Positions 1 through 64,000 of a stretch of 64,000 bases of DNA are shown here, piece after piece (the stretch's first letter is position 1; every line of letters starts with the position of its first letter). Below the pieces are notes generated by a model. It saw only the letters and a program-made list of their open reading frames with translations, was not told the origin of the DNA and did no database searches. The DNA comes from Mycobacterium phage prophiT46-2: sequence record OQ417970.1; one strand, 5' to 3'. Made by a program: the position numbers and the translations under genes.

Positions 1-91
1 AGGTTTTCGGCCGGGTGACGGGGTGTAACGTTTTGTTCACTCCGGGGTGTGTCTAACTTTCAATTCCTTTACTTCGCAAAGGTTTTCACTG

Positions 92-826
92 ATGCCTGCT
101 GCTTTAGTCGCGTTTACCCTTGTCACGGTCTGTTGGTCTCTGTGGATCAGGCGTATGACGTGGACTCGCCATATGGAGGTCGCCGCTACCCTCAACATTG
201 CGTTGCAGGGTGCGGCGATTTTTCTTATGTCCCCGTTGGCATCTCGAACACTCGGGGTTTGGTTGCACGCGCCGACCGGGTGCTGGAATCTTGAGGATCT
301 GATCGGCCATGATTGTTATGTTGTTGCGGCATCGGCGTTTTGCTATCACATGATTATCCGGCTTGACCAGGAGCAGCTGAAACGCCGCTTCAAACTTCAC
401 GTTGAACTCCCCGCGACCCTTTGCTTACCGATCATGCTGGCACTCTTCACTATCGGCAACAGTGCCAAGGTCTATAACGATGACTTCTTTCGCGTTGTTG
501 CGGACGTGTCGCTAACCGCTTACTGGATCGTGCTCTGCGGAACGCTGATGTACCTGCTGGGATACAGCATCTACTCGCTGATACCGATGTGGCGGGACCG
601 GCCGGCGATCCGTGGGCTGTGTGGGTCCTACATGTTGGCCGCAGGGTTCGGCGTGGCCGCGTGCGTGGTCAGGATCGCGACGACATTCCTACCGCCCGAA
701 ATGCAAGACACCGCAGCGACTTCCCTGCCCGTGTGGTTCCTCGCGTGCTGCTGCGGATTGGGGTTCGCCGCGATCTCGGCTCATTCGTGGCTGGAGAAGA
801 ACCGCCTCACGGGGCGGGTGTATTAG
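92..826 (+). CDS. Multi-pass integral membrane protein (about 245 aa), low-GC, convergent with the repressor; candidate prophage-expressed exclusion/defense protein
   Basis: ORF 47..826, internal Met at 92 begins a hydrophobic segment; at least 6 predicted TM stretches; codon usage visibly T-rich compared with neighbours. Confidence 0.55.
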   Translation: MPAALVAFTLVTVCWSLWIRRMTWTRHMEVAATLNIALQGAAIFLMSPLASRTLGVWLHAPTGCWNLEDLIGHDCYVVAASAFCYHMIIRLDQEQLKRRFKLHVELPATLCLPIMLALFTIGNSAKVYNDDFFRVVADVSLTAYWIVLCGTLMYLLGYSIYSLIPMWRDRPAIRGLCGSYMLAAGFGVAACVVRIATTFLPPEMQDTAATSLPVWFLACCCGLGFAAISAHSWLEKNRLTGRVY

Positions 827-1184
827 GTCCGAACGTATCGGGGTGGACAGGCGCGCGCTTGGTCGTCTTGGCAGGCCGCGCCTTAGTCTTTGTGCGGCCC
901 TGGACTTTTGGGGCTTCTGAGCCCTCCACGAGGCGCTTCTGCAGCTCCGTCGCTAATTCCGTGGTGGTGATGCGGGAAATGTCGGGCCGGACAGAAACTT
1001 CACCAAGATCCTCGGGCCCGATAACTCCTGCGGCGGCGAGCGCTTCGAGGGTCACCAGGCCGAAGGCTTTGGCGAACTGAACCACCTTGTTGGGGTCGGG
1101 GCGTGATTGGCTCTCGCCCTTGATCCAGTTGGAGATCGTGTTGGCGCTAAGTCCGGCACGATTCCCGGCGGCCTCGTAGGTCAT
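807..1184 (-). CDS. XRE-family HTH repressor (cI-like)
   Basis: ORF 807..1400 minus; Met at 1184 begins MTYEAAGNRAGLSANTISNWIKGESQ.. which is a classic HTH_XRE; divergent from a Cro-like gene across an operator-rich intergenic region. Confidence 0.6.
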   Translation of the reverse strand: MTYEAAGNRAGLSANTISNWIKGESQSRPDPNKVVQFAKAFGLVTLEALAAAGVIGPEDLGEVSVRPDISRITTTELATELQKRLVEGSEAPKVQGRTKTKARPAKTTKRAPVHPDTFGPNTPAP

Positions 1185-1229
1185 TCCTTTTGCTGCCGCC
1201 TCGACGAACGTAGACCACCGGGCGGCGTC

Positions 1230-1500
1230 GAAGTGTCCGTTCACGTTGCGAACTGTAATGCATTGCGTTGCGTCCACGCAACAAATTCGGCAAAGTTCAC
1301 CGCCGTACCGCAACGCATTGCGTTTCGTAAACGCGCACGTTGCAGGCGGCGCTAGCCCAGCGTAGGCGCCATTCCTGCCATCAAAATGCCGTTGCGGCAA
1401 CGCAACAAGGTGCGCGACACGCGGACGAAACGCGTTGCGTTTGATACCGCAACGCTCTACGGTTCACATCACAACAGAAACGCAATGCGATTCGGAAGTG
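1230..1500. promoter_or_regulatory. Divergent promoter/operator region with 4 or more copies of a 13-bp motif CGCAACGCAATGC in both orientations
   Basis: tgcattgcgttgcg (about 1260), cgcaacgcattgcg (about 1308), cggcaacgcaacaa (about 1397), aacgcgttgcgtttga..ccgcaacgc (about 1430-1455), aaacgcaatgcgatt (about 1481). Confidence 0.6.
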
Positions 1501-1508
1501 GGCGCCGT

Positions 1509-1742
1509 ATGGCAATCAGGTTCAAACGTCAGGGCCTCGACCTCATGCGTAAGCACAACGGGGGAGATCCCGGCGATATGCAGTTCGCTCGGGACATCGG
1601 CATGGACCGCGTCACGGTTTATCGCGTGCTCAATGGGCACGCAGATCCAGGCATCAAGTTCATCAACGGCGTTCTGAACGCGTACGGCGCTAAGCGGTTC
1701 AACGAGTTTTTCGAGGCAATCCCGGACGAGGCCGCATCGTGA
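1509..1742 (+). CDS. Cro-like HTH DNA-binding protein
   Basis: ORF 1386..1742; internal Met at 1509 lies just past the operator repeats; MAIRFKRQGLDLMRKHNGGDPGDMQFARDIGMDRVTVYRVLNG has an HTH signature. Confidence 0.5.
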   Translation: MAIRFKRQGLDLMRKHNGGDPGDMQFARDIGMDRVTVYRVLNGHADPGIKFINGVLNAYGAKRFNEFFEAIPDEAAS

Positions 1743-2029
1743 GCGACCGTATCGAGACATTCTCGTTGGCCCAGGTGGTGGCTGACGTGCTGCCCGAGGA
1801 ATGGACCGATGGTGAGCGCTGGTTGCGGCGACGACTGAATCGCGGCGAGATCGAGGGCTACAAGGTTGGCCGCGAGTGGCGCTTCACGAAAGCCCAAGTT
1901 GATGCGCTGATCGCGCACTTCACTAACGCCAAAACGGAGGTGGCCGCGCCAGAGGAAGAGACCGAGTCCGAGGCGCCGCTGGCGCTGGGTCTCTCCGCGC
2001 GATCACGTCGACGGCTGGTGAACGCATGA
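1739..2029 (+). CDS. Excisionase-like / MerR-type HTH DNA-binding protein
   Basis: MSDRIETFSLAQVVADVLPEEWTDGERWLRRRLNRGEIEGYKVGREWRF is a typical excisionase/HTH_17 pattern; start overlaps the upstream stop. Confidence 0.5.
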   Translation: MSDRIETFSLAQVVADVLPEEWTDGERWLRRRLNRGEIEGYKVGREWRFTKAQVDALIAHFTNAKTEVAAPEEETESEAPLALGLSARSRRRLVNA

Positions 2030-2403
2030 CCGCCCGCCCGGAAACGCTCGAGGCAGCATTGGCGGAACTCGACCGCGTGAGCGCCGACCGCGATCGGCTG
2101 CTGCAGAAGTTGGACGACGAGCCGGATTCAAAGAAGCTCATCCGCGATCTTGCAGACCTGATTCGGAGCCATTACAACGCCGCCAGTACCAGTGGTCAGC
2201 GTGCCCTGGTCCTGAATCTTGGGCAACTGCTGCGGCAGTCCGGCGCGCTGGTCGATGCGTTGACGACTGAGCTGCAGCACTACGTGTCCGCTGAGTTCGC
2301 GGCGCCGTATGAGCGTGACGAACTGCAGGAGCGAATCGCCGAGTTGTCCGACGAGATCGCGGACCTGCGGACGCGCGAGTGCGCAAGGTCGGTGATCTTG
2401 TGA
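2026..2403 (+). CDS. Hypothetical coiled-coil protein
   Basis: ORF, translationally coupled to upstream gene. Confidence 0.4.
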   Translation: MTARPETLEAALAELDRVSADRDRLLQKLDDEPDSKKLIRDLADLIRSHYNAASTSGQRALVLNLGQLLRQSGALVDALTTELQHYVSAEFAAPYERDELQERIAELSDEIADLRTRECARSVIL

Positions 2404-2870
2404 TCGCCGCCGATAGCGCACTGGGAATCGTATTCGGGCTGGCTGCCGAGTTCCTGCGTGGTGCAGCGGCTTCCGTCGCGACGGTATGCCAGCGGCTTGC
2501 CGAGCAGCGCTCGGAGCCGCCGAAGCTGCTGGCTGCTGCGCCTGATGAAAACCCGCTCATGGACTTGGTTGACGCCGAGGTTCATTGCCCGGATTGCAAC
2601 TGCCCCACCGTCTGTGGGTGCGGACGCGAGCTGTACATGGAGCGCGCGAATACGGATGGGCTTCCGATGTGGTTCCACCGTGACGACGATTCACCGATCA
2701 CTCAGCGGTGCGCGGACATTCGGGACAGCCTGGCAGATGCACCGGTCTCACACACCGATCTTGCCGCGTGCATCACCAGGGTCTGGGTCGGGGGAACTCA
2801 CCTCGGATACATCTGGGGCGATCCCATCGCCAGCGCTCTGCTGGCGGATTACCGCATCACCAAGAAGTAA
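2379..2870 (+). CDS. Hypothetical protein with Cys cluster (CPDCNCPTVCGCG)
   Basis: ORF 163 aa; start uncertain because it overlaps the previous ORF. Confidence 0.4.
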   Translation: MRKVGDLVIAADSALGIVFGLAAEFLRGAAASVATVCQRLAEQRSEPPKLLAAAPDENPLMDLVDAEVHCPDCNCPTVCGCGRELYMERANTDGLPMWFHRDDDSPITQRCADIRDSLADAPVSHTDLAACITRVWVGGTHLGYIWGDPIASALLADYRITKK

Positions 2871-2900
2871 GCCCCGCTGCTGGAACAGCGGGGCCAGGCA

Positions 2901-3212
2901 ATGGATCACAACGGAGAGAGGAACCCAATGCCAACCATGGAGTCTACCCACGAGATCAAGGAACGCGAGGACGGTGCTCTGGTCGCGTACGTCGAGCGGG
3001 CGCTGGGGCCGAGTCAGGTGGGTGTTGCGATGCCACATCCTGCCGGTGACGGATGGCTGACGATCCTGTGGGACGAGAAGGCCCAGAGTGCGGAATTCAC
3101 GGCGCACGCTGCCGGTTCACGTTGCGACGAGAAGGCGCGGGAAGCCGCCCGCCAGCTGCTCGAATTTCACGCCGCAATCATCGCGCGTCTTGTTGCGGCG
3201 GTGGAGAAGTGA
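2901..3212 (+). CDS. Hypothetical protein
   Basis: ORF 103 aa. Confidence 0.4.
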   Translation: MDHNGERNPMPTMESTHEIKEREDGALVAYVERALGPSQVGVAMPHPAGDGWLTILWDEKAQSAEFTAHAAGSRCDEKAREAARQLLEFHAAIIARLVAAVEK

Positions 3213-3598
3213 GCGCCACGGCAGTGCGGCGCGTTCTGATCGGGATGCTCACGGGCGCGGTGCTGGCAATGGCTGCGGTCGGGTACGCCCAGCGCGCGCA
3301 TGCCGCACCGAACGACGGCTGCGAGACAGTGAGCTGGGGCATGTTCGGCAGCCAGTTGCGAACGATCTGCGACGGCCCGAAACGCCCTGACGGCAGCTGG
3401 ATTCGGGAGCGCCGGATTTGGACGGCCGCCGGATGGGTGCGGGGCAGCACCTACTGCGGCTACTACTCGTGCACTCGCAGCGAGGGCTACTACCGCCAGG
3501 AAAGCACGCAGGGCTACGAGAAGTACCTGGTGTTCGACTACAACGTGGTTCCCGGTGAGCCGGATTGGCTGCCGGCTGGAACGGTGGTCGTCCGGTGA
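3209..3598 (+). CDS. Secreted Cys-containing protein with N-terminal signal peptide
   Basis: GTG at 3209 overlaps the upstream stop; VSATAVRRVLIGMLTGAVLAMAAVGYAQRAHA-APNDGCE.. is a signal peptide plus AXA cleavage motif. Confidence 0.5.
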   Translation: MSATAVRRVLIGMLTGAVLAMAAVGYAQRAHAAPNDGCETVSWGMFGSQLRTICDGPKRPDGSWIRERRIWTAAGWVRGSTYCGYYSCTRSEGYYRQESTQGYEKYLVFDYNVVPGEPDWLPAGTVVVR

Positions 3599-3852
3599 CG
3601 GCGCTGCAGCCGGTTTGGACACCGGACGATTTCGATGACACCTGCGCTGCGGTGGCTCTGCAGGAGCCGGTGATGCTGCCGGTGCAGAACCGGGCGCAAC
3701 TGCTGGACAAGGTGTTGGCGGAGCTGCAGATCGAGGTCGAGCGCCCCTCTGTGGTGCCGCCCGCGACCAGGGGACGTCGGTACCGAGGGCAGCACCGCGC
3801 CAACAAGTTGCGCCTGACCGTTGCGGATCTTCGGGACGGCGGTGCCCGATGA
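3565..3852 (+). CDS. Hypothetical protein
   Basis: ORF 95 aa in the operon series. Confidence 0.35.
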   Translation: MAAGWNGGRPVTALQPVWTPDDFDDTCAAVALQEPVMLPVQNRAQLLDKVLAELQIEVERPSVVPPATRGRRYRGQHRANKLRLTVADLRDGGAR

Positions 3853-4136
3853 GCGGGGAACCTATTGGCGAGGTTGAACTCAGCAGCGGCGCCGTCTACG
3901 TCTGGGTCAGCTTGGACTCGGGCAAGACGATCATGCGTATCAGCGACCGGCATGGCCGAAGTGATGCCGGGGCATTGAGGCCGGACGAGATCGCGCAAGT
4001 CGTTGAGCTGCTGGAGCGGGCTCGGCAGGTTGCGCCTGCAATCCTGGCCGCTCACAAGGTGCGCCAGCGCGCCGTCATGACTGCCGAAGCCACGTACGAG
4101 CGGATCGTGGCGAGAGCAGTAGGCGGTGCTCGGTGA
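3849..4136 (+). CDS. Hypothetical protein
   Basis: ORF 95 aa, coupled (ATGA overlap). Confidence 0.4.
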   Translation: MSGEPIGEVELSSGAVYVWVSLDSGKTIMRISDRHGRSDAGALRPDEIAQVVELLERARQVAPAILAAHKVRQRAVMTAEATYERIVARAVGGAR

Positions 4137-4405
4137 GGCGGCCAGGGGTGGATCAGTCGTACGAAACCGACCTCGATCGTGTGGCTGAGGATGCGCTCGA
4201 CCTTGTCGAAAGGCTTCGTGAGGACGATCCACGCCGGGTGTTTGAGCAGCTTCGGCTCCTGGCAGAGCTGCACCCGGCCAAGTATGCGCAGATCACTATG
4301 ACGCTCGCGGCGTTCGTCAATCCCGACGAGGGCACGGTTGCGTTACAGCGCCGGGTCGACGCCATCGCAGAAAACCGCGCTCGCCTCTCGGTGTTGGCGT
4401 CATGA
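4133..4405 (+). CDS. Hypothetical protein
   Basis: ORF 90 aa, coupled. Confidence 0.4.
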   Translation: MRRPGVDQSYETDLDRVAEDALDLVERLREDDPRRVFEQLRLLAELHPAKYAQITMTLAAFVNPDEGTVALQRRVDAIAENRARLSVLAS

Positions 4406-4587
4406 CGCGCGCACTGGCGGTCGCCGCCTGGGTGTTCGGGCTGGTGGCGTGGGCCGCACTCGTCATGTTCTGCATCGAACTGTTTGCGGTCGCCCTGTTG
4501 CTTTGCGCCGCATCGATCTTGCTGTGGGGTCTCCGGCTTTACCCGGACCCTGCCGACCGATCAGAAGAGACAGGGGTGAACCGGTGA
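4402..4587 (+). CDS. Small two-TM membrane protein
   Basis: 61 aa, two hydrophobic helices. Confidence 0.4.
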   Translation: MTRALAVAAWVFGLVAWAALVMFCIELFAVALLLCAASILLWGLRLYPDPADRSEETGVNR

Positions 4588-4739
4588 TGGCGTACGAGTA
4601 CGAGGCCGAGGAGTGGCGCGCTGCCACGCACACGATGACGGAAATGGAGCGCGCCGCAGCGGATGTCGCGCGGCGCGGAGCGCTCGGCATGGCCGGTGAC
4701 CGCACGGACGCTCTCGACGAAGTGGGGAGCTACCAGTGA
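4587..4739 (+). CDS. Small hypothetical protein
   Basis: MAYEYEAEEWRAATHTM.., fills the gap before the exonuclease gene. Confidence 0.3.
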   Translation: MAYEYEAEEWRAATHTMTEMERAAADVARRGALGMAGDRTDALDEVGSYQ

Positions 4740-5743
4740 CCGATACTCCTTTTTGGGCCAACTATGCCGAGCTGGCTGGTGACTACAAGGATCGTGACGA
4801 GTGGCTTGAGTTGCGGCGCACTGGTATCGGTTCGTCGGACTGCTCAGCAGTTCTTGGGATGGGCAAGTACGGTTCGCCGTTCTCCGTGTGGGTGGAGAAG
4901 ACAGGCCGAGCCCGCCCGGAGGACGAGACCGAGGCGATGATGTGGGGCACGCTGCTGGAGCCCGTGATCCGCGAGGAGCTGGCCCGCCGCCTCAACGTGG
5001 AAATCCTTGAGTGCAAGACGCTGCGGTCGCTGGTGCGGCCCTGGCAGCTGTACAACCCGGACGGTCTGATCCTCTCGCTCAACGCCCTCGTAGAGATCAA
5101 AAATGCGTCGGCATGGCTGGCATCTGACTGGGAAGACCAGGTGCCAGATCACGCGGAACTGCAGGTGCAGCACGGGATGGCGGTCACGGGCGCTGACGGG
5201 GCTTACGTGGCCGGCCTGGTGGGTGGAAATCGGTTGCGCTGGGAGTACATCCCGCGTGACGAGGACCTGATCGCCACGATCAATCAGGCCGAGCAGCACC
5301 TATGGGAGACATACATCATCCCCGATGTCGCACCCCCGATCGACGGCTCGGACGCAACCGCGGAGGCCATCGCCGCACGCTGGCCGCGGCAGCCGGGAGT
5401 GGAGCTAATCGCAGAAGACCCCGCCTCGGTGGCCGATGCCGTCTCGGCCTATCGCTGCGCCCTCACGCAGGAGAAGGCGTCGAAGGTGGCCAAAGCAGAA
5501 GCGGTGAACCGGTTAGCCGCGCTGCTGCAGGGCGCTGACGTGCTCACAGATGAGGTGGGCAACAAGTTGGTTGCACTCAAACGAGGCCAGTTCCGAGAGA
5601 AGGAATTCCGCGCTGAGGAGCCTGACGCGGACCTGTGGCTCCACAAGGTCGAGGTCGTCGACCGTGACCTCCTCAAGTCCGAAAACCCCGAGCTATATCG
5701 GCGTTTTCAATCCACATCCATCTACATACCGAAAGGGAAATAA
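4736..5743 (+). CDS. recE: RecE-like / YqaJ-type (lambda-exonuclease fold) 5'-3' exonuclease
   Basis: YqaJ/PD-(D/E)XK pattern (GIGSSDCSAVLG...E...D.E.K); immediately upstream of a RecT gene, as in Che9c gp60/gp61. Confidence 0.7.
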   Translation: MTDTPFWANYAELAGDYKDRDEWLELRRTGIGSSDCSAVLGMGKYGSPFSVWVEKTGRARPEDETEAMMWGTLLEPVIREELARRLNVEILECKTLRSLVRPWQLYNPDGLILSLNALVEIKNASAWLASDWEDQVPDHAELQVQHGMAVTGADGAYVAGLVGGNRLRWEYIPRDEDLIATINQAEQHLWETYIIPDVAPPIDGSDATAEAIAARWPRQPGVELIAEDPASVADAVSAYRCALTQEKASKVAKAEAVNRLAALLQGADVLTDEVGNKLVALKRGQFREKEFRAEEPDADLWLHKVEVVDRDLLKSENPELYRRFQSTSIYIPKGK

Positions 5744-5748
5744 CCACC

Positions 5749-6801
5749 ATGGCAAGAGATCTGGCACGACGCGCACAACAGTCGGTCGCCCAGCAGGGTG
5801 GCGGAGAGTCGCTACAGACCCAGCTCGCGAAGATGGAGACGCAGTTTCAGCGGGCCATGCCGCGAGGAGTGGAAGCCGTACAGCTGATCCGCGACGTGAT
5901 GACGTGTGTGAAGCAGACTCCGAAGCTGGCGGAGTGCGACCCGGTATCGGTGTTGGGATCGGCGATGACATGCGCACAGCTAGGTTTGCGTCCGGGTGTG
6001 GGCGCATTGGGCCACGCGTGGATTTTGCCATTCTGGGACAGCAAGACTCGCGGCCAAAAGGCCCAACTGATCATCGGCTACAAGGGCTATGTCGAGCTCG
6101 GTCACCGCTCCGAGCAGATCGCCTCACTGCACTCGCGGATTGTGTACAGCAACGATCAGTTCGAGGTCGAATACGGTGCGGCCGAGGATAAATGGGTGCA
6201 CCGCCCGAACCTGGACGGCCCGCGTGGTGATGCCCGCCTGTTCTACGCGGTTGGTCGTCTAGCCAACGGCGGTTACTCGCTGACCGATCCGATGACGGTC
6301 GCGGACATGGAGGAACATCGAGACAAGTTCGCCATGGCCAAGACCCGCGAAGGCAAGATCATCGGTCCGTGGTCGGATCATTTCGACGCCATGGGCAAAA
6401 AGACGATGCTGTTGCGGCTGATGGCGTTGATGCCGAAGTCGACGGAGATTCAGCGGGCCATCGACAACGACGGCAGTGTGCGCCTGGATCTTTCTGAGGG
6501 TGCGATCGACAGCCCGACCCATATCGACGGTGAGGTTGTCGGTGAGCCGGTGGACGAACCGACACCCGAGCGGGAGTCAATCGATGTTCGCGGCCCAGTC
6601 GAGGACGTCCTGATGGCGACGGGTCAGCAGCTGACTCGGTTGGCGCAGATCCGGAAAGAGCAGGGCTTCGGCGGTGACGATTCCGGCTGGTTCGACTACG
6701 TGCTGTCGGCTACCCAGGCGCAGGTCAGCCGAGACCAGGACCTGACCGAGGAACAGGCTCAGTCGTTGATCGACCTGTTCAACGAGGACGTGAAGAAGTG
6801 A
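5749..6801 (+). CDS. recT: RecT-family single-strand annealing recombinase
   Basis: RecT-like core (GYKGYVELGHRS..., FAMAKTREGKIIGPW), paired with the upstream exonuclease. Confidence 0.7.
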   Translation: MARDLARRAQQSVAQQGGGESLQTQLAKMETQFQRAMPRGVEAVQLIRDVMTCVKQTPKLAECDPVSVLGSAMTCAQLGLRPGVGALGHAWILPFWDSKTRGQKAQLIIGYKGYVELGHRSEQIASLHSRIVYSNDQFEVEYGAAEDKWVHRPNLDGPRGDARLFYAVGRLANGGYSLTDPMTVADMEEHRDKFAMAKTREGKIIGPWSDHFDAMGKKTMLLRLMALMPKSTEIQRAIDNDGSVRLDLSEGAIDSPTHIDGEVVGEPVDEPTPERESIDVRGPVEDVLMATGQQLTRLAQIRKEQGFGGDDSGWFDYVLSATQAQVSRDQDLTEEQAQSLIDLFNEDVKK

Positions 6802-7211
6802 GCGCCACATTCACTGCGGTCGGCACATTCACCGTCATCTACTGCGGGCACGAGGGCTGCGGAGTTCCGTTCGCGCTCCATGATGAATTCATCCGTCAGC
6901 GCCGAGAGGACCACAAGACGTGGTACTGCCCGAACGGCCACCCGCGGTACTACCCGCGTGAGAACGAGACCGAGAAGGCCAAGGCGGCGGTCAGACGGTT
7001 GGAGCGGCAGCTGGCCAACCGGGACGAGGATCTGCGCGCAGCCAAGGTTGCGCACGCGGTCACAAAGGGCAAGTTGACGAAGACCCGCAACCGCATCGCC
7101 AAGGGCGTATGCCCCTGCTGTAACAGGTCATTCGTCAACCTCGGCAAGCACATGGCAGGCCAGCACCCGGACTTCGGTGCCGCTGAAAACGCCGGCACCA
7201 CAACTCGATAA
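6798..7211 (+). CDS. Zinc-ribbon protein (CxxC x2)
   Basis: CGHEGC...CPNGH and CPCCNRSF motifs. Confidence 0.45.
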   Translation: MSATFTAVGTFTVIYCGHEGCGVPFALHDEFIRQRREDHKTWYCPNGHPRYYPRENETEKAKAAVRRLERQLANRDEDLRAAKVAHAVTKGKLTKTRNRIAKGVCPCCNRSFVNLGKHMAGQHPDFGAAENAGTTTR

Positions 7212-7237
7212 CCATCCTCGGAAGGAACACACCAATC

Positions 7238-7696
7238 ATGTCTGTGACATTCAACCGTGCCCAACTGATCAACGTCGCCAACTCTGCGCTCGCCGCGCAT
7301 GAACGCGCTCGGGTCGACTACATCAAAGCGTGCGATAAGTACCGCGCCGACCACGCCCGTCAGCACGATAACACCGCCAAACTCCGAGTTGTCCGCGACT
7401 GGCTCACGGCCCAGCTGAAGAAGGGCGGCCCGATCGCAGAGCCCGGCAGCGACATTCTGGGCGGCGGAAACTTCCGCGGCCTGTTCTACACCCCACCAGG
7501 CAACTACGACGTCCGTAACTCGGTGGCCGAGCCGGACGGGCTGCTCTCGCCGGCACAGGCCATTGAGACACGGTCGCTACTCAAGGTGCTGGAGGCCGCT
7601 ACCGGCGACACGGTGAGCGCCGCCGAGCTGAAGCTACTGGGACTCAAGAACCTTCAGCCGGTGTTCGCCGCCGCGGCTCGGGAGGCAGGCAAGTGA
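7238..7696 (+). CDS. Hypothetical protein
   Basis: ORF 152 aa. Confidence 0.4.
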   Translation: MSVTFNRAQLINVANSALAAHERARVDYIKACDKYRADHARQHDNTAKLRVVRDWLTAQLKKGGPIAEPGSDILGGGNFRGLFYTPPGNYDVRNSVAEPDGLLSPAQAIETRSLLKVLEAATGDTVSAAELKLLGLKNLQPVFAAAAREAGK

Positions 7697-8763
7697 GTAT
7701 CACCGTGGCAACGAAGAAACTGATCGAAGTCCTGACCGACGCGCTTGCGGTGAGCAATGGGACTGGTGGAGGTGTTCACCTCACCACTACCCGCGGGCCG
7801 TGGCGCGAGGAACCCGGGGACGTGGATCTACTGGTTGCGACATCGACCACCAAGAACGTCCTTGGGCATACCTGGATTCCGGTCGACGGCCGGATCGACC
7901 CGATGGTGTGGCCCTGCCAGTCGGTGAAAGACGTGTTGACGCTGTGCAAGTCGTGGCTGAAGGGCGACGAACACACCGTCGATATCGATCTGGAATTGGC
8001 CGACCCGCCCGAGAACAAGAAGGACGACGGGCACCCCGGGTGGACTATCAAGCTGACCGAGACTCCAGCACTGTTCGACTCGGACAACACCATTAAGTTC
8101 CACGCGCACCACGGTTCTCGGTTCCCCCTCGAACTGGTCAGTCGGATTCGGACAGGCCGGTTCCCGGCGAGAGACGACTACGAGGAGGTGCCGCTGACAC
8201 TGTGGTCGGCTGCGGTGTTGTCGCCGCTGGTGAAGGTCGCTAAACGCCGAAACATGCAGATCCAAATGTTCCGCTCGCCGGAACGACGGCTACAGCTCGT
8301 GCAGATCGGCGACACCTGGATCGGTGCGGCCACCCCCGGCGTACCCCTGCCAGGAGACCCGACCGACGAGCCGAGCATCGAACCGGTACTGGGCGCAGAA
8401 GACGACCTCGTTGCCGCGTTGAAGGAGATGAAGCGCAGCGGCATCACCGTCTCAGTCGAGAGCCCGCAAGGCATGCTCGGGGAGGTCGTGGCTGACGCGG
8501 CCGACAAGTTGGCCGGCGGCGCCGGCTCGCGGGAGCTGCTGCGGCAGGCCGTGGAGCTGATAACCACCACACAATTCGTGTCGGCCGCCAACCTGCAGCG
8601 CAAGCTCAACGTCGGATTCGCAAAGGCTGAATGGATTCTCGCCGAGCTGACCGCGGCAGGAATCGTGACAGCGGCCGAGGGCACCAGCGCACGTAAGGCG
8701 CTGTTCGGGCCCGCCCAGGTGGCCGACGCACTCAAGGCGCTCGGGAATGTGAGCGAGCAGTGA
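7693..8763 (+). CDS. Hypothetical protein with C-terminal FtsK-gamma-like winged-helix domain
   Basis: C-terminus AVELITTTQFVSAANLQRKLNVGFAKAEWILAELTAAGIV matches the FtsK gamma (KOPS-binding) signature ..SiS.LQRrl.iGy.RAar..d.lE..GiV. Confidence 0.5.
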   Translation: MSITVATKKLIEVLTDALAVSNGTGGGVHLTTTRGPWREEPGDVDLLVATSTTKNVLGHTWIPVDGRIDPMVWPCQSVKDVLTLCKSWLKGDEHTVDIDLELADPPENKKDDGHPGWTIKLTETPALFDSDNTIKFHAHHGSRFPLELVSRIRTGRFPARDDYEEVPLTLWSAAVLSPLVKVAKRRNMQIQMFRSPERRLQLVQIGDTWIGAATPGVPLPGDPTDEPSIEPVLGAEDDLVAALKEMKRSGITVSVESPQGMLGEVVADAADKLAGGAGSRELLRQAVELITTTQFVSAANLQRKLNVGFAKAEWILAELTAAGIVTAAEGTSARKALFGPAQVADALKALGNVSEQ

Positions 8764-9191
8764 CGACGCCGACGCTGCTGAACACCTCGGATGTGGTGTT
8801 CTTCGTTCCGGGTAAGCCCGCCCCGCAGGGCAGCAAGAGACATGTCGGCCGAGGGGTCCTCGTCGAATCGTCGAAAGAGGTTGGCCCGTGGCGCGAACGG
8901 GTCGCGCTGGTGGCGCACGGGGCGATGGCGGGCCGCCCAATGTTCGACGGGCCGGTGTCGGTCACGCTGCAATTCGTCCTGCCCAGGCCGAAATCAGCGC
9001 CCAAGACCCGCACACCGGCGGCCACCAAACGGCCCGACCTCGACAAACTGGAACGCGCGATCCTCGACGCCCTCACAGATGTGTGCTTCGCCGACGACTC
9101 GCAGGTGGTGAGCCTGTCCGGCTACAAGCGGATAGCCGAGCTGGGGGAGACGGCAGGCGTCGAGGTCCGCGTAGAGGGCTTCGGATTATGA
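8760..9191 (+). CDS. rusA: RusA-family Holliday junction resolvase
   Basis: About 140 aa; PKSAPKTR..DLDKLERAILDALTDVCFADDSQV is RusA-like. Confidence 0.6.
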   Translation: MTTPTLLNTSDVVFFVPGKPAPQGSKRHVGRGVLVESSKEVGPWRERVALVAHGAMAGRPMFDGPVSVTLQFVLPRPKSAPKTRTPAATKRPDLDKLERAILDALTDVCFADDSQVVSLSGYKRIAELGETAGVEVRVEGFGL

Positions 9192-9433
9192 GCCTGAGGT
9201 GGCGCGGACACAGCGAGATCATCGGTGCCCTTGTCGCGGTCGGGCTGCGCGGCACCTACATGGTTCAGAGCGTCGGCCGCGAATGGGTCCTGCAGGGTGT
9301 TGGGCACGACGGCCTGCCCATGCTGGCATTGCCCGCGGAGGGTAAGGCGTTCGCCGCGTTGCATACCGCGCAGCTGTACGCCATCGAGCTCGAGCGCAAG
9401 GGTGCCGTCGAATCCCAGGCGAGTGGGTGCTGA
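9188..9433 (+). CDS. Hypothetical protein
   Basis: ATGA overlap with rusA. Confidence 0.35.
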   Translation: MSLRWRGHSEIIGALVAVGLRGTYMVQSVGREWVLQGVGHDGLPMLALPAEGKAFAALHTAQLYAIELERKGAVESQASGC

Positions 9434-9711
9434 CGATGAGCGTTCACTCAACGGGCGCCGATGCCGAGCCCGCCCGTTACGACGGCGGCATGAGGAACGT
9501 GCTGGAAGCGATCGACCGCGGCGCAGTGCTCGGCATCCTCGGCGCAGCCGACACCGCGCTGGCCACCAAGCAGCTCGCCGAGCGACAGGGAAAGGCGCTT
9601 GAGGAGATTCGCGGAGTGGCTGAGTACTGGCGAGATAACCCGCACTTTGGTCTAGAGATTCAGCAAGGCGCACGCCGAATCCTTCGCGCGATCGACGAGG
9701 CAGGTGCGTGA
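9427..9711 (+). CDS. Hypothetical protein
   Basis: ORF 94 aa. Confidence 0.35.
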   Translation: MLTMSVHSTGADAEPARYDGGMRNVLEAIDRGAVLGILGAADTALATKQLAERQGKALEEIRGVAEYWRDNPHFGLEIQQGARRILRAIDEAGA

Positions 9712-10958
9712 TGCTGGCACCCAGGATCGGATCACTCTTCTCCGGCGCCGGTGGCCTCGACCTGGCCGTTGAGCATGTCGCTGGCGGCCGCACGGTGTGG
9801 CATTGCGAGGCCGACCCGGATGCCTCGAGAGTGCTTGCCGCCCATTGGCCGGGCGTGCCGAACCTCGGAGACATCACCGCCGTTGATTGGTCGGCAGTCG
9901 AGCCCGTAGACGTGCTGTGCGGCGGGTTTCCTTGCCAGGACGTGTCCGCGGCGGGCCGTCGCGCCGGTATCGCATCGGGCACAAGGTCGGGGCTCTGGCT
10001 GGAGTACGCCGAGGCAATCAATCAACTGCGACCACGACTGGTGGTCATCGAGAACGTCAGGGGGCTACTCAGTGGCTACGCCCATCGCGCAATGGAACCC
10101 GGCCCGGATGATCTGGGAGACCGATCAAGCCGACCTCTTCTGCGAGCAGCGGGAGCCGTACTCGGAGACCTGGCCGACCTCGGGTACGACGCGCAATGGA
10201 CAACTGTTGCCGCTTCCGAAGTCGGGGCACCGCACCGCCGCGAACGGGTCTTCATTGTTGCCCACCCCGCGGGCAGCGGCCGACCGAACCAGCAGAAGCG
10301 CGGCAATGCGCCGAGATTCGATGTCATCGCCGAGCCTGGCGCAGGCGATCGAGATAGCGCGCGGGGAGCTACCGCGGGAATTCACCAGCTGGAACGAAGT
10401 GCCCGCGAGCTGGCAGCCGTAGATCTATTGCCGACTCCGACGGCCAGCCGATACGGAAGCAACCAGTCTCCGAGCCCCGGCGTAGCGGTGCGTCCAGGCC
10501 TGGACTCGATCGCAGACCTGTTGCCAACGCCTAATGCCAGTGACGCGACCGGTGGCGGACAGACGCCCGACAAACGCGAGGGGCATTCTCGCCAGCTGAT
10601 CGATTACGCACTCCTGAACGGCACGCCACAGTGGGGCAAGTATGAGCCCGCGATCAGGCGTTGGGAAGCCATCACCCGCGAGGCGCCCACACCGACGGAG
10701 CCTGGAGCCAGGGGAAATCCGCGCCTGGCCGCCGCGTTCTCTGAGTGGATGATGGGCTGGCCGATCGGATGGGTTACACGAGTAGGCATCTCACACCCCG
10801 AGCGTCCCGGGATGCTCAAGAACGGCGTGGCACGTGACCATGCTACTGCTGCGCTGAGTCGATCCGCCATGCTGCGCATCATCGGCAACGGGGTGGTACC
10901 CCAGCAGGCGGTCGCGGCACTGCAATGGCTGCTCAGCGTTTGCGAGGTGGCCGCGTGA
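9708..10958 (+). CDS. DNA (cytosine-5)-methyltransferase
   Basis: Motif I FSGAGGLD, motif IV GGFPCQD, motif VI VIENV. Confidence 0.75.
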   Translation: MMLAPRIGSLFSGAGGLDLAVEHVAGGRTVWHCEADPDASRVLAAHWPGVPNLGDITAVDWSAVEPVDVLCGGFPCQDVSAAGRRAGIASGTRSGLWLEYAEAINQLRPRLVVIENVRGLLSGYAHRAMEPGPDDLGDRSSRPLLRAAGAVLGDLADLGYDAQWTTVAASEVGAPHRRERVFIVAHPAGSGRPNQQKRGNAPRFDVIAEPGAGDRDSARGATAGIHQLERSARELAAVDLLPTPTASRYGSNQSPSPGVAVRPGLDSIADLLPTPNASDATGGGQTPDKREGHSRQLIDYALLNGTPQWGKYEPAIRRWEAITREAPTPTEPGARGNPRLAAAFSEWMMGWPIGWVTRVGISHPERPGMLKNGVARDHATAALSRSAMLRIIGNGVVPQQAVAALQWLLSVCEVAA

Positions 10959-11085
10959 CCCACTTGGACAGCAGTTCGCGGATTACCTCCGACACGCCGC
11001 CGTCGCGGCCTTCAAGGTCAGCTTTGTCTTGCGCTGCGCGCCATAATTCGTCGTCGATGCGCAGGCTGCGTAGCGGGCTAGGCAT
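10933..11085 (-). CDS. Ribbon-helix-helix (CopG/BrnA-like) DNA-binding protein
   Basis: ORF 10933..11190 minus; internal Met gives about 50 aa; RIDDELWRAAQDKADLEGRDGGVSEVIRELL is an RHH pattern. Confidence 0.4.
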   Translation of the reverse strand: MPSPLRSLRIDDELWRAAQDKADLEGRDGGVSEVIRELLSKWVTRPPRKR

Positions 11086-11299
11086 TGGTTTCGAACGATT
11101 CGCCAGCGTAGATCGCAGCCCACCTACCGTCGGGTTGCGTAACAGCGAGCATGAGTCCACCTCGATTGATGGGGTGCTCAGTGATGGCACCGACGATCTT
11201 TGTGCCCGAGGCGGTTACATACGTGGCGGACGTGCCGATGAGATCGGCGCGGTAGGTGTTGTCGGTCGCCAGTTTGTACTCGTCAATCGTGATCTTCAC
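11078..11299 (-). CDS. Small protein (about 73 aa, GTG start) upstream of RHH gene; weak BrnT/DUF497-like N-terminus (KITIDEYK)
   Basis: In-frame GTG at 11299 just downstream of a perfect palindrome; overlaps RHH gene by 8 nt. Confidence 0.3.
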   Translation of the reverse strand: MKITIDEYKLATDNTYRADLIGTSATYVTASGTKIVGAITEHPINRGGLMLAVTQPDGRWAAIYAGESFETNA

Positions 11300-11306
11300 G
11301 AGCCGA

Positions 11307-11330
11307 GTGTATATACAGCTGTATATACAC
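11307..11330. promoter_or_regulatory. 24-bp perfect AT-rich palindrome GTGTATATACAGCTGTATATACAC (candidate operator / divergent -10 elements)
   Basis: Read directly; lies between the minus-strand cassette start and the Dam MTase start. Confidence 0.6.
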
Positions 11331-11349
11331 GTCAAGGGGTGGTTGCCTG

Positions 11350-12204
11350 ATGACCCCACCCCCCATGGCCTATTTCGGCGGTAAGACACGCCTTGCTCGC
11401 CGGATCGCTGATCTGCTTCCCCGGCATGGCCACTACGTCGAACCGTTCGCGGGAGGCCTCTCCGTGCTGCTGGCCAAGAAGCCCAGTCGCATGGAAACGG
11501 TCAACGACCTAGACGACAGGCTGATGACGTTCTGGCGAGTACTCCGCGACAAACCAGAGCAGCTGGCTCGCGCATGCGCCCTTACTCCGCATAGCCGTGC
11601 GGAGTACTCAACCGCCCGCGACGCCGATCTCGACACTATCGAGGACGACGTCGAGCGGGCCCGCCTGATCTGGGTACAGATCGCCGAAGGCCGCGGCGGC
11701 ACGCTGCTCCGACAGACGGGCTGGCGCTACTACGTCAACCCAAGCCAGAACTCAACCGGGATGCCCGGCTACCTCAGTGCGTACGTGGACCGGATGGCTG
11801 CGGCTGCCGAGCGGTTGCAACGTGTCAGCCTGGAGTCTCGGCCGGCGCTCGAAATCATCGAAAAGTACGGCGCCCATTCGAAATGCTGCCTGTACGTGGA
11901 CCCGCCGTACCTCGCGACCACGCGCAGCACGTCCGGCGGCGGCAACGGCTACCGCATCGACATGCCGGCACGCGCCGAGCATGTAGAGCTGCTGCGTGCG
12001 CTGACGGGGTGCCAGGCATCCGTGGTGCTGTCCGGCTACCCCTCCGAGCTGTACGACGAGGCGCTTCGGGGCTGGGACCGCATCGAGATACCCCACATGA
12101 CTGGACAAGGAAGCGGTGCCAATCAAGGCCGGACAGAGGTGATTTGGTCAAACCGCCCGCTGCTACAGCAGATGACCATCGGGTATCACGAGGCCGGTGA
12201 ATGA
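11350..12204 (+). CDS. DNA adenine-N6 methyltransferase (Dam/D12 class)
   Basis: YFGGK, EPFAGGLSV (motif I) and DPPY (motif IV). Confidence 0.75.
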   Translation: MTPPPMAYFGGKTRLARRIADLLPRHGHYVEPFAGGLSVLLAKKPSRMETVNDLDDRLMTFWRVLRDKPEQLARACALTPHSRAEYSTARDADLDTIEDDVERARLIWVQIAEGRGGTLLRQTGWRYYVNPSQNSTGMPGYLSAYVDRMAAAAERLQRVSLESRPALEIIEKYGAHSKCCLYVDPPYLATTRSTSGGGNGYRIDMPARAEHVELLRALTGCQASVVLSGYPSELYDEALRGWDRIEIPHMTGQGSGANQGRTEVIWSNRPLLQQMTIGYHEAGE

Positions 12205-12328
12205 GCGACAACCTGATCTGCATCTGCGGCGATCACTTCTCGCAGCACGTCGGCGACATCAACCCCAAGTCGCTTCTGTCCGACTGCCCCGGATTCGAAG
12301 CCGACCCGAAAGCGAACGGAGACAACCA

Positions 12329-12592
12329 ATGAGCGATCCCTTGTTCACTGCTGCCAAGCTGCTCGAATCGCACGGATATGCGGTCGTGGAGCTGCCGAAG
12401 CCGGTTGGGGTCAACGGCACTGACAACATCGTGTGGCTGAGTGACCCGTACATCGAGCAGGAATTCAACGGCGACATAACCATTTCCGACAGGCTGGGTA
12501 TCGACGCCGACGAGCTGGAGGATGTCGCCGCCGCGCTGCTCGCCGCTAGCCGCCGGCACCAGGAGGAGGCGCGGCTATGGGGTGTCGGATGA
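12329..12592 (+). CDS. Hypothetical protein
   Basis: ORF 12197..12592; Arg-rich N-terminal extension is unlikely to be real, so Met at 12329 chosen. Confidence 0.35.
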   Translation: MSDPLFTAAKLLESHGYAVVELPKPVGVNGTDNIVWLSDPYIEQEFNGDITISDRLGIDADELEDVAAALLAASRRHQEEARLWGVG

Positions 12593-13743
12593 GTAACGGC
12601 ACCTCAATATCTGAGCCCGCTATCCGGGTCCTGTCTCTCGGGGCGGGTGTCCAGTCGACGGTGTTGGCGCTCATGGCGTGCGACGGCACGCTGCCTGGTC
12701 TGGATGCTGCGGTGTTCGCCGATACCGGGTGGGAACCGCCCGCGGTCTATGAGCAGGTGGATCGGCTCGCCGCCGAGCTTGCCCGCGTTGATATCCCGCT
12801 GCACCGGGTCTCATCCGGCAACCTGCGGGCCGACACCCTCGACCCGGAAGCGCGATTCGTTTCGGTGCCATGGTTCACCTTGGCGCCCAAGGCTACCGAG
12901 GTGCCTGTTTATGGCGTATGCGCACCCTGCGGCGGCTCCGGCCGTGGACCATCTGACGAGCCTGATTCATGTTCGGTGTGCGGTGGCGACGGCCGTGGGT
13001 CGATCGTGGGCACCAGGCTAGCCACTGCCACTGAACGGCACGGCATGGGGCGCCGCCAGTGCACCAGCGAGTACAAGCTCAAGCCGATCAAGGTGAAGGT
13101 GCGCGAGCTGCTGGGCTACCCGCACCCGACACCGGTGCCGCGTGATGTGTTCGCAGAGCAGTGGATCGGGTTCTCCACTGATGAGATCCACCGGGTACGC
13201 GACCGGCTGGACGTGAACTACTCCCGGCCGCGTTACCCGCTGCTGGAGCTGGGTATGTCCCGCAAGGACTGCCAGCGCTGGCTGGAGCGCGCGGGGTGGG
13301 GACACACCGCCAAGAGCGCCTGCATTGGGTGCCCGTTCCACGGCAATGCCCAGTGGCGGTACATGTACGAGCGGCGCGACATCTGCGCGACGTGCGGCCA
13401 CGCCCGTGACGACCACTGGCGCGGGTTCGACGAACCGAAGGCGTGCGCGCATCTGTACAACCGGGACCAGCCCGAAGCGCCTGCCGATCTGTGCATGTGT
13501 AAGCGGTTCCACTCCCTCTGGGATGACGCGGTCGATTTCGATCGCCGTATCCGCAAGGGCGGCGCCTCGGCCAACCCACTCGACGGCGAGGCGTTCCTGC
13601 ACCGCTCACGAGTTCCGTTGGACCTGGCACCAATCGACCGCGTGACACGTGCCGAGTACGCCGACATGCAGCTCGACCTATTCGAGGACGGCGACCCGGA
13701 CGGCTGCTCGCCCTACGGCTGCCGCAGCGGCGAGGTGGCGTGA
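12577..13743 (+). CDS. PAPS-reductase-like / PP-loop ATP pyrophosphatase-family protein with extra Cys clusters
   Basis: SLGAGVQST PP-loop; CAPCGG..CSVCGG, CIGCPFHG, CATCGH, CMCKRFH. Confidence 0.55.
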   Translation: MGCRMSNGTSISEPAIRVLSLGAGVQSTVLALMACDGTLPGLDAAVFADTGWEPPAVYEQVDRLAAELARVDIPLHRVSSGNLRADTLDPEARFVSVPWFTLAPKATEVPVYGVCAPCGGSGRGPSDEPDSCSVCGGDGRGSIVGTRLATATERHGMGRRQCTSEYKLKPIKVKVRELLGYPHPTPVPRDVFAEQWIGFSTDEIHRVRDRLDVNYSRPRYPLLELGMSRKDCQRWLERAGWGHTAKSACIGCPFHGNAQWRYMYERRDICATCGHARDDHWRGFDEPKACAHLYNRDQPEAPADLCMCKRFHSLWDDAVDFDRRIRKGGASANPLDGEAFLHRSRVPLDLAPIDRVTRAEYADMQLDLFEDGDPDGCSPYGCRSGEVA

Positions 13744-14183
13744 TGGCTGTGCGTAAGTACATCTACCGCGTGGTTGTCGACGAGTGGCCGACCAAGGACG
13801 GCATGCCCTTCATAGACCAAGACTGGCGCTGGTGGGAGCAGATCGTCGACTACTTCCACAACCCCGAGGGTGATGACCCGTCGCCCGCCTGGCTGCCCGA
13901 TATCACCGGGTACCTGGAAGACCCGGGTGACGAATGGACGCCGGCGGGTTGGGGTAACAAGCCGCGATTCACCCGCCTTGTGTGCGAACCCGGAGACGAG
14001 CCCGACTACCCGAATGGATATCGGGGCTACGACGACCAGCCCGTGATCGCCGTGCCGATCGCTCCTGCCCGCCGGTTCATGCAACGGGCCCAGCCGGACG
14101 CGGCGGCAAAACAGCTGCGCGAGTGGGGATGCAAGGCACACGTGGAACGCGCTGCCCTTGGTGATTGGGAGGAGGTGGCGTAA
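13740..14183 (+). CDS. Hypothetical protein
   Basis: ORF 147 aa, coupled. Confidence 0.4.
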   Translation: MMAVRKYIYRVVVDEWPTKDGMPFIDQDWRWWEQIVDYFHNPEGDDPSPAWLPDITGYLEDPGDEWTPAGWGNKPRFTRLVCEPGDEPDYPNGYRGYDDQPVIAVPIAPARRFMQRAQPDAAAKQLREWGCKAHVERAALGDWEEVA

Positions 14184-14521
14184 TGCCCATACGTCCCGAG
14201 AACCGCGATCGCTACCCCAAGGACTGGCCTGAGATCTCGCGCCGCATCCGGTTCGAGCGCGCGCAAGGCCGCTGTGAGTGCGAGGGCGAGTGCCTGCGCG
14301 GTACACACCTCGACCGCTGCCCGAACGTCAACGGGCAGCCCGCCTACGGCACCGGCAGCCGCGTCGTGCTCACCGAGGACTGCCGGGATGAGAACCTGCG
14401 CGCGATGTGCCAGGGGTGCCACCTGCACTACGACCTAGAGCACCACGCGCAGACGCGCCAGCGGGCCCGCACGGCAGCTCTTGAGGCACAGATGGATTCG
14501 ATGTTCGAGGGAGTGCAGTGA
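14183..14521 (+). CDS. HNH endonuclease
   Basis: CECEGEC...CQGCHLHYD..HH motif. Confidence 0.55.
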   Translation: MPIRPENRDRYPKDWPEISRRIRFERAQGRCECEGECLRGTHLDRCPNVNGQPAYGTGSRVVLTEDCRDENLRAMCQGCHLHYDLEHHAQTRQRARTAALEAQMDSMFEGVQ

Positions 14522-14955
14522 TACCGGCCAATACTCCGTGCAAGTGGTGCGACACTCCACTCTCCGACTGCGACGGCGCGCGGCCCAGCCGGAAGTGCTG
14601 CCCGGACTGCCGACACCACAAGCGCATCCAGCGCAAGCGCACCGCGGGCTGGCGGATGCCAGAAGGCGCCATCTACGTCGGGCGGCCGAGCCAGTGGGGC
14701 AACCCGTACGTTGCGGGCCCAGGTCGCCCACGAATGCCATGGCTGCCAGAGGGGACCGTTCTGACCGTTGAGCAGACCGTCGCCTGCTATGCCGACATGG
14801 TTCGCGGCGGTGGCCCGAACATCAACGGCGATAGGTGGCTTACATCGCAAGTCGGTGTAATTCGCTACCTCCTGGCCGGGCATGACCTCGTGTGCTGGTG
14901 CCCGCTCGATCAGCCGTGCCATGCCGACGTGTTGCTTGAGCTGGCCAATGGCTGA
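14518..14955 (+). CDS. DUF4326-family protein
   Basis: GRPSQWGNPY..CWCPLDQPCHADVL. Confidence 0.5.
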   Translation: MIPANTPCKWCDTPLSDCDGARPSRKCCPDCRHHKRIQRKRTAGWRMPEGAIYVGRPSQWGNPYVAGPGRPRMPWLPEGTVLTVEQTVACYADMVRGGGPNINGDRWLTSQVGVIRYLLAGHDLVCWCPLDQPCHADVLLELANG

Positions 14956-15088
14956 GCTGCCGCGGGTGCTGTTCACGTATGCCGAATGCCGCGCGCTGGG
15001 CCGCTGCACGTACTGCGGTTGGCACCCACCCACGCAGGGCCACCACCCGAATTGCCCACGCCCACAGAAACGGAAGGGACGTCGATGA
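14952..15088 (+). CDS. Small Cys-containing protein
   Basis: MAELPRVLFTYAECRALGRCTYCGWHPP.., coupled. Confidence 0.3.
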
Positions 15089-15378
15089 GTCGGAACTGGC
15101 AGGCCCGCGCTGTGTGCCGGGACGAAGACCCCGAGCTGTTCTTCCCTGACCCGTCCGACACCGTGACTGCGCGGGCAGCCCAGAGGGTGTGCGCCAAATG
15201 TCCTGTGAGGCCGCAGTGCCGGGCCGCCGCCAGCGCGAGACGCGAACCGTACGGGATCTGGGGCGGCGTCAACCGCGAGCTGGACGCGGACAGGCGACGA
15301 CGATCCGCCTTTTCACCCCCGACGAATGAAATCAGCACACCGCCCACCACCCCGACCACCGCAGAGGCAGCACAGTGA
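15085..15378 (+). CDS. whiB: WhiB-family transcriptional regulator
   Basis: CRDEDPELFFP...CAKCPVRPQCR..GIWGG (four Cys plus GIWGG). Confidence 0.7.
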   Translation: MSRNWQARAVCRDEDPELFFPDPSDTVTARAAQRVCAKCPVRPQCRAAASARREPYGIWGGVNRELDADRRRRSAFSPPTNEISTPPTTPTTAEAAQ

Positions 15379-16508
15379 CGACCCGCGAGTACGCCAAAAA
15401 CCTGTTCGCCCAATGGTCCGACGACGACTTCTGCAACCAACCGATCTTCGACAAGCTGTTCTTCCAGGTCCTCAACGGGCAGCGCGCCGTCAATGCCGCC
15501 GGCATCCAGCCGATCAACTTCACCCGCTGGCGCAAGGCCATGCGCGACGGCGAACACCTGCCCGCCGTGCGCGATCTGCAGGCTGCGCTGGTGCGCATGG
15601 AGCGCCGCGGTTTCGTGTTCACCGACGAGGACACGGGGGAGGTGCTGGTGCGGTCCCGGATCCGCCGCGACGAACTGGACAAGCAGCCCACCATGTTCCT
15701 GGCGGCGCTGCGCCTCCTGGCCGTCATCGACTCACCCAAGTTCGCCGCCGTGCTCGCCGACGAGCTCGACCGTATGGACGTCCCGGAGGTGAAGGGGGAC
15801 AAGGACTACGCCAAGCGTCTGCGCGACTCCCTCAATGACACCCATAGGGCCGCCCGCCTACACCTCAAGACCCTGGCCGACGGATACCCGCAGCCGTTCC
15901 CCGAACCGTTCGACGGACTCACCGAGGGACCCTCCCAGGGACCCACCCCTAGACCCTCTACGGGCCCCTCCGAAGGACCCACCTCGGGAGGGTCTACGGG
16001 ACCCACCCCGCGACCTGGGGAAACAGGACCCACCCCGGGACCCTCCCCGAGACCCACCCAGGGACCCTCGGGTTCTGGTTCAGGTTCAGGTTCTCTCACC
16101 TTGGTAACTACTCAAGTGGGGGGTACGCGTGCGCGCGCACACGAGACCGCCGAACCCACACCAGCACCAGACGAACCCCCCACACGATGCAAAGCCCACC
16201 GCGACTACCCCGACGCCATCGAGGACAACTGCGGCCCCTGCGCCAACTTCCGCAAGGCACACGAACGCTGGACCGAACACCAAACACGCGCCCAAGCCCA
16301 AGCCAGGGCCGACGCCCTCCACCAAGCCGCCCAACTCCGCGCCCACGCCATCGCCACCTGCGACCTCTGCGACCCAGACGGCTACCTCCCCGGCACCAGC
16401 ACCGTCTGCAACCACAACCCCACCCAAGCCGAAACCAACGCCCGCGGACGCCAACTCGTCCACGCCGCACTCCGCAGCCGAACCCAGCAGGAGACCGACG
16501 ATGCGTGA
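15375..16508 (+). CDS. Hypothetical protein with central GP(S/T)-rich tandem repeat region and C-terminal CxxC..H..C cluster
   Basis: GPSQGPTPRPSTGPSEGPTSGGSTGPTPRPGETGPTPGPSPRPTQGPSGSGSGSGS; DNA tandem repeats at about 15930-16100. Confidence 0.45.
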   Translation: MTTREYAKNLFAQWSDDDFCNQPIFDKLFFQVLNGQRAVNAAGIQPINFTRWRKAMRDGEHLPAVRDLQAALVRMERRGFVFTDEDTGEVLVRSRIRRDELDKQPTMFLAALRLLAVIDSPKFAAVLADELDRMDVPEVKGDKDYAKRLRDSLNDTHRAARLHLKTLADGYPQPFPEPFDGLTEGPSQGPTPRPSTGPSEGPTSGGSTGPTPRPGETGPTPGPSPRPTQGPSGSGSGSGSLTLVTTQVGGTRARAHETAEPTPAPDEPPTRCKAHRDYPDAIEDNCGPCANFRKAHERWTEHQTRAQAQARADALHQAAQLRAHAIATCDLCDPDGYLPGTSTVCNHNPTQAETNARGRQLVHAALRSRTQQETDDA

Positions 16509-16785
16509 CCCCTACGACCCCTGGGCCGACGAACGCACACAAGCCCAACCCGACCTCACCGACATCGCCCAAGCCGAAGCCATAAGCGCCTGCCAGCTCT
16601 GCGACACCCACGGCCACCGAGATGGACTCCCATGCCGCCACATCGACCACGCCGCAGCCGCCAAACGAGGACTCGCCACCATCCGCGCCCAAATGGGCTG
16701 GAACACCCCCACAGGCACAACCACCCCACAAACCAGCCAAAAACCGCCCCACGACGCCACCAGCAGCCAAAAAACACGCCTGTAA
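16501..16785 (+). CDS. Hypothetical protein, paralogous Cys motif (CQLCDTHGHRDGLPC) then P/T/Q-rich tail
   Basis: ORF in the 16129 frame from Met at 16501. Confidence 0.35.
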   Translation: MRDPYDPWADERTQAQPDLTDIAQAEAISACQLCDTHGHRDGLPCRHIDHAAAAKRGLATIRAQMGWNTPTGTTTPQTSQKPPHDATSSQKTRL

Positions 16786-16871
16786 CTCACCCCCACCACC
16801 CAAAAACCCCGAACCATCAACCATCCAGCCCAAACCCCAGCCAGCACCCCCAACAAAGAAAATCCACCACC

Positions 16872-17360
16872 ATGCCGCCAGTCATGAACCGCCAAGGCTC
16901 AAACCAACGCGCCGAAAAAGCCTGGCAGCTCCACATCGCCGGACGCACATGGCGCGAAGTCGCCGAGGTCACAGGCTTCAAATCGCCCCAATCGGCCCAG
17001 AAAGCCGCCATGGCATGGCTCAAGAAGAACCCGCCGTCCACCCTCGAAATCGCGCGCCGCGCGAACGGTGACGGCATCCGCCAGGTTCGCGGAATGCTGA
17101 TGGAGACCATGGCGAAGGCCAAGGCCAAGGGGGAGCACCGCACCGTTTCTGAGCTGGGCCGCGCCGTGCTCGACAGCTACGAGAAGGAGGCGAAGCTGTG
17201 GGGTCTGTTCGTCGTTGTGCCTGAGGAAGTCAACGTGAACGTTACGACCGCTGTGGCGGTGCTGGAGCGAGCGGAGGCCGAGCTACTGGCACTGGCTGCG
17301 GCCGGCCAGCCCGCGATCTCGGCGCAGCCCGTCATCGACGCCGAGGTGGTCGAGCCGTGA
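16872..17360 (+). CDS. Hypothetical protein (possible HTH)
   Basis: Met at 16872 after a C/A-rich tract; WREVAEVTGFKSPQSAQKAAMAWL. Confidence 0.4.
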   Translation: MPPVMNRQGSNQRAEKAWQLHIAGRTWREVAEVTGFKSPQSAQKAAMAWLKKNPPSTLEIARRANGDGIRQVRGMLMETMAKAKAKGEHRTVSELGRAVLDSYEKEAKLWGLFVVVPEEVNVNVTTAVAVLERAEAELLALAAAGQPAISAQPVIDAEVVEP

Positions 17361-17701
17361 CCGCCCCGACCGAGCCCGTGCAGGACGCGATCAAGGCGGC
17401 GATGTTGGTCGCCAAGGATGTGGCTGAGGGACGGCTGGACCCGGCCGCGTTGAACGCCGCGGTGGTGGCCGAGTGCCGCGAGCTGTTCGCGTTCGTCGCC
17501 GGCCAGGGAGATCCGTTGTGGGACATCCACGTCGAGGTGACCCGCCAGGTGCTCGCCCTCGATGGCATCCCGGTCGACGAGCTGGCCGAGTGGCTGGCCG
17601 TGACACGCCGCGCGCAGGGCGTCGAAGCGCCGGCCGATTCGTGGATGGCGCGCGTACTGGAGCAGCTGGCCGACGAGGACGACGAGGCCGAGCCAGTCTA
17701 A
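17357..17701 (+). CDS. Acidic hypothetical protein
   Basis: ORF 114 aa. Confidence 0.4.
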   Translation: MTAPTEPVQDAIKAAMLVAKDVAEGRLDPAALNAAVVAECRELFAFVAGQGDPLWDIHVEVTRQVLALDGIPVDELAEWLAVTRRAQGVEAPADSWMARVLEQLADEDDEAEPV

Positions 17702-17844
17702 CTGGGGTATACCCGTGCCAAACAGATTGAAGAATCGGCGATATCAGCGGTGAAATGCGTAAATACAGTCTAACAAGAGTGGTTGACTAATTGTTAGACA
17801 AGGTTCTAATGTGGTCTAGAACCTAGTTAGAAACGGAGAACTTC
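17701..17844. promoter_or_regulatory. AT-rich (about 40% GC) intergenic control region with two adjacent inverted repeats and a TTGACT -35-like box
   Basis: gtctaacaa-N14-ttgttagac; ggttcta-N8-tagaacc; ggag RBS before ATG 17845. Confidence 0.55.
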
Positions 17845-18084
17845 ATGACCACCGCCACGAAAACCACCGGATACCTCACCAGCTTCACGACGACCTACCA
17901 GATCGAAGGCGTCACCGAAGCCCAGGCCGCACGGATCGCCGCCGCTGTCCAAACCGCCCTCCAGGGCGCTCTCACCGACCTCGCCAACGAAGAGGCCACC
18001 ACTGCCGCCACGGCAAACGCCAGAGTGCTCGCGGTCCGCGTGGAGCGCCACGGTGCGCTGGTCGAGGAATACGAGGCCCGATGA
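17845..18084 (+). CDS. Hypothetical protein
   Basis: ORF with good RBS. Confidence 0.45.
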   Translation: MTTATKTTGYLTSFTTTYQIEGVTEAQAARIAAAVQTALQGALTDLANEEATTAATANARVLAVRVERHGALVEEYEAR

Positions 18085-27327: not shown

Positions 27328-27906
27328 GTGTGGGCTTACCGTGACGCTTGTGTGGTCGATGAACTCGATTCCGGTGGGCGCGGTTTGACGACGCCAGAGC
27401 GGTGGGAGCCCGATACACAGATGGTTGCGGCGGTGCTTTCGTCCCCGAAATCGTTCCGCAAGATGACCGAGATGTGCGATCAGGACCGAGCCTGGCTCGT
27501 CGCTGGACTCACGGCCGCGGGTATGACGGCCCAAGACATCGCTGCTCGAACTGGCTGCAGCTTGCGCCTCATCCGTGCGATCCGCGCCGAGGACATGACG
27601 CAGGCGTTCGTGGTCGCGCAGCGGGAGGCGCGCGAGGTCAGCGACGAACTGCGTTTGGAGCGTATCGAACTCACGGCCACCCGACACGAGGCGGATCAGT
27701 CCAAGGCCGAAGCAGCGCGTCTGCGCACGCAGATAGATCAGCTTATCGATGCCCACCTGGCTGGCACGCTCACGTTGTTCCGTTGCGGGCACGCGCAAGT
27801 CAAGTACAACGTGTACGAGCATGGCGGACGCAAGTTCTGCCGCGAATGTGCGCGACTACGCAAGCAGGAGCAGCGTAAATCTAAGCGTTTAGCTGCGGTG
27901 TCCTAA
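27328..27906 (+). CDS. HTH (sigma-70 region-4-like) plus coiled-coil plus C-terminal zinc-finger protein
   Basis: TAQDIAARTGCSLRLIRAIRA; CGHAQ..CRECAR. Confidence 0.45.
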   Translation: MWAYRDACVVDELDSGGRGLTTPERWEPDTQMVAAVLSSPKSFRKMTEMCDQDRAWLVAGLTAAGMTAQDIAARTGCSLRLIRAIRAEDMTQAFVVAQREAREVSDELRLERIELTATRHEADQSKAEAARLRTQIDQLIDAHLAGTLTLFRCGHAQVKYNVYEHGGRKFCRECARLRKQEQRKSKRLAAVS

Positions 27907-27943
27907 TTCTGTAGGACAGTTTCAGCGGGATAGGTTTCACCCC

Positions 27944-28390
27944 TTGGCCTTAGCGTCGGCGATCATGAACACCGGCCTCGGACTCACCGTTCTGATCCTC
28001 ATCATCTACGTGCTCGCTGTGATGCGACTCGTGCGGCTGATCAACTACGACACCATCCTGGATCCTGTGCGGCTGTGGATCGCTCACCGCGCGAATCTGG
28101 CGATGATCGCCGCCGATGAGGCGCGAACGGCCGGCCATCCGGTCACCGCGCAATCGCACACCCGCCGGATGGCGCGCTGGAACCTGCTGGCCGAATTCCT
28201 CGGATGCCCCTGGTGCGTGGGGTTTTGGCTTGCGCTGGCCGCCGCGGTGGCGCCAGTGCATATCATCGGCTGGCCGTGGTGGGCTGTCTTCGGTGTGGCG
28301 TTGGCGTGTTCGTATGTCGTCGGGCTGGCCGCGCCGCTGACGGCCGACGAAATGGAGATCGTCAGCGGCGACGCGGACGCCGGCCAGTAA
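27944..28390 (+). CDS. Four-TM integral membrane protein
   Basis: Hydrophobic helices throughout. Confidence 0.45.
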   Translation: MALASAIMNTGLGLTVLILIIYVLAVMRLVRLINYDTILDPVRLWIAHRANLAMIAADEARTAGHPVTAQSHTRRMARWNLLAEFLGCPWCVGFWLALAAAVAPVHIIGWPWWAVFGVALACSYVVGLAAPLTADEMEIVSGDADAGQ

Positions 28391-28417
28391 ACACCCTGCA
28401 CAGTTACCGTCTGCGAC

Positions 28418-30319
28418 GTGGCCGCCCCAGACTTGCGTGTTGTTCGACGCCGTAGAGGCGACGCGTTGACGGCCTCTGCGCCGCGCGCCCTGATCGCAGC
28501 GAGCACCCCTGTAACCAACTCGGCCCAGATCTTCCAGGCCGGATCGGTCGGCCGTCGGAGCAACTGGCAGGCTGAAGCTTGGGAGCTGTACCGGGCAGTC
28601 GGAGAGCTGCGCTACTACGTTGGATGGCGGGCCAACTCATGCTCACGAGTCCGATTCGTGGCCTCCGAAATCGACGCCGACAGCGGTGAGCCAACCGGAA
28701 GTATCGCTGAGGACAACCGTGAGGGACAACGGGTCACCGAGATCGTCCGCAAGATCGCCGGCGGCAGGCTAGGGCAGGCGCAGCTGACTCGACGGGCCGC
28801 CGAATCGTTGACGGTCCCGGGTGAGCTGTGGATCGCGATCCTGATGCGGACCGAGGGCACCGGCCAAAACCAGAGGCAGGTGGCCAAGTGGTATGCGGTC
28901 ACGCGCAGAGAGATTGAACAAGGCCCGCGAAGCAACACCGTGACGATCAAGCTGCCTGACGGCACGAAGCACGTGTTCGATCAGAGCAAGGGCGACGGCA
29001 TGTTCCGGGTGTGGAACCCCGACGCCGAAGACGCGTCGCTGCCTGACTCGCCTGTGCAGGCGTGCTTGGACTCTCTGCGCGAGATCGTGCGCACCACGAA
29101 AAAGATCAAGAACGCGGACAACTCGCGCCTGCTGAACAACGGTCTGCTGTTCGTGCCGTCGGAAGCGACATTGCCCGATCAGCAGTCGCCGGTGGCGGCC
29201 GATAAACCCGGCGACTCGGCTCCGCAGCTGCAACAGGGCCGCCGAGTCGCAGCTTCTCTGCAGCAGATGATCGTTCAGGTCGCCGAGACCGCGTCCAAGG
29301 ACGAGAACAGCATGGCTGCCTTGGTCCCGATTGTCGCGGCTGTGCCTGGCGATCACCTAGCGAAGATCAACCATCTTGAGTTCGGCAAGGACGTTACCGA
29401 CACGGCGCTGAACACTCGGGAGAAGGCGATCGCCCGGCTAGCGACGGGGTTGGACATGTCCCGGGAGCGGCTGCTGGGTCTGAGTACTGGAAACCATTGG
29501 TCCGCATGGGCTATCGATGATCAGGACGTGCAGGTGCACATCAAGCCCGTCATGGAAATCATCTGTCATGCGATCTACGAGTCGGTTCTTCGCGGGATGT
29601 TGATTGATGAGGGAATCGACCCTGACAAATACATTCTCTGGTACGACGCATCGGCCCTGACGTCCGATCCGGATCTGACCGACGAGACGAAGGACGCGTT
29701 CGAGAAGGGCGCGGTTACAAGCGAATACCTGGTACGGACCTATGGGATTCCTGATGACGCAATGTATGACTTCACCAGTTTGGAGGGCTGGCAGCAGTGG
29801 GCGCAGGACAGGGTGAGTCAAGATCCCACGCTGCTGCGTGAACTGCTGCCGCTACTGGACAGTTCGGTGCAGGGCATCGAGTTCCCTGAGCCCGTTGCAG
29901 CGCTGCCACCCGGACAAGACGGCGGGGAAGATGACGCGTCGGGTGCTGAGCAGCAGCAGGAACCGGACACCGAGGACGACGGCAGCGGTGTGCAGGCCAG
30001 CGCGCGGGCCAACGTGGAACTTGCGGTGGTGGATCTGATGGTGGGCCGCGCTCTCGAGTTGGCCGGCAAGCGGCGCGTCCGTACGAATGATCGTGAGCAG
30101 CACGCGCGGCTCAAGGGCATCCCGACGCACGAATATCACCGGTACATGGGCCCGGTTGATGAGCCGGAGGTGTCGCGGCTTATCAAGGGATGGGACAGCA
30201 TCATGAGCGAGTCGGCGTTGTCGCGGTTGGGTATTGACCCCGATCGGGTGCGGGCCGCAGTAGCGCGGGCTGCACGTAAAGAACTGACATCGCAGGTCAT
30301 CGACGGACAGGTCGGCTGA
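28418..30319 (+). CDS. Portal protein
   Basis: 633 aa, position after terminase, acidic C-terminus typical of portals. Confidence 0.6.
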   Translation: MAAPDLRVVRRRRGDALTASAPRALIAASTPVTNSAQIFQAGSVGRRSNWQAEAWELYRAVGELRYYVGWRANSCSRVRFVASEIDADSGEPTGSIAEDNREGQRVTEIVRKIAGGRLGQAQLTRRAAESLTVPGELWIAILMRTEGTGQNQRQVAKWYAVTRREIEQGPRSNTVTIKLPDGTKHVFDQSKGDGMFRVWNPDAEDASLPDSPVQACLDSLREIVRTTKKIKNADNSRLLNNGLLFVPSEATLPDQQSPVAADKPGDSAPQLQQGRRVAASLQQMIVQVAETASKDENSMAALVPIVAAVPGDHLAKINHLEFGKDVTDTALNTREKAIARLATGLDMSRERLLGLSTGNHWSAWAIDDQDVQVHIKPVMEIICHAIYESVLRGMLIDEGIDPDKYILWYDASALTSDPDLTDETKDAFEKGAVTSEYLVRTYGIPDDAMYDFTSLEGWQQWAQDRVSQDPTLLRELLPLLDSSVQGIEFPEPVAALPPGQDGGEDDASGAEQQQEPDTEDDGSGVQASARANVELAVVDLMVGRALELAGKRRVRTNDREQHARLKGIPTHEYHRYMGPVDEPEVSRLIKGWDSIMSESALSRLGIDPDRVRAAVARAARKELTSQVIDGQVG

Positions 30320-30483
30320 TGGCTCGCATCGACAAGACGCACCCCGGCAAGGTCGTTGCCTACGAAGGCGAGGTGAACGCGAGCTACTACATCGAGAGCC
30401 GTCGGGTAATTGTCGTGGCCGATTCTGGCAGCTTCGCCGACGTATTGGCCGCAGTGACGGCTCTCAGGGACGAGGTGTGCTGA
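30319..30483 (+). CDS. Small hypothetical protein
   Basis: ATG overlapping portal stop; 54 aa. Confidence 0.25.
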   Translation: MARIDKTHPGKVVAYEGEVNASYYIESRRVIVVADSGSFADVLAAVTALRDEVC

Positions 30484-30875
30484 TGGACATCGCATCCGCG
30501 ATTGCGCTGGCAGGGCTCGCGCACATGGTGGGGGACTATGTCATTCAGTCCGATTGGATGGCCCAGGAGAAGACAAAACGCTGGTGGCCCGCTATCGCGC
30601 ACGCGGTGACCTATGGGTTGCCGTTCGTGTTCGTCGCGCAGTCGGCGCTTGCGATGCTGGTGATTGTTGGTACGCATGCGGTGATCGACCGTTATCGGCT
30701 GGCGCGGCATGTGGTGTGGTTCAAGAATCAGTTGGCGCCGCGGGCGTTCCGGCCGCTCCACACCGCGACAGGGCACGGTGCTGATCGCCCCGATTGGCTT
30801 GCGGTGTGGCTGCTCATTATCGCGGACAACGTGATTCACATGCTGATCAACGTCGCGTCGGTGGTGTGGCTCTGA
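30477..30875 (+). CDS. Membrane protein (4 TM)
   Basis: Hydrophobic profile. Confidence 0.4.
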   Translation: MLMDIASAIALAGLAHMVGDYVIQSDWMAQEKTKRWWPAIAHAVTYGLPFVFVAQSALAMLVIVGTHAVIDRYRLARHVVWFKNQLAPRAFRPLHTATGHGADRPDWLAVWLLIIADNVIHMLINVASVVWL

Positions 30876-33232
30876 TGTGGCCTGAGCGTGGTGAGGCGCT
30901 GTCCCGGACGATCGAGGCCGAGGCGGCGATCAGCGACCTGTACGCGGAGACGTTGCGGCGCTGGGCACCGGAGGCGCGCGCCGCGGTGCTGCCCGCTCTG
31001 ACCGCCGCAGCTGCGTTACCCCCGGACCCTGACGCCGTCGCGCAGACCCAGAGCATGTGGGACCAGCACTCCGAAGCCATTATCGTGACTGGCCTCGGCA
31101 TCTTGTGGGCGGCGTCGGTGTACGAAGCCACGATCGGCCTGGGCGGCGCGGTCGTCGACGTGGTCGTGCCCGACCTCGACACCGTGGTGCTGGCCATCGT
31201 GCTCGGCTCGCTGCTCATGTCCGGCAAGGAAATCGCTGCCGCCGTCGCCCATGTCGAAGCTAACCCGGCGCTCGCCGCTGCGCGCGATGACTTCCTGGCC
31301 AGCCGCCGCGACAATATCGCGGCTACACCCGCGATGGTGCGCGCCAAGATGGAAGCCGCGCTCGCCGAGCCGACGCTGACCTTGTCAGTGAGCCCCGAGG
31401 ACCGGCCGGAGGTGTTGCGCGCCAGGGCGGCCGAAGTCCTGGAGCCATCGTCGAACGAAATGCGTGACCTGGCCCGCGAGCGTGGGTACCAGGCCGCCGA
31501 TGTGCTCAACAACGCGGTTGTCGCCGCTGCGGCGCAGTCGGAAGAGTCCGCAGGGCTGGAGAAGACGTGGATCTGCACTCTCGATGGCAAGACCCGGCCG
31601 ACGCACTGGGCCGCTGACGGGCAGCGAGTGCCGCTCAAGGGCCACTTCACCGTTGGCGGTGAGCAGCTGTTTGTCCCGGGCGATATGTCTGCGTCGCCTG
31701 CGGAGTGGAAGAACTGCCGGTGCCGCGTCGGCATTCTCGCGGCCGGCGAGGAGCTGCCGGACGAGGTTGATCGGCACACTGAGCGGCTGGACGGTCGGGA
31801 TTCGGTGGCAGTCAACCGTGATGGGCGCACCCAGGCAGAGGAAATTGAGCGCCGAGACAAGGCGGGCAATGTGCGTGCCCGCGACGACGAGGACGGTATC
31901 GGGCGCGTGGCGTCCGGCGGCTGGGTCGCATCGAGTGAACAGGAGTACGAAATGGCTGAAGACACAGAGACCTATTTGACGTTTACCGACGCGCTATTCG
32001 CGGTGACCGGTACTCCGACGTCGGATGGTCGGATGCTTGCAGCCGACATCGAGTTGACGTTCCGCGACACCCCTATGCCGTTGCAGTGGTGCGAGAAAAT
32101 GGAAGGCGGCCACTACGGGTCAGTCACAGTCGGCGTCATCGAGGCGATCCGGTTCAAAGACGGCGAGGTTCGTGCGGACGGCTACATGCTCAACAACGAC
32201 AACGCCATCAAAGCGATCGACCTAGTGAGTCATGGTGTGTGCAATCCGTCCGTCGATCTGGGTGATGTCACGATGATCGCCACGTACCAAGACGGCACAG
32301 TAGTGACAGAGGAAAACTACGACCCTGACCGCGAGATATTCGCCACTACAACGGCTGCCGAAGTACTCGCCACCACCATCGTGGCTATCCCGGCATTCGG
32401 GCAGACAAGGTTTGCCCTGAACGCCGAACGCGAGGCGCGCGACAAGGCACTGGTAGCGTCGATGGCCGCGAAATTCCAACCACGCGTGTACGCCCCGGTC
32501 TTGTTCTCCGACCCCGGGCTCGCTGGACCCACTCCGCTGTCGATCGACCCCGAAACGGGGCGGATCTTCGGACATGTAGCCACCTTCAATGAAAAGCATC
32601 GTTCCGTTGGCCTCGGGCATATCTCGCCTCCGCGGTCGCACACCGGGTATGCACATTTTCACTCGTCGCCGCCGGTGCGCCTTTCCGATGGCACTGAACT
32701 ATCGGTGGGTCGGCTGACCGTGGGCATCGGACACGCACCGGTGTCTGGAGTGAGCAACGCCGAAGCTCAGGCGCACTACGACAACGCCGAGGCGTGCTTT
32801 GCGCTCGTACGAGCCGGAGAAGACGCCCACGGCATCTGGGTGTCGGGTGTCGCAGCTCCGTGGGCGACACCGGCCAAGATCGAGATGGGCTTGGCCGCGC
32901 CCTTGTCCGGCGACTGGCGCCCATACGGCGGAAACCTCGAACTCGTTGCCGTGCTGGCAGTCAACACACCAGGATTCCTGTGCCGCAGAACAACCGACTC
33001 ACAAGGCAACCCGTTGTCGTTGGTGGCTTCCATGTCGCCGCGCCCGGGAGCGCCCGGCACTACAGCGCTGTCTCGCGATGACATCAAGGCTGCCGTAACC
33101 GAAGCTTTGGCCGAATCCGCCCATGCTGCCAAGCGGGCCGCGCTGCTCACGCGTGCGACATTGGCCGTTGGGGATCCGCCGCCGGAGCCATCGCCGGCTG
33201 AGCGGATGAGCCAACTGCTGGAGCGTGCCTGA
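30875..33232 (+). CDS. MuF-like head morphogenesis domain fused to capsid maturation protease-like region
   Basis: KTWICTLDGKTRPTHWAADGQ...WKNCRCR (SPP1 gp7/MuF signature); long C-terminal region; ATG at 30875 overlaps upstream stop. Confidence 0.6.
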   Translation: MWPERGEALSRTIEAEAAISDLYAETLRRWAPEARAAVLPALTAAAALPPDPDAVAQTQSMWDQHSEAIIVTGLGILWAASVYEATIGLGGAVVDVVVPDLDTVVLAIVLGSLLMSGKEIAAAVAHVEANPALAAARDDFLASRRDNIAATPAMVRAKMEAALAEPTLTLSVSPEDRPEVLRARAAEVLEPSSNEMRDLARERGYQAADVLNNAVVAAAAQSEESAGLEKTWICTLDGKTRPTHWAADGQRVPLKGHFTVGGEQLFVPGDMSASPAEWKNCRCRVGILAAGEELPDEVDRHTERLDGRDSVAVNRDGRTQAEEIERRDKAGNVRARDDEDGIGRVASGGWVASSEQEYEMAEDTETYLTFTDALFAVTGTPTSDGRMLAADIELTFRDTPMPLQWCEKMEGGHYGSVTVGVIEAIRFKDGEVRADGYMLNNDNAIKAIDLVSHGVCNPSVDLGDVTMIATYQDGTVVTEENYDPDREIFATTTAAEVLATTIVAIPAFGQTRFALNAEREARDKALVASMAAKFQPRVYAPVLFSDPGLAGPTPLSIDPETGRIFGHVATFNEKHRSVGLGHISPPRSHTGYAHFHSSPPVRLSDGTELSVGRLTVGIGHAPVSGVSNAEAQAHYDNAEACFALVRAGEDAHGIWVSGVAAPWATPAKIEMGLAAPLSGDWRPYGGNLELVAVLAVNTPGFLCRRTTDSQGNPLSLVASMSPRPGAPGTTALSRDDIKAAVTEALAESAHAAKRAALLTRATLAVGDPPPEPSPAERMSQLLERA

Positions 33233-33609
33233 TGGGGTGCGGATGCCGCAGGGGCACACGCGCCGGTTCGGTCACGTCTTCCGGTGCGACGGTGCAGAGT
33301 TTCGAATACACCGCGCCAGATAAGACGGTCACTTCGTTCCTGACGCTCATTGAGGCCAAGAAGGAACAACGCCGAAATGGTGGCGGCACCATCAAGCTCA
33401 TCACCAGCTGAGTTTCTTAAAGGCTGTTAACCGCAGAGGGATTCCCGCAGGTCTTTGACCTGCGGGTTTCTCTTTTGGCGGCTGCTACTCGAAAAGCGTG
33501 TGCACGCACCGTCTCTACGTTCTGCGGCCAAGAGAGTTCCTGTCATGCGCTATGTGCCGGGGAGCGATCGAACAGACCGAGAGTTTCACTCTGAGAACAG
33601 GAGCACGCA

Positions 33610-35394
33610 GTGAAGTTCGACAAGCTGCCCGATCCGCTGCCCGCCACCGTCGCCGAGCTCAACGAGCTGGCTGCCACTGTGACAGCGGAGATCCGGGTAT
33701 TCCAGGCCCGCGCCGCCGCCAACGACGAGTTCAGCGCTGAGGAGACTGAGCGTTTCGAGTACCTGCTCGACAGCCGCGACAAGGTTGTCACCGAGCGCGA
33801 TTCGATCGCCGCCGCCGATCAGGCACAGACCGAGAACCTCAACGCCCTACTCGACCGCGCGAATGCCGCGACCGAGAAGCCCGAGCCCAAGCCGGCAGCC
33901 GACACCGCGACAGACAATGAGGCAGCCCCCGCAGACGGTGACGGTGGTGCTGCAGCGGAAGTGGTAGCAGAGGCCGAAGCCGCCACCGCGGCAGCTGCCC
34001 AGGAATCGGAAACCGTCACCGCTGCCGCAGATTCGAGCCGCCAGGTCGAGTTCGCGGGCACAGTCCGCAACAGTGATATCCCCTCCGACACCCCCAGCGG
34101 TGAGAAGCCCAAGGGCTGGGACATGCTGCAGTCCGCACCCAAGTACGCCGAGTTCGGCACCGAAAAGGTCGGTTTCGCCGAGATCGCTCAGTCGATCGCC
34201 TCTGTAAGCGCAGGGTCCGTCTCGGGCCGTCAGCGCACCGGCACCAGCCCTGACGGCAACTACGCGACCCAGGCGATCGCACGCCTGACGCGGCCTACTC
34301 CGGAGATTCCGGCGCCCGCCAATGAGCACGAGGCGCTCGCGGTTCTGGATGCCATCGGCCGCGACATCCCAGGCCACGGCCCGGCGAACGCGAAGGGCCT
34401 GGTCGCTGCTGGTGGTTGGTGCGCCCCCTCGCAGCAGGTCTACACCTTCTGCGGTGTCCCCGAGGCGTCCAATCTGCTGTCGCTGCCGGACTTCCCGTTC
34501 GACTTCTCCCGCGGCGGTGTCCGCGTCCCGATCAGCCCCGACGTGTCGGCGCTACTGGACAACCTGTGGCACTTCACCGAAGCCGAACTCGAAGCCGTCA
34601 ACGCCCAGGGCGATCCGACCGCGGTCAAGAAGCTCATCGAGTTGCCGTGCCCGGACGAGTTCCTCGAGTGGCGCCTGGAGGCGATCGGTTGGGCCGCCAA
34701 GGCCGGCATCTTGATGCGCCAAGCCTGGCCCGAGGCGATCGAGAACGCATTGCAGCAGATCCAGGTCGCCCACCAGCACCGCGTCTCGCAGATCTCCATC
34801 GGCAAGATGGTCGCTGGATCGGGCACTCCGATCGCGGTTCCTGCCGGGTCGGTGCTGGGAGCAACCAGTGGCGTTCTCAATGGACTTGCGCTGCAGGCGT
34901 CGAACCTTCGGTACAACAAGGGGCTCGCAGACAACGCCACCATCGAAGGCGTTGCGCCCGTGTGGTTCCGCGAAGTGCTGCGAGCAGACCTTGCGCTGCG
35001 TGAGGGCAAGGAATTCCTGGCCGTCACCAACGCGGAGATCGACAACTGGTTGGCGGTCCGCGACATCTACCTGCAGTACGTGGTGGATTGGCAGACCCGC
35101 GGCGCGGGCCAGCCCGGCAACATGGCCACGGTGGTGTACCCGGCCACGGTCGACGTGATGCTGTATCCGGCCGGCACCTGGTTCCGAACCATGAACAACG
35201 TCATCACCTTGGGTGTGCAGTACCCGCTGCAGCAGTTGCAGCTCAACCAGTACACCCACGTGTTCACCGAGGACTCGCTGCAGGTGGGCAAGCGTTGCGA
35301 CCAGTCGATCATCGTGCGACTGCCGATCTGCGTGTCCGGTGCTATCGGCGCCCGTCAGACCGTGGCGTGCAACACGCCGCCTGCGACTCCGTAG
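33610..35394 (+). CDS. Major capsid protein, HK97-fold with N-terminal scaffold-like (delta) coiled coil and acidic Ala-rich insert
   Basis: 594 aa; coiled-coil N-terminus, C-terminal 350 aa capsid-like; follows protease gene. Confidence 0.5.
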   Translation: MKFDKLPDPLPATVAELNELAATVTAEIRVFQARAAANDEFSAEETERFEYLLDSRDKVVTERDSIAAADQAQTENLNALLDRANAATEKPEPKPAADTATDNEAAPADGDGGAAAEVVAEAEAATAAAAQESETVTAAADSSRQVEFAGTVRNSDIPSDTPSGEKPKGWDMLQSAPKYAEFGTEKVGFAEIAQSIASVSAGSVSGRQRTGTSPDGNYATQAIARLTRPTPEIPAPANEHEALAVLDAIGRDIPGHGPANAKGLVAAGGWCAPSQQVYTFCGVPEASNLLSLPDFPFDFSRGGVRVPISPDVSALLDNLWHFTEAELEAVNAQGDPTAVKKLIELPCPDEFLEWRLEAIGWAAKAGILMRQAWPEAIENALQQIQVAHQHRVSQISIGKMVAGSGTPIAVPAGSVLGATSGVLNGLALQASNLRYNKGLADNATIEGVAPVWFREVLRADLALREGKEFLAVTNAEIDNWLAVRDIYLQYVVDWQTRGAGQPGNMATVVYPATVDVMLYPAGTWFRTMNNVITLGVQYPLQQLQLNQYTHVFTEDSLQVGKRCDQSIIVRLPICVSGAIGARQTVACNTPPATP

Positions 35395-35490
35395 CGGAGC
35401 CCGGCGAATCGCATTGGACGAGGCGGGCGGACGTGAACAACCGAGGCATTCACGTCCGCCCGCCTTCCCGGCAGAGAGGAATCGCGCCAC

Positions 35491-36264
35491 ATGACCGCAG
35501 CACTATCCCCGGTGCAGTTTGACGCACCGTTGGTCAACCCGGCACCCAACGGGCTCGTCGCTGCCACCCAGTGGGTCGACGAGAGCGGACCGCTGCGCTG
35601 GCTGCCGTCCGGTGTCGAGTTCCGGGTCTTCAACTACGGCGGCGGCACCCAGTTCGGCGTCTGGAGCGCACCATGGAACGCCACCGAGTCTGAGCTCAAA
35701 CCAGCCGACGTCAAAAAGGGTGAGCGTCCTGCCTTCCCAGATGCGTTCATTGCGCAGACCACGTACGCATCTGACGACTGCAGCCTGCTCAAGCGGAGCC
35801 GCGATGAGATCCGGGTCCGGGCACAGCAAGTACACCGCGTGCTGGAGCCTATCCAGACAGAGAAGACGCTCGCGGCCCGCATGCTGCTCGATGCCGGGAC
35901 GCCCGCGGCTAAGACGGGAATCGTGGCAGCTATCGGCGCCATCGAGGGGCTGATCGCGGACACCGGCACCGTCGGGGTCATTCACGCGTCGGCGGAGTTG
36001 GCCGCCCCTGCCGCACAGGCGAATCTGATCCGCTACAACAACGGCCGGCTGGTTTCACCGCTGGGTAACACCTGGGTGTTCGGCGGCGGCTACGTCTCGG
36101 CGCTAGGCGCCAAGCTGATCGCCACCAGCCCTACCTACGGATGGCGCGGACCAGTGGCGCTGCGCGAGGCGCCGAGCCTGCAGCACAACGAATTCAAGGC
36201 CATCGCCGAACGGTCGCTGGTCGTCGGATATGAGGCGCTGATCGGCGCCGTGAACATCACGTAG
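35491..36264 (+). CDS. Head-associated structural protein (function unclear)
   Basis: ORF 257 aa between capsid and connector genes. Confidence 0.35.
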   Translation: MTAALSPVQFDAPLVNPAPNGLVAATQWVDESGPLRWLPSGVEFRVFNYGGGTQFGVWSAPWNATESELKPADVKKGERPAFPDAFIAQTTYASDDCSLLKRSRDEIRVRAQQVHRVLEPIQTEKTLAARMLLDAGTPAAKTGIVAAIGAIEGLIADTGTVGVIHASAELAAPAAQANLIRYNNGRLVSPLGNTWVFGGGYVSALGAKLIATSPTYGWRGPVALREAPSLQHNEFKAIAERSLVVGYEALIGAVNIT

Positions 36265-36278
36265 AAGGGTTGGACGTC

Positions 36279-36815
36279 ATGCCTGCTGGTGTGGAAGTTG
36301 TGGTCAAGGAAGGCTTCGCCACCATCGATTTCGTCGACGGGACGCTGCGCGGCCCCGGATTGGCCAAACTGCTGGAAGTCGGCACACCGCCCGAGGCCAT
36401 CGAGAAACTGACCCGCGAGGGCCCGCGCGCCGTCTACGTAGTGCCGGAAGGCAATGCGCGCGAGGCCGGCCTGCTCGACGAAGTGGACGCCGATGACCAC
36501 AACGATGGCCCACCGCCAGCAGGAATGACCGACGAGACCACAGGCGACGACGGTTCGGGCGCGGCCTTACCGCTCGCTGAACCGGTTTCGACCGACGCCG
36601 AAGGTACAGCCATCGGCGACCCCACCCAGGAGCCGCTTCCTACAGGTGATTTCGTGCCGAAGCCTTGGCCAGAGGGCGATCCTGAGCTGGACTGGAAGCG
36701 TCCGCAGCTCGATGCCTACGCCGCGTCCAAGGGTCTGGACACCAAGGAGCTGCCCAACAAGGAAGCAGTGTTCGCGGCCATCGCCAAGCACGCTTCAGAG
36801 GCGATGAACTCGTGA
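36279..36815 (+). CDS. Acidic structural protein with C-terminal HeH/Rho-N-like motif (head-tail connector candidate)
   Basis: LDWKRPQLDAYAASKGLDTKELPNKEAVFAAIAKH. Confidence 0.4.
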   Translation: MPAGVEVVVKEGFATIDFVDGTLRGPGLAKLLEVGTPPEAIEKLTREGPRAVYVVPEGNAREAGLLDEVDADDHNDGPPPAGMTDETTGDDGSGAALPLAEPVSTDAEGTAIGDPTQEPLPTGDFVPKPWPEGDPELDWKRPQLDAYAASKGLDTKELPNKEAVFAAIAKHASEAMNS

Positions 36816-37075
36816 GCGATCTGTTTACCCGGGAGTTCTGGAAGGACGCGGTGGAGCGCACCGTTAGTTCTGCGGCACAAGGGTTCCTTGTAGGTGGCGG
36901 TCTCGGTGTTGGTGCCGAAGCTACGCAATCTGTTGACGCCCGGTACTTTCCGTGGCTGGCCGCGGCCAGCGTCGCGGGCGGTATGGCTGCGGCGAGCTTC
37001 GCCAAGTGCCTCGCCGCAGTGCGTGTCGGCGAGCGTGGGACTGCCTCACTACATCGGCGAAGGTCATTCGAGTGA
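36812..37075 (+). CDS. Structural/connector protein
   Basis: ORF 87 aa coupled. Confidence 0.35.
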   Translation: MSDLFTREFWKDAVERTVSSAAQGFLVGGGLGVGAEATQSVDARYFPWLAAASVAGGMAAASFAKCLAAVRVGERGTASLHRRRSFE

Positions 37076-37323
37076 GCCCAGACCAGATCCAGGCCATTGG
37101 CGGAGTCATCGTCGCCATCCTGACCGCCTGGCAGGGGCTGACCACGCGACGCGTCCGGAATCTCGAAACCCATGTGAAGGCCGTCGAAACCGAACGAGAC
37201 AAGCTCAGCTCCAAACTGCGCGTTGCTGTCCGTTATATCCGTGAGTGGATGGAGTGGGCGCGCCAACACGCGCCCGGCAAGCCAACTCCGGTGGTCCCGG
37301 CCGAGTTACGCGAAGAGATCTGA
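37072..37323 (+). CDS. Small protein with N-terminal TM helix and coiled coil
   Basis: GTG 37072 overlapping upstream stop. Confidence 0.3.
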   Translation: MSPDQIQAIGGVIVAILTAWQGLTTRRVRNLETHVKAVETERDKLSSKLRVAVRYIREWMEWARQHAPGKPTPVVPAELREEI

Positions 37324-37410
37324 TGCACCCCGCCCTTTTACTGTTCGCCGCAGCCTCGGAAAACGTAATGGACCGGCGCGAAGCGCCTGATAGCAGGAGG
37401 AAGCCAGCAC

Positions 37411-38469
37411 ATGGCATTCGCAGTCGTTAAGGGCTATGCGCTCCGCGTGACCAAGGTGGATTCGTGCGGTCTGCCCATCCAGGGCAACGCGAACCGCATC
37501 GTCACCGAGGGATTCATTCGGGTCAACCTGGACCCGAATATGAAGGAAGCCAACGAGATCACCCAAGAGAACGCCGCGGGCAAGGAGTGCATCAGTGATC
37601 GCACCCCGGCCGAACGCCGTTGGTGGAACACCGAACTTCAGCTGTGCGGCGTTGACCCGGACCTGTGGTCGCTGATCCTCTTATGGGCGCGGGTGCTTGA
37701 CTACAACGGTGACCCGATCGGCGTGATCGATAGCAAGTCCGTCGATGACAAGTCGGGCGTCATGTTCGAGATCTGGACTGGCGGCCAGGGCGACGACGAC
37801 TGCCCCGAGCCGCTGGATGACTCGATCTTCTCCGCGGCGGCGTCCGGACGCCAATACGGCTACCTCGCTTTTGCGGGCAATGAGTTCGTGTCGGGCGCAA
37901 TTCCTGTTGGCGCCGAAGCGTCGAACTTCACCTTGACGGGTCGCACGATCGCGCCGAAGCGGTGGGGACGGGGCCCGTACAACGTGGCTGCGATCGACCC
38001 CGCCGGCACACCGGGGCGTCTGCTGGTTCCCATGTACAGCAAGCCCTCGGACAACCACCTGATCCTGTTCCGGACCCCGGTGCCGCCGCCGGCGCCCACC
38101 GAGGGTGCGTGCGAGCTGGCGGTGCAGTCGATCTTCACCGGTCCGGGTAAGGCGTACTTCGGTGTGGACGCCGCTGATGTGGCTCCGCCGCAGCCGATCT
38201 GCAACGCCAAGAAGTACACCGTCGCGGTCACAGGCACCGGTAACTGGAAGGCCAAGGTCGGCACTGAGCCGACCGCCGACATCGCGGCCACCGCGCTGCC
38301 CGCGGCGGTGCAGTCGGCGATCGAGGCTCTGCCCTACGTCGAGGTGGGCCAGGTCCAGGTGTCCGGTACGGCCGGCAGCTACACCGTGAAGCTCGACCCG
38401 GCTCTGGGTGCGCTCAGTGCCGACAGCACGGGCCTGACTGGTGGTGCTGCCACCGTCACACCGGTATAG
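37411..38469 (+). CDS. Major structural protein with C-terminal Ig-like domain (major tail subunit-like; major capsid not excluded)
   Basis: 352 aa, strong RBS, lambda gpV-like N-terminus VKGYALRVTKVD.., Ig-like C-terminus ..YTVKLDP..ATVTPV. Confidence 0.4.
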   Translation: MAFAVVKGYALRVTKVDSCGLPIQGNANRIVTEGFIRVNLDPNMKEANEITQENAAGKECISDRTPAERRWWNTELQLCGVDPDLWSLILLWARVLDYNGDPIGVIDSKSVDDKSGVMFEIWTGGQGDDDCPEPLDDSIFSAAASGRQYGYLAFAGNEFVSGAIPVGAEASNFTLTGRTIAPKRWGRGPYNVAAIDPAGTPGRLLVPMYSKPSDNHLILFRTPVPPPAPTEGACELAVQSIFTGPGKAYFGVDAADVAPPQPICNAKKYTVAVTGTGNWKAKVGTEPTADIAATALPAAVQSAIEALPYVEVGQVQVSGTAGSYTVKLDPALGALSADSTGLTGGAATVTPV

Positions 38470-38555
38470 GGGAGCAGGCGAGCGAAACGCCCGGGGTGTC
38501 ACGGCCCCCGGGCGTTTCGTCTTTTGTAAGCACCCCTGACTCTTACCGTGTGCCC

Positions 38556-39299
38556 ATGTCTTGCGATTGGCCGATCGACCGGAGCTGTCTGCCGCCGCTG
38601 CCCGAACTCGGCACCAGCCCGACTGCGGAGGAACAAGCGGCCCACAATCTGGAACTGGTGCGGCGCAGCAACGCCGAAGACATTGCCGTGCACGTGCTGT
38701 GGGCGCTGTCCGGCCGCCAGTTCGGCGCCTGCGCGACCACAGCGCGGCCGTGCCGTTCATACGGGCAGGGATTCGGGTACAGCTCGACCGTTCTGACACT
38801 CGATGCCGGCCAATGGGTGAACTGGCCGTGTGGCTGTATCGGGGGCTGCTCGGTCACGGGCCCGCGGGTAGTGCATCTGCCGGGCCCGGTCGCGTCGATC
38901 ACTGACGTGAGGATCGACGGCGCGGTGCTCAATGAGTCCGAGTACCAGTTGGAGGGAAACGCCCTGTACCGCAAGAACGGTGCATGGCCTAGCCAAGATC
39001 TCGGCAGGCCGCTCGGGGAGCCCGGAACCTGGTCGGTGACCTACGCACGCGGCAACCCCGTACCAGCTGGCGTCGACAAACTGGTGGGCCAACTGGCCCG
39101 CGAATTTGTTGCCGCCTGCGATGACGAAGACACATGCCGCCTGCCGCGCACCGTGGTGGCCACCACCCGCCGCGGTGTGAGCCACGAATTCGATCCGACG
39201 AAGATCCTCGCCGTCGGCAAGACGGGGCTAAGCGAGGTGGACCTGTGGCTGTCCGCGGTCAATCCGCATCGACTCCAGCAGGCACCGGAGGTGCTGTGA
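38556..39299 (+). CDS. Head-to-tail adaptor-like (gp6-like) protein
   Basis: MSCDWPIDRSC.. and AEDIAVHVLWALSGRQFG resemble gp6-like adaptors. Confidence 0.35.
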   Translation: MSCDWPIDRSCLPPLPELGTSPTAEEQAAHNLELVRRSNAEDIAVHVLWALSGRQFGACATTARPCRSYGQGFGYSSTVLTLDAGQWVNWPCGCIGGCSVTGPRVVHLPGPVASITDVRIDGAVLNESEYQLEGNALYRKNGAWPSQDLGRPLGEPGTWSVTYARGNPVPAGVDKLVGQLAREFVAACDDEDTCRLPRTVVATTRRGVSHEFDPTKILAVGKTGLSEVDLWLSAVNPHRLQQAPEVL

Positions 39300-39838
39300 A
39301 TCCCCATGATCCAGCCTCCGACATCGTCAACGAGTTCATCAACGCGATGAAAAAGGCCTTCAACCCAACAGATTCGGTCCAACCGCCGCTCGGTGGCGGC
39401 TCCAAGGATGTGCGGTTCTTCGCCGGCGACGGGCCGCTGCCGCTGTCCGTTTGGGATCCCGAGCACGGGCCGGCGGCGGGCTGCAAAGAGCCGCTGCTCT
39501 GGGTGCGGGTGGATCGCCGATACCGTAGCCGGCGCAGTGATTTTCCTGCCGCCTACGTTGCCGCCCGGGATTGCAAGACCGCTGATGTGGTGCGGGCACT
39601 GGCGGTCGAGATCGGTATCGCACGGTGCGCGGACATGTCCGCCAAACCGAAGTGGCCGGTGCTCGAATCGGAGGCCGAGATCAGCCTGGATGACTCGTTC
39701 CGGATCGAAACGGCGTTGTGTCTGGCGGCCACCGCGCTGACGAAGCCCGATCGTGCAGTAGCCACCGATACCATCGCGCCGCAAGGGCCCGAGGGCGGGC
39801 TGATCGCGTGGACCGGTATGGCCTACGTGTCGCTATGA
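39296..39838 (+). CDS. Structural (neck/tail) protein
   Basis: GTG overlapping upstream stop. Confidence 0.35.
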   Translation: MNPHDPASDIVNEFINAMKKAFNPTDSVQPPLGGGSKDVRFFAGDGPLPLSVWDPEHGPAAGCKEPLLWVRVDRRYRSRRSDFPAAYVAARDCKTADVVRALAVEIGIARCADMSAKPKWPVLESEAEISLDDSFRIETALCLAATALTKPDRAVATDTIAPQGPEGGLIAWTGMAYVSL

Positions 39839-39851
39839 GAGAGGGTGCGCT

Positions 39852-40199
39852 GTGGGGCATTACGTCACGATCGAGGGAAGCCTGACCCCGACCACGGTTC
39901 TGGCGCGGGGTGTGCGCAAGACAGTGGCCGTCACCGACGAGGTCCGCAAGCTGGTGCAGATCGGTGGCGCCGTCGTGGTGGACGGCAGCCTCGAGGAACC
40001 TGCAGTCCCCGGCGATGAGGCCAGCAGCGAAAGCACTTCGCAAGCTGAGACAGCGGACGAAACCGAGCCGGATGCCGCTTCCGATAGCCCGCACACCGAG
40101 GCCGACACGGAGACCTCGGCCAAGCGTGTTCGCGGCGCACGCCGGTCGCCGGCCGCCGACTCGGACGCACCGCAGACGCAGCCTGATGGCACGAGTTAG
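39852..40199 (+). CDS. Structural protein, acidic C-terminus
   Basis: ORF 115 aa. Confidence 0.35.
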   Translation: MGHYVTIEGSLTPTTVLARGVRKTVAVTDEVRKLVQIGGAVVVDGSLEEPAVPGDEASSESTSQAETADETEPDAASDSPHTEADTETSAKRVRGARRSPAADSDAPQTQPDGTS

Positions 40200-40590
40200 G
40201 GGGCGCTTCGAGCTTCACGAACGAGAGCTCAACGACCAGACCCGGTCTTTCGGCCGGCGCCGGATGGCGTCCCTGCAGCGCCGTATCGCCAACCAGGCAC
40301 GCGTCGATGCCCCCGTTCGCACCGGCAACCTCGGCCGCCAGGTCAACGAGGGACACATCGGTTTCACCGGCCCCCGAACGATTTCCGGCAGCGTCGGCAA
40401 CAACGCCCGCTACGCGCTATACGTCCACGAGGGCTCGCGTCCTCACCTCATCCGGCCACGCAACGCCAAAGCGCTGCGGTTCCAGATAGGCGGACGCACG
40501 GTGTTCGCAAAGCTGGTGCACCACCCGGGAACGAAGGCGCGACCATTTCTGCGCAACGCCGGAATGCGAGTGGCATCGCGGGAACGCTGA
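40186..40590 (+). CDS. HK97 gp10-family head-tail joining protein
   Basis: VRTGNLGRQV...NARYALYVHEGS...ARPFLRNA matches the gp10 family pattern. Confidence 0.5.
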   Translation: MARVRGRFELHERELNDQTRSFGRRRMASLQRRIANQARVDAPVRTGNLGRQVNEGHIGFTGPRTISGSVGNNARYALYVHEGSRPHLIRPRNAKALRFQIGGRTVFAKLVHHPGTKARPFLRNAGMRVASRER

Positions 40591-40607
40591 CCAACTATTC
40601 ACTGCGA

Positions 40608-41156
40608 GTGAATCGTTCGCCTGCACCCCTGCTCGGCACGCTACGCGCCATGACCACACCCGCCTCGGAACCCATCCAGCCGCCCGCCCCTGCACCGGCC
40701 GAACCGGCAGCAGCCGGCGCCATCGAACAAGACGTCATCGCGCCTAATACGCAGGTAGTCACTGAACCAGCTGCCCACGGTGATGCGTTGCCAGCGGTCC
40801 GGGCCAGTACCGAGGTAGCGACGCCCAGCGGGTGGCCGCACGAGTTCCTGGAGTTCAGCGGCGACAAGCTCGAAATCAGGGTGCCCACACCACAGGCCAT
40901 GTCGGCGTTATCGCTGGGAATGGGCAAGTACGTTCCGGCGAAGATGAAGAACGAGATCAGCGGCCTGTTCATCGCACGGCATCTGTCGGAAGACACCTAC
41001 GAGCACGTCTACTCGCGGTTGATGAACCCGGACGACACCGGATACAACGCCAACACCATCGGGGAGCTGATCGGCGCGCTGCTCAACGAAGGTGTCGCGC
41101 AATTCGAAAAGGTATCGAAGGCGCCGGAAGCGGTGAACAGCGAGTCCGAGAAGTAG
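40608..41156 (+). CDS. Tail protein immediately upstream of tape measure (chaperone or small major tail subunit)
   Basis: Position; a -1 frame ORF (40832..41185) overlaps its 3' half and reaches the TMP start. Confidence 0.35.
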   Translation: MNRSPAPLLGTLRAMTTPASEPIQPPAPAPAEPAAAGAIEQDVIAPNTQVVTEPAAHGDALPAVRASTEVATPSGWPHEFLEFSGDKLEIRVPTPQAMSALSLGMGKYVPAKMKNEISGLFIARHLSEDTYEHVYSRLMNPDDTGYNANTIGELIGALLNEGVAQFEKVSKAPEAVNSESEK

Positions 41157-41181
41157 CACCCCACCTCGCTAGCTTGAGCCG

Positions 41182-44100
41182 GTGACCACGCCCGTCGGCT
41201 CGATTCGTCTTGATCTGTCGATCGACGGTTCGGACCTTGACGACGAGATCACTGCTGCTGTGCAAAAGCACATGGGGCCCGCCATGGCGAGGCTTCAAGC
41301 GCAGCTTGATCGAATCGAGCGTGAGTATGTCGAGGCCGCGCGTGCTGCTGAGAAGTCCTCCGCCAAGCAGACAGCGGCAGCCAGGGCCGTTGCCGAAGCG
41401 GTCGAGGACATCGGTGACGAGCACACCAAGTCGGCAGCCAAAGCGCGTGCTGGCGAGAGCGTTTCGACACGGTCGATCAACGCGACCACCCGGGCCATCC
41501 AGAAACAGACAGCAGCGTGGGAAGCGAACACGGCGGCGCGGATCGCTGCGGCAGCTGCACCGACCCCGGCCGGACCACCGCCAGGCGGCGGTAGCCGCGG
41601 TGGGGGAGGCGGCGGCTCTGGCGGCGGTGTCAGATGGCATGGCGGCAGGGGAGGTTTCCTTTCCAGCCCCGTGGGATTGAATGCGATTTCACTCGGTGTC
41701 GGCAGCCTTCCGGCCGCGACCACGGCCGTCGTCAACCTCACCGGGGCACTGCAGCAGCTCGTCCAGGTCGGATTCGTCGTACCTGGCGTCATCGGCGGCA
41801 TGGTCTCGTCGGTCGGCACCGCGGTGTTGGGGTTCCACGGCCTGTCCGACGCGGTGAAGGCATCGTGGGAGGCCGCGAAGTCGGGCGACCCGAAGGACAT
41901 CAAGAAAGCTGCCGAGGCAATGCAGGGCCTTGCCCCGGCGGTCCAGGGCGTCGTCAAGGCCATAGTTTCCGCGCGCCCTCAGCTGGAGCATCTACAGCGC
42001 GACATCGTGGCGCAGAACATGTTCGAAGGCGTCGATCAGAGCATCACCGAACTGACCGACAAATCGATACCCACCTTGGAGAAGGGCCTCGGCGGCATCT
42101 CGAAGGCATGGAACGCCACGTTCAAGGAACTGAGCCGAGTCGGCGGCCTGGACTCCTCGCAGTCAATCTTGGACAAGCTGTTCGGCAACACCGCCGACGC
42201 GCAGAACCGCGCCAACGCGGCGATCGAACCGCTGATCCACGGTTTCGGCACACTGACCGCCGAGGGCAGCGACTTCCTGCCGCGCATCGCCGACGGGTTG
42301 ACCGCTGTCACAAAGCGATTCGACAACTGGATCACCCGGTCGGTGGAGAACGGCAACCTCGACAAATGGATCACCGAAGGCATCGAGGGTGCCGACCATC
42401 TGGGCAACACACTGCTGAACATCGGCAAGATCATCGCCTCGATCACCAAAGCCGCTGGCGGCGACGGCGGTCTGTTGTCCGCGCTCGACGGCGGGTCCGG
42501 CGCGCTGGCTGACTTCCTGGCATCGGACAAGGGCCAAGAGAAGCTGATCAAATTCTTCACCGAGGGACGCGAGCAGATCAAGCAGTGGATGCCGATCCTG
42601 GGCAACGTCGCCTCGCTCCTGGGTGATGTTTACGACGGCATGAAGCAGTGGACCGCGGTGCTGCTACCGATCCTCAAAATGGTTACCGACCTTCTCAACT
42701 CGATGCCAGGCGGCATCTCCGGTGTCGTCACAGCATTCCTGGCGTGGAGAACGATCTCCGGCATTACCTCGGTTCTGTCCGGGATAAACAGCATCGGGTC
42801 GGCCCTGGACGGTTTACCTGGGAAAGCAGGGACAGCGGCAGGGGGAATCAACAAGGCGCTGGCAGGTCTGGGCATCGGCGCGGCGGCATTCCAGATCGGC
42901 GGCGGCTTGATCAACTCGGATTCGGGGTTGCAGCAGGCCGGAGGGTTCGCCGCCAACATCGGTGGCGGTGCTCTCGCCGGTGGCCTGATGGGCGGTCCGT
43001 GGGGTGCTGCGCTCGGCGCCATGATTGGTGCCGGTGTGTCGTTGTTCGAGCTGTCTCGCAAGCGCCTGGAGGAAGGCAAAGCCGAGTGGGACAAGTCGTG
43101 GCAGGAGCACCATGACAACCCGCCGCCGCCGGTTATCTCCCCCAGCGGCATCGACCTCAAGACGATGCTTCCGGTCGACCGTGGGCCGTCGCTGTCGCAA
43201 GGCATGCTCGCGCAGATTCAGGCCGGGAAACTTCCGGGGTACAGCATCGGCCCGAACGGCGCGGTGATCGGTCCCGACGGTCAACCACTGCCCGGCCTGA
43301 ACCTGGGCGGCGTGACGCCGTACACCCCCTCGTTCCCGCTACCAACGCTCCCGCCCCCTGCGCCGCCTGCACCGAAAGAACTGACCACGTTCCTGCCGAT
43401 ACCCGGCGCGACGGGGCAAAACGTCCCCGCCCCGCAAGGAACCAACCTCGGTCAGTTGATCGGCGCCGGTGCGTTGCCCGAGGTACAGGCCAACGTCCAG
43501 AAGTTGGCATCGGACATCCAGGCACTGCCCGAGGGTGAGGTCAAGATCAAAGACCCGTCGCCCGAGGTGATGAAAAACCTTGAGTCCCTGGATGTCCAGA
43601 TCACCAAGGTCTCGGAGAACGAGATCCAGGTCAAGGCCAACACCAGTGCGGCACAGGCCCAGGTCGAAGCGTTCATCCTCAAGTACAAGCAGCAGACGAT
43701 CACCATGATGATCCAGGCGCAGGGAATGACTCCCGTGGTGCCTCCTGGCCGCGCCGACGGCGGCGTGCTGCCCGGTTGGTCTCCCGGTGTCGACAACATG
43801 CTGGTACCGATGTCCGGCGGCGAGGGCGTACTCATCCCCGAGGCTGTGCGCGGCCTGGGTGGGGCCGCAGCCATTTACGCCATCAACAGCCGGTTCCGTA
43901 GCGGCCTGTCCCGCAGGGGATACGCGGACGGCGGCGTGGTCGGTGCGGTGGCAGGTATTCCTGGCGTGGATGACAACACCGAACTCGGGGTGCTGCGACA
44001 AATCCGAGACCTGTTGGCAGGCAAGGGCGGCGGCCCGCTGCCCGCGACCTCGGATGCCATCAAGTCCATCGCCTCCGACGGCGTCGCGTCGGCCACCGGC

Positions 44101-46773
44101 AATTCGCCGGCAAGGATGGGGCCATTCGGCACACCGATCAAGGCGCGCAATCCCGGCTACGAGGCCGCCGCGGCGGCGATTCAAGCGCTGGGAGGCGACC
44201 CGGCGAAGTGGATTGGCGAAGACCCGAGCACCTACCTGCCGCGCGGCATCGGCGGAATCGGTGGTGTGGGTGCCGGCGGATACGCGCAGTACGCGGCGCT
44301 GCTGTCAAAGTTCGCCAAGAGCGGCAACCTGACAGCCGAACTCGTCGGTGCTGGTCTGGACGCCAATGACCCGGTCATCCGGGCGATCACCACCGCGCGG
44401 AACAAGAAACGGGGCGCGCTTGGAGACGACGCTATCGCCGCGCTGGTTGAGCAGATCATCGGCGGCGGCGGATACACCGGCTCCCTGAACTCGAGTAACA
44501 GCGCGCTGATCAGCTCGTTGCAGACGTTCCGTGAGAAGCTCGGCAGGGGAGCGGTTCCCAGCGGAACCGCAATCGCGGCGCTCCAGGCAGGCGGCGGCCC
44601 GAAGGGCTCCAAGGCAGGGCTGCAGCCAGGCGCAAACCAGCTGTGGGACTTCATCGCCACCAACTTCCCCGAGGTCCGCGAGATAGGGGGAGTGCGCCAG
44701 GACGCTATCTCTGACCACCCGAGCGGCCGCGCATTGGACATCATGGTCGGCCAAAACAAGGAACTCGGCGACCGTATCAACGCAGCGTTGCGCGCCAACT
44801 ACATTGCGCTGGGCCTGGACTCGACTATCTGGCGCGACAAGTGGGAAGACTTCAACGGCAACAGCTCCACCGTCGCTGGACATCAGGACCACATCCACGC
44901 CAAGGTCGCCGCCGGCGCGGCGACGGACATGCCCGGATTGCAGATGCCAGGCGGTGCCCGCGGTCTGGTCGGCATGGGCAGCGGCGTGGTCCCGGTCTAC
45001 GTGACCAATTTCGACGGCCAAATGCGCGGCATGGGCGACCAAATGCTTGGTGCGCTGTCGCAGTCGAGTGGACTTGCCGCGTCGAACGTCGCAGGCGACG
45101 TGATGAGCGCGGTCGCCGGGCTCGGCCAGGAGCCCTGGAACAAGAAGAACGCCACCTACACCGAGCTCAATCAGCTCGTCAAGGAACGCAACCCGCTGGC
45201 GCTCGCCAAAGCCATGGGCCTGAGTGTCGAGGACTTCACCCGCGCCGGCGGCGACGCAGGAGAACTCACCACCAACGACGGCAAGGCTTTCGACGCCAAC
45301 GGACGCATGTTCTCCGACACAGGCGCCTTACTTGACCGGACATTCACCAGCGTCAACGCCCAACTCAACGCCATGCGTGAACAGCTCGTCGATGTCATCG
45401 AGCAGACCAACGCCAAACTCAACGAGGAAGCGCTGGAGCCGGTCGTCAAGGCAGGTGTGCAATCGGCCCTGGAGAGCTTGAAGGACAGCGTGAGCGGGCA
45501 GATCGGTACCGCCCTGGGGCAGGCGGCTGCACCGCCGATCGCCGATGCGGTCCGCAGCGCGATCCCAGCCGACGGCGGCGGTGGGGGCGCTGCAGCAGGC
45601 ATCGGCGGCAACATCGCTGGCGCACTCTTCGCCACCGGCGGCCCAGTGTATGGCGGCATCCCGGGCAAGGATTCCGTTCCGGCGCTGCTCATGCCGAACG
45701 AACACGTGCTCACCACCGACGACGTAGCCCGCATGGGCGGTCATGCTGGTGTCTACGCGTTCCGGGCCGCCCTTGCCCGCCACGGTGGTGTGCGCGGGTT
45801 CGCCACCGGCGGCGGAGTCAACGTCAACGACACGGTGGGCGCGGAATTCTTTGGCGTATCGCAGATCCCGATCCTGGGCGCCATCGTCAACCTGCTGGTT
45901 CGTGTGCTGCTACGGGTGCTGGGTGTTGAAATTGAGGCCCGAGACACCCTCAATGAGATGACCGACGAGTTCCGCCAGTTCCGCGGCGACTTCGAAGCAT
46001 TCGATGCCAGCGGACGCCTGATGAACGACACCTCCGCGCTCGTCGACCGCTCATCCACCAGCGAGGAAGAAGCGGCACAGGAACGCATCCGGATCCTCAA
46101 GATAGTGATCGAGGCGCTGATCAAATACATCATCGAGAAGGTCATCGTGCCGATCGCGAAAGCCGTTGCCAACGCCGCGATCCAAGCGGGAGCATCGGCG
46201 GCCGGCGCCGCGGTCAACACCCAAGCACCGGGCGCCGGCGGCATTGTGTCCGCTCTCATCAGCTCAGGCGGGCAGGCGGGCGTGGACATCATCGCCGAGA
46301 TCGGTAGCCAGCTCGCCGTCGAGGCGGCAGGGGTGATCATCGACATGCTGGGCGAAGGGCTGCAAAGCTACTTCCCGGACATCGTCAATGCCATCTTCGG
46401 TGGCGGGCTGCTGGAGAACCTGATCGCCGCACCGATCACCGCGGCGCTCGAAATTCCGCTGGCCATCATCGGTGCACTCAGCGGCGGCTTGACGGGTCTG
46501 TTCGCGCCGTTGCTGGCCATCCTGGGTGGTGGATCATTCGATCAGGGCGGCCTCGCGCGCGGTGTCGGCATGATGCCCAAGGCGACGATCCGGCCCGAGC
46601 GTGTCCTATCGCCGCAACAGACCATCCTCTTCGATCGCATGATCGCCGCGCTGGAACGCAACCCTGGCGGCGCCAGCGGCAACCCCACGTATGTGACCGC
46701 GCAGATCAACGTCGAGGGCGGCCCACGAGCGGGCGAGAACGTCCGCGCCGGACTGTTGGAGCTGATGAGCTGA
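41182..46773 (+). CDS. Tape measure protein (1863 aa) with embedded zinc-peptidase-like motif
   Basis: Very long Ala/Gly-rich helical protein in the tail module; SDHPSGRALD...HQDHIH motif. Confidence 0.75.
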   Translation: MTTPVGSIRLDLSIDGSDLDDEITAAVQKHMGPAMARLQAQLDRIEREYVEAARAAEKSSAKQTAAARAVAEAVEDIGDEHTKSAAKARAGESVSTRSINATTRAIQKQTAAWEANTAARIAAAAAPTPAGPPPGGGSRGGGGGGSGGGVRWHGGRGGFLSSPVGLNAISLGVGSLPAATTAVVNLTGALQQLVQVGFVVPGVIGGMVSSVGTAVLGFHGLSDAVKASWEAAKSGDPKDIKKAAEAMQGLAPAVQGVVKAIVSARPQLEHLQRDIVAQNMFEGVDQSITELTDKSIPTLEKGLGGISKAWNATFKELSRVGGLDSSQSILDKLFGNTADAQNRANAAIEPLIHGFGTLTAEGSDFLPRIADGLTAVTKRFDNWITRSVENGNLDKWITEGIEGADHLGNTLLNIGKIIASITKAAGGDGGLLSALDGGSGALADFLASDKGQEKLIKFFTEGREQIKQWMPILGNVASLLGDVYDGMKQWTAVLLPILKMVTDLLNSMPGGISGVVTAFLAWRTISGITSVLSGINSIGSALDGLPGKAGTAAGGINKALAGLGIGAAAFQIGGGLINSDSGLQQAGGFAANIGGGALAGGLMGGPWGAALGAMIGAGVSLFELSRKRLEEGKAEWDKSWQEHHDNPPPPVISPSGIDLKTMLPVDRGPSLSQGMLAQIQAGKLPGYSIGPNGAVIGPDGQPLPGLNLGGVTPYTPSFPLPTLPPPAPPAPKELTTFLPIPGATGQNVPAPQGTNLGQLIGAGALPEVQANVQKLASDIQALPEGEVKIKDPSPEVMKNLESLDVQITKVSENEIQVKANTSAAQAQVEAFILKYKQQTITMMIQAQGMTPVVPPGRADGGVLPGWSPGVDNMLVPMSGGEGVLIPEAVRGLGGAAAIYAINSRFRSGLSRRGYADGGVVGAVAGIPGVDDNTELGVLRQIRDLLAGKGGGPLPATSDAIKSIASDGVASATGNSPARMGPFGTPIKARNPGYEAAAAAIQALGGDPAKWIGEDPSTYLPRGIGGIGGVGAGGYAQYAALLSKFAKSGNLTAELVGAGLDANDPVIRAITTARNKKRGALGDDAIAALVEQIIGGGGYTGSLNSSNSALISSLQTFREKLGRGAVPSGTAIAALQAGGGPKGSKAGLQPGANQLWDFIATNFPEVREIGGVRQDAISDHPSGRALDIMVGQNKELGDRINAALRANYIALGLDSTIWRDKWEDFNGNSSTVAGHQDHIHAKVAAGAATDMPGLQMPGGARGLVGMGSGVVPVYVTNFDGQMRGMGDQMLGALSQSSGLAASNVAGDVMSAVAGLGQEPWNKKNATYTELNQLVKERNPLALAKAMGLSVEDFTRAGGDAGELTTNDGKAFDANGRMFSDTGALLDRTFTSVNAQLNAMREQLVDVIEQTNAKLNEEALEPVVKAGVQSALESLKDSVSGQIGTALGQAAAPPIADAVRSAIPADGGGGGAAAGIGGNIAGALFATGGPVYGGIPGKDSVPALLMPNEHVLTTDDVARMGGHAGVYAFRAALARHGGVRGFATGGGVNVNDTVGAEFFGVSQIPILGAIVNLLVRVLLRVLGVEIEARDTLNEMTDEFRQFRGDFEAFDASGRLMNDTSALVDRSSTSEEEAAQERIRILKIVIEALIKYIIEKVIVPIAKAVANAAIQAGASAAGAAVNTQAPGAGGIVSALISSGGQAGVDIIAEIGSQLAVEAAGVIIDMLGEGLQSYFPDIVNAIFGGGLLENLIAAPITAALEIPLAIIGALSGGLTGLFAPLLAILGGGSFDQGGLARGVGMMPKATIRPERVLSPQQTILFDRMIAALERNPGGASGNPTYVTAQINVEGGPRAGENVRAGLLELMS

Positions 46774-48209
46774 TGGCCTACCGCGGATACTTCACCCTCA
46801 ACGGCGTGGAGATCGCCAACAGCTCCCGGGTGATCGCGCACCTGGGCCAGGATGTGCCAACCAGCGACATCGGTGTCTTTGGCGACGACCCGAGCACCGA
46901 CTGCGCGCTCATCGAATCCACCGAATTTCCGGGGTTCTACGAAATCCCCGACAGCTCCACCGAAGTGAGCCCCGGCCTGCTCACGCCGCCCAACGGTGCC
47001 CGCCGGCTGGGGCCCGGCCTGTTTGAGATCAACGGGACGTGCTGGGGTCCGATCGCGTTCTGCGGGTCGTGCTCCACAATCGTCACCTACGATGATTCGT
47101 GGCCAGGTCTTCGAGAATTCCTGGGCGACAACATCTATCGCCCCGAGCTGGCACCGTGGTACAGCACCGAACTGCCCGAATCCACAGAGTTCGGCGGCGT
47201 GTGGGTGATGAAAGTCGACGGCCTGGGAGCAACACCGGTAGAACGGCCCATCACCCAGATGACCGGATCAGGGGCCGCGGCCGGCCCGCATCGAGACCTG
47301 TCACGCACCCTCACGTTCGAGGCGCTGATGATCGCCTGCACTCACGCTGGCGTCGAGTTTGGCATGGACTGGTTGTCCTGCATCCTGCGGGACACCATCG
47401 ACGACAGCACCAGCGTTTTGCGTTATCTTGCTGCCAGCCCAGCGCATTCGGGCGTCGATCCGGCATCGTTGGTGCGTGAGGTGCATGGCGTTGTCTTGAC
47501 CAAAGAGCCGCGGATCATCTCCGAATACAACACCCAGGCCGGCCAGCATCACCAAGCCAACCTGTATCGCATCAGCTGGGAAATGACGGTGCTCTCGCCC
47601 TACGCCTACCTGCCGCAGGTAAGGGTGCCGGTCGACTGGGACGAGATCACCAGGCAGCCGGTCAACTGGGTTCACGCTGCCGACTGCGAAAAGCCTTCCA
47701 CCTGTTCGGACATGCCGGTGCTGTTCTCCGCCGACTGCGTGCCCGAGGAGATCGCGATCCTGGACACTCCGCCGCCGGTGTGCGGCGGGTGCCTGCCAGT
47801 CGGCGAGATCGACAAGTACAGCTTCCGTATCCCCACCATGGATTACGCGTTCCGCTGCCGGGACACCGCGGTCAGTATCGCGATCCGTAACCTCGGCGAG
47901 ACTCCGTTGACGCTGCAAGCATTCCTGCGGGTATGCGGCACCGATGTGCGCTGCGAAGACAACCGATTCCCGCTGCAGGTATCGGGTCTGCCACCACTGA
48001 CAGAGCTGGTCCTCGATGGCATCTCGGGGCGCTACTGGGCCATCTATGACGAACGCAAGCACCGCGCCGTCGGGATCGTCGGCACCCCCAACGGCGCGCC
48101 CTGGCGGCCACCACGTATCGACCGCGAAACATGCTGGGATTTCATCGTTCAAACAGCTAGCACCTCGGAATTCGAGGTCGTGATGACACTCATCGATCGG
48201 GAGCCGTGA
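46773..48209 (+). CDS. Minor tail protein
   Basis: Immediately follows TMP (ATGA overlap). Confidence 0.5.
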   Translation: MAYRGYFTLNGVEIANSSRVIAHLGQDVPTSDIGVFGDDPSTDCALIESTEFPGFYEIPDSSTEVSPGLLTPPNGARRLGPGLFEINGTCWGPIAFCGSCSTIVTYDDSWPGLREFLGDNIYRPELAPWYSTELPESTEFGGVWVMKVDGLGATPVERPITQMTGSGAAAGPHRDLSRTLTFEALMIACTHAGVEFGMDWLSCILRDTIDDSTSVLRYLAASPAHSGVDPASLVREVHGVVLTKEPRIISEYNTQAGQHHQANLYRISWEMTVLSPYAYLPQVRVPVDWDEITRQPVNWVHAADCEKPSTCSDMPVLFSADCVPEEIAILDTPPPVCGGCLPVGEIDKYSFRIPTMDYAFRCRDTAVSIAIRNLGETPLTLQAFLRVCGTDVRCEDNRFPLQVSGLPPLTELVLDGISGRYWAIYDERKHRAVGIVGTPNGAPWRPPRIDRETCWDFIVQTASTSEFEVVMTLIDREP

Positions 48210-48212
48210 GCC

Positions 48213-49250
48213 GTGCCGGTCATCAGCTCTGAACAGATCGTGTCGCTGCGCACCGCCAGCGGCAAACAGCTCGACCAATTCCTGGCCACGCATCAGGAGT
48301 CGTTGAAATGGACCCGCGAGCAGCGACAAGTATCGGTGCTGGAAATGACCGTGCCGAGCGTGATCGACGCCGGCCGCATGGACATAACACCGTGGCTGCA
48401 CTGGGTCGATGTGTTCGACGCTCAGGGCCGCGTGTTGTACTGGTCAGGACCGATCCAGCGGGTCTCAGCCAGCCGCTCACGAACCTCCATTTCCGCGCGG
48501 GATATGTCGGCGTTGATGACCCGGACGCGCTGCCCGTTGACGAAAAACTGGGATGCAGCCGACCCCTCGAAGATCGCGGGCGAGCTGTGGGCCGCGATGA
48601 TCGCCCACCACGGACTGAACACTCGAGCCATCGAACGCGTGGACCCGCGCGGCGACCACTTCGATTTCGAGGCTATCGCCGACGAGCAGATGATGAGTGC
48701 GACGTTCGATCGGCTCGTCGGGCTGGGGCTGCACTGGACAGTCGTCGGCGGTGTGCCCATTCTGGGCCCGGCCCAGCTGAAATCGATTGTGGCGCTCGGC
48801 GAAGACGACTTCACGGGCGGGGAGTTCTCACTCGTGCGTGATGGCAGCCAGACCTACAACGATGTTCTGCTGCGCGGCGGCGACAACCTGGCTCGCGCCA
48901 GCGTCCCCATGGGCGGCCTGCGGTTGCAGACGATCAACAACATCGACGACATGTTCGGCGTTTCCAACGTCGACCGCGCAGCCAAGCAATACGTGCGCTA
49001 CACCGGGGCCATCAAAGACACCTTGGTGCTCTCTGACGGTGCCGTGCTGCATCCTGATGCTCCGTTGGACATTTCGCAGCTGATCCCGTCAGTGCGGTTC
49101 AACGTCGAAGCACTGGGGGTGCTGCAACTGATGGAACTGCAGAACGTCACAGTCACCGGTGACGGAGCCGTGGCTGTCACGCTGGCTTCGGTAAACGACG
49201 ACCTGCCGGAACTGGTGGAGATCGCCCAGAAAGGGGCGGTGACACAGTGA
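48213..49250 (+). CDS. Minor tail protein
   Basis: Position. Confidence 0.5.
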   Translation: MPVISSEQIVSLRTASGKQLDQFLATHQESLKWTREQRQVSVLEMTVPSVIDAGRMDITPWLHWVDVFDAQGRVLYWSGPIQRVSASRSRTSISARDMSALMTRTRCPLTKNWDAADPSKIAGELWAAMIAHHGLNTRAIERVDPRGDHFDFEAIADEQMMSATFDRLVGLGLHWTVVGGVPILGPAQLKSIVALGEDDFTGGEFSLVRDGSQTYNDVLLRGGDNLARASVPMGGLRLQTINNIDDMFGVSNVDRAAKQYVRYTGAIKDTLVLSDGAVLHPDAPLDISQLIPSVRFNVEALGVLQLMELQNVTVTGDGAVAVTLASVNDDLPELVEIAQKGAVTQ

Positions 49251-51613
49251 GTCGAGTTCCGGGCCAAGCGCCGCGCACCGATCAGGAGTGGACACGCGAT
49301 GTGGCGCAGCGGCTTTCAGCGCTCGAAAATCCGCGGACAATCCGGGTAGGGAAGTGGGTTCTGTCCGCGGTCGCCGGCCCACTGATGGCGACCAGCCCCG
49401 GTGAAGTGCTCGAAGTCGGTCAGGAACCGGAACCTGTATCGGTTGATTTGAGTCAGCGCGGTAGCCAGGTCTCTGAGCAGGAGATCGCCGAGGCCGTCAC
49501 GGGCGGCAATGGTAAGACGTTCACCTCGATCACCGACTGGTTGACGGCGAAATGGTCGGAGCTCTCGAGCACGACGACGAATGCGAACACTGGGCTCGGG
49601 AACTGGACGTCATGGCTGACCGGGGGTTCGTGGGCCAACGTCGGTGCCGCGGTGTCCGATTTCTTGAGCACCAAGAGCACCGCGGCGACAGCGGGGACCA
49701 ATGCGGCTACGGGGCTGGGCAATTGGACATCGTGGCTCAGCGGTGGATCGTGGGCGAGTATTGCGGCGTCTGTTGCTGATTTCCTGGGGACGAAATCGAC
49801 GGCGAACACCGCGGGCACGAATGCCGCAACCGCGATGGCTGACGCCAGCGCCGCCTCGTCGGCGGCCAGTGCCGCGCAGACCAGCATCCAGGGCACGATC
49901 GATGCCGGTATCAACGCGATCCGCAACACCCCTGGCGTGGCCGGTCAGGCGGTCGAGGGTTGGGCCGAGGCGCTGGCTTCGATCCCGACCCAGCTGTACA
50001 ACCAGTTTGGCGGCAACAATGTGCCCCGGGCGTCCCAGGAGCAGGCCAACGCGGCGATGGCCGCGCTGGTCAATACCGTCAATTCTCAAGGCGCGGCGAT
50101 CAATGCGCTGCAAAACATCCTCTCCGATGTCGGCGGGTTCAACGCCTCGATCACGTTCCGGCCCGCGGAAACCACGGTGTTCACCGGTCCGGGCACCGCG
50201 CCGTGGGCACCCCCGGCATGGGCGGCAGGCGGGTACGGAGAGTATGTGATCGCCCCGGCCGCCGGTGGTGGCGGTTGCGGTGAGGGCGGCACGGGCGCCA
50301 GCGGCGCGGGCGGTTACCCCGGAGGGTGGGCCACCGGCACTTTCCCCATCGAGGCTGGGGCGTATTCGATCTTCGCCGGGGGCGGCGGTCTGGGCGGGCA
50401 GAACGAGGGCCTGGGCTTCGGCGATAACGGCAGCGCTGGTGATACCTCGACGATCACCAGCCCCACCGGCGCACCGGTGGCCTCGGCGGCGGGCGGCGCC
50501 GGCGGTGAGGGTGCGCGGCGCGGCGGCAGCGGGCAGAACGGTAAAACCATCAATCCCCAAATCTTGTCGGCGTTCGGGGATACCTTCACCGCCGGGTCCG
50601 GGGGCACCGGCAACGCAGGTGCCGGTGGTGTGGCCGGTGGCGGTGCCGGCGGCAGCGGCGGGGCGTTCGGCAACTACACCAAGGGCGGTCTGGGCGGGCC
50701 GGCCAAGATCTGGATGCGCGCCCGCGCACCGATCCCGCCGCAGTTCACGGCCATGGGCACCCTGATCTTGCCGACGTTCAAACTCAACACCGGGGTCGCC
50801 CAAACCGATTCGATGACCGCGGCCGGACAGTGGCGCACCATCGCGCCCGGCGGGGCCGCCGGCGGCTACATGCTGATCATCCGCGCCAACACTGGTTTCA
50901 CCGATTACGTCTATCTGCGGATCTGGGATGTCTCCGGTGTCACCCACTACGAGCTGGGCCGCGTGGCCTCCGGGGCCAAGTCCGCGTGGAAGACCGGCAC
51001 GGTCGGGGCGGCGATCCCGTTCAACGCCTTCACTCTGACCTCCGATACCGCCCGCACCTTCACTGTCGGGGTCAACGGCACCGCGTTCGACTCCTACAAC
51101 GACTCAGGTGCCACCTCCCTGATGGGCGCGGCCTACCGCAGCGGCGGCTGGGCATCCTCGGATCCGGCGCTGCCCGGCTCGATGTCCCAGTTCGCGTTCC
51201 TGGACACCGGCACCCCCGCCCGCATCGTCTCGGGCACCATCGCGACCGCCCAAGGCACCAACAGCACCGCCGCCTACGTGGATCTGGCCACCCCCGGGCC
51301 CTCGGTCACCCTGAACGTGCCGGCCAGCGGTGAAGTCACTATCGATGTGTCGGCCGCGTACTCCTCGGGCGGGGCCGCCGCACAAACCGGCTACATGGGC
51401 TGTGCGCTGTCGGGCGCCAACACCCGCGCCGCAACCGATGCCACCGCCGCCTACGGGCGCACCGTCACCGCCGGACTGTTCGGCACCGTGGCGCGCCGCA
51501 TCCACCTCACCGGCCTGACCCCCGGCACCACCACGTTCAAAGCCGTCTACAAAACCAGCACCAGCACCGCAACATTCTCCGACCGCCACATCATCGTCGA
51601 ACCCAAACCCTAA
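49247..51613 (+). CDS. Gly-rich minor tail/fiber protein
   Basis: Repeated W..W..W SWL(T/S)GGSWA(N/S) repeats near the N-terminus; GGxGG/GAGGxG runs. Confidence 0.55.
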   Translation: MSRVPGQAPRTDQEWTRDVAQRLSALENPRTIRVGKWVLSAVAGPLMATSPGEVLEVGQEPEPVSVDLSQRGSQVSEQEIAEAVTGGNGKTFTSITDWLTAKWSELSSTTTNANTGLGNWTSWLTGGSWANVGAAVSDFLSTKSTAATAGTNAATGLGNWTSWLSGGSWASIAASVADFLGTKSTANTAGTNAATAMADASAASSAASAAQTSIQGTIDAGINAIRNTPGVAGQAVEGWAEALASIPTQLYNQFGGNNVPRASQEQANAAMAALVNTVNSQGAAINALQNILSDVGGFNASITFRPAETTVFTGPGTAPWAPPAWAAGGYGEYVIAPAAGGGGCGEGGTGASGAGGYPGGWATGTFPIEAGAYSIFAGGGGLGGQNEGLGFGDNGSAGDTSTITSPTGAPVASAAGGAGGEGARRGGSGQNGKTINPQILSAFGDTFTAGSGGTGNAGAGGVAGGGAGGSGGAFGNYTKGGLGGPAKIWMRARAPIPPQFTAMGTLILPTFKLNTGVAQTDSMTAAGQWRTIAPGGAAGGYMLIIRANTGFTDYVYLRIWDVSGVTHYELGRVASGAKSAWKTGTVGAAIPFNAFTLTSDTARTFTVGVNGTAFDSYNDSGATSLMGAAYRSGGWASSDPALPGSMSQFAFLDTGTPARIVSGTIATAQGTNSTAAYVDLATPGPSVTLNVPASGEVTIDVSAAYSSGGAAAQTGYMGCALSGANTRAATDATAAYGRTVTAGLFGTVARRIHLTGLTPGTTTFKAVYKTSTSTATFSDRHIIVEPKP

Positions 51614-51644
51614 AAGTCATCACCGCGAAAGGCACAGAGAGATC

Positions 51645-51956
51645 ATGGGATTCACCAACGCCACACCGCTGAAACAGACCACTTATCAGGCCATGTACTT
51701 CGACGGCACACCACAAAGCGCCGCGCAGACCTTGATGATGATCGACTCGCTGCTGACCGCCCGCAAGCTGCACTACGGCATCATCCACGGTTCCCAAGAA
51801 GTCGAAAACCCCACCGCTTGGCGTATCCAACTCGCGCGCCGCGACGGCTCAGCCGAACTCATCGCCATCGCCGACCGCTGGATCGTCGTTTCCTCGACCG
51901 GCCAAGTCCGAGTACTCACTCCCGCCGACTACCGCGCCGAATTCGCCGTTGAGTGA
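51645..51956 (+). CDS. Hypothetical tail-region protein
   Basis: ORF 103 aa. Confidence 0.4.
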   Translation: MGFTNATPLKQTTYQAMYFDGTPQSAAQTLMMIDSLLTARKLHYGIIHGSQEVENPTAWRIQLARRDGSAELIAIADRWIVVSSTGQVRVLTPADYRAEFAVE

Positions 51957-52216
51957 CCGGCGCGGGCACCGCTGCTCGCTACCCTGCCGCCATGGACGGA
52001 TACCTGCGCGGTTCGGTGAAGACCCACCCCGACTATCCCGAGAACCCGACCATCGCGCTGCGCAGCGTGTTTGACGACGACGATGCCACCGGCTGCACCT
52101 CGTGGCTGGTCGTTTCGGCGAGTTCTGGGGCGCTTTATCGCACGGAGTCGTTCGTCGCCGACTGGCCCGACGCAGACGGGCTGACGTTGACGACCACGCT
52201 CACCCCAGCTCCGTAG
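51953..52216 (+). CDS. Hypothetical tail-region protein
   Basis: ORF 87 aa coupled. Confidence 0.35.
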   Translation: MTGAGTAARYPAAMDGYLRGSVKTHPDYPENPTIALRSVFDDDDATGCTSWLVVSASSGALYRTESFVADWPDADGLTLTTTLTPAP

Positions 52217-52226
52217 CCTCACGGTC

Positions 52227-52868
52227 GTGCCGATCACGGAGTACACCGAGCCGAACGTCTGCATCGGGGAGAACCTCACCACCGATGCGGCCGGTCAACT
52301 CCGGCTCCAACCCTGGGCGCTAGTACGCCCCGTTGTCGACATCCGGGCACTCTCCGGTGGTGACGGTTCGATCATCGCGCCGCTGATCGCCCTGCCCGGC
52401 AAGCTGCTGATCGACCAGAAAGCGTCCTGGCGCAACGATTCCCCGCTACCGCAGATGGTGCTGATCCGCGTCACGCGCGGCCCGCGGTCGTGGCTCACGT
52501 CGAACCCGAACGCTATCCAATTCCGCGACCGATGGACGACTGCGATCGACGCCGACGCCGCCATGCCGGTGACCACCGGTATCTACAACTCCCAGTGCGG
52601 ATCGGCCTGGGACTTGGGAACGAACAGCGTCGCCGAGCCCAACCCCGGCAGGCAGTGGCGATGGGCCGACGCCAACAGCATGGACGAATGGGTGGGCCCG
52701 ATCGATCCAGGGGCAACGCTCAACCTCTGGTACCGCTGCTATGTGTGGACCCCGCCGCCGTGGTCGAACAACGCGAACAAGAATCAGCCGCAGCACGAGG
52801 CCCGCGCGAACTGGACGCGCATTGAAATGCGAGCCTTCCCGCAACAGGGGAATGTGGTGACCGGATGA
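52227..52868 (+). CDS. Minor tail protein
   Basis: ORF 213 aa. Confidence 0.4.
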   Translation: MPITEYTEPNVCIGENLTTDAAGQLRLQPWALVRPVVDIRALSGGDGSIIAPLIALPGKLLIDQKASWRNDSPLPQMVLIRVTRGPRSWLTSNPNAIQFRDRWTTAIDADAAMPVTTGIYNSQCGSAWDLGTNSVAEPNPGRQWRWADANSMDEWVGPIDPGATLNLWYRCYVWTPPPWSNNANKNQPQHEARANWTRIEMRAFPQQGNVVTG

Positions 52869-53464
52869 GCATCAAGGTGTGCACCTCGGAGTACATGCTC
52901 TCCACCGTCAACGGGCTCGACATGAGGCGAAACTGGTTCCCCAGCATCGTCGCTGAGCGATTCCTGCAGTCCAAGAAGGACGGGCAGATCAGCCGATCAC
53001 CCGACCCGGTGACGATGATCGACGGCGATCTGACGTACTTCAACAACACCCCAGACCCGGTGTACATCACCGTGCAAGTCATCCGGGCTCCCCGCAGCAT
53101 CGTTGCCCAAAACCCTGGCACCGTAGTGATTCACGACGCCTGGTCCTGGGCTGTTGGCACGTCGCCCACAGCTGACTTTCCGTCGGTGATCCAGGACTCA
53201 TTCGGCGGCAGGGGGCAGGTGGACCGACCCGAAAACGCTGCGGACAAGCTGCTGTTCGGACGGTTCTTCGCAGACGGAGACAGCTCCCAAGCCTGGGTCA
53301 ACGTCGGCCAACTCGACGCCCAGCAATCCCTGCACTTCCGATACCTGGCCGCTGTCCAAACCCCAGGCGTATGGACCACCCCTTCAGAGTTCGAGCCGCG
53401 CTGGGAAGCACAAGCCCGCTGGACTCGACTGCTGGCGTTCGCGATGCCGATTGGTTCGGCATGA
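52865..53464 (+). CDS. Minor tail protein
   Basis: ORF 199 aa coupled. Confidence 0.4.
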   Translation: MSIKVCTSEYMLSTVNGLDMRRNWFPSIVAERFLQSKKDGQISRSPDPVTMIDGDLTYFNNTPDPVYITVQVIRAPRSIVAQNPGTVVIHDAWSWAVGTSPTADFPSVIQDSFGGRGQVDRPENAADKLLFGRFFADGDSSQAWVNVGQLDAQQSLHFRYLAAVQTPGVWTTPSEFEPRWEAQARWTRLLAFAMPIGSA

Positions 53465-54741
53465 GCGAGCACTTCGCGATCGTCGGCGACGCCATCGCGC
53501 CGCAGCCCTGGATGCAGATGCGCCACCTCAAAGGCGCCGAAGTACCTTCGGTGTCAAAGTCTTACGACACATCCGGTGGCGGAAACAAGAACGACGCAGT
53601 CCACGCGATCGTGGTGTCCTGGACGAACAACACCCCGATTCCGCAGTCGGTCTACGGCATGGTGACTCGGGAGGGCGCCCAGGTGACGCTGCAGGCACGA
53701 TCTCGCGGCTACCTGCTCACCCTCCACGGCCGCGATATCACCGCAACCGCGGCGGTGCCGACATCGTGGGACATGGCCGAGGTCAGCAAGTTCGGTATCG
53801 GCGGCGACATCGGCAAGGGCGGAATCCTGGCTCTCGGCACTGGATTCGGGGTCAGCGAGATCCGGCAGAACTCAGCCAGCATCCCGTTGATGCCGCACTG
53901 GACCGGCTGGAGCATCGTGGCACCCGGGCAGACGTTCCATGGCCGGGTCGAGGTGCGGTTCCGGACGGACTTCTGGGAGAACACCTCGATCGACGGCGGC
54001 GACCAAAACACCGAATCGGGCTTCATCTCCGGCGGCACCCGCCTGGATCTCTACGCCACCCCGGTCATCGGCGAGCCACCTGTCTTGTCGACCCCCACGG
54101 TTGTCGGGATAGAGCACTCGGTGAACAACACCTTCCACACCGACGTCGATGTGCCCGCGGGCACTGCCTTAGGCGACATGCTTATTGCGGTGGTATCCAA
54201 CCAGTTCGGGCTCATCAGCGACATCAAGCCCGAGCAGACCGGCTGGACACAGGTCCACGCCCGCGACGGCGGCTGGGAAGACGCCCACATGAAGGTGTAC
54301 GTACGGGCCGCCAAAGCCACCGAACCGGCCTCCTACACGTTCGGCAACGGCATACTGGCTGAGTCCATCGCACACCTGATCACCGTGCGCGGCGCCAACC
54401 CGCTGCTCGATGAGGGCTGGCAGTTCGCATCATCGCTACGCAAGAGATGGTGGGAACGCTACGACGGCCATATCTGCCCATCGATCGACCGCGCCGGACA
54501 ACTGCTGCTGTTGGTGTCCTACATCCCGCACAACGCGCTCCAAACCACACTCACGCAGACCGTGCCGGCCGGGACGACGGAACTGGAGAACGTAGACGGG
54601 AACCTGGCATGCAGCGCGGTGGCCGCACTGCCGAACCCGCCGCGGCCGACAGGGGAACGCACGTTCGTCGCGTCGGAGGAACCGTCCTGGGCCGGCCGCT
54701 CCATCACGGCATCGATCCTGGTGCCCGGCAAGTTCCAGTAG
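53461..54741 (+). CDS. Minor tail protein
   Basis: Met at 53461 overlaps upstream stop; 426 aa. Confidence 0.45.
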   Translation: MSEHFAIVGDAIAPQPWMQMRHLKGAEVPSVSKSYDTSGGGNKNDAVHAIVVSWTNNTPIPQSVYGMVTREGAQVTLQARSRGYLLTLHGRDITATAAVPTSWDMAEVSKFGIGGDIGKGGILALGTGFGVSEIRQNSASIPLMPHWTGWSIVAPGQTFHGRVEVRFRTDFWENTSIDGGDQNTESGFISGGTRLDLYATPVIGEPPVLSTPTVVGIEHSVNNTFHTDVDVPAGTALGDMLIAVVSNQFGLISDIKPEQTGWTQVHARDGGWEDAHMKVYVRAAKATEPASYTFGNGILAESIAHLITVRGANPLLDEGWQFASSLRKRWWERYDGHICPSIDRAGQLLLLVSYIPHNALQTTLTQTVPAGTTELENVDGNLACSAVAALPNPPRPTGERTFVASEEPSWAGRSITASILVPGKFQ

Positions 54742-54760
54742 TTGCGCCTCGGAGGTTCAC

Positions 54761-55111
54761 ATGTACGACCCGCCAGACAGTTTCGACGACATGCTCGGTG
54801 ACGCGGACCTGGCCCCGCAGACGGGCCCGTTCGTCCCGCTCGAAGTCCCCGGTGTCGGGGTCGTCAGGGCGCGCCGGCCGATGCCCAACGCCGTGCCGGT
54901 GCTGGCCATGTCGGTGAACGCCAAGATCGATGTTGTCGAGAAACAGGGCTACCTGACCTTGTTCCTGCAGAATCACCTGGAATCCGGCGAGCACGAACGC
55001 ATCTTGGTCACCATGATGGGCGGCGAACTGCCGGCCGACAGCATGGGCAGAGTTGCCCGCGCGATAGCGACATGGGGCACGGCCCGCCCTACCTTGCCGT
55101 CATCACGCTAA
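54761..55111 (+). CDS. Hypothetical protein
   Basis: ORF 116 aa. Confidence 0.4.
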   Translation: MYDPPDSFDDMLGDADLAPQTGPFVPLEVPGVGVVRARRPMPNAVPVLAMSVNAKIDVVEKQGYLTLFLQNHLESGEHERILVTMMGGELPADSMGRVARAIATWGTARPTLPSSR

Positions 55112-55116
55112 GTGTG

Positions 55117-55443
55117 ATGGCGGCTACTCACTGGCGGGCGATTCGGACCCGAATGCGGGGCGACGGCATCGCTGATCCGATGCGGCAGTTGCCGCACATG
55201 CACGCACTGATCGACGAAGCCGAGAAGGTGTGGCTGGAAGCCCTGCACACCGGCAACGAGGAAAAGGACAAGCACGAGCGCGAGCAGCTACTGGACCGGC
55301 TGTATGCGCCGACCACAGACGACGCCGAGACGCTGAACGGCGACGGATACCAAGCCAAACGCACGCCGCCGCCCGGGTTTGAAGATCCGGCCGAGGTCGA
55401 GGCCAACTTCGATGCGGTCGCGCGGGCTTTCGGCGGCCGGTAG
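55117..55443 (+). CDS. Hypothetical protein
   Basis: Internal Met of ORF 55072..55443, just after the previous stop. Confidence 0.3.
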   Translation: MAATHWRAIRTRMRGDGIADPMRQLPHMHALIDEAEKVWLEALHTGNEEKDKHEREQLLDRLYAPTTDDAETLNGDGYQAKRTPPPGFEDPAEVEANFDAVARAFGGR

Positions 55444-55472
55444 TTGCACGCCGCCGCCTTAGCCTGCCCGGC

Positions 55473-55886
55473 ATGGCGAAGGTGGTCCCGTATCTCGACA
55501 CGTCGGCCCCGCGCGGCCAGCGCCTCGCACCGGAGATGCGTGAGGAGATCGCCGAAGTCGCGCCGTCGACCCTGAACGATGGCGCGGTCAAGACAGCGAA
55601 GCTGGCCGAAGGAGCAGTCACCGAACTGAAACTGGCTGCCGGAGCGGTTACTTCTCCCAAGATCGCGTCGAAGGGCGTCAAGGCCGTCAACATCGACGAC
55701 GCTGCCGTTGGCACACCCCAGCTGGCCGCTGGTGCTGTCACCGCAGCCAAGGCCGGCGTCGGTGTTGTAACCGCCCACGACAGCGCAGGCAACGCCATCA
55801 AGCTCGACGCAGTGCCCATGACCTCGACCGACTACACAGCGCTGACGACCAAAGAACCCAACGTCCTCTACCTGCTGAGCGACTGA
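55473..55886 (+). CDS. Fiber-like protein with AGAVT repeats
   Basis: LAEGAVTELKLAAGAVTSPKIA...LAAGAVTAAKAG. Confidence 0.4.
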   Translation: MAKVVPYLDTSAPRGQRLAPEMREEIAEVAPSTLNDGAVKTAKLAEGAVTELKLAAGAVTSPKIASKGVKAVNIDDAAVGTPQLAAGAVTAAKAGVGVVTAHDSAGNAIKLDAVPMTSTDYTALTTKEPNVLYLLSD

Positions 55887-56584
55887 TGCCCGGTATCTAC
55901 CTCGGCGGCACCGCTATCAAGGCAATGATGCTCGGCGAGAAGGCCATCACCCGTGCATATCTCGGCGAAACCCTGGTGTGGTCAGCGAACCGGATCCGCG
56001 ACGACTTCAACCGCGCTGACGGCGATCTCGGCGTCAACTGGGTGATCAGCCCCAGTATCGACGGCTATAAGCCCAGTGTGGTCGGCAATGTGTGTCGCCT
56101 CGGAGTGCCGGACGGGCTGCTCTCGCTGCAGCTGAACGGCGCTCACGCCCGCTACGTCGCCGCGCTGGATCGCGACGACGGCTATGTGGAGTTCCGCATC
56201 GGCAGCCAGGGATCAGGGCCGAGCCTGACCGGTGACCTGTGTAGAACCACGGTACTGGCGCGCGGGTCCAACAATGCTGCCACCGGTGGCGTTGGCGTGC
56301 AAATGGATTCATCGACACTGCGGATCGTGCGGAGGGCCGGGGTGGACACTGTGGTCAAGACGATCGGCACATTCGGCGCTGGCGATGTCATCCGGCACAA
56401 CTTCGTCGGGAACGTACACACGTTCCGCCGCAACGGCAGCCTGCTCGAAGAGTGGAACGACGAGAACGCCACCGCCCCCAAGGGAACAGGAAACCGGTCG
56501 CTGATCATCTCCGTGCAGGGCTCCAAGGATCTCTTGGGGCCACGCAGGTTTGGCCCGGCCATTGACTACGTGGAGATGGGCTGA
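55886..56584 (+). CDS. Minor tail protein (MPGIYLGG.. N-terminus)
   Basis: N-terminus typical of actinophage minor tail proteins. Confidence 0.45.
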   Translation: MPGIYLGGTAIKAMMLGEKAITRAYLGETLVWSANRIRDDFNRADGDLGVNWVISPSIDGYKPSVVGNVCRLGVPDGLLSLQLNGAHARYVAALDRDDGYVEFRIGSQGSGPSLTGDLCRTTVLARGSNNAATGGVGVQMDSSTLRIVRRAGVDTVVKTIGTFGAGDVIRHNFVGNVHTFRRNGSLLEEWNDENATAPKGTGNRSLIISVQGSKDLLGPRRFGPAIDYVEMG

Positions 56585-56742
56585 TGTCGGCCCAGTCCTT
56601 CGCGCAGCTCGTCAAGTATCCGCTGTTCTACATCGCGCTGGCCGGGGTCTCGTTCCGGATTGGTTGGTGTGCAGCCCATTACGTCAGTGACCGCATGGAC
56701 AACTTTGATCCAGATATCGGTAAGGGGAAGTACGGATGGTGA
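56584..56742 (+). CDS. Small one-TM protein (holin-like candidate)
   Basis: 53 aa, hydrophobic helix FYIALAGVSFRIGWCAA, just upstream of the lysis genes. Confidence 0.3.
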   Translation: MSAQSFAQLVKYPLFYIALAGVSFRIGWCAAHYVSDRMDNFDPDIGKGKYGW

Positions 56743-57023
56743 TCAAGGCCCGGATAGCTCAGTGGCGCGAGGAGTTGTTCGACAGCATCGGCAAGCAATG
56801 CGCGGCGGTGGTCCGTGAGCTGTTGACGAAGTTCCTCAACGATTTCCGGCAGGATGCGCGCGCCGAGGTCGCCGCGGTCGCGCGCAAGGCCGACGAATCG
56901 GTCGACAAGCTCACCGACGCCATCCCCGGCACCCTCGACGACCGCCTGTTCGACGGCAGGTTCGGTCAACTGCTGCAACATCTTGAACAGCTGGTCCCGC
57001 TCTTCGGTGGTGGCAGCCGATGA
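56736..57023 (+). CDS. Hypothetical protein
   Basis: ORF 95 aa. Confidence 0.35.
   Translation: MVIKARIAQWREELFDSIGKQCAAVVRELLTKFLNDFRQDARAEVAAVARKADESVDKLTDAIPGTLDDRLFDGRFGQLLQHLEQLVPLFGGGSR

Positions 57024-64000: not shown

What the first reader, a model, noticed from the sequence alone, without database searches (positions are those of the whole stretch)
92..826. Low-GC multi-TM membrane protein convergent with the repressor: candidate prophage-mediated defense
In temperate actinophages the slot between integrase and repressor often carries lysogen-expressed defense genes. Here a 245-aa polytopic membrane protein ends 20 nt inside the 3' end of the repressor gene (tail-to-tail). Its codon composition is visibly T-rich compared with the 65% GC neighbours, suggesting horizontal acquisition. 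No recognisable catalytic motif was found.
Basis: partly seen in the sequence, partly recalled or inferred. Interest (0 to 1): 0.7.

Follow-up and report, generated by a model that had tools for sequence, protein, structure and literature searches.

The report
Repressor-linked seven-helix prophage membrane protein
The ORF is a real, strongly conserved seven-helix membrane protein that sits beside the immunity repressor in many unrelated mycobacteriophages and has a repressor-like partner in the core chromosome of many mycobacteria, so it looks like a fixed partner of the lysogeny switch rather than a swappable defence gene, but its function has not been tested.

Summary
Window 92-826 (+) encodes a 244-aa protein with seven transmembrane helices. 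Its last 20 nt overlap, tail-to-tail, the 3' end of the repressor gene (807-1244, -). At 58.1% GC it is the lowest of 54 reference ORFs.

The window is a cluster MabL Mycobacterium abscessus prophage. The tyrosine integrase lies just upstream, outside the window.

The protein belongs to PHROG phrog_950 (E 4e-60). This family includes Adephagia gp42, published as a 7-TM protein of unknown function that is expressed at low level with the repressor in lysogens. In 20 of 21 phage or prophage contexts examined, a family member lies directly beside an annotated or HTH-type repressor.

Seventy-eight of the 80 best bacterial loci are not prophages. They are a syntenic core locus (ileS / HTH regulator / 7TM / lipL-meaB) whose regulator is homologous to the phage repressors.

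These regulators share an extreme C-terminal peptide (…PRxDAPPL-COOH) conserved at the protein level. This window swapped its repressor's DNA-binding domain, operators and cro, but kept the tail codons and the 7TM gene.

My best reading (about 0.4) is a membrane partner or modulator of the repressor. A superinfection-exclusion or abortive-infection role (about 0.3) is not excluded. Neither has been tested experimentally.

The parts
92..826 (+). Gene for a 244-aa, seven-transmembrane-helix inner-membrane protein of family phrog_950 (Adephagia gp42-like). Predicted topology is N-terminus outside, C-terminus in the cytoplasm.
   Evidence: ORF and sequence. phrog_950 match E 4.4e-60 over residues 1-238. 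AlphaFold2 pLDDT 88.5. TM helices and positive-inside pattern. dN/dS 0.08-0.14. Start at 92 supported by homologue alignments.
807..1244 (-). Immunity repressor (145 aa from the GTG at 1244). It is a chimera. The N-terminal HTH domain is of the phrog_5301 type. The last ~30 residues are the tail shared with other MabL repressors (…KRAPVHPDTFGPNTPAP).
   Evidence: Pfam HTH_3 E 1e-7. phrog_5301 E 6e-46 over residues 53-197 of the long ORF. Identity to other MabL prophages drops from 83-100% to 33-47% at about position 900. No phage-collection match (which includes the MabL records) covers more than 73% of the protein, none reaching past residue 115.
807..826 (.). The 20-nt tail-to-tail overlap of the two genes. 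The last codons of the 7TM protein (…TGRVY) are antisense to the last codons of the repressor (…NTPAP).
   Evidence: Coordinates.
802..817 (-). GC-rich hairpin followed by a T-rich run on the minus strand at the repressor stop codon. It is terminator-like and lies inside the 3' end of the 7TM gene.
   Evidence: CCGCCCCGTGAGGCGG then TTCTTCTCCA. This is a consensus match only.
1..91 (+). Spacer between the integrase (outside the window, same strand) and the 7TM gene. No sigma-70-like promoter was found, so expression may come from an unrecognised promoter or from read-through of the integrase gene.
   Evidence: Integrase ends about 115 nt upstream of the ORF in near-identical prophages. Promoter scan found 0 sites in 1-1800.
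901..1700 (.). Immunity-specificity cassette (repressor HTH domain, operators, cro) that has been exchanged relative to other MabL prophages. The left breakpoint lies inside the repressor gene.
   Evidence: Sliding identity to L097, L099, L104 and prophi88-1 is 83-100% (bins 1-900), 33-47% (901-1700) and 93-99% (1801-2100).
1257..1494 (.). At least four copies of a palindromic operator-like motif (~AACGCAxTGCGTT) in the repressor-cro intergenic region.
   Evidence: Copies lie at 1257-1272, 1309-1326, 1425-1441 and 1477-1494. All matches with at most one mismatch fall in this region.

Best explanation
Shown:
- Window 92-826 encodes a seven-helix cytoplasmic-membrane protein of the phrog_950 family.
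- The family forms a conserved two-gene unit with a small HTH regulator. In phages that regulator is the immunity repressor. In many mycobacterial chromosomes it is a homologous HTH protein.
- The regulators consist of an HTH domain, a variable linker and a conserved extreme C-terminal peptide (consensus L-S-E-L-x-P-R-x-D-A-P-P-L-COOH, or [D/N]-x-[P/S]-x-L in phages). The window's tail, …PNTPAP, is a diverged version.

Inferred mechanism:
- The membrane protein is made in the lysogen. Through its conserved cytoplasmic face (W-x-RR-x-TW after TM1, the invariant Arg at the inner end of TM3, the DPRSR-type loop and the SW-x2-K-x-R C-tail) it binds the repressor's C-terminal peptide.
- Binding would hold, stabilise or deliver for turnover a fraction of the repressor at the membrane.
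- Its conserved outer-face motif (TG-x-W-N-L-E-D-x2-G-H) would let an envelope or extracellular cue change that interaction. The lysis-lysogeny switch would then be tuned by something other than DNA damage.

On this reading the protein is a partner or modulator of the switch, not a stand-alone defence effector.

The confidence of 0.4 applies to the inferred mechanism. The identity of the gene (family, topology, module membership) is well supported, at about 0.9.
For: 1. Adjacency. A family member lies directly beside an annotated or HTH-type repressor in 20 of 21 phage or prophage contexts examined. This holds across Kostyavirus (E), Gaiavirus (X), Anayavirus/Fionnbharthvirus/Keshuvirus (K), Faithunavirus/Bronvirus (L), Phrappuccino, DS6A, WXIN, Aegeus, MalagasyRose and several M. 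abscessus prophage types. It holds for both co-directional and convergent arrangements.
2. Core chromosomal pair. Of the 80 best bacterial loci (404 genome stretches encode a relative), 78 carry HTH-then-7TM at a syntenic, non-prophage locus next to ileS and lipL/meaB/mutAB. That HTH protein matches phage repressors (blastp 1e-12 to 1e-21; phrog_1746 E 6e-18).
3. Tail conserved at protein level. The motif DAPPL-stop occurs in 73 of 78 chromosomal regulators. There are 67 distinct nucleotide versions and all synonymous codons are used. The linker before the tail varies in sequence and length.
4. Tail spans repressor families. It occurs in different PHROG repressor families (1746, 2745, 12831) and in both gene orientations.
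5. Tail and 7TM go together. Repressors related to the window's N-terminal domain in cluster F phages (Hades, Avani) have neither the tail nor a 7TM neighbour.
6. This window. It exchanged the HTH domain, operators and cro, but kept the last ~30 repressor codons together with the 7TM gene.
7. Structure. The model is a receptor-like 7-helix bundle. Family-invariant residues lie at the inner ends of TM1 and TM3 (W18, R20, W24, R90) and on the outer face (G63, W215).
8. Expression and selection. Adephagia gp42 (phrog_950 E 3e-94) is expressed with the repressor in lysogens. dN/dS of 0.06-0.15 in both prophage and chromosomal copies is unlike an arms-race gene.
Against: - No interaction has been shown or modelled. 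The tools could not run a complex prediction.
- The tail could serve something else, such as a degron for a cytoplasmic protease, oligomerisation or RNA polymerase contact.
- Its link to the 7TM gene could simply reflect physical linkage at the 3' end of the repressor gene.
- Two prophage lineages (prophiGD90-1 type and L121) have the 7TM gene next to repressors without the tail.
- The window's own tail (…NTPAP) departs from the consensus.
- Repressor genes of this family are deleted or expressed on their own in published work. From memory (Petrova et al. 2015, not read here), the repressor alone confers immunity, so the 7TM protein is not needed for repression itself.
- I know of no precedent for a phage repressor controlled by a polytopic membrane protein. 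By contrast, membrane proteins in this slot in other phages are typically exclusion factors.
- Lysogenic expression of this particular MabL gene has not been shown. The published RNA-seq description of prophiGD43A-6 calls most of the prophage silent.
Confidence: 0.4

Rival explanations
1. Superinfection exclusion or abortive infection. The prophage-expressed membrane protein blocks DNA entry of incoming phages (Sie-type). Alternatively it depolarises the membrane on infection (RexB / Sbash gp31 / Butters gp31-type), protecting the lysogen against heterotypic phages.
For: - The position between integrase and repressor is the classical place for such genes (my own knowledge of lactococcal sie2009, S. 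thermophilus ltp and lambda cI-rexA-rexB).
- The protein is membrane-located.
- A homologue is co-expressed with the repressor in lysogens and is growth-inhibitory when overexpressed.
- Lysogens of K-cluster phages that carry this family show some unexplained cross-cluster protection: the Adephagia lysogen against TM4 and Pixie and the Yasnaya_Polyana lysogen against a cluster Y phage.
Against: - No PADLOC model matches, and there is no Pfam hit, including RexB-type families.
- No adjacent cytoplasmic sensor gene of the RexA or gp30 kind is present.
- The family is conserved rather than patchy, with dN/dS of 0.08-0.14.
- Its closest relatives are core, syntenic chromosomal genes in 78 of the 80 best bacterial loci, paired with their own regulator. 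That is unusual for phage-exclusion genes.
- The conserved C-terminal peptide on the partner regulators is left unexplained.
- No exclusion phenotype has been reported for any family member in the papers read.
Confidence: 0.3
2. Lysogenic conversion or transport. The protein is a small-solute transporter or envelope-remodelling factor (hinted at by the weak similarity to the 'MAB_1171c family putative transporter'). It would change host physiology, for example drug tolerance or biofilm, and its position next to the repressor would only ensure lysogenic expression.
For: - There is a weak NCBIfam match to MAB_1171c_fam over residues 4-227 (E 1.2e-6).
- A transposon mutant of MAB_1171c showed reduced biofilm and lower cefoxitin and clarithromycin MICs in one study (PMC8707978).
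- Chromosomal copies exist at a core locus, so a host-physiology role is plausible.
Against: - The NCBIfam score is 27.9 bits against a cut-off of 100, so the protein is not a member. The 'transporter' label is itself only a prediction.
- A single 7-helix bundle of 244 aa with no internal repeat is not a typical transporter architecture.
- The repressor-tail correlation is not explained.
Confidence: 0.1
3. The gene has little function of its own. Its conservation would reflect constraints on the overlapping 3' end and terminator of the repressor, or on integrase read-through. The ORF would then be a passenger or decaying gene.
For: The repressor's terminator-like hairpin and last codons lie inside the ORF. 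No promoter was detected upstream.
Against: - The full-length ORF is kept in hundreds of phages and chromosomes, with dN/dS of 0.06-0.15 over its whole length.
- Only 20 of its 735 nt overlap the repressor.
- In most lineages the two genes do not overlap at all.
- A homologue is transcribed in lysogens.
Confidence: 0.03

Closest known systems
Adephagia gp42 and the other phrog_950 proteins of mycobacteriophages (annotated 'membrane protein' or 'hypothetical protein' in clusters E, K, L, X, AA, DS6A and others)
   Same: Same sequence family: window ORF phrog_950 E 4e-60, Adephagia gp42 E 3e-94, hhalign probability 98.7%. Both have seven predicted TM helices, lie directly beside the immunity repressor between repressor and integrase, and have no known function. 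Adephagia gp42 is expressed at low level in lysogens and is inhibitory when overexpressed.
   Different: In the window and other M. abscessus prophages the gene is convergent with the repressor, overlaps it, and lies downstream of the integrase. In Adephagia it is co-directional and downstream of the repressor. Identity is only about 23-30% to the K and L members. The partner repressor here has a swapped N-terminal domain and a diverged tail.
Chromosomal HTH + 7TM gene pair of Mycolicibacterium/Mycobacterium (UniRef name 'GP55 protein'; loci L010-L094)
   Same: The 7TM proteins are 53-57% identical to the window protein and have the same length (244 aa). Each is preceded by a regulator homologous to phage repressors that carries the …DAPPL tail.
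   Different: The pair is not in a prophage. It sits at a syntenic core locus between ileS and lipL/meaB/mutAB, has no integrase, and appears vertically inherited. Its function is also unknown.
Lambda RexB, Sbash gp31 and Butters gp31 (prophage-expressed polytopic membrane proteins of exclusion systems)
   Same: All are membrane proteins expressed from the prophage near, or in an operon with, the repressor. They are plausible analogues for a defence role (my own knowledge and PMC6426596/PMC7542560, listed).
   Different: Those proteins have about four TM helices and work with an adjacent cytoplasmic partner (RexA, gp30). No such partner gene exists here, and there is no sequence or profile similarity.
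Sie-type superinfection exclusion proteins in the integrase-repressor slot of Gram-positive phages (lactococcal Sie2009, S. thermophilus TP-J34 Ltp)
   Same: Same genomic slot and lysogenic expression logic (my own knowledge, not tested here).
   Different: Those are small single-TM proteins or lipoproteins that vary between phages. The protein here is a conserved 7-TM protein with a chromosomal counterpart.
NCBIfam NF042915 'MAB_1171c family putative transporter'
   Same: A weak profile match covers most of the protein (residues 4-227 against model positions 3-223; E 1.2e-6). They may share a distant membrane domain.
   Different: The score of 27.9 bits is far below the family cut-off of 100. 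The family model is 362 positions long, with an extra C-terminal region absent here.
Seven-transmembrane receptor fold (GPCR-type bundles)
   Different: Identity is only 3-14%. Foldseek gives no match at E ≤ 0.001, and TM-scores are 0.3-0.5. This is an architectural resemblance only, with no evidence of homology or G-protein-like signalling.

Membership tests
PHROG phrog_950 (mycobacteriophage 7-TM proteins, Adephagia gp42-like) | Full-length match to the family profile | tested here: met
   E 4.4e-60, 204 bits, residues 1-238 against profile positions 1-237 of 272. Adephagia gp42, Keshu gp46, Faith1 gp39 and JoeDirt gp36 hit the same profile.
PHROG phrog_950 (mycobacteriophage 7-TM proteins, Adephagia gp42-like) | Seven transmembrane helices with no soluble domain | tested here: met
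   AlphaFold2 helices and hydropathy give TM segments at 2-20, 28-46, 70-91, 104-122, 139-165, 173-198 and 208-231. Adephagia gp42 is reported with 7 predicted TM domains.
PHROG phrog_950 (mycobacteriophage 7-TM proteins, Adephagia gp42-like) | Gene directly adjacent to the immunity repressor, on the integrase side | tested here: met
   There is a 20-nt overlap with the repressor. The integrase lies immediately upstream in near-identical prophages.
PHROG phrog_950 (mycobacteriophage 7-TM proteins, Adephagia gp42-like) | Expression in the lysogen | not testable with these tools
   This is shown only for Adephagia gp42. RNA-seq of a MabL lysogen exists (GSE161710) but could not be re-analysed here.
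NCBIfam NF042915 MAB_1171c family putative transporter | Score at or above the curated cut-off (100 bits) | tested here: not met
   27.9 bits, E 1.2e-6.
Known anti-phage defence proteins (PADLOC-DB v2) | Match to any defence-system protein model | tested here: not met
   0 families at E ≤ 1.
RexAB-like / Sbash gp30-31-like two-gene exclusion systems | Polytopic membrane protein encoded next to a cytoplasmic sensor partner | tested here: not met
   The only neighbours are the integrase (upstream) and the repressor (convergent). No additional ORF with coding signal lies in 1-1250. There is no Pfam hit.
Sie-type superinfection exclusion proteins | Blocks DNA entry or plating of superinfecting phages when expressed | not testable with these tools
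   This needs plating and DNA-entry assays. No such phenotype is reported for any family member in the papers read.
Sie-type superinfection exclusion proteins | Located in the lysogeny module between integrase and repressor | tested here: met
7TM receptor (GPCR-like) fold | Significant structural match to solved 7TM receptors | tested here: inconclusive

The most novel reading that the evidence does not exclude
The phrog_950 protein and its HTH partner form a previously undescribed 'membrane receptor + tail-docked repressor' switch. A seven-helix membrane sensor would capture or release the repressor through its conserved C-terminal …DxPPL peptide. This would give many mycobacteriophages (clusters E, K, L, X, AA, DS6A, MabL and others) an envelope-sensing route to control lysogeny and induction that does not depend on SOS. 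Mycobacteria would have kept or domesticated the same module as a core chromosomal signalling pair.
Probability: 0.3. Interest if true: 0.85.

Novelty: new member of a known kind. Interest (0 to 1): 0.55.

Why it matters
- Induction mechanism. It is poorly understood how the small repressors of many temperate mycobacteriophages, which lack a LexA/CI-type protease domain, are inactivated or tuned. Several of these phages (Adephagia, Fionnbharth, ZoeJ relatives) are engineered for therapy. A membrane partner that always travels with these repressors is an obvious and cheap candidate to test.
- Therapeutic constructs. Phages such as FionnbharthΔ45Δ47 delete the integrase and repressor but, by numbering, keep the gene between them. 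The role of that gene is therefore practically relevant.
- Host biology. A homologous regulator + 7TM pair at a core locus of many Mycolicibacterium/Mycobacterium species links phage immunity cassettes to host gene regulation, by domestication or capture. It offers a tractable, non-phage system for working out the biochemistry.
- Annotation. Current GenBank entries for MabL prophages start this gene 21 codons too late, which removes the first TM helix.

Tried and rejected
1. Catalytic or domain assignment. Pfam gave no hit and PADLOC none. NCBIfam gave only a sub-threshold MAB_1171c match. Family-invariant residues (W18, R20, W24, G63, R90, W215) form no recognisable catalytic set, and the E/D of the N-L-E-D motif is lost in K4/Aminay-type members. 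I therefore dropped the idea of a membrane protease such as CPBP or rhomboid.

2. McProf gp2 as supporting expression evidence. The M. chelonae prophage McProf has the same int / gp2 / repressor layout, and gp2 is 'moderately expressed'. However, prophages fetched by the McProf att core carry an unrelated ~113-aa gene in that slot, with no family HMM hit. This evidence was discarded.

3. A second profile search of the 5.8-billion-protein set, meant to reach distant relatives with context, returned only the same chromosomal group. The alignment of distant members was too diverse for the locus scan.

4. The afdb50 fold library was not available. Foldseek against the PDB gave nothing significant.

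5. A fused or paired AlphaFold prediction of 7TM + repressor was prepared (paired sequences) but not submitted.

6. Promoter search. No sigma-70-like site was found in 1-1800, so the transcription unit remains unresolved.

7. Literature. Searches for an Ms6 'pin' exclusion gene or any functional study of this family found nothing usable. The Fruitloop paper is not held.

8. Horizontal acquisition as the explanation for low GC was only weakly supported. Half of the deficit is amino-acid composition, and homologues track their own genomes' GC.
Full report
**1. What the window is**

The first 6 kb match Mycobacterium abscessus prophages prophi88-1 and prophiGD43A-6 at 96% identity over 81% of the query. 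These are cluster MabL prophages integrated at attB-10 (PMC8092301). Window position 1 corresponds to record position 1245 of prophi88-1.

In that record the order is gp1 tyrosine integrase (145-1221), gp2 'hypothetical protein', gp3 'immunity repressor', then cro and excise. The integrase is therefore just outside the window. In near-identical IMG/VR prophages it ends about 115 nt upstream of the ORF, on the same strand (L096 is 97-100% identical to the window over 1-1300).

**2. Check of the observation**

ORF and start codon:
- The ATG at 92 opens a 244-codon frame that ends at the stop 824-826.
- Homologues from phages and bacteria align from residue 3-4.
- Residues W15, S16, L17, W18 and R20 are invariant in a 50-sequence alignment. 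W18, R20 and W24 are invariant even across the most distant members.
- The GenBank start used for prophi88-1 gp2 (= window 155) would remove the first transmembrane helix. Position 92 is the correct start.

Overlap with the repressor:
- The minus-strand repressor ORF stops at 807-809, so the two genes overlap tail-to-tail by 20 nt.
- From the PHROG match, the repressor probably starts at the GTG at 1244, giving 145 aa.

Structure and selection:
- An AlphaFold2 model built on 50 homologues is confident (pLDDT 88.5, pTM 0.86) and entirely helical.
- With hydropathy it gives seven TM helices. Arg/Lys-rich segments (RRMTWTRH, KRRFK, WRDRPAIR, EKNRLTGR) sit on one side, which indicates N-out/C-in.
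- dN/dS against orthologues is 0.08-0.14, so this is a real gene under constraint.

Composition:
- The ORF has the lowest GC of 54 reference ORFs (58.1% against 64.9 ± 2.6%).
- Given its amino acids and the window's codon usage, 61.7% is expected.
- The residual deficit lies wholly in codons 1-122 (GC3 0.63 against 0.82 expected).
- The adjacent repressor (62.5%) and cro (58.2%) are also below average.
- In other genomes the homologues follow the local GC.

The compositional observation is correct, but it is weak evidence for recent horizontal acquisition.

**3. Family and context in phages**

Database matches:
- Pfam finds nothing and PADLOC finds nothing.
- NCBIfam gives only a sub-threshold match to the 'MAB_1171c family putative transporter' (27.9 bits against a cut-off of 100).
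- PHROGs places the protein firmly in phrog_950, function unknown (E 4.4e-60).
- tblastn finds relatives in 248 phage records, all from Mycobacterium phages.

I examined 21 phage or prophage contexts in three orientation classes.

Co-directional and immediately downstream of the repressor (repressor -> 7TM, then integrase):
- ShamWow (Kostyavirus)
- Gaia
- OmniCritical (Fionnbharthvirus, K4)
- Aminay
- DS6A
- Faith1 and JoeDirt (cluster L)
- Keshu and Adephagia (cluster K)
- Aegeus
- WXIN

Convergent with the repressor:
- the MabL prophages
- MalagasyRose
- prophiGD90-1
- Phrappuccino
- several IMG/VR prophages

In 20 of these 21 contexts the gene lies directly beside an annotated or HTH-type repressor. 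For L120 no flanking ORFs were recovered. In Phrappuccino, DS6A, WXIN and the IMG/VR prophages the neighbour is unannotated, and I call it a repressor from its sequence. Family membership of the distant ones was confirmed by PHROG, hhalign and an HMM built from my alignment.

The family is small and taxonomically narrow. Only 336 representatives at 50% identity reach E ≤ 0.001 among 1.84 billion proteins.

**4. What is published**

[quoted passage not shown] It is expressed with the repressor at low level in a lysogen, and it is among the genes that inhibit M. smegmatis growth when overexpressed (PMC11373665). I verified that Adephagia gp42 is a phrog_950 member.

I found no functional study of the family.

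McProf gp2 in M. chelonae is reported as expressed and has the same int / gp2 / repressor layout. It turned out not to be usable evidence. Prophages retrieved by the McProf att core carry an unrelated ~113-aa gene in that slot.

**5. Chromosomal counterparts**

Most of the 1145 database homologues are 244-aa proteins of Mycobacterium/Mycolicibacterium, about 55% identical to the window protein. Their contexts are not prophages.

A scan of one genome per species found 404 stretches that encode a relative. Among the 80 best loci:
- 78 carry, about 43 nt upstream on the same strand, a 124-139-aa HTH protein.
- 77 carry a conserved divergent 202-aa gene.
- 73 carry ileS.
- 57 carry lipL and 56 carry meaB.
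- Only L015 (M. franklinii, 89% identical to the window protein) matches any of the phage integrase queries and is MabL-like.

The chromosomal HTH protein is homologous to the phage repressors that accompany the 7TM gene. blastp gives 1e-12 to 1e-21 against Gaia gp68, MalagasyRose gp44, OmniCritical gp46, Aminay gp46 and Phrappuccino gp40. It also matches phrog_1746, the family of the Adephagia, Keshu and Faith1 repressors. Chromosomal copies are under purifying selection too, with dN/dS of 0.06-0.15.

The unit of conservation is therefore a two-gene module: HTH regulator plus 7TM protein.

**6. A conserved C-terminal peptide on the partner regulators**

- In 73 of 78 chromosomal regulators the protein ends …L-S-E-L-x-P-R-x-D-A-P-P-L-stop.
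- These 73 tails have 67 different nucleotide versions, with every synonymous codon of A, P, P and L used. The constraint is therefore on the protein.
- The stretch between the HTH domain and the tail varies in sequence and length.

Phage repressors next to phrog_950 genes end in variants of the same motif:

| Phage or locus | C-terminal ending |
|---|---|
| ShamWow (cluster E) | DAPPL |
| Phrappuccino | DAPPLG |
| WXIN | DAPPM |
| Faith1, JoeDirt | DIPPL |
| Adephagia | DIPSL |
| OmniCritical | NKPPL |
| Aegeus | SKPPL |
| MalagasyRose | RNPPL |
| Gaia | RNSPL |
| DS6A | VQPL |
| L123 | DVAPL |
| L116 | ESPPL |

The motif spans PHROG repressor families 1746, 2745 and 12831 and both gene orientations.

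Exceptions and counter-examples:
- prophiGD90-1-type repressors (…LKGR) and L121 lack the tail but still neighbour a 7TM gene.
- Cluster F phages Hades and Avani have repressors related to the window's N-terminal domain. These end …RARQRRKD/ED, and their repressor-integrase slot holds an unrelated 148-150-aa protein with no family HMM hit.
- I found no repressor that carries the tail but lacks a 7TM neighbour.

**7. What is special in this window**

Compared with the other MabL prophages, identity changes sharply along the window:

| Window positions | Content | Identity to other MabL prophages |
|---|---|---|
| 1-900 | 7TM gene plus the last ~30 repressor codons | 83-100% |
| 901-1700 | repressor HTH domain, operators, cro | 33-47% |
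| 1801-2100 | excise and the start of the next gene | 93-99% |

The usual MabL repressor begins MPRSDRRGRDLKTFL…, the same family as the chromosomal MPRTDENGRQLKALL… regulators. The window's repressor instead has a phrog_5301-type N-terminal domain, related to cluster F, cluster J, Arthrobacter and Gordonia phage repressors. No match in the phage collection covers more than 73% of the protein, and none reaches past residue 115.

The window is thus a heteroimmune recombinant. The left crossover lies inside the repressor gene and preserved the tail (…KRAPVHPDTFGPNTPAP, a diverged form of the motif) together with the 7TM gene. The new intergenic region carries at least four palindromic operator-like sites.

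**8. Structure**

- Foldseek finds nothing at E ≤ 0.001. Its top hits are again 7TM receptors and a few microbial rhodopsins, with TM-scores of 0.3-0.5.
- I read this as a receptor-like 7TM architecture, not as homology.

Conserved positions lie on both faces:
- Cytoplasmic face: W-x-RR-x-TW after TM1, an invariant Arg (R90) at the inner end of TM3, the DPRSR-type loop and an SW-x2-K-x-R C-terminal segment.
- Outer face: TG-x-W-N-L-E-D-x2-G-H before TM3, and W215.

**9. Interpretation**

Shown:
- family membership
- topology
- purifying selection
- adjacency to a repressor or HTH regulator in 20 of 21 phage contexts and 78 of 80 chromosomal loci
- the protein-level tail motif
- the mosaic history of this window
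- lysogenic expression of one homologue

Inferred: that the membrane protein and the repressor tail interact, and that this tunes repressor availability.

I rank this 'repressor partner' model first (about 0.4). It accounts at once for the adjacency that survives phage mosaicism, for the tail, for the correlated presence and absence of tail and 7TM gene, and for a long-lived chromosomal pair with low dN/dS.

The exclusion/abortive-infection model (about 0.3) has better precedent for genes in this slot and fits the overexpression toxicity. It does not explain the tail or the core chromosomal pair, and no defence model matches.

A transporter or lysogenic-conversion role (about 0.1) rests only on a sub-threshold match. 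A non-functional ORF is essentially excluded.

The main weakness of my preferred model is that physical linkage alone could produce the tail-7TM correlation. No binding has been tested either.

**10. Verdict**

- The interpretation as a horizontally acquired defence cargo gene is only partly supported.
- The gene is a new member of a catalogued but uncharacterised family.
- The family-level pattern is the interesting result: a regulator with a conserved C-terminal peptide plus a 7TM protein, in phages and in core chromosomes. I did not find it described in the papers I could search, and it is directly testable.

Noticed in passing
window 901-1700: The immunity-specificity cassette (repressor HTH domain, operators, cro) is only 33-47% identical to other MabL prophages, while the flanks are 83-100% identical. 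The window is therefore a heteroimmune recombinant with a crossover inside the repressor gene.
   Followed up: yes
window 1257-1494: At least four copies of a palindromic motif (~AACGCAxTGCGTT; 1257-1272, 1309-1326, 1425-1441, 1477-1494) lie between the repressor and cro. They are probably the operators of this immunity type.
   Followed up: partly
window 155 (= MW584166 position 1399): GenBank annotations of prophi88-1 gp2 start the 7TM gene 21 codons downstream of the start supported by homologues. This removes the first TM helix and the invariant W-S-L-W-x-R motif.
   Followed up: yes
L010:6830-8735 and equivalents in L016-L094: The chromosomal HTH + 7TM pair is transcribed divergently from a conserved ~202-aa gene with a faint Condensation-domain hit, next to ileS. 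The relation of that gene to the pair is unknown. It occupies the position that cro has in phages.
   Followed up: no
window 92-457 (codons 1-122 of the ORF): Only the 5' half of the gene has atypical codon usage (GC3 0.63 against 0.82 expected). The 3' half is native-like. MabL relatives share this. It could reflect a mosaic origin or a constraint on expression.
   Followed up: partly
window 802-817, minus strand: A GC-rich hairpin plus a T-rich run sits exactly at the repressor stop codon, inside the 3' end of the 7TM gene. It is a possible repressor terminator that convergent transcription of the 7TM gene would have to cross.
   Followed up: no
window 61105-63045, minus strand: A 646-aa protein with a C-terminal Tox-REase-5 domain (E 3e-7). 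This is the polymorphic toxin of the PT-Imm cassette described for MabL prophages near attR.
   Followed up: partly
L134:2651-3601 and L135 (IMG/VR prophages sharing the McProf att core): These M. chelonae-type prophages have an unrelated ~113-aa gene between the integrase and repressor, and a repressor without the …PPL tail. The slot is therefore not always filled by the 7TM family.
   Followed up: yes
L136:3192-3638 (Hades gp44), L137:3249-3701 (Avani gp51): Cluster F phages carry a conserved ~150-aa protein with an N-terminal hydrophobic segment and a Thr/Pro-rich linker in the repressor-integrase slot. This is another lysogeny-module gene of unknown function.
   Followed up: no
Literature (PMC12699233, PMC12235445): The therapeutic derivative FionnbharthΔ45Δ47 deletes the integrase and repressor but, by numbering, leaves gene 46 (the 7TM homologue). 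The natural K1 deletion mutant Zabiza lacks the integrase and the last 29 repressor residues and makes clear plaques.
   Followed up: no
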